From Flavobacteriales bacterium (GTDB lineage Bacteria; Bacteroidota; Bacteroidia; Flavobacteriales_D; Sanyastnellaceae): a DNA stretch of 29,373 nt. Position numbers and translations under genes: made by a program. The stretch is taken from assembly GCA_011524845.1 (NCBI GenBank), contig WTJL01000169.1, forward strand, positions 1 to 29,373, given 5' to 3'. This document shows positions 1-29,373 of the stretch, piece by piece. The stretch's first letter is position 1, and every line of letters starts with the position of its first letter. The notes under the pieces were generated by a model. The model was not told the DNA's origin and ran no database searches. It saw only the letters and a list, made by a program, of their open reading frames with translations.

Positions 1-2
1 TC

Positions 3-3000
3 GGTGCGGAGGATGCCACAACGCCTGCCGCCCAGCACCCCTCCTCTGTGTGGGGCGCTACGGATGCTACTCTGCAATTCGTGGGTGGTCCTGGTTCGAA
101 CGTCGTAGTGGACGACGCAACAGGTGGTGCATGGTACACCCCGTTCCCCGGCATTGATGCTGCTGGATCTCATGCAGCTTTTGCTGGTGAGGACCTGCGC
201 GTCTTGGTGGCTCAATTCACCACAGCCGGCACGATGAGCGGACAACTTCAAGTCCAAGTCTTCGTGGAAGGTGACCAAGGCAACGAATTCCGTGACACCT
301 TGCCCTTGTGCACTGGCGACGGAGAATGCGGTGGTTGCACCGACGAAGATGCTGAGAACTACGATTCTGAGGCGCTTTACGACGACGGTTCTTGCCTGTA
401 TGGTGTGCCCGGCTGTACCGATGAAACAGCCTGCAACTACAACGCCGAAGCCACGAACGACGATGGCTCTTGTGAATACATCGCCGAAGGTGCATGCGAC
501 TGTGCCGGCAACGTGCTCGACGAGTGCGGTGTGTGTGGCGGTGAAGGCATCGCCGAAGGTGCTTGTGACTGTGACGGCAACGTGCTCGACGAGTGCGGTG
601 TGTGCGGTGGCGACGGCATCGCCGAAGGTGCATGCGACTGTGACGGCAACGTGCTCGACGAGTGCGGTGTGTGTGGTGGATCAGGTGTGGATGCCGACAT
701 GGATGGCATCTGCGACGACATCGACGACTGCGTAGGCGAGTACGACGCTTGCGGAATCTGCAACGGCCCCGGCGCCATCTACGATTGTGGATGTGAAGGC
801 ATCGCGGAAGGCGCATGTGACTGCGATGGCAACGTGCTCGACGAGTGCGGTGTGTGCGGTGGCGACGGCATCGCGGAAGGTGCGTGTGACTGCGACGGCA
901 ACGTGCTCGACGAGTGCGGTGTGTGCGGTGGCGAAGGCATCGCGGAAGGCGACTGCGACTGTGACGGAAACCAGCTCGACGCCTTGGGCGTGTGTGGCGG
1001 TGACTGCACTGCTGACGCCGATGCCGATGGCATTTGCGACGACGTTGACGAGTGCGTTGGCGAATACGACGAGTGCGGCATCTGCAACGGTCCCGGTGCG
1101 ACCGGCGACTGCGGTTGCGACGGCATCGCAGAAGGCGATTGCGACTGTGACGGAAACCAGCTCGACGCCCTCGGTGAGTGCGGTGGAGACTGTGCGGCCG
1201 ACGCAGACGGCGACGGCATCTGTGACGACGAAGACGATTGTGTCGGTGCATACGACGAATGCGGCGTGTGCAACGGTGATGGCATTGGCGAAGGCGAGTG
1301 CGATTGCGACGGCAACGTGATTGATGCGTTGGGTGAATGCGGCGGAGGATGTGCTGCAGACGCCGACGCGGACGGCATTTGTGACGATGTGGACCCATGT
1401 GTGGGTGAGATCGACGAGTGCGGCATTTGCAACGGTCCTGGCGCCGTGTACGACTGCGGATGTTCAGACATTCCAGCCGGCGACTGCGACTGCGAAGGCA
1501 CGGAATTGGATGCCATCGGCGAGTGCGGCGGTGACTGCAACGCTGACGCGGATGCCGACGGCATTTGCGACGACGAAGACGACTGCTTGGACGTGAACCA
1601 AAACGGCACCTGCGACGACGAAGAAACAGGTGACGATTGCTTCCACGACAGCGACGACGACGGCATCGTGGACTGCGAAGATTCTTGCCCATTTGGTGAC
1701 TTCGACAACGACGGCATCTGTGACGCCGAGGACCCATGTGTGGGTGTGGTCGACGTCTTGGGCATTTGCAACGGCCACTGTTTCTTCAACGTGGACGGTG
1801 ACTTCATTTGTGACGATGTGGACAACTGCATTGACACGGAAGCTTGCAACTACAACGATCCTTCCAACGGTGAGTGCTTGTACCTCGACACCTGCGGTGT
1901 CTGTGGAGGTCCTGGCGACGTGTACGAGTGCGGCTGTGCCGACATTCCTGCCGGCGACTGCGACTGTGAGGGCAACCAGCTCGACCAGTGCGGCGTGTGC
2001 GGTGGAGACGGCACGTCTTGCCTCGGCTGCATCGACGCGGAAGCTTGCAACTACGACGAGACTGCCACCATCGACGATGGCTCTTGCTACTTCGCCGACC
2101 AGTGTGGCGTGTGCGACGGTGACGGCACCTCTTGCTTGGGTTGCATTGACGCGGAAGCCTGCAACTACGACGAGACTGCCACCATCGACGATGGCTCTTG
2201 CTACTTCGCCGACCAGTGTGGCGTGTGCGACGGTGACGGAACATCTTGCCTCGGTTGCACCGACAGCGGAGCATGCAACTACGACGAGACAGCCACCATC
2301 GACGACGCGTCTTGCTTGTACCTTGACGAGTGCGGCGAGTGTGGTGGAGAAGGCACCCTCGGTTGCACGGACGAAATGGCCTGCAATTTTGACGCCGACG
2401 CCGACTGCGACGACGAGTCTTGCCAGTACAACGACGCGTGCGGCAACTGCGGCGGAGACGCCTACGCAGGTTGCACCGATGAAATGGCCTGCAACTACGA
2501 CGCTGGTGCAGGATGCGACGACGAGTCTTGCTTGTACTTGGACGAGTGCGGCGAATGCGGCGGTGAGGGAACCCTCGGCTGCACAGACGCAGAAGCCTGC
2601 AACTACGATGCGGACGCTGACTGTGACGACGAGTCTTGCTTGTACAACGACGTCTGCGGAAACTGCGACGGCGACGCGTACGCTGGTTGCACCGACCCTG
2701 CAGCCTGCAACTACGACGCAGGAGCAGGTTGCGACGACGGTTCTTGCTTGATGACCGACTGCATGGGCAACTGTGGCGGTGGCATCTTCCCTGAAGGATG
2801 TCAGTACCCTGAGTCTGAGCTCTACGGTCGCGAATTGGCGGTGTTCTCTGAGTGCGAAAGCGGCTTCGAAAACGGAAGCGTGGTGGTGCTCGAATCCAAC
2901 AACACCATTGTTCAGTACGCCGACGGTGCTTCCCTCGTGGTGGGTACTTGGTCTTACGACGAGTGCCTCTGCGCAGCAGGCATGGACGCGTTGCTCATCG

Positions 3001-6000
3001 ACCTCTACTTGCCACTCGATTGCGAAGCATTCCAGTTGGCAGTGGACGGTGACGGTGTCATCAGCCAGAACGACCTCGACGAATGCGATTGCGGCGTCGA
3101 AATCATCGACAACGAAGAGTACTTCTGCTCCATCGACTTCTTGGACGATCTCGAAGAAGAAGTGTCTGTGGAATGTGCAGAAGACCTCCCCACAGGTTGC
3201 GACCCTGAGTTCGCTGCCGTGGACACGTGCACGGATGAAATCTTGGTGTGTGCCTTCAACGACGGCATGACCGGATACACGACCTACGACGTGATCACTG
3301 CTGAAGGCCCTGGCGCCGACGCAGCGATTCGCATCTACGGTTTGAGCGCTCAGACCGACTGCTTGAGCGACTACTTCGTGGAAGACGAAGCCAACCCCTT
3401 GACGTTGTCTGTCTTCAGCAACGGAACGGCTCGTTTGACGGGTGTGGTTCACAACGACGTGACCCCCTCGATCACCTACGCAGTGGACATGCAGTTCAAC
3501 CACGGCCAAGACGCCGACGAGTGGTTGGCTGAAAGCCCTGCCCACGGTCTCTTGACCAACTGGCAGTGCGACATCGATCCTGCAGCGATTGACGTGTACG
3601 ACATGGTGAACACGCTCTCACGCCTCACGCGTTTGGACGAAAGCCATGAAGGAGAAGTCATCTTCTTGAACCACATGCCTGTGTCTCTCAACAAGCGTTT
3701 CCAGCTTGGTGTGGGAGGAAACAACCACAACTGCAACGACGGCTTCGGCGGTTGGTTCGGTTGGGAAGGTGTGTTCAACGGTGAGCCTGTGGCCGGTTTC
3801 TCTGGCGACGTGATTGCCGATGTGACCAACCCTGTGTTCTTCGACACCTTCTGCGGAGACGAGTTTGTTCAGGCCACGTACGGTGTGTTCAACCTCGCCG
3901 AAAACTCTGCCGAGACGGTGACCCAGACGTTCTCTGTGAACGACACGCAAGCGCCTGAGTTTGTGTCTTGCCCTGAGGACATCAGCATCGAATTGTCTGC
4001 CCTCGAGTGCGGCAGCTTCGACGCCATTGACGCCATGTTCCCCGTCCCCTGCTTGGAGACCACGGACAACTGCGCCAACTGGGATCCGATGTACGAAGGT
4101 TGCAACGAGCCAGCGAACGCTTGCGGCTCTGTGACATTCACTCAGATCAACAGCCAGATCGACGACTGCCCCTTCATCATGGTGGTGGAGCGTCAGTGGG
4201 TGGCCAACGACGGTTTCAACACGACGGTTTGCACACAGACCATCACAGTGACCGACACAGAAGGTCCAACCTTCACGGCCAACGTTGAAGACACCTTGTC
4301 TTGCGACGACTTGAACGAAATGAAGGCCACTGCCGACGATTGTTCTGGTGTGGTGAGCTTGACGTTCACCCAAGACTTGCAGAGCGGCACATGCAGCAAC
4401 CCTGGCAGCGTGTCTCGTACCTACACCGCCATTGACGGTTGTGGCAACGTGACCACGTTCGACCAGATCCTCAACGTGATCGACGAAGAAGCACCTGTGG
4501 TGATGGCTTCTGAGGTCTTTGTGGACTGCGACGCCTACAGCTCTTCTGAATTGTACCCACTCATCATCACCGACTGCGCGCTTCGCGAGTGGACGGAAGG
4601 TGAAGACGGCGTTTGGACTTCAACGTTCAACGAGAACTGGTCCACCATCTACGACGACATCAACTCTCCAGTGGAGGTCGAGTGGACGGACTCTATGCCA
4701 GTGTTGGGCGAGGGCACGTGCTACACGGTGACCCGTACGGTGACAGCCACAGACAACTGCGGCAACGCCACCACGATGAGCTACCCCATCAACATCAGCG
4801 ACACCACTGCCCCTGTCATCACAGCAGCGCCTGTGTTGAACATTGAGTGCAGCGCTTACTTGGGAGACAGCTTCCAAGGCGACGATGTGGTTTCTTACGC
4901 AGTGACTGCTCCTAGCGGAAACGGCGTGGGATCCTCTGTGGAGATCAGCGACGAATCCAACGATTGGTTTGGCCAAACGTCATTCCAGGTGGAAGACGAT
5001 TGCACATTCAACGACCTCTACGCCGCTGGCGGAGGAGCCGTGTCTGTGACTTGGCAGGACGAATACACAGAAGGTGAAACCTGTGCCGGTGCAGTGTACA
5101 CACGTACCTACACAGCCACAGACGCATGCGGCAACTCTGCCTCTGCCACCCAAACTGTGATCATCGTCGACAACTCTGCGCCTACGTGGAACGAAGGCTT
5201 CTACATGGAAGTCGTCGCGTGCGAAGACGCAACGGAAGAGTTGATGAACGACGCGAGCCACTTGCCTCTGTACGAAGCCATGGACAACTGCGACGACGAC
5301 CTCGAATACACGGTCTCTGCAGTGTTGACCAGCGGCGGATGCATCGGTTCTTGGCACCGGACGTGGACGGCCACGGACGACTGCGACAACGCTTCTCAGT
5401 TCGAGCAGACCATCATGGTCTACGACAGCATCGCACCTGAGTTTGTCTACTTCCCTGCGGACACCGTGATGGAAGTGAACAGCTTCTGCGACGCCAACTA
5501 CATCGTGGAAGTGACCGGTGGTGAGCCAACGGCACAAGACAACTGCGACATCTGCTTCGACCAAAACCTCGAGATCTCCTACGTGGAGGTGACGAGCGTG
5601 GATTGCGGTGAAGACGCAGCAAGCGGATCACGCACCGTGACCCGCACGTGGACGGTGACCGACCAGTGTGGCAACTCTACGTCACGCGACCAGGTCATCA
5701 CGATCGAAGACAACCAAGCACCAAGCTTCAACGAAGCGTTGCCTGGCGACATGACCTTGGAGTGCGCTGCCGACGACGCAGCGGTGTTGACGGCTTCTGA
5801 CAACTGCTCTGACGTGGAGGTGATCTTCACTGCAGACACAGTGGCCGGCGACTGCCCCAACCGTTACACGGTGACGCGCAACTGGTACGTTGAGGATGCC
5901 TGCGGCAACAGCAACAGCCACCAGCAAATCATCACCGTCATCGACGAAACGGCACCCATTTTCAACGAAGAGTTGCCGCAAGACATGACGTTGGATTGCA

Positions 6001-9000
6001 CGCACCCTGAAGCAGCGGTGTTGACGGCATTTGACAACTGCACGGACGTGACTGTGGAGTTCGAGGAAGCCATCGAAGCTGGGGACTGCCCCAACCGCTA
6101 CACGGTGACGCGCACTTGGACTGCAGCCGACCTCTGTGGCCACGTGACTTCGCACACGCAAGTCATCACGGTCATCGACGAAACTGCACCTACAGGTACA
6201 GCTCACCCCGTGATTGTGGACTGCGCGGAATACCGCGACTTCCCTGACCAGCTCTTCGGCGACGTCGAAGCGATGGACAACTGCGACGACGACGTGACCA
6301 TCACCTGGAACGTGGACGCGGACAGCCTCTTGGGCGTGAACGCTGAAATCAACGTTCCTGCGTCAAGCACAGGTTGCTACACCATCCTCCGCACGTACAC
6401 GTTGACGGACGACTGCGGCAACAGCACGGACATCGAGCAAATCATCACCGTGGAAGACAACACCGCGCCGATCTACCAGGGCCCAGGAGAGATCTCCATC
6501 CCTGCAGAGCAGTACGACGTGGAAGGTGCTTACCCACCGGACGTGATTTGGGCTTACCCCCTCGACTCTGAGTGGGACAGCTTCCCAATCGGATACATCG
6601 ACGACTGCAGCGGGTTCTTCACTTGCACTGCAGAAGATTACCCGATCTCAGGTGGATGTGCCAACCAGCCACACCCCATGTACAACGGTCAATCGGCCAC
6701 GTACTTGCGTGTGTTGACGATCACCGACTTGTGCGGCAACTCGTCAACGGCTGAAGTCATCATCAACTTGATCGACGACGACGCTCCAGTGTTTGACTTC
6801 GTTCCTGAAGACTACACGGTGTCTTGCGCGGAGGACGTGGTGCTCCTCGACCCCATCTACTCTGACCTCGTGGACGAGAACTTGGATGTGGACTACGAAG
6901 AAGCCACCATGAACCTCGGATGCGAGCACAACTACTTGTTGATTCGCCACTGGACAGTGACTGACAACTGCGACAACTCTGTTGAAGCAGAACAAATCAT
7001 CACGGTCAAGGACGAAACTGCGCCTAGCATCGACGCTGAGGCTCAAGACATGACCATTGAGTGTGCTGGCGCATTCAGCAACGACGAAGCCTTGGCCCTC
7101 TGGTTGGCCGACCTCGGCGGAGCTGAAGCTTCAGACAACTGCAACGGCGACCTCTCTTGGAGCATGAGCCCAGCAGTCCCAGCCTTGAGCGACGATTGCG
7201 GCAACACAGGCTCTGTGACGGTGACCTTCACTGCCACGGACGTGTGCGGCAACGCAAGCAGCACCACGGCCACGTTCACGGTGGAAGACACCACGGCTCC
7301 TGTCATCACGGCAGAGGCTGCAGACGAAACCATCGAGTGCGGAGACTACAGCTACATCGTGCAGGTTGAACAGACCATCCAAGTGGAAGAAATCATCCAG
7401 GTGGAGCAAGAAGTCATCTCCGAAGACGAAGACGGAAACGAGATCATCGACACCATCTTGGTGGACCAAATCATCCTGGTCGATGCCATCATCCTCGTGG
7501 ACTCTACCATCACGGTGACCGACGCTGAAGAGTTTGCTGCTTGGTTGGAGACCCGCGGTGGAGCCACGGGTGCCGACGACGCTTGCGGCGACGTGACTTG
7601 GAGCACCATCCCCGCCAACCCAACGTTGAGCGATGGATGCGGTGAAACTGGAGCAGTGACGGTGACTTGGGTGTTGACCGACGAGTGCGGCTTGACCGAC
7701 AGCACGACGGCCACCTTCACCATCGAAGACACCACGGATCCTGAATTCACCATGGTGCCTGAGAACTACACTGCAGAGTGCAGCGACGAACACCCCTTGG
7801 ACATGGCGCAAGCCACGGACATCTGCGGTGTGGTGGACATCACGGTGGACGCGGACACCACGTACGCGAACTGTGCCAGCAACTACGTTGTGACGCGCAC
7901 GTTCACGGCAACGGACGCTTGCGGAAACCAAGCCACTGCCCAGCAGTTCATCACCATCCAGGACACCACAGCGCCTCAATTCACTGAGGATCTGCCTGGA
8001 GACGTGACGCTCGACTGTGCAGCAGACGACGCAGCTGTGTTGACGGCTACCGACAACTGTTCTGACGTGGAGGTCATCTTCACTGCAGACACGGTCGCCG
8101 GTGACTGCCCCAACCGTTACACCATCACGCGCATGTGGTCCGTGGCCGACGAGTGCGGCAACGCCACAAGCCACACCCAAGTGGTGACGGTGGTGGACGA
8201 AACTGCACCTGTCTTCAACGAAGAGTTGCCTGCCGACTTGACGTTGGATTGCTCCGCAGACGACGCAGCGGTCTTGACCGCCTCTGACAACTGCTCTGAC
8301 GTGGAGGTCATCTTCACTGCAGACACCTTGTTGGGTGATTGCGCCAACAACTACACGATCACGCGCATCTGGTCTGTGACGGACGACTGCGGCAACAACA
8401 CCAGCCACACCCAAGTGGTGACGGTTGTCGACGACGAAGATCCAATGTTGTCTGGTACGCCTACCGACAACAACGGTTCCCTCGAAGTGCCTTACGACAG
8501 CTACTGTGGTGAAGTCACGGTGCCTGCGATTGCAGACATCATGGCCATGGACAACTGTGGAGACGCGACCGCATGTGACATGGAGGCCAACGAGGCCGCC
8601 AACGCCATGATCGCGGACGCACTCGGCGCAGATGTGTTGGGCGCAGACGGTCACCTCGACTACTTGACTGGTGTGACCACCAGCGGCATCAACAACCCGT
8701 TCGTGACGGGTGGGGCCTACACGTTGGGCAGCATCACCACACCAGCCACGTTGCTGGACGGTGAAACCTGCGACAACAACCCCAACCAGCACGGCATGCG
8801 CATGTTCAACTTCGCCGGCGGCGAGTACTACATGACAGACGCGGGTGCCATGACGAAGGACCTCGAGAACGGCACGGCCACCATCTCCATGACGGTGTCG
8901 AACGACTTGGGTGCATTCGAAGTGGAAGCCACGTTCGGTACGTTGATGAACTGGGAAGAGTGGTGCGCGACACCAGGTCTCGAGAGCTACAAGTCCGACT

Positions 9001-9698
9001 GCGGCTTGGGCGATCACATGACGTGGGATTACGCCATCCTCCTCGACGGAACCATCACGGGTGTCGAAGGAACGGCCTTCGAAGGCACGGAGCTCGCCAT
9101 GAGCCACCAGCCTGCGAACCAGTACTTCGGATTCCAGTTTGGTGTGGGTGCCAACAACAAGAACGCCTCTTACGGCTTCAGCGGTTGGTACTACTACGGC
9201 GGTACGTTGGTGATCGACGGTGAGGAAAGCAGCGCCATGGGCTCTGGTGACCTCTTCGGTGACCTCGACTTCTTGCAGGCTTGGGAGACCACGTTCCACT
9301 ACTGCGCAGTTGACGCATGCGGAAACGACGTGTCTTACAGCTACAGCCTGACCAGCACGGGTGAATTGCAAGACCCACTCCTCGATGGAGGTGTTGAGGG
9401 TGAGCAAGATGCCGAAGCCACGTACGTCAAGGATTTGATCGAAATCACGACACTCTACCCGAACCCCGCTTCAACACAAGCCGTGTTGACCGTGGAGGCG
9501 AAGGAAGATGTGAGCGCCAAGGTCCAAATCTTTACGATGGACGGGACCCTCGTTGAACAGGTGTTCGACGGACAACTGTACGAGGGATGGCCAACGACCT
9601 TGGAGCTCGACGTAAACAGCTTGGAGTCTGGTCTGTACCAGATCCGAGTGAGCTCGAAGGACTTCGTGACGACGAAGAAGTTGCTCGTCATTGAGTAA
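3..9698 (+). CDS. Giant T9SS-secreted, acidic Cys-rich repeat protein (5'-partial, >=3231 aa): Cys/Asp repeats, TSP3-like DxDxDG motifs, ~18 HYR-like units, C-terminal T9SS type A sorting domain
   Basis: The frame is open from nt 3 ([18 protein letters not shown]...), so the listed GTG at 48 is not the true start. Repeats: GCTDxxACNYxxxAxxDDGSC, [16 protein letters not shown], DADxDGICDDxDxC, then ~78-110 aa units ending TRxWTAxDxCGNxSxxxQxITVxDxxAP. The C-terminus (~9438-9695) TLYPNPAS...VQIFTMDG...[11 protein letters not shown]...TKKLLVIE has the typical Por/T9SS CTD pattern. Confidence 0.93.
480..1007 (+). repeat. Intragenic tandem repeats, 69-nt (23-aa [21 protein letters not shown][DE]G) units in two triplets
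   Basis: Units start at 480, 549, 618 and 801, 870, 939 with high DNA identity (e.g. ggcaacgtgctcgacgagtgcggtgtgtg recurs in the first five). Confidence 0.95.
2025..2366 (+). repeat. Three 114-nt (38-aa) tandem units [21 protein letters not shown]...DxCGxCxG
   Basis: 2046-2125 and 2160-2239 are an identical 80-nt stretch at offset 114. Confidence 0.93.
3129..9360 (+). repeat. Array of ~18 HYR-like (Ig-fold, Cys-containing) units; first and last are split by an inserted domain
   Basis: Recurrent AxDNC ... TRxWTAxDxCGN ... QxITVxDxxAP signature counted by eye. Four closely similar 78-aa units at ~5710-6177 and ~7962-8429. Confidence 0.8.
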
Positions 9699-9728
9699 CC
9701 CTCCCACTGAGCTTGCGCATAAAAATTG

Positions 9729-9760
9729 GAAGGCCGTCCCTCGGGGCGGCCTTCTTTTTT
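9729..9760 (+). terminator. Intrinsic terminator of the giant gene
   Basis: 11-bp stem GAAGGCCGTCC/GGGCGGCCTTC (one G-U), loop CTCG, followed by T6. Confidence 0.9.
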
Positions 9761-9771
9761 GGTCTTGGTCC

Positions 9772-9779
9772 TAACTTGG
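9772..9779 (+). promoter_or_regulatory. Putative Bacteroidota -7 box variant (TAACTTGG), 5 nt before the ATG at 9785
   Basis: One mismatch to TAnnTTTG; same 4-7 nt spacing to ATG as other boxes in the window; lies just after a terminator. Confidence 0.5.
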
Positions 9780-9784
9780 GGGAC

Positions 9785-10966
9785 ATGATTTGGAAGAACT
9801 GCGCACGGGCCCTGCCCGCTTTGGCCCTCTTGGTCTTTTGTTTTGTCGGTCAAGCTTCGGCACAATCGGAACCTGGCTTCCCGTACAACCCGGACGCCAA
9901 TGGCAACGAGCAAATTGAATCGGGCGATTTGATTGCGTTCTTGACCTACTTCGGATCGCCTTTCCTGCCCTCGGGGGTCTTGCCTGTGGAAGGTGGAGGA
10001 ACCGGGGTGTCGACCGTGGACAGCGCGCGCGCGGTGTTGGGCGTGAGCACCTACCTCGACGTGACGCCTGCCGGCGAGATTGGTCCGCGTGGTGAAGTGA
10101 CGGGGTCGTTGAACATCACCCAGACGTTGGCCCAAGGCTTCGGCACCGTGGCCACCGGATCGTACGCCCATGCGCAGGGTCGAAACACCACCGCCACCGG
10201 GCCGTACAGCTTCGCATGCAACCAAAACAGCACCGCCACTGCGGTGTGCTCCAGCGCCATTGGTGAAGGATCCAGCGCCACCGCCACGGCAGCCCACTCC
10301 CAAGGATTTGGGTCGGAGGCCGGTGGTTTGGCCTCTCATGCAGAGGGGTACTACACCGAAGCCACGAGCAACTACAGCCACAGCGAAGGCTACCGCACCG
10401 ACGCGTACAACACCGCAGCCCATGCAGAAGGCTATCAGAGCTTGGCCAGCGGCCTGTACAGCCACGCAGAGAACCGCAACACCACCGCTTCCGCCACGTG
10501 CGCCCATGCGGAGGGAGAAGGAACGTCGGCCACCGCCGACGCCGCCCACAGTGAAGGGTTCCAATCCGTGGCCAGCGGGTTTGCCTCGCACGCCGAAGGC
10601 TACGAAACGACCGCGTCTGGCTTGTACAGCCACGCGTCCGGCCGCACGACTGCCGCCACCGCCAACAGCTCAGCGGCCATCGGCTACAACTTGGTGGCCG
10701 ACCAAGAAAACAGCACCGTGGTCGGTCAATGGAATTTGGAAGGCCAAACCAACGTGCTCTTCGCCGTCGGCAACGGCGCGGATGCCGACAATCGCAGCGA
10801 CGCCTTGCAAGTCGACCAACAAGGCAACCTGACGGCGAGTGGCAAAGTCATCGCAAGCGGACAGGACCTCCTCCTGTTGATCACCACCCTTCAGACCCAA
10901 GTGGACACCTTGACGGCCCAACTCGGCGCCATGCAAGCCCAACTCGACGCCCTCGGCGGGAACTGA
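9785..10966 (+). CDS. Secreted YadA-head/phage tail-fibre-like trimeric adhesin-like protein (393 aa)
   Basis: The listed ORF start (9713) runs through the terminator; ATG 9785 gives a signal peptide (ALPALALLVFCFVGQASA|Q). Then PYNPDANGNEQIESGDLIAFLTYFG (EF-hand/dockerin-like), LPVEGGGTGVSTVDSARAVLGV, 14 x 14-aa GxxTxAxGxxSHAE repeats (10136-10723), a LFAVGNG...RSDAL neck-like motif and a C-terminal heptad coil. Confidence 0.85.
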   Translation: MIWKNCARALPALALLVFCFVGQASAQSEPGFPYNPDANGNEQIESGDLIAFLTYFGSPFLPSGVLPVEGGGTGVSTVDSARAVLGVSTYLDVTPAGEIGPRGEVTGSLNITQTLAQGFGTVATGSYAHAQGRNTTATGPYSFACNQNSTATAVCSSAIGEGSSATATAAHSQGFGSEAGGLASHAEGYYTEATSNYSHSEGYRTDAYNTAAHAEGYQSLASGLYSHAENRNTTASATCAHAEGEGTSATADAAHSEGFQSVASGFASHAEGYETTASGLYSHASGRTTAATANSSAAIGYNLVADQENSTVVGQWNLEGQTNVLFAVGNGADADNRSDALQVDQQGNLTASGKVIASGQDLLLLITTLQTQVDTLTAQLGAMQAQLDALGGN

Positions 10967-10969
10967 GGG

Positions 10970-12400
10970 TCAGAGCTTGATGCAGATGTTTTGGGGTTCC
11001 GTGAAGAACTCCAAGGCGTCGAATCCACCTTCGCGTCCCAGGCCTGAGGCTTTGACGCCGCCAAACGGCGTGCGCAGGTCCCGAAGCAACCACGTGTTGA
11101 CCCACACGATGCCCGACTCGATGCCAGCGGCCACACGATGTGCGCGCTTGAGGTCGGTGGTCCACAGCGTGGCGGCCAACCCGTAGGCCGTGTCGTTGGC
11201 GAGGGCCAAGGCTTCCTCTTCCGTGTCGAAAGGCTGCAACGTGACCACGGGGCCAAAAATCTCCTCCTGGTTGGTGCGGCACTTGGGACCGAGTCCCTCA
11301 ATGACCGTCGGAGCCACGTAAAATCCGCCTTCCACGCCTGCGGGACGCAAGCGTTCTCCACCGCACAGCACCTGTCCCCCTTCTTCTTTGGCCAGTTCGA
11401 TGTAGGACAAAATCTTGTTCATGTGGGCCTCAGACACCACCGCACCGAGCTTGGTGCTTGGGTCCAAGGGGTCGCCCGCCACCATCTTGGACGCCTTGGC
11501 CACCAAGGCGTCTCGGAACGCGTCGTAGATGGACCGCTGGACGAGGATGCGGGACCCGCACAGGCAGATTTGGCCCTGGTTGGCGAAGGAACTGCGAAGG
11601 GTCGTGCGCAGCGCTTCTTCCATGTCCGCGTCTTCGAAGATGACCGCCGGGTTTTTGCCGCCGAGCTCAAGGCTCATCTTCTTGAATTTGGGCGCCACGT
11701 GTCCGGCGATGCGGGCGCCTGTCACGGTGCCTCCCGTGAAGGACACCGCGGCGATGTCAGGGTGGGTGACCATGGCCTCGCCGACCTCGGGTCCCAACCC
11801 ATGCAAGACGTTGAAGACCCCGTCAGGAAATCCGGCGTCTTTGATCCACGTGCTCAACAGGTACGCCGTGACTGGGGTCAATTCCGAAGGTTTGGCCACC
11901 ACGCAATTCCCCGCCGCCAAGGCAGGCGCCACTTTCCATGTGAACAGGTACAACGGCAAATTCCAAGGGCTGATGCACGCCACCACCCCAAGCGGCTTGC
12001 GCAGGGTGTAGTTGATGGCCTCCCCTTCCATGGCGTGGCTGTGGCTGGCGAAGTGCTGAATGCCGGACGCGTAAAAACGCAGGTTTTTCTCGGCTCGGGG
12101 AATGTCCACGTGCGCGGCGAGCGACACGGGCTTTCCATTGTCCTTGGCCTCCGCTTCGGCAAGCATGGCCGCGTTCGCCTGAACGGCGTCGGCCAACCGC
12201 TCCAAACAAGCCGCGCGTTCTGCCGCCGGCGTCTTCGACCAAGATGGGAATGCACGCTTGGCCGCAGCCATCGCCTTGTCGACCTCTGCCGCCCCTGAGC
12301 GCGGAATGGTGCCAAACTTTTCACCCGATCCGGGTGCCACATTTTCCAAGACCTGGGCGGTCGTTTGGAAGGCTCCATCCACAAAATTCAGTACCTCCAT
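10970..12400 (-). CDS. Aldehyde dehydrogenase, ALDH8 / 2-aminomuconate or 2-hydroxymuconate semialdehyde dehydrogenase family
   Basis: ISPWNLPL, KPSELTP, FTGGTVTG, LELGGKNP, catalytic NQGQICLCGSR, EEIFGPV motifs. Subfamily by resemblance only. Confidence 0.9.
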   Translation of the reverse strand: MEVLNFVDGAFQTTAQVLENVAPGSGEKFGTIPRSGAAEVDKAMAAAKRAFPSWSKTPAAERAACLERLADAVQANAAMLAEAEAKDNGKPVSLAAHVDIPRAEKNLRFYASGIQHFASHSHAMEGEAINYTLRKPLGVVACISPWNLPLYLFTWKVAPALAAGNCVVAKPSELTPVTAYLLSTWIKDAGFPDGVFNVLHGLGPEVGEAMVTHPDIAAVSFTGGTVTGARIAGHVAPKFKKMSLELGGKNPAVIFEDADMEEALRTTLRSSFANQGQICLCGSRILVQRSIYDAFRDALVAKASKMVAGDPLDPSTKLGAVVSEAHMNKILSYIELAKEEGGQVLCGGERLRPAGVEGGFYVAPTVIEGLGPKCRTNQEEIFGPVVTLQPFDTEEEALALANDTAYGLAATLWTTDLKRAHRVAAGIESGIVWVNTWLLRDLRTPFGGVKASGLGREGGFDALEFFTEPQNICIKL

Positions 12401-12407
12401 GATAGAC

Positions 12408-12415
12408 GAAAGTTA
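12408..12415 (-). promoter_or_regulatory. Putative -7 box (TAACTTTC) for the ALDH gene
   Basis: One mismatch to TAnnTTTG, 7 nt before the ATG at 12400. Confidence 0.55.
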
Positions 12416-12427
12416 CTTCTCCTTGTT

Positions 12428-12435
12428 TATCTTTG
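12428..12435 (+). promoter_or_regulatory. -7 box (TATCTTTG) for tRNA-Gln
   Basis: Exact TAnnTTTG match 17 nt upstream of the tRNA. Confidence 0.8.
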
Positions 12436-12452
12436 CGTCGCCTAAGCGCGAT

Positions 12453-12526
12453 TGCCCCATGGTGTAATGGTAACACACCGGTTTTTGGTACCGTTTTTCC
12501 AGGTTCGAGTCCTGGTGGGGCAACCA
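12453..12526 (+). tRNA. tRNA-Gln (anticodon UUG)
   Basis: Acceptor TGCCCCA/TGGGGCA with U1-A72, D-arm GTGT/ACAC, anticodon loop TTTTGGT, T-arm CCAGG-TTCGAGT-CCTGG, encoded CCA. Confidence 0.96.
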
Positions 12527-12532
12527 ACCACG

Positions 12533-12562
12533 AAAAAGCCGCCTCTGAAGGGCGGCTTTTTT
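12533..12562. terminator. Bidirectional intrinsic terminator between tRNA-Gln (+) and the OmpA/MotB gene (-)
   Basis: A5-GCCGCC-loop-GGCGGC-T6. Confidence 0.88.
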
Positions 12563-12587
12563 CATGCGCTGAAGTCGGCCCAGACGG

Positions 12588-13586
12588 TCAATCTGAGATG
12601 AGCTCGTACAGGCTGTCCAAGTTGGGGGCCAAAATCACCTCAATGCGACGGTTCTTCGCCTTGTCAGCGGCGTCCACAGGGTGGTATTCGCTCCGCCCTG
12701 AAGCAGACAGCATGGAGGGGTCCACTCCCGCATCTTCTAGCAGAATGTTCACCACGGCCGTGGCACGCAGGACGCTGAGTTCCCAGTTGTCGCGAGGAAT
12801 GCTCGTGCTGCGCAATTGATCCGTGTCGGTGTGGCCTTCCACGACGATTTCAAGGTCCGATTGCTCGGCGATCACCGAGGCAAGCCCCACAAGCGCTTCG
12901 CGACCCCGCGGATCGACAGAAGCACTTCCGCTGGGGAACAACAATTTGGCCTCCATGCTCACGTACACTTTGCCGTTTCGTTGCTCGACGTTCAACCCCT
13001 TGCCCTGGAAGCCGAGCAGCGCTTCCGCCAACCGAGCGCGGAGGGCTTCTGCGGCGCGTTCCCGAGCTGCCAACAAAGACTCGAGCTCCTCCACGCGCTT
13101 GCTTCGCGCCTCAAGGAGGGCCGACTTCTCGTTCAGGTCTTTTTCCAAGGCATTGAGACGGTCTTCACGCGTTTGCAATTCCTCCCGGATGCGCATCACG
13201 TCTTCGAGCAATTGCCGGTTCTCCTCGGCGATGTCGCTGAGGCGCCCAGAGCTTTGGTTGGTCAGGGCGTCGTTGAGTTCGGTCAAGCGGCCCACTTCCT
13301 CACGCAACCGCATGGCCTCGGTGCCGAGTTGATTGGCGTCCTCGGCCAACGCATCGTTTTCCGCAGTCAAACGTGCCACCTGCCCTTCCAACTCACGGCT
13401 GGACACCTGGGCGTCTTGGCGGGCCAAACGCAATTCAGAATTCTCCTTTTCTGCTTCGTCCAGTTGGGTCTGCAGCGCTTCGTATTGCTGCGTGGTCACG
13501 CAACCTGAAAGGAGCAGAAGGCATGCAACCAAGACGCTCGAAAGCGCGGGTTGCAGGAAGGGGAGTCGGAGGGCGGAACGCGTCAT
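12588..13586 (-). CDS. OmpA/MotB-family lipoprotein: long coiled coil plus C-terminal peptidoglycan-binding domain
   Basis: Lipobox LLLSGC, heptad-rich central region, LLFPSGSA...VEGHTD...NWELSVLRATAVV...NRRIEVIL. Start taken at ATG 13586; GTG 13616 is possible. Confidence 0.88.
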   Translation of the reverse strand: MTRSALRLPFLQPALSSVLVACLLLLSGCVTTQQYEALQTQLDEAEKENSELRLARQDAQVSSRELEGQVARLTAENDALAEDANQLGTEAMRLREEVGRLTELNDALTNQSSGRLSDIAEENRQLLEDVMRIREELQTREDRLNALEKDLNEKSALLEARSKRVEELESLLAARERAAEALRARLAEALLGFQGKGLNVEQRNGKVYVSMEAKLLFPSGSASVDPRGREALVGLASVIAEQSDLEIVVEGHTDTDQLRSTSIPRDNWELSVLRATAVVNILLEDAGVDPSMLSASGRSEYHPVDAADKAKNRRIEVILAPNLDSLYELISD

Positions 13587-13648
13587 GGCAAGAATGTTGA
13601 GGATGCGGGGAAGCACCTACGAAGTTCATGCCAATTCTACGACAGCAG

Positions 13649-13670
13649 AAAGGCGGCCAAGCCGCCTTTT
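13649..13670 (-). terminator. Probable terminator after the Cys-repeat lipoprotein gene
   Basis: AAAGGCGGC-ttg-GCCGCCTTT hairpin; short U tract on the minus strand. Confidence 0.6.
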
Positions 13671-13724
13671 CCACAGAGACATGTCAGCGCCGCAGGAACG
13701 AGTCCTCGGCCATGACGTCTCAAC

Positions 13725-14696
13725 TCAGTTGATGTTCAACTGGAAGCTTCCTTGGCTCAGCGTCGTGGCGGAGCCGATGGCGTCCATCACAGAACCGTTG
13801 AACGTGCCCACCACGTAACCGCCAGACACGGCGTCGATGTAGTTGATCGAGAACGTGGTGTTTCCGCCGTAAAGCGTGGTGTAGTTGGTTCCCGCCGTGC
13901 TGGTGTACGCCGCAGCTTGTGGCAACGACGTGGGGTTCAAGGCGATGATGTAGCCGTTGTACCATCCGTCGGCAGGCTCTGCCACCACAAAGCCGATCTG
14001 GGCGCCGGTCAAGCTCACTCCAGTGATTTGGAGGTTGCCTCCGACAATTTCCGCGGACGCTGTGGCGTCGCCGAAGTACTGGACGCCGGCGTTGTACCAC
14101 GTGATTTCCGACGCGCATGGCTCGCAGTTGGGGCCTCCGCAATCGATGTAGTCCTCGAGACCATCTTGGATGCCGTTGGTGCAATCGCACAAGCACTCGC
14201 AAGGGTCGCAGTCGCTGCCTCCGCAGTCGATGCCTGTCTCGTCCCCGTTGAGTTCCATGTCGTCGCAGGTGGGGCAAGGATCGCAATCCACACCCCCGCA
14301 GTCCACACCTTGCTCGTATCCATTCAGGAGACCGTCGCCGCACAGTTCAGGGCACGCAGGGCATCCATCGCATCCGCAGTCGATGCCTGTTTCCCCTTCG
14401 TCCAACACACCGTTGAAGTTGGTCGCGCAAGGCTCACAGCTTCCGCCGCAGTCCACCCACTGTTCGCCCAAAAGCGGATCCCACACTTCATTTTCACAGG
14501 GATCGCAAGGATCGCAAATGGGACCGCCGCAGTCGATGAGCTCTTCGCCGTTGTTCAAGATTTCATCGTAGCAGTTTTCGCCAATCAGGTTGTCGTCGTT
14601 GAGGCATCCCGTGAGGGTGAGGCCGGAAACGAGCACCGCGAAACACACGGCCATGAAACGACCAGCAGCGGAAGAAAAGAGTGGATGAGATGTCAT
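13725..14696 (-). CDS. Lipoprotein with six CxDGxxNGxExGxDCGGxxCxxC-type repeats and a C-terminal beta-rich (DUF6252-like) domain
   Basis: Lipobox LTLTGC; repeats at 14115-14576; C-terminal domain ends YVVGTFNGSV...LSQGSFQLNIN. The DUF assignment is by resemblance. Confidence 0.85.
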   Translation of the reverse strand: MTSHPLFSSAAGRFMAVCFAVLVSGLTLTGCLNDDNLIGENCYDEILNNGEELIDCGGPICDPCDPCENEVWDPLLGEQWVDCGGSCEPCATNFNGVLDEGETGIDCGCDGCPACPELCGDGLLNGYEQGVDCGGVDCDPCPTCDDMELNGDETGIDCGGSDCDPCECLCDCTNGIQDGLEDYIDCGGPNCEPCASEITWYNAGVQYFGDATASAEIVGGNLQITGVSLTGAQIGFVVAEPADGWYNGYIIALNPTSLPQAAAYTSTAGTNYTTLYGGNTTFSINYIDAVSGGYVVGTFNGSVMDAIGSATTLSQGSFQLNIN

Positions 14697-14701
14697 GTGC
14701 G

Positions 14702-14709
14702 TAATTTTG
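14702..14709 (+). promoter_or_regulatory. -7 box (TAATTTTG), probably for recJ
   Basis: Exact TAnnTTTG match 55 nt before the recJ ATG. Confidence 0.55.
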
Positions 14710-14716
14710 ACGAGGC

Positions 14717-14724
14717 GAAAGATA
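14717..14724 (-). promoter_or_regulatory. -7 box variant (TATCTTTC) for the Cys-repeat lipoprotein gene
   Basis: One mismatch to consensus, 20 nt before ATG 14696. Confidence 0.55.
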
Positions 14725-14764
14725 CAACTGGAACACCACTGGACCCCGCATCCCTCTCAGCACC

Positions 14765-16483
14765 ATGGACAACCTCGAATGGAAGCCTTCCAAAGCACCT
14801 GACTTTCAGGAAGTCGGTCGCCTGTCACAAGACACAGGCCTCAGCCCTTTGGTTGCATCCCTGCTGATCCAACGCGGCATGGGCACCGCGGATGAAGTGG
14901 AGGACTTTTTGGACCCCAGCCGCGACAAGATGCACGACCCCTTCTTGATGAAGGACATGGACAAAGCCGTGTCGCGAATCATGAAGGCCATCGAGCGCAA
15001 CGAGCGCATCATGGTCTACGGCGATTACGACGTGGACGGCACGACCTCGGTCGCCATGGTGTCGTCCTTCCTCAAAGGCCTTCAAGTCCCCGTGCTGCCT
15101 TACATCCCCATGCGGTACGGCGAAGGCTACGGGGTGTCGCCCAAAGGCGTCGAACGCGCCAAAGTGTCGGGGTGCACCCTGATCATCACCCTCGACTGCG
15201 GCACCAAGGACTTTGACGCCCTCGCCGCCGCGGCTGAAGCGGGCATCGACACCATCGTGTGCGACCACCACTTGCCCGCGGAGACGTTGCCTGTCACCCA
15301 CGCCCTGCTCAACCCCAAGCGGGAAGACTGCGGTTACCCCTTCAAAGAATTGTCGGGGGCTGGCGTGGCGTTCAAGCTGCTGACCGCGCTGGTCAACACC
15401 ATCGGTCTAACCATGTCGTCGGTCTACGACCACCTGGATTTGCTCGCGTTGAGCATCGGTGCCGACCTCGTCGACATCACCGGCGAAAACCGCATCCTGG
15501 CCCACCATGGCATGCGGAAGTTGCGCAAAACCATGCGTCCTGGGATCCGGGCCATGTTGCACGTGGCCAACATCGACCGCGTGCCCAACTCCGTCCGCGA
15601 CATCAGCTTCACCCTCGGACCTCGGATCAACGCCGCAGGACGCGTTGGGCACGCCTTGAAGGCGGTGGAGTTGCTCATGGCCGCGGACGACAACACGGCG
15701 TACGAACTCGCCTACGAGCTCGAGTCGATGAACCAAGCGCGCCGCGATCTGGACGAGGACATGACGGAAGAAGCGCTGGCCCAAATGGCGGAACAACCCG
15801 CCGGCCGATGCTGCACCGTGGTGTGCGGCGAGGGATGGCACCGCGGCGTGTTGGGCATTGTGGCCAGCCGCTTGGTGGAAGCCCGATACCGCCCCACCAT
15901 CGTCTTGAGCGAGGAGAACGGCCTTTTGATGGGCAGCGCCCGAAGCGTGCACGGCGTGGACATCCACGAAGCGCTGGAGGATTGTCGGTCGTACTTGGAG
16001 CAGTTTGGTGGCCACCCCATGGCCGCAGGACTTCAGCTGCGCAGCGACCAACTCAAGGACTTCACCGCCGCCATCGAAAAGAGCATTGCGTCACAAGTGA
16101 ATGGCCGAATCCCGGCGCCGAGCATCAGCTACCACCTCGAAATTGACCTCAACGCCATGACCCCTGACGTGTTCGAGCAGATGGGAAAGCTGGCTCCGTT
16201 TGGGCCTGGAAATGGCGTGCCGGTCTTCATGGCCAGCGGACTGAAAGCCGCGTTGCCCCCCCGAACCGTCGGACACCGAGGCCGTCACCTGAAGCTCATC
16301 CTTCAAACCGCCGACGTGCCGCAAACGCGTTTCGAGGCGATTGGGTTTGGCATGGGCGACCGCCTGGAAGAGGTGCGTCAAATGAAGGAAATGGACTTGG
16401 TGTTCACTTTGGTCCAAAACACCTTCCGCGGTCGCACGTCCCTCAACATGCACATCCGCGCCATTCGTCCGAGCGAGTCCTGA
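14765..16483 (+). CDS. recJ: Single-stranded-DNA-specific exonuclease RecJ
   Basis: HDPFLMKDMDKAV, YGDYDVDG, ITLDCG, DHH, GPRINAAGR, GSARS, FGGHPMAAG, LAPFGPGN motifs. Confidence 0.97.
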   Translation: MDNLEWKPSKAPDFQEVGRLSQDTGLSPLVASLLIQRGMGTADEVEDFLDPSRDKMHDPFLMKDMDKAVSRIMKAIERNERIMVYGDYDVDGTTSVAMVSSFLKGLQVPVLPYIPMRYGEGYGVSPKGVERAKVSGCTLIITLDCGTKDFDALAAAAEAGIDTIVCDHHLPAETLPVTHALLNPKREDCGYPFKELSGAGVAFKLLTALVNTIGLTMSSVYDHLDLLALSIGADLVDITGENRILAHHGMRKLRKTMRPGIRAMLHVANIDRVPNSVRDISFTLGPRINAAGRVGHALKAVELLMAADDNTAYELAYELESMNQARRDLDEDMTEEALAQMAEQPAGRCCTVVCGEGWHRGVLGIVASRLVEARYRPTIVLSEENGLLMGSARSVHGVDIHEALEDCRSYLEQFGGHPMAAGLQLRSDQLKDFTAAIEKSIASQVNGRIPAPSISYHLEIDLNAMTPDVFEQMGKLAPFGPGNGVPVFMASGLKAALPPRTVGHRGRHLKLILQTADVPQTRFEAIGFGMGDRLEEVRQMKEMDLVFTLVQNTFRGRTSLNMHIRAIRPSES

Positions 16484-16497
16484 AGATCGACTGAGCC

Positions 16498-17334
16498 TTA
16501 CGTGTTGGACACCCCGCGGTGGTCCACGACGTGCACATCTCTTTGCGGGAAAGGAACGACGATGCCATGTTCGCGGAACTTGGCGTCGATGGCCGTGCGA
16601 ACCCGGCTCTGAATGCCCATGCGGTCCCACGGATCGTCCAGCCATCCCATCACGCTGAAGTCCAGGGAAGACTCGCCGAAGTCTTGGAAAAAGACGGCCG
16701 GCTGTGGGTCCTTTCGGACTTCAGGCTGCAAGGCCATCGCTTCAGACAGCACCCGGGTGACCAAGGCCACGTCGCTTCCATAGGCGACCCCCACATTGAC
16801 CCGAATCCGCATGGCGCCGTCGCCCTGACTCAGGTTGACGACCGCCTCTCCCGCCACTTTGGAATTGGGCAGCACGATCAGTTCGCCTGCCACAGTCACC
16901 ACCCGTGTGGACCTCAAATCGATGCGCTCCACCCGAACCAGCTCACCGTCCACTTCCAAGACGTTGCCCACGGCCACGCCTCCTTCAAACAAAAGGACAA
17001 ACCCGCTGATCACGTCGTTGAAAAAGCCCTGCAATCCGATTCCCACCCCCACAAGGAGTGCCGCAGAACCAGCCCAAAGCGCGGTCAAGTCCACCCCCAA
17101 CACCGACAGCACGCCCATGGCGGCCAGGGTCCACACCACCGAGGTGAGCAGACGACGGATGATGAATTGCTTGCCCTCGTCCATGGACGACACCCGGCGG
17201 GCCCTGCGCAAGCCTCTTCGAACCAAGGCCAACCCAATGCGGGCCAACACAACCACCGCCGTGGCTTCCACCAGTTCGAGGACAGAGACACTGTGGTGCC
17301 CCAAAGTGAAAGTGTGGTTCAACAGTTCATTCAC
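16498..17334 (-). CDS. mscS: Small-conductance mechanosensitive channel (MscS family)
   Basis: TM helices then GIGLQGFFNDVISG, VGNVLEVD, IDLRSTRV, LPNSKV, VGVAYGSD, IVVPFPQRDVH. Start moved to GTG 17334 because the listed upstream extension overlaps dnaG. Confidence 0.9.
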   Translation of the reverse strand: MNELLNHTFTLGHHSVSVLELVEATAVVVLARIGLALVRRGLRRARRVSSMDEGKQFIIRRLLTSVVWTLAAMGVLSVLGVDLTALWAGSAALLVGVGIGLQGFFNDVISGFVLLFEGGVAVGNVLEVDGELVRVERIDLRSTRVVTVAGELIVLPNSKVAGEAVVNLSQGDGAMRIRVNVGVAYGSDVALVTRVLSEAMALQPEVRKDPQPAVFFQDFGESSLDFSVMGWLDDPWDRMGIQSRVRTAIDAKFREHGIVVPFPQRDVHVVDHRGVSNT

Positions 17335-17362
17335 GGGACAAGGGCTGAAGGGTTCAACACGT

Positions 17363-19405
17363 TCAAGGCAAAATGACCGTCCCAAAATGGGCCAAAGTCG
17401 CTTGAATCTGCCGGTCGAGGTCGACTTTTTGGGCCAAGAGGTCGCGCTCATCTTCAAGGGCGAGTTCTCCGGCTTCCAGCTTGGCAGACACCTCTCGCGA
17501 CGCCTCACGGAGGTCGGTCAGGTGCATCCGACGAAGGGAATCCTCGAGCAAAGCAAGCAATTGGTCGCGCTCCACCACGGGGTAAATCTTGTGCCGCTGC
17601 GACCAATTGGGGCTGAGCACGTGCTGTTGGACCAAGGCCCCCGCCACTTTTTGCTGGACGCCCATGTCCTGATCGTTGGCCAGTTGGTCCGCCGTGAGGA
17701 TGCGCTCGTGGTCCAATTCGTCTGAGAACCTTTTCACCACAGCCTGGTTCATGGGCTCCTGGATGTCGATGCCCTCCTCTTCGATTCGGTGGATGACCAA
17801 CTCAGCGAAGGGAACTTCGAGGGTGGTCGGCTCTGCACCTTCTTCGCCTTCCAGGGTGACCGACACCACCTCCGTCGCGTATTCAAGCAAAGCCCGAACG
17901 AGGTCGTTCTCGATGACCGCCCGCTCTGAAATGCGCGGGGTGAGGTCTTCTTGCGGAGGCGGCAGCTGGTCCACCGGCACGTTGCCGTAGGCCGCCCCAG
18001 GGTCACCGGGGAAGCCTGAGCCTTGCGGTGGGGGCATGGTTCCACCGGGTTGGGAGCCGTAAGGACTGGACTTTGCCGCGCGCTTGGCCGCGGCTTTGGA
18101 TTGCTCGTGAAGGACTTTGGCGACCTCAGTGCCGAGGACGTTCTCGTCCATCTTGAGCTGGGTCGAGGACGACTGAAGGTAGACCGACCGTTGAATGGCG
18201 TCGGGAATGGCCGCGATCGACGTCACCACCGACCGAACCATTTCGGCGCGCTTCATGGGGTCGTTGCCCGCCTCGTCAGAAAGCAACTTCGTTTTGAACT
18301 GCAGGAAATCCTGCGCGTCGTCGTGGATGGCGCTGTGCAGGGCGTCGCTGCCCACCTTCTTGGCGTACGTGTCGGGATCGTCGCCGTCGGGAAGCAGGAC
18401 CACTTTGACGGCCATGCCTTCCGCGAGCAGCATATCGATGCCGCGAAGCGATGCCCGAATCCCTGCCGCGTCTCCATCAAAAATGACGGTGACGTTCTTC
18501 GTGTAGCGACGGATGAGGTGGATTTGGCCAGTGGTGAGCGCGGTGCCGCTTGACGACACCACATTCTTCACCCCCGCCTGATGCATGGCCATCACGTCGG
18601 TGTACCCCTCCACAAGGAAGCACCTCTCCTCCTTGACGATGTCAGGCTTGGCAAGGTGCATGCCGTACAGCACCTTCGACTTGTTGTAGAGGACGCTTTC
18701 AGGCGAGTTGAAGTACTTGGCGACCTTCTTGTCTGTGGTCAATGTGCGGCCCCCAAACCCAATGACACGGCCCGTCACGTCCCGAATCGGGAACATCACC
18801 CGGCCTTTGAAAAAGTCCCACAGCGAGCCGTCGTCGCGTTGCTTGCACAGCCCGGCTTCCACCAATTTCTCCGCAGTGTATCCGGCTTCCTGGGCGGCCG
18901 TGGCCATGGCGTCCCATGAATCGGGGCTGTAGCCAATCAGGAACGTGTCGAGCACGTCGTCGCGAAAGCCACGTTCCACGAAGTAGCTGCGTCCAATGGC
19001 CTTGCCGGCCTCGGTGGTGCGCATTTGGTCCATGAACCACTTGGACGCCCAAGCGACCAAGTTGCCCAGTCCCTCCTTGGCCGTGGCGGCCGCGATTTCC
19101 TCGGGGGTGCGCTCTTTTTCCTGAACCTCGATGTTGTACCGACGCGCCAGCATCCGCAGCGCCTCAGGGTAGCTCGCCTTCTCCAGCTCCATCAGGAACG
19201 TCACCACACTTCCTCCCTTGCCGCTCGAGAAACACTTGAAGATGCCTTTGGCCGGCAGCACGTAAAACGACGGGGTCTTCTCGTTCGTGAACGGGCTCAG
19301 GCCACGCATTGAACTGCCCGATTTTTTCAATTCCACGTAGTCGCCAATCACCTCTTCGATGACGGCGGCATTCATGATTTGATCGACGGTTTCCTGAGGA
19401 ATCAT
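17363..19405 (-). CDS. dnaG: DNA primase
   Basis: GLSPFTNEKTPSF...FKCFSSG zinc-binding domain (Bacteroidota variant), RVMFPI, KYFNSPES, TOPRIM VEGYTDV and FDGDAAG, DPD. Start at ATG 19405. Confidence 0.97.
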   Translation of the reverse strand: MIPQETVDQIMNAAVIEEVIGDYVELKKSGSSMRGLSPFTNEKTPSFYVLPAKGIFKCFSSGKGGSVVTFLMELEKASYPEALRMLARRYNIEVQEKERTPEEIAAATAKEGLGNLVAWASKWFMDQMRTTEAGKAIGRSYFVERGFRDDVLDTFLIGYSPDSWDAMATAAQEAGYTAEKLVEAGLCKQRDDGSLWDFFKGRVMFPIRDVTGRVIGFGGRTLTTDKKVAKYFNSPESVLYNKSKVLYGMHLAKPDIVKEERCFLVEGYTDVMAMHQAGVKNVVSSSGTALTTGQIHLIRRYTKNVTVIFDGDAAGIRASLRGIDMLLAEGMAVKVVLLPDGDDPDTYAKKVGSDALHSAIHDDAQDFLQFKTKLLSDEAGNDPMKRAEMVRSVVTSIAAIPDAIQRSVYLQSSSTQLKMDENVLGTEVAKVLHEQSKAAAKRAAKSSPYGSQPGGTMPPPQGSGFPGDPGAAYGNVPVDQLPPPQEDLTPRISERAVIENDLVRALLEYATEVVSVTLEGEEGAEPTTLEVPFAELVIHRIEEEGIDIQEPMNQAVVKRFSDELDHERILTADQLANDQDMGVQQKVAGALVQQHVLSPNWSQRHKIYPVVERDQLLALLEDSLRRMHLTDLREASREVSAKLEAGELALEDERDLLAQKVDLDRQIQATLAHFGTVILP

Positions 19406-19433
19406 GGGGTGTGGTCGGCGCGTGGCGGGCCTA

Positions 19434-19441
19434 CGAAGATA
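19434..19441 (-). promoter_or_regulatory. -7 box variant (TATCTTCG) for dnaG
   Basis: One mismatch to consensus, 28 nt before the dnaG ATG; same variant as upstream of yicC. Confidence 0.6.
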
Positions 19442-19464
19442 CCCAAGATGGCGAGGATGCCATG

Positions 19465-19491
19465 AAAAACGGCACCCCATCAGGAGTGCCG
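19465..19491 (-). terminator. Intrinsic terminator upstream of the dnaG promoter
   Basis: CGGCACTCC-tgat-GGGGTGCCG followed by T5 on the minus strand. Confidence 0.8.
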
Positions 19492-19609
19492 CTCTCGGCG
19501 AAACGATCCTTCGCCAACCTGCTGCGCCACGGTGCGTTCACCACGGCGGCTTGAAACCTGAAGTTCCTGACGGCCTCGCTCCGTGGAGCTCGGACCGAGA
19601 AACTGAATC
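19465..19609 (-). ncRNA. Candidate ~145-nt structured non-coding RNA, family unassigned
   Basis: Bounded by an exact -7 box (19615-19622) and a terminator; three further hairpins with G-U pairs only on the minus strand; no credible ORF. Confidence 0.6.
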
Positions 19610-19614
19610 CAGGG

Positions 19615-19622
19615 CAAACCTA
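19615..19622 (-). promoter_or_regulatory. -7 box (TAGGTTTG) driving the candidate ncRNA
   Basis: Exact TAnnTTTG match with no start codon downstream before the terminator. Confidence 0.65.
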
Positions 19623-19731
19623 CTTTTTCCCTCCTCCGGCCACGTCAAGCCTTTGTGAAGGGGTTGTGAATGTTTGTTGACGCTTGGGTTGCCTCCACCG
19701 TCACTGGGGGTGGAAATCACGCAAGTCGTGG

Positions 19732-19739
19732 CATCTTTG
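19732..19739 (+). promoter_or_regulatory. -7 box variant (CATCTTTG), 5 nt before the sensor kinase ATG
   Basis: One mismatch to consensus. Confidence 0.55.
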
Positions 19740-19744
19740 GTTCC

Positions 19745-21031
19745 ATGAAAGGCCGGCTCATCCCCGTGTTGGTGGGGTCCATGACTGCAGCGATGCTCGT
19801 CATTGTGGCCGTGCAAGTCAGCTGGCTGGAGTCTTCGGCCAAACTCCGAAAGGAAGTCTTCGACCAAAGCGTCGAGCAGAGCCTGCAACTGGTCGCCAAC
19901 TGGTTGACGGCCACCCATCTGGACAAGCCTGAGGAGGTCGACCCCCAAGTGTTGCGCACGGACGAATTGGCCCCTGAAGAGCGCCTCATCGTGCGGCGAA
20001 TGGAAGCCCTTCCCATGGATTCGTTGTTGATGCTGGCGTTCAAGGAACAGGGCATCGAGGCGGAGCCAGTGTTTGGGGCGTACGACCGGTACGGGCAACC
20101 CGTCTACCTCCTCGAAGCGTCCGAGCCCTTCAGCGAAGACCTTCTCGCTCGCGGCTATTCGGTGGCGCTGGGAACCCTCCAGTTCCGGGTGCACTTCCCC
20201 AAGCTGGGCCGCTACCTCATCGGCCAAATGCTCGGTGCCTTCGCCCTGAGCGTGATGATGATGTTGCTGATTGCCGGGGGATTTGGGTACACGCTGTTTG
20301 CGATTCAGCGCACCAAACGCCTCGACCGCCTCCAGCGAGACCTGGTCAACAACCTCACGCACGAGCTCAAAACGCCCATCTCCAGCATTGGGCTGGCGAG
20401 CGAGGCGCTGTCTGACCCAGCCTTCGACGACGAGGCTCGCAAACACTACCTGGGCCTGATTCGCGAAGAGAACAAGCGTCTCGGAGTGCTCGTGGAAAAC
20501 GTGCTTCGTGCGAGCCTCTCTGAAACCGGCGCCATGCGGCTGTACGTCCAGCCCCTCAACCTGCACGACCTCATCAAAACAGTGGTGAAGAACATGGCCA
20601 TGCAATTCCACAAGCAGGGGGTGAAGGTGGATTTGGCCTTGGACGCGAGCAATCCCAACCTGGTGGCGGACCGCATCCACTTGACCAACATCCTTTTCAA
20701 CTTGATCGACAACGCGGTCAAATATTCAGGGGAAGACCCGCACATTGTCATTCGCACGGCCCAAACCCCTGACGGAGTGTCACTCCACATCCAAGACAAT
20801 GGGGTCGGCATCGCCAAAGAACATCTTGGCAAGGTCTTTGAAAGGCTCTATCGTGTCCCCACCGGCAACGTCCACGACGTGAAGGGGTTTGGCCTGGGCC
20901 TGAGCTACGTGAAAAACGTGGTCGAAGGCCACGGCGGATCCGTCCACATCGCAAGCCGCGTCGGCGAGGGCACAACATTGAAGCTCATGCTTCCGTTTGA
21001 ATGCCAACCTGACAAGACACACACCTCATGA
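19745..21031 (+). CDS. rprX: Membrane sensor histidine kinase (RprX-like)
   Basis: Two TM helices, H-box NNLTHELKTP, N-box NLIDNAVKYS, DNGVGI, F-box VFERLYRV, GFGLGLS. Start moved to ATG 19745. Symbol inferred from the partner regulator. Confidence 0.9.
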   Translation: MKGRLIPVLVGSMTAAMLVIVAVQVSWLESSAKLRKEVFDQSVEQSLQLVANWLTATHLDKPEEVDPQVLRTDELAPEERLIVRRMEALPMDSLLMLAFKEQGIEAEPVFGAYDRYGQPVYLLEASEPFSEDLLARGYSVALGTLQFRVHFPKLGRYLIGQMLGAFALSVMMMLLIAGGFGYTLFAIQRTKRLDRLQRDLVNNLTHELKTPISSIGLASEALSDPAFDDEARKHYLGLIREENKRLGVLVENVLRASLSETGAMRLYVQPLNLHDLIKTVVKNMAMQFHKQGVKVDLALDASNPNLVADRIHLTNILFNLIDNAVKYSGEDPHIVIRTAQTPDGVSLHIQDNGVGIAKEHLGKVFERLYRVPTGNVHDVKGFGLGLSYVKNVVEGHGGSVHIASRVGEGTTLKLMLPFECQPDKTHTS

Positions 21032-21726
21032 AAGACATCCGCATCCTCCTCTGTGAAGACGATCCCAGCTTGGGACGCTTGCTCTCCGATTACCTCAAGG
21101 CCAAAGGGTTCGAGGTGACTTGGGCGCAAGACGGCGTGGAAGGACTCAAGGCGTTTCACCGCGACACGTACGACTTCATCGTGCTCGACGTGATGATGCC
21201 CCGCAAGGACGGGTTCCAGGTGGCGGAAGAGATTCGGTTGGAGAGCCGGAGCATCCCCATTTTGTTCCTCACAGCGCGGTCGACCAAAGACGACACGCTC
21301 GAAGGATTCAAAGTCGGTGCAGACGACTACATGACCAAGCCCTTCAGCATGGAGGAACTCGTGTTGCGCATCCAAGCCATTTTGCGGCGCTCCTCGGTGT
21401 TGCCCGAAGCTGGCGAAGAGGTGACCGACTTCACCGTGGGCCTGTACACCTACGACTACACGACGCAGTCTCTGACCCTCAACGGCGAGTCCCAACGCCT
21501 CACCACCAAAGAGAACGAACTGCTCTTCATGCTCTGCAAGCACAAGAACGCCCTGCTGGAGCGGGCGCATGCGTTGCGGAACATTTGGGGGGACGCCAAC
21601 TACTTCAACGGACGAAGCATGGACGTCTACATCGCCAAGCTCCGGAAGCACCTCAAAGGCGACGACCGCATCGAGATTCTGAACGTCCACGGCAAGGGCT
21701 TCAAGCTCGTGGCGCCAACAGACTGA
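21028..21726 (+). CDS. rprY: OmpR-family response regulator (RprY-like)
   Basis: ILLCEDD, LDVMMPRKDG, ILFLTA, GADDYMTKPFSMEEL, LTTKENELL, NYFNGRSMDVYIAKLRKHL; ATGA overlap with the kinase stop. Confidence 0.93.
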   Translation: MKDIRILLCEDDPSLGRLLSDYLKAKGFEVTWAQDGVEGLKAFHRDTYDFIVLDVMMPRKDGFQVAEEIRLESRSIPILFLTARSTKDDTLEGFKVGADDYMTKPFSMEELVLRIQAILRRSSVLPEAGEEVTDFTVGLYTYDYTTQSLTLNGESQRLTTKENELLFMLCKHKNALLERAHALRNIWGDANYFNGRSMDVYIAKLRKHLKGDDRIEILNVHGKGFKLVAPTD

Positions 21727-21733
21727 GAATGCC

Positions 21734-21741
21734 TATCTTTG
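21734..21741 (+). promoter_or_regulatory. -7 box (TATCTTTG) for prs-rplY-pth
   Basis: Exact consensus 19 nt before the prs ATG. Confidence 0.75.
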
Positions 21742-21760
21742 CGGCCTCGAAGCGCCGCCC

Positions 21761-22705
21761 ATGTCTGACATGATCAAAATCCTCGCTGGTTCCGCGTCCC
21801 AAGAATTTGGGGAACGCGTGGCTGCAGCGTACGGAACCTCCTTGGTTCCCGTTCGCACCCAGAAATTTTCCGACGGAGAATTCACGGTCAGCATTGAGGA
21901 AACCGTGCGCGGCAAAGAGGTCATCATCGTCCAATCGACGTTCCCCCCCTCCGACAACCTGCTTGAATTGTTGATGCTCATTGACGCGGCCAAACGTGCC
22001 AGCGCCAAGCGCATCGTGGCGGTGATGCCTTACTTCGGGTTTGCCCGTCAAGACCGCAAGGACAAACCACGTGTGGCCATCGGTGCCAAGCTCGTGGCCA
22101 ACATGCTCATGGCGGCAGGCGTGAACCGCATCATCACGATGGACCTTCACGCCGACCAGATCCAGGGCTTCTTCGAAGTTCCCGTGGATCACTTGTACGG
22201 CTCGACGTTGTTCCTCCCTTGGTTGGAAAACAACATCGCCAAGGACGACCTCTGCATTGCCACACCAGACACCGGTGGCACCAAGCGCGCCAGCACCTAC
22301 GCCAAGCACCTCGGCGTGGACATGGCCATTTGCTACAAGCAGCGCAAGGTGGCCAACCAAGTGGAAAACATGACGGTGATTGGCGACGTGAAAGGCAAGA
22401 ACGTGGTGATCGTGGACGACATGTGCGACACGGCCGGCACCTTGACCAAGGCCGCCGACCTGATGATGGAACACGGCGCCCTGAGCGTTCGGGCCATCTG
22501 CACGCACCCCGTGTTGAGCGGACCTGCGTACGAGCGCATCGCCAACAGCTCGTTGGCCGAGCTCATCGTGACGGACTCCATTCCGTTGCGCACGGACGTC
22601 GACACGTCCAAGATCACCGTGCTCCCTGTGCACGACATGTTTGCCCAAGTGCTTCAGTGCTTGATGCGCAACGAATCGATTAGTTCTCAATTTACTCTTC
22701 AATAA
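21761..22705 (+). CDS. prs: Ribose-phosphate pyrophosphokinase
   Basis: FSDGE, PYFGFARQDRK, MDLHADQIQGFF, VDDMCDTAGTL, THPVLSG. Confidence 0.98.
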   Translation: MSDMIKILAGSASQEFGERVAAAYGTSLVPVRTQKFSDGEFTVSIEETVRGKEVIIVQSTFPPSDNLLELLMLIDAAKRASAKRIVAVMPYFGFARQDRKDKPRVAIGAKLVANMLMAAGVNRIITMDLHADQIQGFFEVPVDHLYGSTLFLPWLENNIAKDDLCIATPDTGGTKRASTYAKHLGVDMAICYKQRKVANQVENMTVIGDVKGKNVVIVDDMCDTAGTLTKAADLMMEHGALSVRAICTHPVLSGPAYERIANSSLAELIVTDSIPLRTDVDTSKITVLPVHDMFAQVLQCLMRNESISSQFTLQ

Positions 22706-22714
22706 TTTTTCATC

Positions 22715-23347
22715 ATGAAAACTGCATCATTGAGCGGCTCTCTCCGTGAGAGCGTAGGGAAAAAAGATGCCGATGCGCTCCGCGCCAACAACCAGGTTCC
22801 TGGCGTGTTGTACGGCGGCGCTGAGCAGATCCACTTCAGCGTGTCTGAAGTTCAACTCAACAAGATCGTCTTCAACCCAGACGTCTTCAAAATCGAGTTG
22901 GACATCGACGGCAAGAAGGTGGACTGCATCATTCAGGACATCCAATTCCACCCTGTGACCGACCGCGTCACGCACCTCGACTTCCTCGAAATCCTCCCTG
23001 GCAAGCCCGTCAAGGTTGCGCTTCCGTTGCGCACGACCGGCCAGTCCATCGGTGTGATGAACGGTGGACGTTTGGAACTGAACTACCGTCGTGTGCCCGT
23101 GCGCGGCATCGCGGACCAGCTCCCCGAGTGCCTCACCGTGGACATCACGCCTTTGAAGATTGGGGACAACGCCCGTGTGCGTGACCTCAACGTGGAAGGC
23201 CTCGAGATCCTTCTCAGCGAAAGCGCCCTCCTCGTGGCTTGCAAGCGCACGCGTGCCGCCATGTCTGCTGAATCTGCCTTGGAAGGTGAAGAAGGCGGTG
23301 AAGGTGCTGAAGGCGGCGAAGGCGAAGGCGAAGGCGGCGAAGGATAA
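22715..23347 (+). CDS. rplY: 50S ribosomal protein L25 / general stress protein Ctc
   Basis: VPGVLYG, IQFHPVTDRVTHLDF, acidic E/G tail; canonical prs-rplY-pth order. Confidence 0.96.
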   Translation: MKTASLSGSLRESVGKKDADALRANNQVPGVLYGGAEQIHFSVSEVQLNKIVFNPDVFKIELDIDGKKVDCIIQDIQFHPVTDRVTHLDFLEILPGKPVKVALPLRTTGQSIGVMNGGRLELNYRRVPVRGIADQLPECLTVDITPLKIGDNARVRDLNVEGLEILLSESALLVACKRTRAAMSAESALEGEEGGEGAEGGEGEGEGGEG

Positions 23348-23359
23348 TCCCCTCGCTGC

Positions 23360-23923
23360 ATGAAGTACCTCATGGTGGGCCTCGGCAATCCCGGGGCAGA
23401 ATATGAGGAAACCCGACACAACATCGGGTTCAAGGTGGTGGACTCCCTCGCCCAACGTCTGTCCGGATCGTTCGAGACCGGCAGACTGGGCGAGGTGTCC
23501 ACCGTCCGTTTTAAGGGACGTCACATTGTGCTTCTCAAGCCCTCCACGTTCATGAACCTGAGCGGCAAGGCCGTGCGGTATTGGATGGACGCGGAGAAGA
23601 TTCCCTTGGAACGGGTGGTCGTCATCACCGACGACTTGAATTTGCCCTTTGGAACGCTGAGGCTTCGGGCCAAAGGCAGCGACGGGGGGCACAACGGTCT
23701 CAAGGACCTCCAACAGGTGCTGGGAACGACGAAGTACCCTCGGCTGCGGTTTGGGATTGGGGCGGAGTTTGGGAAAGGTCAGCAGGTCGATTACGTCCTG
23801 GGCAAGTGGAGCGCAGAAGAGCAAGAGCGCATGGACGAGCGCTTGACCAAAGCCGGCGATGCCGTGCTCAACATCACCACCGCGGGTTTGGCCCGGGCGA
23901 TGAACGCTTACAACGGCCAGTGA
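23360..23923 (+). CDS. pth: Peptidyl-tRNA hydrolase
   Basis: VGLGNPG, TRHNIGF, KPSTFMNLSG, GSDGGHNGL, RLRFGIG. Confidence 0.98.
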   Translation: MKYLMVGLGNPGAEYEETRHNIGFKVVDSLAQRLSGSFETGRLGEVSTVRFKGRHIVLLKPSTFMNLSGKAVRYWMDAEKIPLERVVVITDDLNLPFGTLRLRAKGSDGGHNGLKDLQQVLGTTKYPRLRFGIGAEFGKGQQVDYVLGKWSAEEQERMDERLTKAGDAVLNITTAGLARAMNAYNGQ

Positions 23924-23930
23924 GGCCCTT

Positions 23931-24566
23931 TCAGTCCACGTCTTCTTCGTAGAAATGGTTGTTGCCGATGTACGCCACCACGGCGTCGGGCAACAGGAAC
24001 TGCACGTCGTGGCCCGCCATGATCGCGTCCCGCACGTAGGTCGAGCTGATGGCGATGATGGGCGCTTCGTGGACCTCCACGTTGTCGTGCGCCAACCATT
24101 GGGCCGTTGCGGCGTCGGAAGCCGACGTCCCCTGCGTCAACCGAGGATAGATCAACATGCGGTGCGTGGAGACCAAGGCGTCGTGGTCCTTCCATGTGTG
24201 GAACGACTCGAGGTTGTCCTGACCCATGATGATGCTGAACGCCACGTCGGGATGGGCTTCGCGCAGGTGATGCATCGTGTCGGCCGTGTAGTTGGGCCGG
24301 GGCAAATTGAACTCCACGTCGATCGCCTTCAGGTGGGGGTGGTCGGCCAAGGCCAGACGTGCCATTTGAAGGCGATGCCCTTCAGGAATCATGGACACCC
24401 CTTGCTTGTGGGGGCTGCTTGGGGTCACCACAAACCACACCTCGTCGAGGTCCGCCTGATTGAGCATGTGGTTGGCGATGACCAAGTGCCCCAAGTGAAT
24501 GGGGTTGAACGACCCAAAATACAGACCGACGCGAAGCGCTTTGGAAGGGGCTTGGGTCGGGTTCAT
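23931..24566 (-). CDS. nadD: Nicotinate-nucleotide adenylyltransferase
   Basis: GSFNPIHLGH (HxGH), IMGQDNL, ISSTYVR. ATG 24566 preferred over TTG 24575. Confidence 0.96.
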   Translation of the reverse strand: MNPTQAPSKALRVGLYFGSFNPIHLGHLVIANHMLNQADLDEVWFVVTPSSPHKQGVSMIPEGHRLQMARLALADHPHLKAIDVEFNLPRPNYTADTMHHLREAHPDVAFSIIMGQDNLESFHTWKDHDALVSTHRMLIYPRLTQGTSASDAATAQWLAHDNVEVHEAPIIAISSTYVRDAIMAGHDVQFLLPDAVVAYIGNNHFYEEDVD

Positions 24567-24595
24567 GGCGTCCAAGGGGCGTTGAAATGCTGGGG

Positions 24596-25198
24596 TCAGA
24601 GGTAGGCGCGTTCCAAGAAATCCCCCACCATGTCCTCGGCCTCCTGCTTGGCAAGGTCGAGGTCGTCGTTGACGAGCCTCAGGTCAAACGCCGGGGCCGC
24701 TTCCAGCTCTTGCTGAGCTTTGGCGATGCGCTTTTCAAGCGCGGCCTCGTCTTCCGTGCCACGTCCGCGGAGCCGGTCTTCCAACACGAACAGCGAGGGG
24801 GGCATGACGAAGATGGACAACGCGCTGTCGCCGAAGACGGACTTGAGGGTTTGGCCTCCCACCACGTCCACGTCAAACAGCGGGGTCCGGCCGTCGCGCC
24901 ACAACTTCTCCACCTCGCTGCACAGCGTGCCGTACGACAGGCCCTCGTACACCTCCTCGTACTCGACGAATGCGCCGTCCTTCACCTTCGCGGCAAAGTC
25001 CGCGGGATCCAAGAAATGGTAGTCCTTGCCGTCCACTTCGCCTTCGCGGGGGCCGCGGGTTGTGGCACTCACACTGAAACCAAGCGACAAGTCAGACTTG
25101 GACATGAGGTGCTTCACCAGCGTGGTTTTTCCGGCACCCGACGGGGCGGAAAAGATGATGGCAAGGCCGTCGCCTTGGGGTTTGGAGCCTGCGGGCAT
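24596..25198 (-). CDS. gmk: Guanylate kinase
   Basis: SAPSGAGKTT P-loop, SVSATTRGPREGEVDGKDYHF, YGT, FDVDVVG. Confidence 0.97.
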   Translation of the reverse strand: MPAGSKPQGDGLAIIFSAPSGAGKTTLVKHLMSKSDLSLGFSVSATTRGPREGEVDGKDYHFLDPADFAAKVKDGAFVEYEEVYEGLSYGTLCSEVEKLWRDGRTPLFDVDVVGGQTLKSVFGDSALSIFVMPPSLFVLEDRLRGRGTEDEAALEKRIAKAQQELEAAPAFDLRLVNDDLDLAKQEAEDMVGDFLERAYL

Positions 25199-25201
25199 GG
25201 G

Positions 25202-26074
25202 TCAGAGGACGTTGAGGACTTGTTCCTTGATTTTCTCGAGCTCGTCCTTCATTTGAACGACGATGCGTTGAAGGTCGGCGTCGTTGGCCTTGCTGCCGAG
25301 GGTGTTGATCTCACGTCCCATTTCTTGGGCCACAAACCCGAGCTTCTTCCCCTGTCCACTGCCCGTTTCCATGATTTCACGGAAGTAGGCGATGTGGGCC
25401 GTGAGGCGCGTGCGCTCCTCGCTGACGTCCATCTTCTCAATGTAGTAGAGCACCTCCTGCTCAAACCGGCCCTCGTCCAACGTGGCGCGGTCGATGGTCT
25501 CTTCGAGGTTGGTGCGAATGCGGTCGCGGACGCGCTGGATTCGGGCGTCCAAGAGCGGGTCCAAGCCCGATTCGAGGCGCTCGATTTCATCCAAGCGGCC
25601 CTTGAAATCCGCCTCAAGCGAGGCGCCTTCCGTGTTGCGGAACGCATCGAAGTTGTCTGCCGCCTCCAGCACCAACGCATGAATGCCGGCCCAAGCCGCC
25701 TCGTCGAAGGCCTCCTTGGACGTTTGCATGGCGTCGGGGAAGCGCACGGCCGTCGACAACAGGTTGCCCGTTGGTTGGCCTGTTTCTTGGGCCAGAGCTT
25801 CCAAGTCCTGAACGTACTTCCGGATGACCGGCGCGTTGAGTTCGTTGCGCGCTTCCGCGGCATCGGCTTCGAAGTGGATGGCGATGTCGCTCTTTCCCCG
25901 GACAATGCGGGCCCCGAGTTCGGTGCGCAGGTCCATTTCTTTTTGCTTCAGCACGGAGGGCATCCGCACCTGGAGGTCGAGGTTTTTGCCGTTCAACGAA
26001 CGGACCTCGACCGTGTATTTTCGGGAACCGACGGCACCTTCCGCCTTTCCGTAGCCTGTCATAGAGCGCAGCAT
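25202..26074 (-). CDS. yicC: YicC/YloC family endoribonuclease
   Basis: MLRSMTGYG, EVRSLNGK, RGK, DVSEE, GKKLGFVAQEMGREINTLGSKAN, EKIKEQVLNVL. Start at ATG 26074. Confidence 0.95.
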   Translation of the reverse strand: MLRSMTGYGKAEGAVGSRKYTVEVRSLNGKNLDLQVRMPSVLKQKEMDLRTELGARIVRGKSDIAIHFEADAAEARNELNAPVIRKYVQDLEALAQETGQPTGNLLSTAVRFPDAMQTSKEAFDEAAWAGIHALVLEAADNFDAFRNTEGASLEADFKGRLDEIERLESGLDPLLDARIQRVRDRIRTNLEETIDRATLDEGRFEQEVLYYIEKMDVSEERTRLTAHIAYFREIMETGSGQGKKLGFVAQEMGREINTLGSKANDADLQRIVVQMKDELEKIKEQVLNVL

Positions 26075-26078
26075 GAAG

Positions 26079-26086
26079 CGAAGATA
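26079..26086 (-). promoter_or_regulatory. -7 box variant (TATCTTCG), 4 nt before the yicC ATG
   Basis: One mismatch to consensus. Confidence 0.6.
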
Positions 26087-26149
26087 CGCTCTCGAACCGG
26101 TGCGCGCTTCCCGTGCCCGCAGGAAGGTCAATGCCCCGCGGCCCCGCGC

Positions 26150-26157
26150 TACCTTTG
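26150..26157 (+). promoter_or_regulatory. -7 box (TACCTTTG), 5 nt before the polyprenyl synthetase ATG
   Basis: Exact consensus. Confidence 0.7.
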
Positions 26158-26162
26158 CAGCC

Positions 26163-27170
26163 ATGTCGGATCTGAAACGCGTGACCTCCCTCCTTGCTGG
26201 AGACATGGCGGCCTTCAAGCCCAAATTCCGGGCGGCCGTCACCACCGACGTCGCCTTGCTCGACACGGTCATGCGCTACATCCTTCGCCGCAAAGGCAAG
26301 CAGATGCGGCCCATGTTTGTGTTTCTCAGCGCGCGCCTTCACGGCGGGGTCGACGCCCAAGGTGCCGCCACAGACCAGGCGCACACCGCCGCAGCCCTCA
26401 TCGAGCTCTTGCACACCGCCACACTGGTCCACGACGACGTGGTCGACGAGAGCCCGTTGCGACGCGGTGTGTTCAGCATTCAGGCGCTGTGGAAGAAGAA
26501 AGTCGCCGTGCTCGTGGGCGACTACCTGCTGTCGCGCGGTCTTCTTGCCGCGGTAGACGCCGAGGCGTTTGACCTGTTGAAGATCACCTCTCGCGCCGTG
26601 CGCGAGATGAGCGAAGGCGAGCTCCTCCAAATCGAAAAGGCACGCCGCCTCGACATCACTGAGGAAGTCTACTTCGACATCATTCGCCGCAAGACCGCCT
26701 CGCTCCTCGCGGCCTGCTGCGCGTGCGGTGCCGCCTCGGCCGGTGCCGACGACGACACGGTCCAAAAGATGTGGGGCCTCGGCGAACGCGTGGGGCTCGC
26801 CTTCCAAATCCAGGACGACCTCCTCGACCTCGGCGAAGGCGACCGCACCGGCAAACCCACCGGCCAGGACATCCGCGAGCGCAAGATGACGCTCCCCCTC
26901 ATCCACACGCTCGCCAAGGCCACCCCCTCAGAACGCCGTCGCCTCATCCGGCTTGTCAAGCACAAGAGCGAAGACCCTGCAGCGGTCAAAGAGGTCATGG
27001 ACGCCATCCTCGCCGGTCCCGGCATGGAACGCGCCCGTTCTGAAATGCGTCGCTTGAAAGAGGAGTCCCTCGCCCTGCTCAACGAACTCGGCGGCCACGA
27101 CGCGGTCAGCACCGAAGCCCGCGACGCCTTGCGCGACCTCATCGAGTACACCATTCGCCGCGTCCAATGA
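26163..27170 (+). CDS. ispB: Long-chain polyprenyl diphosphate synthase (IspB-like)
   Basis: KGKQMRP, ELLHTATLVHDDVVD (FARM), KTASL, FQIQDDLLD (SARM), GKPTGQD. Start at ATG 26163. Chain length cannot be determined from sequence by eye. Confidence 0.92.
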   Translation: MSDLKRVTSLLAGDMAAFKPKFRAAVTTDVALLDTVMRYILRRKGKQMRPMFVFLSARLHGGVDAQGAATDQAHTAAALIELLHTATLVHDDVVDESPLRRGVFSIQALWKKKVAVLVGDYLLSRGLLAAVDAEAFDLLKITSRAVREMSEGELLQIEKARRLDITEEVYFDIIRRKTASLLAACCACGAASAGADDDTVQKMWGLGERVGLAFQIQDDLLDLGEGDRTGKPTGQDIRERKMTLPLIHTLAKATPSERRRLIRLVKHKSEDPAAVKEVMDAILAGPGMERARSEMRRLKEESLALLNELGGHDAVSTEARDALRDLIEYTIRRVQ

Positions 27171-27592
27171 GCCTGCGCCTGTCCATCCTCTGCTTGACGC
27201 TTGGCGTGTTGGCCTCCTCTTGCGCCACCTCCGACCCCAACGCCCCGCGTCAAGAGGTCCAATCCACTTGGCCCGACGGGGACCCACGCGTGGTGCTCGG
27301 CTTCCGAGGCGACACCGTCCACGAACAACTCGAATACCACGAAACGGGCCAGCTCATGTCACGCGGCCAGCTCCTGAACGGCCAACGGCACGGGGTGTGG
27401 AACAGCTACTACGACAGCGGCATGCCGTGGTCTCAAGTCAGCTACGACGCAGGAACGGAGCACGGCACCTACCGCACCTACCACCCCAACGGAGAGCCCG
27501 CCATTGAGGGCACCTTCGATCACGGCACCCGAATCGGCACGTGGTCGTTTTACGGGGAGGACGGAAGCGTGCTCAAGCGCGAAACGCGCTGA
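27167..27592 (+). CDS. Small lipoprotein with MORN-variant (YwqK-like) repeats
   Basis: Lipobox LASSC; repeats YHETGQLMSRG, GVWNSYYDSG, GTYRTYHPNG, GTWSFYGEDG; ATGA overlap with the upstream gene. Confidence 0.85.
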   Translation: MSLRLSILCLTLGVLASSCATSDPNAPRQEVQSTWPDGDPRVVLGFRGDTVHEQLEYHETGQLMSRGQLLNGQRHGVWNSYYDSGMPWSQVSYDAGTEHGTYRTYHPNGEPAIEGTFDHGTRIGTWSFYGEDGSVLKRETR

Positions 27593-27622
27593 CCGTTGCG
27601 ACACACGGCTTGCAGGGATTCA

Positions 27623-28306
27623 CTACAGCTGTGGATCTTGGTCTTTCTTCGTTCTGAATTGCCGGCCAAAACCAAATGTGATGGTTTCGTTGCTCCAACC
27701 CACTTCAAGCCGGGTCGCATGGTGCTTTCCAAACCCAACACCCAAGGCGATTCCAGGCATGATCCCAGGCACTTCCTCCCCTCCCCAGACGCCCCCGAGT
27801 TGCACGTGAAACACAGAGCTCACCTCCATCTTCTCATCCGCAATCTTGGTGGACAAGATGACACGAGGGTCGAGAATGAAAAAAGCCTTGCCTTCATCTG
27901 GGATGTACAGTTGAATGGGCAACGAAGCGGCCAGGTTGTTTGCGGTCGAGGAAGCCGACCATTTGGAACCCAACTCGAGGAAGGAATAACTGTCTAGGAG
28001 CAAGGAATATTGTCCGGAGGAGTAACTCACAGGGCTCTCGCTCATGGCATTCCGTCGCTCCACCCGCAACCTGATGTCTTGATTGGCAGAAATTCCATGG
28101 TCGACAATTCCCGTCAATGATGTGCCTGCGTAGTCACCATGGATGGATTCCGGACTCACTGTCCCGGCCAACGTCACTTTGGTTTCACCCGCTTCGAGGG
28201 ACTCCGACGTTTCAAACATTGTTGTCACAGGGTGATAACACCCCGAACCTACCAACATGAACATCGCCAAACCGGCGACTTGCCCATTGGATTTGATGCA
28301 CCGCAT
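27623..28306 (-). CDS. Hypothetical lipoprotein (beta-rich, possibly outer membrane), lower GC than neighbours
   Basis: ATG 28306 gives a 23-aa lipoprotein-type signal (AMFMLVGSGC); alternating hydrophobic strands follow. The listed TTG 28354 start is less likely. Confidence 0.7.
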   Translation of the reverse strand: MRCIKSNGQVAGLAMFMLVGSGCYHPVTTMFETSESLEAGETKVTLAGTVSPESIHGDYAGTSLTGIVDHGISANQDIRLRVERRNAMSESPVSYSSGQYSLLLDSYSFLELGSKWSASSTANNLAASLPIQLYIPDEGKAFFILDPRVILSTKIADEKMEVSSVFHVQLGGVWGGEEVPGIMPGIALGVGFGKHHATRLEVGWSNETITFGFGRQFRTKKDQDPQL

Positions 28307-28390
28307 GGCAGTAAAGTACATCAAACCAATGATATAGAATTGCCTCCAACGCAAAGCACTGAAGCAAACTTCTCCAGTTGCGCTGAGGAT

Positions 28391-29373
28391 TCAGTACCGC
28401 TTCTTCTTGCCCTTCTTCTTCACACTGAAGCCGGGTGCGCCGCTAGAGCCGGACGTGTTCCACGGTTCTTGGCCGGGCTTGAAGTAGGGCTTCTTTTTGG
28501 CCTTTTTCTTCGCCTTGCCAGCGCCCATGGGCTTGCCGGGCTTGCTGTCGTTCCATGAAGACGGACCGTCCTTGGATTTGAATCCGCCCTTGGACTTGAA
28601 CCTCTTGTTGAAGGGCTTCTTCCGGAAGGGACGCCCGCCTCGGTCGCCTCCGCGGTCGTAGCGATCGTCGCGGTCACGGCGGCGGTCGCCCATGTCTTTT
28701 TGGTTCAAGTCAGCCTTGCCCCCGGTGTCGAGCTTTCGCATTTCGGAGAGCACCACTTGGCGGAGCAAATCTTCCTTCGAGAGTTCACCAAACAACAAAC
28801 TCATCTGCTCCCAAATGTCTTCTGGGACGCCCCGGCCTGCGGGGAGTTCAATCAAGCCTTGTCCCCACGTGGTCATCCGCGCGTGTACGATTTCCTCGGG
28901 GTTGGGGACCATGGTTTGGGTGAAGTCAATGTCCAGGGTGTTCGCGAGGCGGTTGAGGTGGCCGCGCTCCTTGATGCTCATGAGCGCCAAGGAGATGCCC
29001 TTCTTGCCTGCACGGGCGGTTCGGCCCGAACGGTGGGTGTAGTACGCCGCCTCGCCCGGAAGCGAGTGGTGGAAGACGTGTGTGAGGTTGTCCACGTCGA
29101 TGCCGCGCGCGGCCACGTCGGTGGCCACGAGGACCTGCAGGTGTTTCTGCTTGAACCGCAACATGACGCGGTCGCGTTGGGCCTGCGACATCTCGCCGTG
29201 CAAGGCGTCGGCACGGTAACCGCGCTTGAGCAGCTCTTCGGCCAACGCTTGAGTGTCGCGGCGGGTGCGGCAAAACACCACCCCGTAGAGCTCAGGGTCG
29301 AGGTCTAGGAAGCGGGCAATGGCCTCGGATTTGTCCGAGTGACGCACCAGGGCGTAGCGGTGTTCGATGTTTT
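28391..29373 (-). CDS. DEAD-box RNA helicase (5'-partial)
   Basis: VVFCRTR (IV), LHGEMSQAQR (IVa), VATDVAARGIDV (V), HRSGRTARAG (VI); the frame stays open to the window edge. Confidence 0.95.
   Translation of the reverse strand, partial: NIEHRYALVRHSDKSEAIARFLDLDPELYGVVFCRTRRDTQALAEELLKRGYRADALHGEMSQAQRDRVMLRFKQKHLQVLVATDVAARGIDVDNLTHVFHHSLPGEAAYYTHRSGRTARAGKKGISLALMSIKERGHLNRLANTLDIDFTQTMVPNPEEIVHARMTTWGQGLIELPAGRGVPEDIWEQMSLLFGELSKEDLLRQVVLSEMRKLDTGGKADLNQKDMGDRRRDRDDRYDRGGDRGGRPFRKKPFNKRFKSKGGFKSKDGPSSWNDSKPGKPMGAGKAKKKAKKKPYFKPGQEPWNTSGSSGAPGFSVKKKGKKKRY

Follow-up and report, generated by a model that had tools for sequence, protein, structure and literature searches.

The stretch of DNA analysed here (the window; 29,373 nt, contig WTJL01000169.1 of an uncultured marine Flavobacteriales bacterium) contains one very long ORF in which two segments resemble each other, raising the question of whether they represent the same domain, how they are built into the protein and what they could do. 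The ORF (3..9698, on the + strand like all features given below) encodes 3231 aa, includes both segments and is open at its 5' end, where it is cut by the contig. The product is a giant secreted surface protein. HYR_4C (PF23237) matched the whole protein in 8 stretches with 126.3 bits, against a gathering cut-off of 27 for the Pfam HMM, and aa 3151-3229 (9453..9689) form a T9SS type A C-terminal sorting domain, exceeding the curated cut-offs of both Por_Secre_tail (PF18962; 37.6 bits, cut-off 27) and TIGR04183 (38.3 bits, cut-off 23). It is therefore a clear member of the Bacteroidota T9SS type A cargo proteins that carry HYR_4C arrays. In these, the stalk units and the sorting domain are all that the Pfam model and source annotations describe, and the repeated segments are left out. 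Relatives are 2900-3350 aa long and are named either hypothetical or 'T9SS type A sorting domain-containing', and the inserted domain carried no annotation in any of the 70 relatives among the matches listed. The neighbouring genes are housekeeping genes, which give no functional hint.

A first-pass annotation had placed the two segments at 3300-3825 and 8780-9270, which is close to the barrel cores predicted here at 3273..3839 (copy 1, aa 1091-1279) and 8787..9263 (copy 2, aa 2929-3087). The motifs it listed, NGTAx[LI]xxxVxND, EW, the H[MQ]P...GW[FY]x[WY]xG block and a terminal SGDxxxD, are all present in both copies, the last of them as SGDVIADV in copy 1 and SGDLFGDL in copy 2. The pairwise alignment on which this proposal depended was significant in BLASTP with composition-adjusted statistics, with the regions at aa ~1050-1300 and ~2850-3116 sharing 29% identity over 157 aa (E 1e-11). 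They are paralogs and represent a domain of about 175 aa that is unannotated and folds autonomously. That the similarity reflects chance or composition, with no discrete domain behind it, has practically no probability; the size of the family, together with the independent and confident fold models described below, already refutes it. A recent internal duplication was also considered and was rejected because of the 29% identity and the membership of the copies in separate ancient subtypes.

A search for related loci with an alignment of only two sequences returned just four near-identical MAG loci. With a barrel profile, the family search that had been suggested at the outset detected, among 1.84 billion representatives, 833 protein clusters at E<=1e-3 and 471 when the limit was set at E<=1e-10, making this a genuine domain family. 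At least 8 barrel copies were found in the window's own genome, and three genomes from the same taxonomic family (G087, G103 and G107) yielded at least 6-8 matches each, with no more than 8 candidates scored per genome. The barrel had no match in Pfam at E<=10 or in NCBIfam at E<=1, and no barrel match among PDB sequences with either a single sequence or a 46-sequence profile; the only PDB sequences matched by this profile, the sorting domain of Mirolase and a domain of bacillolysin, aligned to its overhanging flanks. The ESM Atlas gave no usable barrel match, and no literature was found on HYR domains with type IX secretion or on HYR_4C/PF23237. The earlier statement that the family could not be named agrees with the searches of Pfam, NCBIfam and PDB sequences. 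As the family, with at least 833 clusters mostly in giant surface proteins of uncultured marine Flavobacteriales, is undescribed in current libraries, it merits a name and a family model, for which 247 copies were collected.

Each copy was also claimed to be nested within a split HYR-like unit. To place the flanks, a unit HMM was built from 19 canonical units of this protein and its paralogs. Around copy 1, the N-terminal half of the host unit (3150..3236, aa ~1050-1078) matched positions 5-30 of the unit HMM, and within the C-terminal half (3852..3956, aa ~1284-1318) aa 1299-1318 matched positions 60-78. Around copy 2, aa 2843-2858 of the N-terminal half (8442..8576, aa ~2814-2858) matched positions 19-34, and aa 3091-3113 of the C-terminal half, which contains the motif AVDACGN (9273..9377, aa ~3091-3125), matched positions 45-67. 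These four half-unit matches are individually weak (E 0.04-0.44), and the hosts spliced in silico matched the unit HMM with E 1.3e-3 and 3e-5. Host copy 2 in the window lacks the third Cys and host copy 1 lacks the CGN motif. The decisive support for nesting comes from the family-wide flank profiles, which match the two halves of one HYR_4C unit in register. The upstream flanks correspond to unit positions 1-45 (copy 1 positions 1-45, E 5e-6; copy 2 positions 1-~40, E 7e-7) and the downstream flanks to positions 39-78 (copy 1 positions 40-78, E 6e-14; copy 2 positions 39-76, E 8e-15). By these sequence profiles, the insertion point of both copies is a loop of the 78-aa HYR_4C stalk unit, at about positions 38 to 42.

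The same arrangement recurs in the related proteins P0016, P0011 and P0027, where hyr[2-43]-barrel-hyr[42-78] is repeated, and the C-terminal half of the unit directly follows the barrel in 112 of 228 barrels. In the window protein, the two copies bracket the array as had been described, with about 16 HYR_4C-like units detected between them by Pfam and the unit HMM (4107..8441, aa 1369-2813). Upstream of copy 1 are about 1050 aa of different, Cys/Asp-rich repeats. Barrel 2 is preceded by an Ala/Gly-rich linker of about 70 aa (8577..8786), which the alignment of C-type upstream flanks showed to be lineage-specific, missing in most relatives and common only to the close relative P0002. Tandem barrels without a host unit were found in P0003, P0014, P0064, P0078, P0089 and P0109, with 9 barrel copies alongside PA14, GLEYA and Laminin_G_3 in P0003; the domain is therefore complete and folds on its own.

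Both copies were modelled independently with AlphaFold2. The model of copy 1 (mc5fecf4a2634, aa 1040-1325; barrel in VIA-align range 52..240) had a pLDDT of 87.4 and a pTM of 0.83, with pLDDT >90 across the barrel and 67-83 in the split host portion, and its fold-search list was filled by barrel matches. The model of copy 2 (m6b2e9490719d; VIA-align range 12..178) had a pLDDT of 89.7 and a pTM of 0.85. The predicted fold is a closed up-and-down (meander) beta-barrel. Both models matched the 8-stranded barrels 3dzm, 4rlc, 1p4t, 2f1t, 8ah9 and 4xin with VIA-align Z of 8-10, the best barrel matches reaching Z 8-10.3 with rmsd 2.7-3.8 A over 110-140 residues, which is at or slightly above the typical best Z of 7-8 for models without a clear relative. 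Foldseek against the PDB gave nothing significant (best E 0.03, TM 0.24), and a re-check of its top 1000 chains gave a best Z of 7.2, with mostly streptavidin or avidin at about 6. A confident match to a well-characterised domain, which would have argued against a new family, was thus not obtained from the sequence, VIA-align or Foldseek searches.

The overall strand arrangement resembles that of generic 8-stranded barrels (the OmpA/OmpW/NspA class, streptavidin/avidin, YceI, LpqH and the barrel lobes of hemophilin/HpuA/TbpB), although identity to these is 2-13% (<=7% for the top-ranked matches) and neither sequence nor profile searches linked them to the barrel. At about 175 aa, the barrel described here exceeds them in size; it has an additional N-terminal strand and an excursion of 30 aa that includes a helix, and it is soluble and extracellular and not a membrane barrel. 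A membrane-embedded OmpA-like barrel was rejected because of the tandem arrays and the place of the domain in secreted Ig-like units at both fibre ends. Pfam, NCBIfam, PDB sequences and Foldseek revealed no resemblance to known lectins, CBMs or other families of binding domains. The fold searches returned meander barrels, jelly-roll CBMs were not among the listed matches, and the predicted closed meander barrel differs in fold from the typical lectin/CBM sandwich.

The two copies represent two ancient barrel subtypes, one N-proximal to the HYR array (N-type; copy 1, which scores higher with the N-type HMM) and one in the last unit directly before the T9SS sorting domain (C-type; copy 2). The N/C label changes 3 times on an 89-leaf tree, compared to a mean of 30 when shuffled. 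Conserved across the family are W70, W91, H118, P120, Q128, N134, N137, W145 and D166 (numbered as in model 1; the residue in the window protein is 2917 + i), clustered around the beta-hairpin FQxGxGANNxN...GxSGWF. Both subtypes have the conserved motifs in common. The divergent N-terminal copies on the own-genome contigs C102 and C239 lack H118, P120, W145 and D166. A good number of the conserved positions are Gly or Trp, whose role could be structural alone.

What, then, could the barrels do? In RTX adhesins, ligand-binding domains have been recognised by their budding from Ig-like split domains (PMC12077191), and split Ig-like domains project ligand-binding domains in the RTX fibrillar adhesins AhLap of Aeromonas hydrophila and FrhA of Vibrio cholerae (PMC12077191, PMC10865825). 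In the window protein, a complete foreign domain likewise buds from an Ig-like extender: it interrupts a small beta-sandwich stalk unit, which would then complete its own fold, and the stalk of the giant surface fibre consists of long runs of nearly identical extender units. By analogy with this design, we somewhat favour the paralogous barrels being binding modules projected sideways from split HYR_4C units. They would be held out from the fibre axis, the conserved residues by the beta-hairpin may form a candidate site, the fibre would contact its surroundings through the distal N-type copy, and the C-type copy would act near the cell surface.

The protein resembles the RTX split-domain design in its working and is not a member of that group. 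No T1SS signal, RTX nonapeptide roll or N-terminal retention module was found, RTX repeats were absent in Pfam and NCBIfam, and there was only a weak LapB_rpt_80 repeat match. The protein is secreted through the T9SS and has a C-terminal sorting domain, where RTX adhesins use the T1SS and an RTX roll; a 4-cysteine HYR_4C serves as the host unit, unlike in RTX adhesins, and the insert is a new beta-barrel family in place of a CBM, PA14, vWFA or RTX roll. The RTX adhesin inserts are ligand-binding domains, a role that is predicted by analogy here. The RTX adhesin modules are distal, whereas two paralogous inserts bracket the array here, one at the expected cell-proximal end. The first-pass annotation had seen ligand-binding heads displayed as loop insertions at both ends; the display of the domain from a loop of a split HYR_4C unit stands for both array ends, while heads at both ends are doubtful. 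The C-terminal copy lies about 60 aa ahead of the sorting domain and, after anchoring, is therefore expected at the cell-proximal base and not at the tip, and copy 1 is itself followed distally by about 1050 aa of different repeats.

The position of the C-type copy also bears on alternative functions. The C-type barrel could aid export, dock to the outer membrane or LPS, or act as a basal pivot, so that only the N-type, if either, binds external ligands. The end of the C-type copy is fixed at 123-153 aa from the protein end in 43 of 45 clusters, the N-type start varies between residues 3 and 1508, the two subtypes are of ancient origin and distinct from each other, and the motifs K.DCG and lDCC are specific to the C-type, all of which fit such a division of labour. 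However, the same conserved polar and aromatic set is kept by both subtypes, barrels are also found within internal tandem arrays and at a distance from any sorting domain, and T9SS cargo in general is not known to require such a barrel domain, making this explanation rather unlikely. Known adhesins do not have this bracket layout, with one subtype distal and the other fixed beside the sorting domain, and it may hint at a role at the base.

The strict 1:1 co-occurrence of the subtypes at opposite array ends, in 64 of 151 representatives among the matches listed, could instead reflect N-type and C-type barrels that bind each other, giving head-to-tail fibres or meshes, or a single molecule closed into a loop. 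This is very improbable, as the conserved surface motifs are the same in both subtypes and not complementary, the N-type copy often lies at a considerable distance from the N-terminus, and the multi-copy tandem forms are unfit for a pairwise clasp. In an improbable version with the subtypes as a matched pair, the distal N-type barrel would engage the basal C-type barrel of another fibre, or a bridging ligand common to both, to give a cell-surface mesh or head-to-tail cables; alternatively, and no more probably, the C-type barrel would serve as a new non-covalent module for docking to the cell surface, alongside the T9SS sorting domain. There is equally little likelihood that the barrel is a small enzyme or small-molecule carrier, with a cavity for a hydrophobic or cofactor ligand as in Diels-Alderases, allene oxide cyclase, YceI, avidin or hemophilin. 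Its conserved His, Gln, Asn and Asp would suit such a role, and soluble lipocalin/avidin/YceI-like barrels are among the fold matches (Z 5.5-8), but these matches are at background level, with 4-13% identity and no profile hit, and repetitive surface fibres and tandem arrays with PA14, GLEYA and LamG are a context typical of adhesion and not of catalysis.

If the barrels are binding modules, the split-domain rule that the budding part is the working part, drawn from type I secreted RTX adhesins, may extend to type IX secreted fibres of Bacteroidota. The two copies provide two defined fragments as targets for asking what abundant particle-associated bacteria stick to.

The giant ORF of the window (3 to 9698, + strand) encodes 3231 aa, with the 5' end truncated by the contig edge. 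Pfam places a T9SS sorting domain (PF18962) at aa 3151-3229, with which NCBIfam concurs, and matches HYR_4C (PF23237) in 8 stretches with 126 bits. Two segments of this protein, copy 1 (N-type; aa 1091-1279, nt 3273-3839) and copy 2 (C-type; aa 2929-3087, nt 8787-9263), were proposed by the first-pass annotation to be copies of one domain. They are related at 29% identity over 157 aa (BLASTP, E 1e-11), a similarity that the alignment puts well past chance, and all of the motifs listed for them were found in both. Searches of Pfam, NCBIfam and the PDB sequences gave no match for this domain, here called the barrel, even at permissive thresholds or with a 46-sequence profile. The close relatives of the giant ORF (2900-3350 aa) come from marine MAGs, including Crocinitomicaceae TMED45, Flavobacteriales UBA1112 and further uncultured Flavobacteriales. 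Their annotations go no further than hypothetical or 'T9SS type A sorting domain-containing' and assign no domain over the barrel segments.

A two-copy profile search detected 8 barrel copies in the window's own genome, which is incomplete (1.8 Mb, 70% complete). When 1.84 billion representative proteins were searched with the barrel profile, 833 clusters were matched at E<=1e-3, and 471 were matched at E<=1e-10. Named members are few, and all of them come from Bacteroidota. The barrel was present in 5 of 401 sampled Bacteroidota genomes, namely the window's own, all three others of its family and one of the 12 from one other family, with 2 to at least 8 matches per positive genome in ORFs of up to ~3900 aa. 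A 91% identical C-type barrel is carried by a 2.9-kb contig (CAZGQI010000139.1) labelled as an uncultured Comamonadaceae bin, which is probably a binning error because every other named relative belongs to Bacteroidota.

Each of the two window barrels is nested in a split HYR_4C-like stalk unit. With an HMM built from 19 canonical 78-aa units (window protein and paralogs), the sequences flanking both barrels aligned in register with the beginning and the end of the unit. Taken singly, the half-unit matches were weak (E 0.04-0.44), and the hosts spliced in silico gave E 1.3e-3 and 3e-5. Much stronger support for nesting, by sequence comparison, came from the whole family. Profiles of the 55 aa following 44 N-type and 45 C-type barrels corresponded to unit positions 39/40-78 (E 6e-14 and 8e-15, respectively), and the upstream flank profiles to positions 1-45 (E 5e-6 and 7e-7). 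The representative proteins P0016, P0011 and P0027 repeat the order hyr[2-43], barrel, hyr[42-78] several times, and of the 228 barrels with enough sequence before and after them, 112 are directly followed by the C-terminal half of the unit. Together, the flank matches and this recurring pattern locate the insertion point in the loop immediately before the third cysteine of the unit. Barrels without a HYR host stand back to back in P0003 (nine copies), P0014, P0062, P0064, P0078, P0089, P0093, P0109 and others. Genome G135, which belongs to another family within the class, has one 3893-aa ORF (L020, L025) with two barrels, the first ~50 aa after the signal peptide, flanked by other sequence and no HYR half-units. 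Judged from these host-less arrangements, the barrel is an autonomous domain that was captured as an insert.

Copy 2 alone (aa 2918-3097) was predicted by AlphaFold2 as an all-beta domain (46-sequence alignment; pLDDT 89.7, pTM 0.85), and copy 1, modelled together with its host unit from a separate 25-sequence alignment (aa 1040-1325), reached pLDDT 87.4 and pTM 0.83, with pLDDT >90 throughout the barrel. Foldseek found no PDB match (best E 0.03). In an exhaustive VIA-align search, the best matches of both models were 8-stranded up-and-down barrels, with Z of 8.0-8.8 (copy 2 model) and at most 10.3 (copy 1 model), values at or slightly over the stated background of the method, and identities of 2-13% (no more than 7% among the top matches). 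The top score (Z 10.3) was to the de novo designed barrel 6x9z. Membrane barrels (Thermus OMP 3dzm, the OprF N-terminal domain, NspA, OmpW, OprH) were matched as well as soluble ones (LpqH, YceI/TT1927b, BcnA, BcnB, streptavidin, Diels-Alderases and the barrel lobes of hemophilin, HpuA and TbpB). The matches define the predicted architecture, a closed meander barrel, and no family relationship; the domain family is new, with a common fold. The nested domain of the first-pass annotation is borne out by the flank profiles; a lectin-type sandwich, which it may have meant, disagrees with the predicted meander barrel.

The bracketing of an array by two barrels is unusual. Positions were compared in the representatives that carry two copies and are 1400 aa or longer (44 usable N copies and 45 usable C copies). 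In 43 of 45, a stretch of 123-153 aa (median 136) separates the end of the C-terminal copy from that of the protein, and the start of the N-proximal copy ranges from residue 3 to residue 1508. The N/C label changes 3 times on the 89-copy maximum-likelihood tree (mean of 30 when shuffled; 0 of 500 shuffles as low). This tree and the fixed position of the C copy argue that the duplication is ancient and the bracket layout conserved. On contig C61 of the window's own genome (L009, 1-12695) there are at least two tandem giant paralogs, one complete at 1913 aa and the other interrupted by an assembly gap of N and no shorter than 1460 aa. Each has one barrel near the N-terminus and one directly ahead of the sorting domain, giving the layout of the window protein (N-type barrel, HYR array, C-type barrel, sorting domain). 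The N-type split unit of the complete paralog comes straight after the signal peptide.

Both subtypes share a conserved set (copy 2 model numbering; window protein residue = 2917 + i) of Q128 and G130 (100%), G141 (99%), W145 and D166 (96%), N134 (93%), W91 (92%), W70 (91%), P120 (90%), H118 (85%) and N137 (83%), centred on the hairpin FQxGxGANNxN...GxSGWF. Two further proteins of the window's own genome, on contigs C102 (L010:1679-2215(-)) and C239 (L011:4798-5334(+)), carry a divergent barrel immediately after the signal peptide, in which Q128, G130 and N134 are retained and H118, P120, W145 and D166 are lost; the site may be degenerate or serve another purpose.

In RTX adhesins, domains budding from Ig-like 'split domains' are ligand-binding modules (PMC12077191; also PMC10865825), and such budding has been used successfully as a criterion for finding them (PMC12077191). 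The split-domain design is alike here, although the secretion system is different (T9SS). By this analogy the barrel would be a binding module projecting away from the fibre axis, a function that we infer from the anatomy described here and consider somewhat better than an even bet. Its tandem multiplication in other proteins, its co-occurrence with PA14, GLEYA and Laminin_G_3 domains and the conserved Trp/His/Gln/Asn/Asp set favour binding. However, no known binding family is linked to the barrel, and the conserved residues could have a structural role.

The two subtypes may also differ in this respect. A glycan-binding 'head', first raised as a possibility, is plausible for the N-type copy and questionable for the C-type copy, because the latter is expected to lie proximal to the cell after T9SS anchoring, where a basal, anchoring or pairing role would fit at least equally well. 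A role of the barrel tied to anchoring or secretion is rather unlikely overall, and self-association of N-type and C-type barrels, the pairing case, less likely still; we would give just as little credence to a small-molecule carrier or enzyme. Binding by a projecting module remains the preferred reading.

Distal to copy 1, window 300-2900 (aa ~100-950) encodes ~850 aa of Cys/Asp-rich short repeats, including the type CTDxxACNYDxxAxxDDxSC, with no Pfam match at E<=0.01 in the whole-protein scan. An Ala/Gly-rich linker of ~70 aa (window 8577-8786), common to the closest relatives only, separates the host half-unit from copy 2. Some stalk units also match NCBIfam LapB_rpt_80 (61.7 bits over the whole protein, 3 stretches, the best at aa 2403-2439, window 7200-7330), which weakly connects these T9SS stalk units, by sequence, with the repeats found in T1SS LapB-type proteins.

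Follow-up and report, generated by a model that had tools for sequence, protein, structure and literature searches.

A predicted, previously uncatalogued small RNA gene between dnaG and an RprX/RprY-like operon in uncultured Flavobacteriales

The intergenic region that separates dnaG from a divergently transcribed, RprX/RprY-like two-component operon is best read as holding an independent, non-coding small RNA (sRNA) gene, most likely controlled by a regulator and acting in trans; to this reading as a whole we assign a probability of about 0.65. That a real sRNA gene lies at 19610-19465 on the minus strand is, taken alone, very probable, and sequence comparison shows a conserved, structured gene that is independent of dnaG. 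The sRNA is previously uncatalogued and confined to few lineages, and it is a member of a well-known kind of bacterial regulator.

Locus, transcript and fold

The window, by which we mean the whole stretch of 29,373 nucleotides that was analysed, comes from a metagenome-assembled genome of 1.84 Mb that is 70% complete and has 59% G+C. Near relatives of this genome are labelled as uncultured Flavobacteriales or Bacteroidota and were obtained from marine, Caspian and stream samples. On one side of the sRNA locus lies dnaG, the true start of which is the ATG at 19405, and on the other lies a histidine-kinase/response-regulator operon; by tblastn, this divergent dnaG/kinase synteny is present in every locus of the genus that has both genes. 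The kinase, with HisKA and HATPase_c domains (Pfam), starts at ATG 19745, and the tblastn matches of most relatives start at residue 25/26 of the longer ORF that begins at 19670. The response regulator (21028-21726, Pfam) is of OmpR type, scores 325 bits on the NCBIfam RprY model (cut-off 370) and is encoded ~1.4 kb from the sRNA. The features of the region are these:

19732-19747, plus strand: start of the RprX-like kinase gene, with the box CATCTTTG at 19732-19739, 5 nt and then ATG 19745
19643-19681, minus strand: four tandem heptads (sequence repeats), a candidate array for an OmpR/PhoB-family regulator
19681-19675, 19671-19665, 19660-19654 and 19649-19643, minus strand: the heptads GTCAACA, ATTCACA, CTTCACA and CTTGACG, in that order, spaced by 10/11/11 bp
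19615-19642, minus strand: sRNA promoter, a 20-nt spacer (19642-19623) and the -7 box TAGGTTTG (19622-19615)
19465-19610, minus strand: predicted sRNA of ~146 nt (fold z = -4.08; one copy of model R1 per genome in 22/25 genus genomes)
19562-19604, minus strand: hairpin 1, ~33-47 nt among species, basal stem kept by compensatory changes
19551-19561, minus strand: linker 1, single-stranded, with the first CAGGU (19560-19556) and a high unpaired probability
19521-19550, minus strand: hairpin 2, with an invariant G-AACG-C apex at 19539-19534
19515-19524, minus strand: second CAGGU(U) core, a candidate seed, with CAGGU at 19521-19517 within GCAGCAGGUU
19495-19517, minus strand: hairpin 3, free in sequence with its pairing kept; a hairpin folds here in every homologue
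19465-19494, minus strand: intrinsic terminator, stem GCGGCACUCC/GGGGUGCCGU plus A/G-U pairs, loop UGAU, U5 tail
19434-19441, minus strand: dnaG-proximal -7-type box TATCTTCG, 28 nt upstream of the dnaG ATG at 19405 and outside the sRNA

The promoter box that a preliminary description of this DNA had placed at 19615-19622 on the minus strand is present there. From it we set the transcription start at ~19610 by the Flavobacterium rule, under which the sigma-A -7 box occupies positions -12 to -5 (PMC9723704), and we set the 3' end at the U run 19469-19465. The predicted length of ~146 nt (19610-19465) agrees with the ~145 nt proposed earlier. Folded with ViennaRNA (minus strand, 19610/19612-19465), the ~146-nt RNA has a minimum free energy (MFE) of -71.5 kcal/mol, against -55.2 +/- 4.0 kcal/mol for dinucleotide shuffles (z = -4.08), of which 0/200 were as stable as the sRNA; the plus-strand fold of the same stretch has -54.1 kcal/mol (z = -2.0). 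The helices of the MFE structure cover 19610-19553 (loop CACG), 19550-19521 (loop AACG, 12 pairs), 19517-19495 (9 pairs) and 19494-19467 (12 pairs), followed by U5 at 19469-19465, and four separate hairpins are found in the MFE, in the centroid and in all homologues. Thus the three hairpins and U-tailed terminator of the preliminary description are borne out, with stems that had been drawn slightly shorter than those of the MFE. Its argument that G-U pairs fix the strand also stands, the MFE having 10 such pairs where six had been counted.

An ATG-started ORF of at least 10 codons is absent from 18/22 homologues, no ORF is common to the homologues, and the length differences among them are not multiples of three. 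Thus we conclude that the sRNA is non-coding, and the earlier judgement that the transcript contains no credible ORF extends to the 22 homologues, among which none is conserved.

The terminator hairpin alone has an energy of -22.9 kcal/mol, with a GC-rich stem of 10-12 bp; in one relative (G002) its 5' arm has been replaced, with a hairpin and U6 still present. Given that its reverse complement has no U tail, and that no minus-strand gene lies upstream of it, the terminator can end only minus-strand transcripts that start in this intergenic region. A simple terminator scan missed it, because the stem takes in part of the U run.

Conservation, RNA libraries and independence from dnaG

A blastn search with the intergenic region gave matches in 21/24 other genomes of the genus. 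A search with the covariance model R1, built from 20 sequences (alignment A1), gives a single strong match per genome (E = 1e-10 to 1e-29) in 22/25 genomes of the genus, each at this locus, and no credible match in the 30-31 other genera of the family that were sampled. Weak R1 matches outside the genus (E = 4e-4 to 1e-2), none of them near dnaG or the kinase, were dismissed as chance. Covariation was computed on A2, a model-based alignment of 22 related sequences fitted to the structure. Standard pairs fill 79.8% of its pair cells, compared with 67.6 +/- 1.0 in column shuffles, and the covariation score is 0.402 compared with 0.206 in shuffles, of which 0/500 reach it, these shuffle counts not being probabilities; with the partners slid by 1-3 columns, the score is 0.10-0.15. 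Comparison of the dnaG-upstream regions of relatives, a check suggested in the preliminary description, therefore shows a structure conserved with covariation in 22/25 genus genomes. By element, A2 gives:

Hairpin 1: 58% of cells paired; poorly aligned, length varies
Hairpin 2: 95% of cells paired; 8/9 pairs changed on both sides
Hairpin 3: 74% of cells paired; 8/8 pairs changed on both sides
Terminator: 94% of cells paired (22 sequences); few two-sided changes, sequence conserved

At the position of hairpin 1, single-sequence folds give a hairpin in every homologue, with basal stems that vary by species (AGUUUCU/AGGAACU, GUUCUGG/UCAGAAAC, GUCUUGA/UCAAGA and AGAACCG/CGGUUCU). All 22 sequences have the GAACGC apex of hairpin 2 without variation. 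The AACG loop is found on unrelated terminators of the bacterial family too, and may be a generic stable loop. The first CAGGU is nearly invariant in the genus, and this copy has varied surroundings or is missing in the window's own RNA and in two sister-genus RNAs. The second is placed at the end of hairpin 2 and in the short linker ahead of hairpin 3. Its CAGG(T) is invariant in the genus, and its unpaired probability is ~0.8-0.9 at 19521-19518, falling to both sides. We infer that the CAGGUU core is the likeliest functional element, as a candidate seed.

A sister genus (29 genomes, DnaG ~52% identical) has an RNA of ~107 nt at the same place in 12 genomes and a 123-nt variant in one more, the remaining genomes having short or unrelated inserts. 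At this locus of the sister genus, three heptads are followed by a 20-nt spacer and a -7 box (TACGTTTG in most); then come the small 5' hairpin of the ~107-nt RNA, its hairpin 1, a single-stranded core, hairpin 2 and, last, a terminator whose loop is CAACGG. The RNA has covariation support of its own, with 97.5% of cells paired, 9 compensatory pairs and a score reached by 0/500 shuffles. The core GGUUUUAGGUU is invariant, is preceded by CA in most, and is collinear with the second CAGGU core of the window's genus. Common to both genera, and collinear, are the promoter design, a CAGGUU(U)..GG core before the penultimate hairpin, an A-rich linker and the terminator. The covariance models of the two genera give no significant match to each other's RNA; the best weak cross-genus matches fall on the RNA and on the right strand at 11/12 and ~13/22 loci, and these may be partly due to the common terminator. 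Matches of the model R2 in three other genera were rejected as a different element. Both this remodelled homologue and the heptad array upstream of the promoter were absent from the preliminary description.

Five marine metatranscriptome runs from two studies contain at least 73% of the sampled words of 19455-19625, and contigs of four of these runs, which are strandless and may include DNA, cover the sRNA:

X21 contig: 19486-19639, identical to the window
X20 contig: 19435-19582
X1 contig: 19433-19583
X5 contig: 19098-19590, from a relative, 91% identical

These contigs overrun the predicted ends by ~30 nt, to 19639 on the 5' side and to 19433-19435 on the 3' side. They show only that the locus is represented in RNA libraries. 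In X20 and X21 there is little or no contig cover on the flanks of the RNA, and neither run is among those containing the 4.3-kb stretch; the runs were selected for containing the RNA, so these flank gaps say nothing on relative abundance. Two sets of contig ends were considered as RNA ends and rejected: those at 19433-19435 (two runs, one study), which come from read-length records, and those at 19583-19590 (three runs), which coincide with the hypervariable hairpin 1, where assemblies branch.

Given that the contigs could come from DNA, and that the upstream heptads clearly have a role at the DNA level, it might be argued that no stable RNA is produced and that the sequence acts as DNA, as regulator sites and an insulating hairpin between divergent promoters. 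We give this explanation a very small chance. Selection at the level of RNA is indicated by the compensatory changes in both of hairpins 2 and 3 and in the terminator, and by the G-U pairs, which are functional on one strand only; the conserved -7 box, constant in its spacing, and the U-tailed terminator after it make up a full transcription unit.

A separate issue is whether the RNA is an sRNA in its own right or the leader of dnaG, two readings between which the preliminary description had not chosen. Two species have lost the RNA. In G008 a clean deletion extends from the second heptad to just before the block CTTGG(G/A)TATCTTCG, and in G005 only a decayed remnant is left; both genomes keep this block, dnaG and the kinase. 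Flanking sequences place G005 and G008 inside two different RNA-bearing clades, and so the losses were independent. The block itself is kept in nearly all 22 aligned regions, one of which has CTTCGGTATCTTCG, and the terminator ends 23 nt ahead of the dnaG box at 19441-19434, which had been described as dnaG's own -7 box on the 3' side of the terminator. Where this synteny recurs in other genera, the intergenic region can shrink to 100-200 nt, with an TACATTTG box before dnaG and no RNA. Since two species lost the RNA and kept the dnaG box, we conclude that the sRNA is an independent, dispensable gene and not an obligatory primase leader; conservation favours the same side of the earlier alternative, and the leader side is not upheld.

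It is important to note that a leader or attenuator acting in cis, in which the upstream promoter is regulated and the terminator sets the read-through into primase, does have some arguments in its favour. The RNA is directly upstream of dnaG on the same strand, its terminator is 23 nt from the dnaG box, contigs from the RNA libraries span the terminator (X1 19433-19583, X20 19435-19582, and X5 19098-19590 of the relative), and E. coli dnaG also has a terminator upstream. However, a contig over two genes does not show a single transcript, and a conserved -7-type box stands between the terminator and dnaG, retained along with dnaG in the two species without the RNA. An element of this kind is missing from many genomes that share the synteny. 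The terminator is strong (-22.9 kcal/mol and U5 here, U7-U10 in most of the sister genus), inspection of A1 and A2 revealed no conserved segment able to pair with its 5' arm, and there is no Rfam riboswitch match. We therefore consider a leader highly unlikely; occasional read-through into dnaG may occur.

Rfam 15 at the gathering threshold gave only a tRNA (12453-12523) in the whole window, and at E <= 10 nothing on 19300-19800, neither a riboswitch, nor 6S, nor any other family, in keeping with the earlier statement that no family could be assigned. The preliminary description had named 6S-like RNA as the model to exclude, and we regard a divergent RNA of this kind, binding RNA polymerase, as having a negligible probability, its exclusion being based on architecture and distribution. 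In its favour, RF01685 (6S-Flavo) and RF00013 (6S) are without a match in five genus genomes, so that these searches located no housekeeping 6S RNA, and words of the stretch occur in the five metatranscriptome runs, with contigs of four covering the RNA; a search for RF01685 in 81 genomes of the order and in control genomes returned zero matches, a negative without a positive control and hence uninformative. Yet the RNA forms four separate hairpins and not one long rod with a central bubble, and its 3' end is a self-contained terminator. G005 and G008 no longer have it and most genera of the family do not carry it, which is not the distribution of a housekeeping RNA; its promoter looks regulated, and Rfam gives no match at E <= 10.

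Promoter, heptads and a candidate regulator

Among the 22 aligned intergenic regions the -7 box reads TAGG, TAAG, TACG or TAGT followed by TTTG, such that TA and TTTG are kept and the two positions between them vary, and the spacer between the heptads and the box is constant in length (20-21 nt) and variable in sequence. Judged from these alignments, the pattern of variation in the box is the signature of a working Bacteroidota sigma-A box, and this conserved box with its constant spacing, together with the U-tailed terminator after it, is to all appearances a complete transcription unit. A sigma-70 promoter scan found no site, as expected for Bacteroidota.

The last heptad lies at approximately -39 to -33 of the sRNA promoter, and in both genera it ends 20 nt upstream of the -7 box. 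Heptads 1 and 2 are invariant in 22/22 aligned intergenic regions, and heptads 3 and 4 keep the type kTsACA. The first two, nearest the kinase, are also kept where the RNA is absent, and the proximal heptads come and go with the RNA. The two on the kinase side probably serve the kinase promoter, in autoregulation, and they may serve that promoter only.

The spaced motif TTCACA-N5-TTCACA has 4 sites in genome G000 against 0 for the reversed control, with ~0.09 expected from base composition, and 12 sites in five genus genomes against 1 reversed-control match. The G000 sites other than that of the sRNA promoter are at C62:8876, C162:7870 and C12:6073. Some sites have orthologous counterparts in different species and are placed ahead of genes. 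One in G019 stands 22 nt from the -7 box and leaderless start of a gene whose product weakly matches the low-molecular-weight phosphatase family, and the orthologous gene in G020 has the motif 32 nt before its -7 box.

Tandem direct repeats one helical turn apart and abutting the -35 region are a hallmark of OmpR/PhoB-family regulators. The usual spacing of a -33 element is shorter than the 23 nt that separate the TTG of the last heptad from the -7 box here. Because four in-phase TTnACA heptads abut the promoter, transcription of the sRNA is most likely activated by an OmpR-family regulator, which would bind these heptads beside the promoter; that the promoter is under response-regulator control at all we put, from these DNA motifs, at an even chance. 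The simplest candidate for the activator would be the RprY-like protein, whose gene is 1.4 kb away; the sRNA would then be a non-coding output of that system, and both the motifs and the adjacency of the genes suggest that this neighbouring regulator controls the sRNA. We found no RprY binding motif in the two RprY papers searched, and no paper linking rprX to an sRNA.

Mode of action and comparison with known systems

As the mechanism, we propose that the sRNA would act in trans by base-pairing through its exposed, conserved CAGGUU core, possibly assisted by an RRM-type chaperone. Proteins with RRM domains are encoded in both genera, and RbpB is an RRM-type chaperone of Bacteroides (PMC11697453). 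The sRNA would then be a trans-acting, probably base-pairing output of the RprX/RprY-like system, an arrangement suggested by analogy. Pairing through CAGGUU specifically is a tentative proposal, which we place somewhat below even odds. For targets in G000, three segments of the RNA were compared with ~9,400 candidate start regions, and the duplex energies match those of internal control windows (best duplex against control, -26.7 against -25.0 and -32.2 against -32.0). The top match, at C132:7473, encodes a 390-aa protein with no Pfam family, the N-terminal region of which is not conserved in relatives. Full-length duplexes with the 5' regions of dnaG and the kinase gave z-scores near 0 across 22 genomes. 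The exact complement of the invariant 11-mer of the sister genus occurs, in five genomes, only at the RNA gene and at one other site, with no perfect target.

There is another way to account for these results. The CAGGU repeats and the AACG-capped hairpin could titrate an RNA-binding protein, the RNA sequestering this protein with no pairing to mRNA. Two nearly invariant CAGGU copies in or beside the linkers between hairpins, the equally invariant G-AACG-C apex, the RRM-type proteins encoded in these genomes and the lack of a detected base-pairing target are all consistent with such a function. Known sponge RNAs, however, carry many copies of their motif and this RNA has only two, the first of which is varied or missing in the window's RNA and in two sister-genus RNAs; the AACG loop, being found on unrelated terminators too, is possibly generic. 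We therefore regard sequestration as distinctly unlikely and retain base-pairing in trans as the preferred, if provisional, mode of action.

A broader proposal, which we consider unlikely as a whole, treats the extra in-phase half-sites, the -7 box, the RNA and the terminator as one module; the two genus architectures would share only its promoter design, CAGGUU core and terminator. This module could be a non-coding arm of the widespread Bacteroidota RprX/RprY system, repeatedly inserted, remodelled and lost by the kinase promoter, and would be the first response-regulator-driven sRNA module described in marine Bacteroidota; its induction might modulate dnaG by occlusion or read-through. If this were true, an envelope or ion-stress signal would be linked to replication via dnaG, given a module 23 nt upstream of the primase promoter.

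What is known of sRNAs in Bacteroidota comes almost entirely from Bacteroides of the gut and a small number of Flavobacterium strains, and sRNAs are not known to have been described in uncultured, small-genome marine lineages of this kind. The locus combines an sRNA with a regulator that is probably dedicated to it (RprX/RprY-like) and with a defined operator array, a set open to testing, and it supplies a candidate DNA motif for RprY-type regulators. Its 34 natural variants in two genera distinguish constrained parts (the CAGGUU core, the AACG-capped hairpin and the terminator) from free ones. A lineage-restricted sRNA is by itself an ordinary discovery, to which a link to RprY or an effect on primase expression would add weight.

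Among known RNAs, 6S-Flavo (RF01685) and 6S (RF00013) are likewise small and structured with promoters of their own; unlike them, the sRNA has neither a covariance-model match nor a rod-and-bubble fold, and its distribution is patchy in the genus and the family. The rpsU-dnaG-rpoD operon of E. coli has a terminator, T1, before dnaG, and so, as in this locus, an intrinsic terminator lies directly upstream of the primase gene. T1, however, attenuates an operon transcript that continues into dnaG; in the present locus the terminator is succeeded by a promoter box distinct from that of the sRNA, and the unit that it ends is a dispensable non-coding RNA.

A likeness in arrangement may be drawn to Vibrio Qrr1, which is divergent beside luxO/luxU and is activated by the regulator from sites in the common intergenic region. 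Both are divergent sRNA genes adjoining a regulator operon, and both encode a short multi-hairpin RNA with an intrinsic terminator. Qrr promoters use sigma-54 and an NtrC-type regulator, the RNAs need Hfq, and there are 4-5 paralogues; in contrast, the present gene has a sigma-A -7 promoter, OmpR-type repeats and one copy, and has no sequence similarity to Qrr1. To our knowledge, the phylum Bacteroidota lacks Hfq.

In E. coli, OmrA/OmrB and MicF are the non-coding arm of an envelope-sensing two-component system, with the OmpR-family regulator bound at tandem direct repeats just upstream of the promoter; these RNAs are Hfq-dependent, their targets are known, and their genes are not adjacent to ompR-envZ. 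The present sRNA resembles them in ending at a terminator and in having tandem repeats upstream, although here binding of the regulator and the targets are inferred only. Finally, compared with GibS and FopS of Bacteroides thetaiotaomicron (PMC7366714, PMC11697453), to neither of which there is an Rfam match here, the sRNA has three hairpins before its terminator and differs in both its genomic context and its presumed regulator.

Candidate regulator sites and the kinase gene start

The heptad pair TTCACA-N5-TTCACA recurs outside the sRNA locus, both on source genome contigs and at other extracted loci.

C62 8876-8892, additional site, source genome contig
C162 7870-7886, additional site, source genome contig
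C12 6073-6089, additional site, source genome contig
L145, L150, L151, L152, additional sites at other extracted loci

A subset of these sites is orthologous across species. Downstream of them lie genes for an alpha/beta hydrolase, for a protein that weakly matches a low-molecular-weight phosphatase domain and has a leaderless start, and for hypothetical proteins. The additional sites together are a candidate regulon of the OmpR-family response regulator (RprY-like candidate) inferred at the sRNA promoter.

ATG 19745, not 19670, seems to be the start of the kinase gene.

19732-19747, plus strand, kinase gene start and upstream box

Given that the box CATCTTTG stands 5 nt upstream of this ATG, the kinase mRNA would be leaderless or near-leaderless. 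The sister genus carries TACCTTCG 8 nt upstream of its kinase ATG.

Surroundings of dnaG

19431-19450, minus strand, dnaG-proximal block with two overlapping box-like units
16498-17508, minus strand, MscS-type mechanosensitive channel gene (Pfam MS_channel_2nd and MS_channel_3rd)

A distance of 9 bp separates CATCTTGG from TATCTTCG, and the two units may represent tandem start sites. On the side of dnaG opposite the sRNA, the channel gene adjoins dnaG, and its listed ORF overlaps the region of the dnaG stop codon.

Other possible RNA elements of the lineage

Neither Rfam 6S nor 6S-Flavo found a match in five whole genomes of the genus (G000, G007, G006, G020 and G019), four of which are 97-98% complete; the lineage's housekeeping 6S RNA, if one exists, is not recognised by current models.

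The 11-mer AACCTAAAACC, the complement of the sister-genus RNA core, was counted in whole genomes G106, G129, G171, G062 and G164. It occurs almost solely at the RNA gene itself, against 8-12 occurrences per genome for its reversed control, a scarcity that may reflect depletion or simply k-mer bias.

19534-19539, AACG tetraloop closed by C-G or G-C (also L204 and relatives; L222, L224)

This loop caps hairpin 2 of the sRNA, hairpin 1 in relatives and the terminator of the sister-genus RNA. Unrelated terminators in the family carry it too, and it may be a stable loop typical of the lineage, not a specific recognition site.

A conserved A/U-rich block, GGTTAATTAAT..AGAATTTGTTTAGGTAATTTAG, with a terminator after it, is common to three further genera of the family.

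L222 1501-1594 (G112), block and terminator
L223 1501-1585 (G047), block and terminator
L224 1501-1580 (G046), block and terminator

The block with its terminator lies directly 3' of a conserved coding region and not close to dnaG. It may be a separate sRNA, either 3'-UTR-derived or stand-alone.
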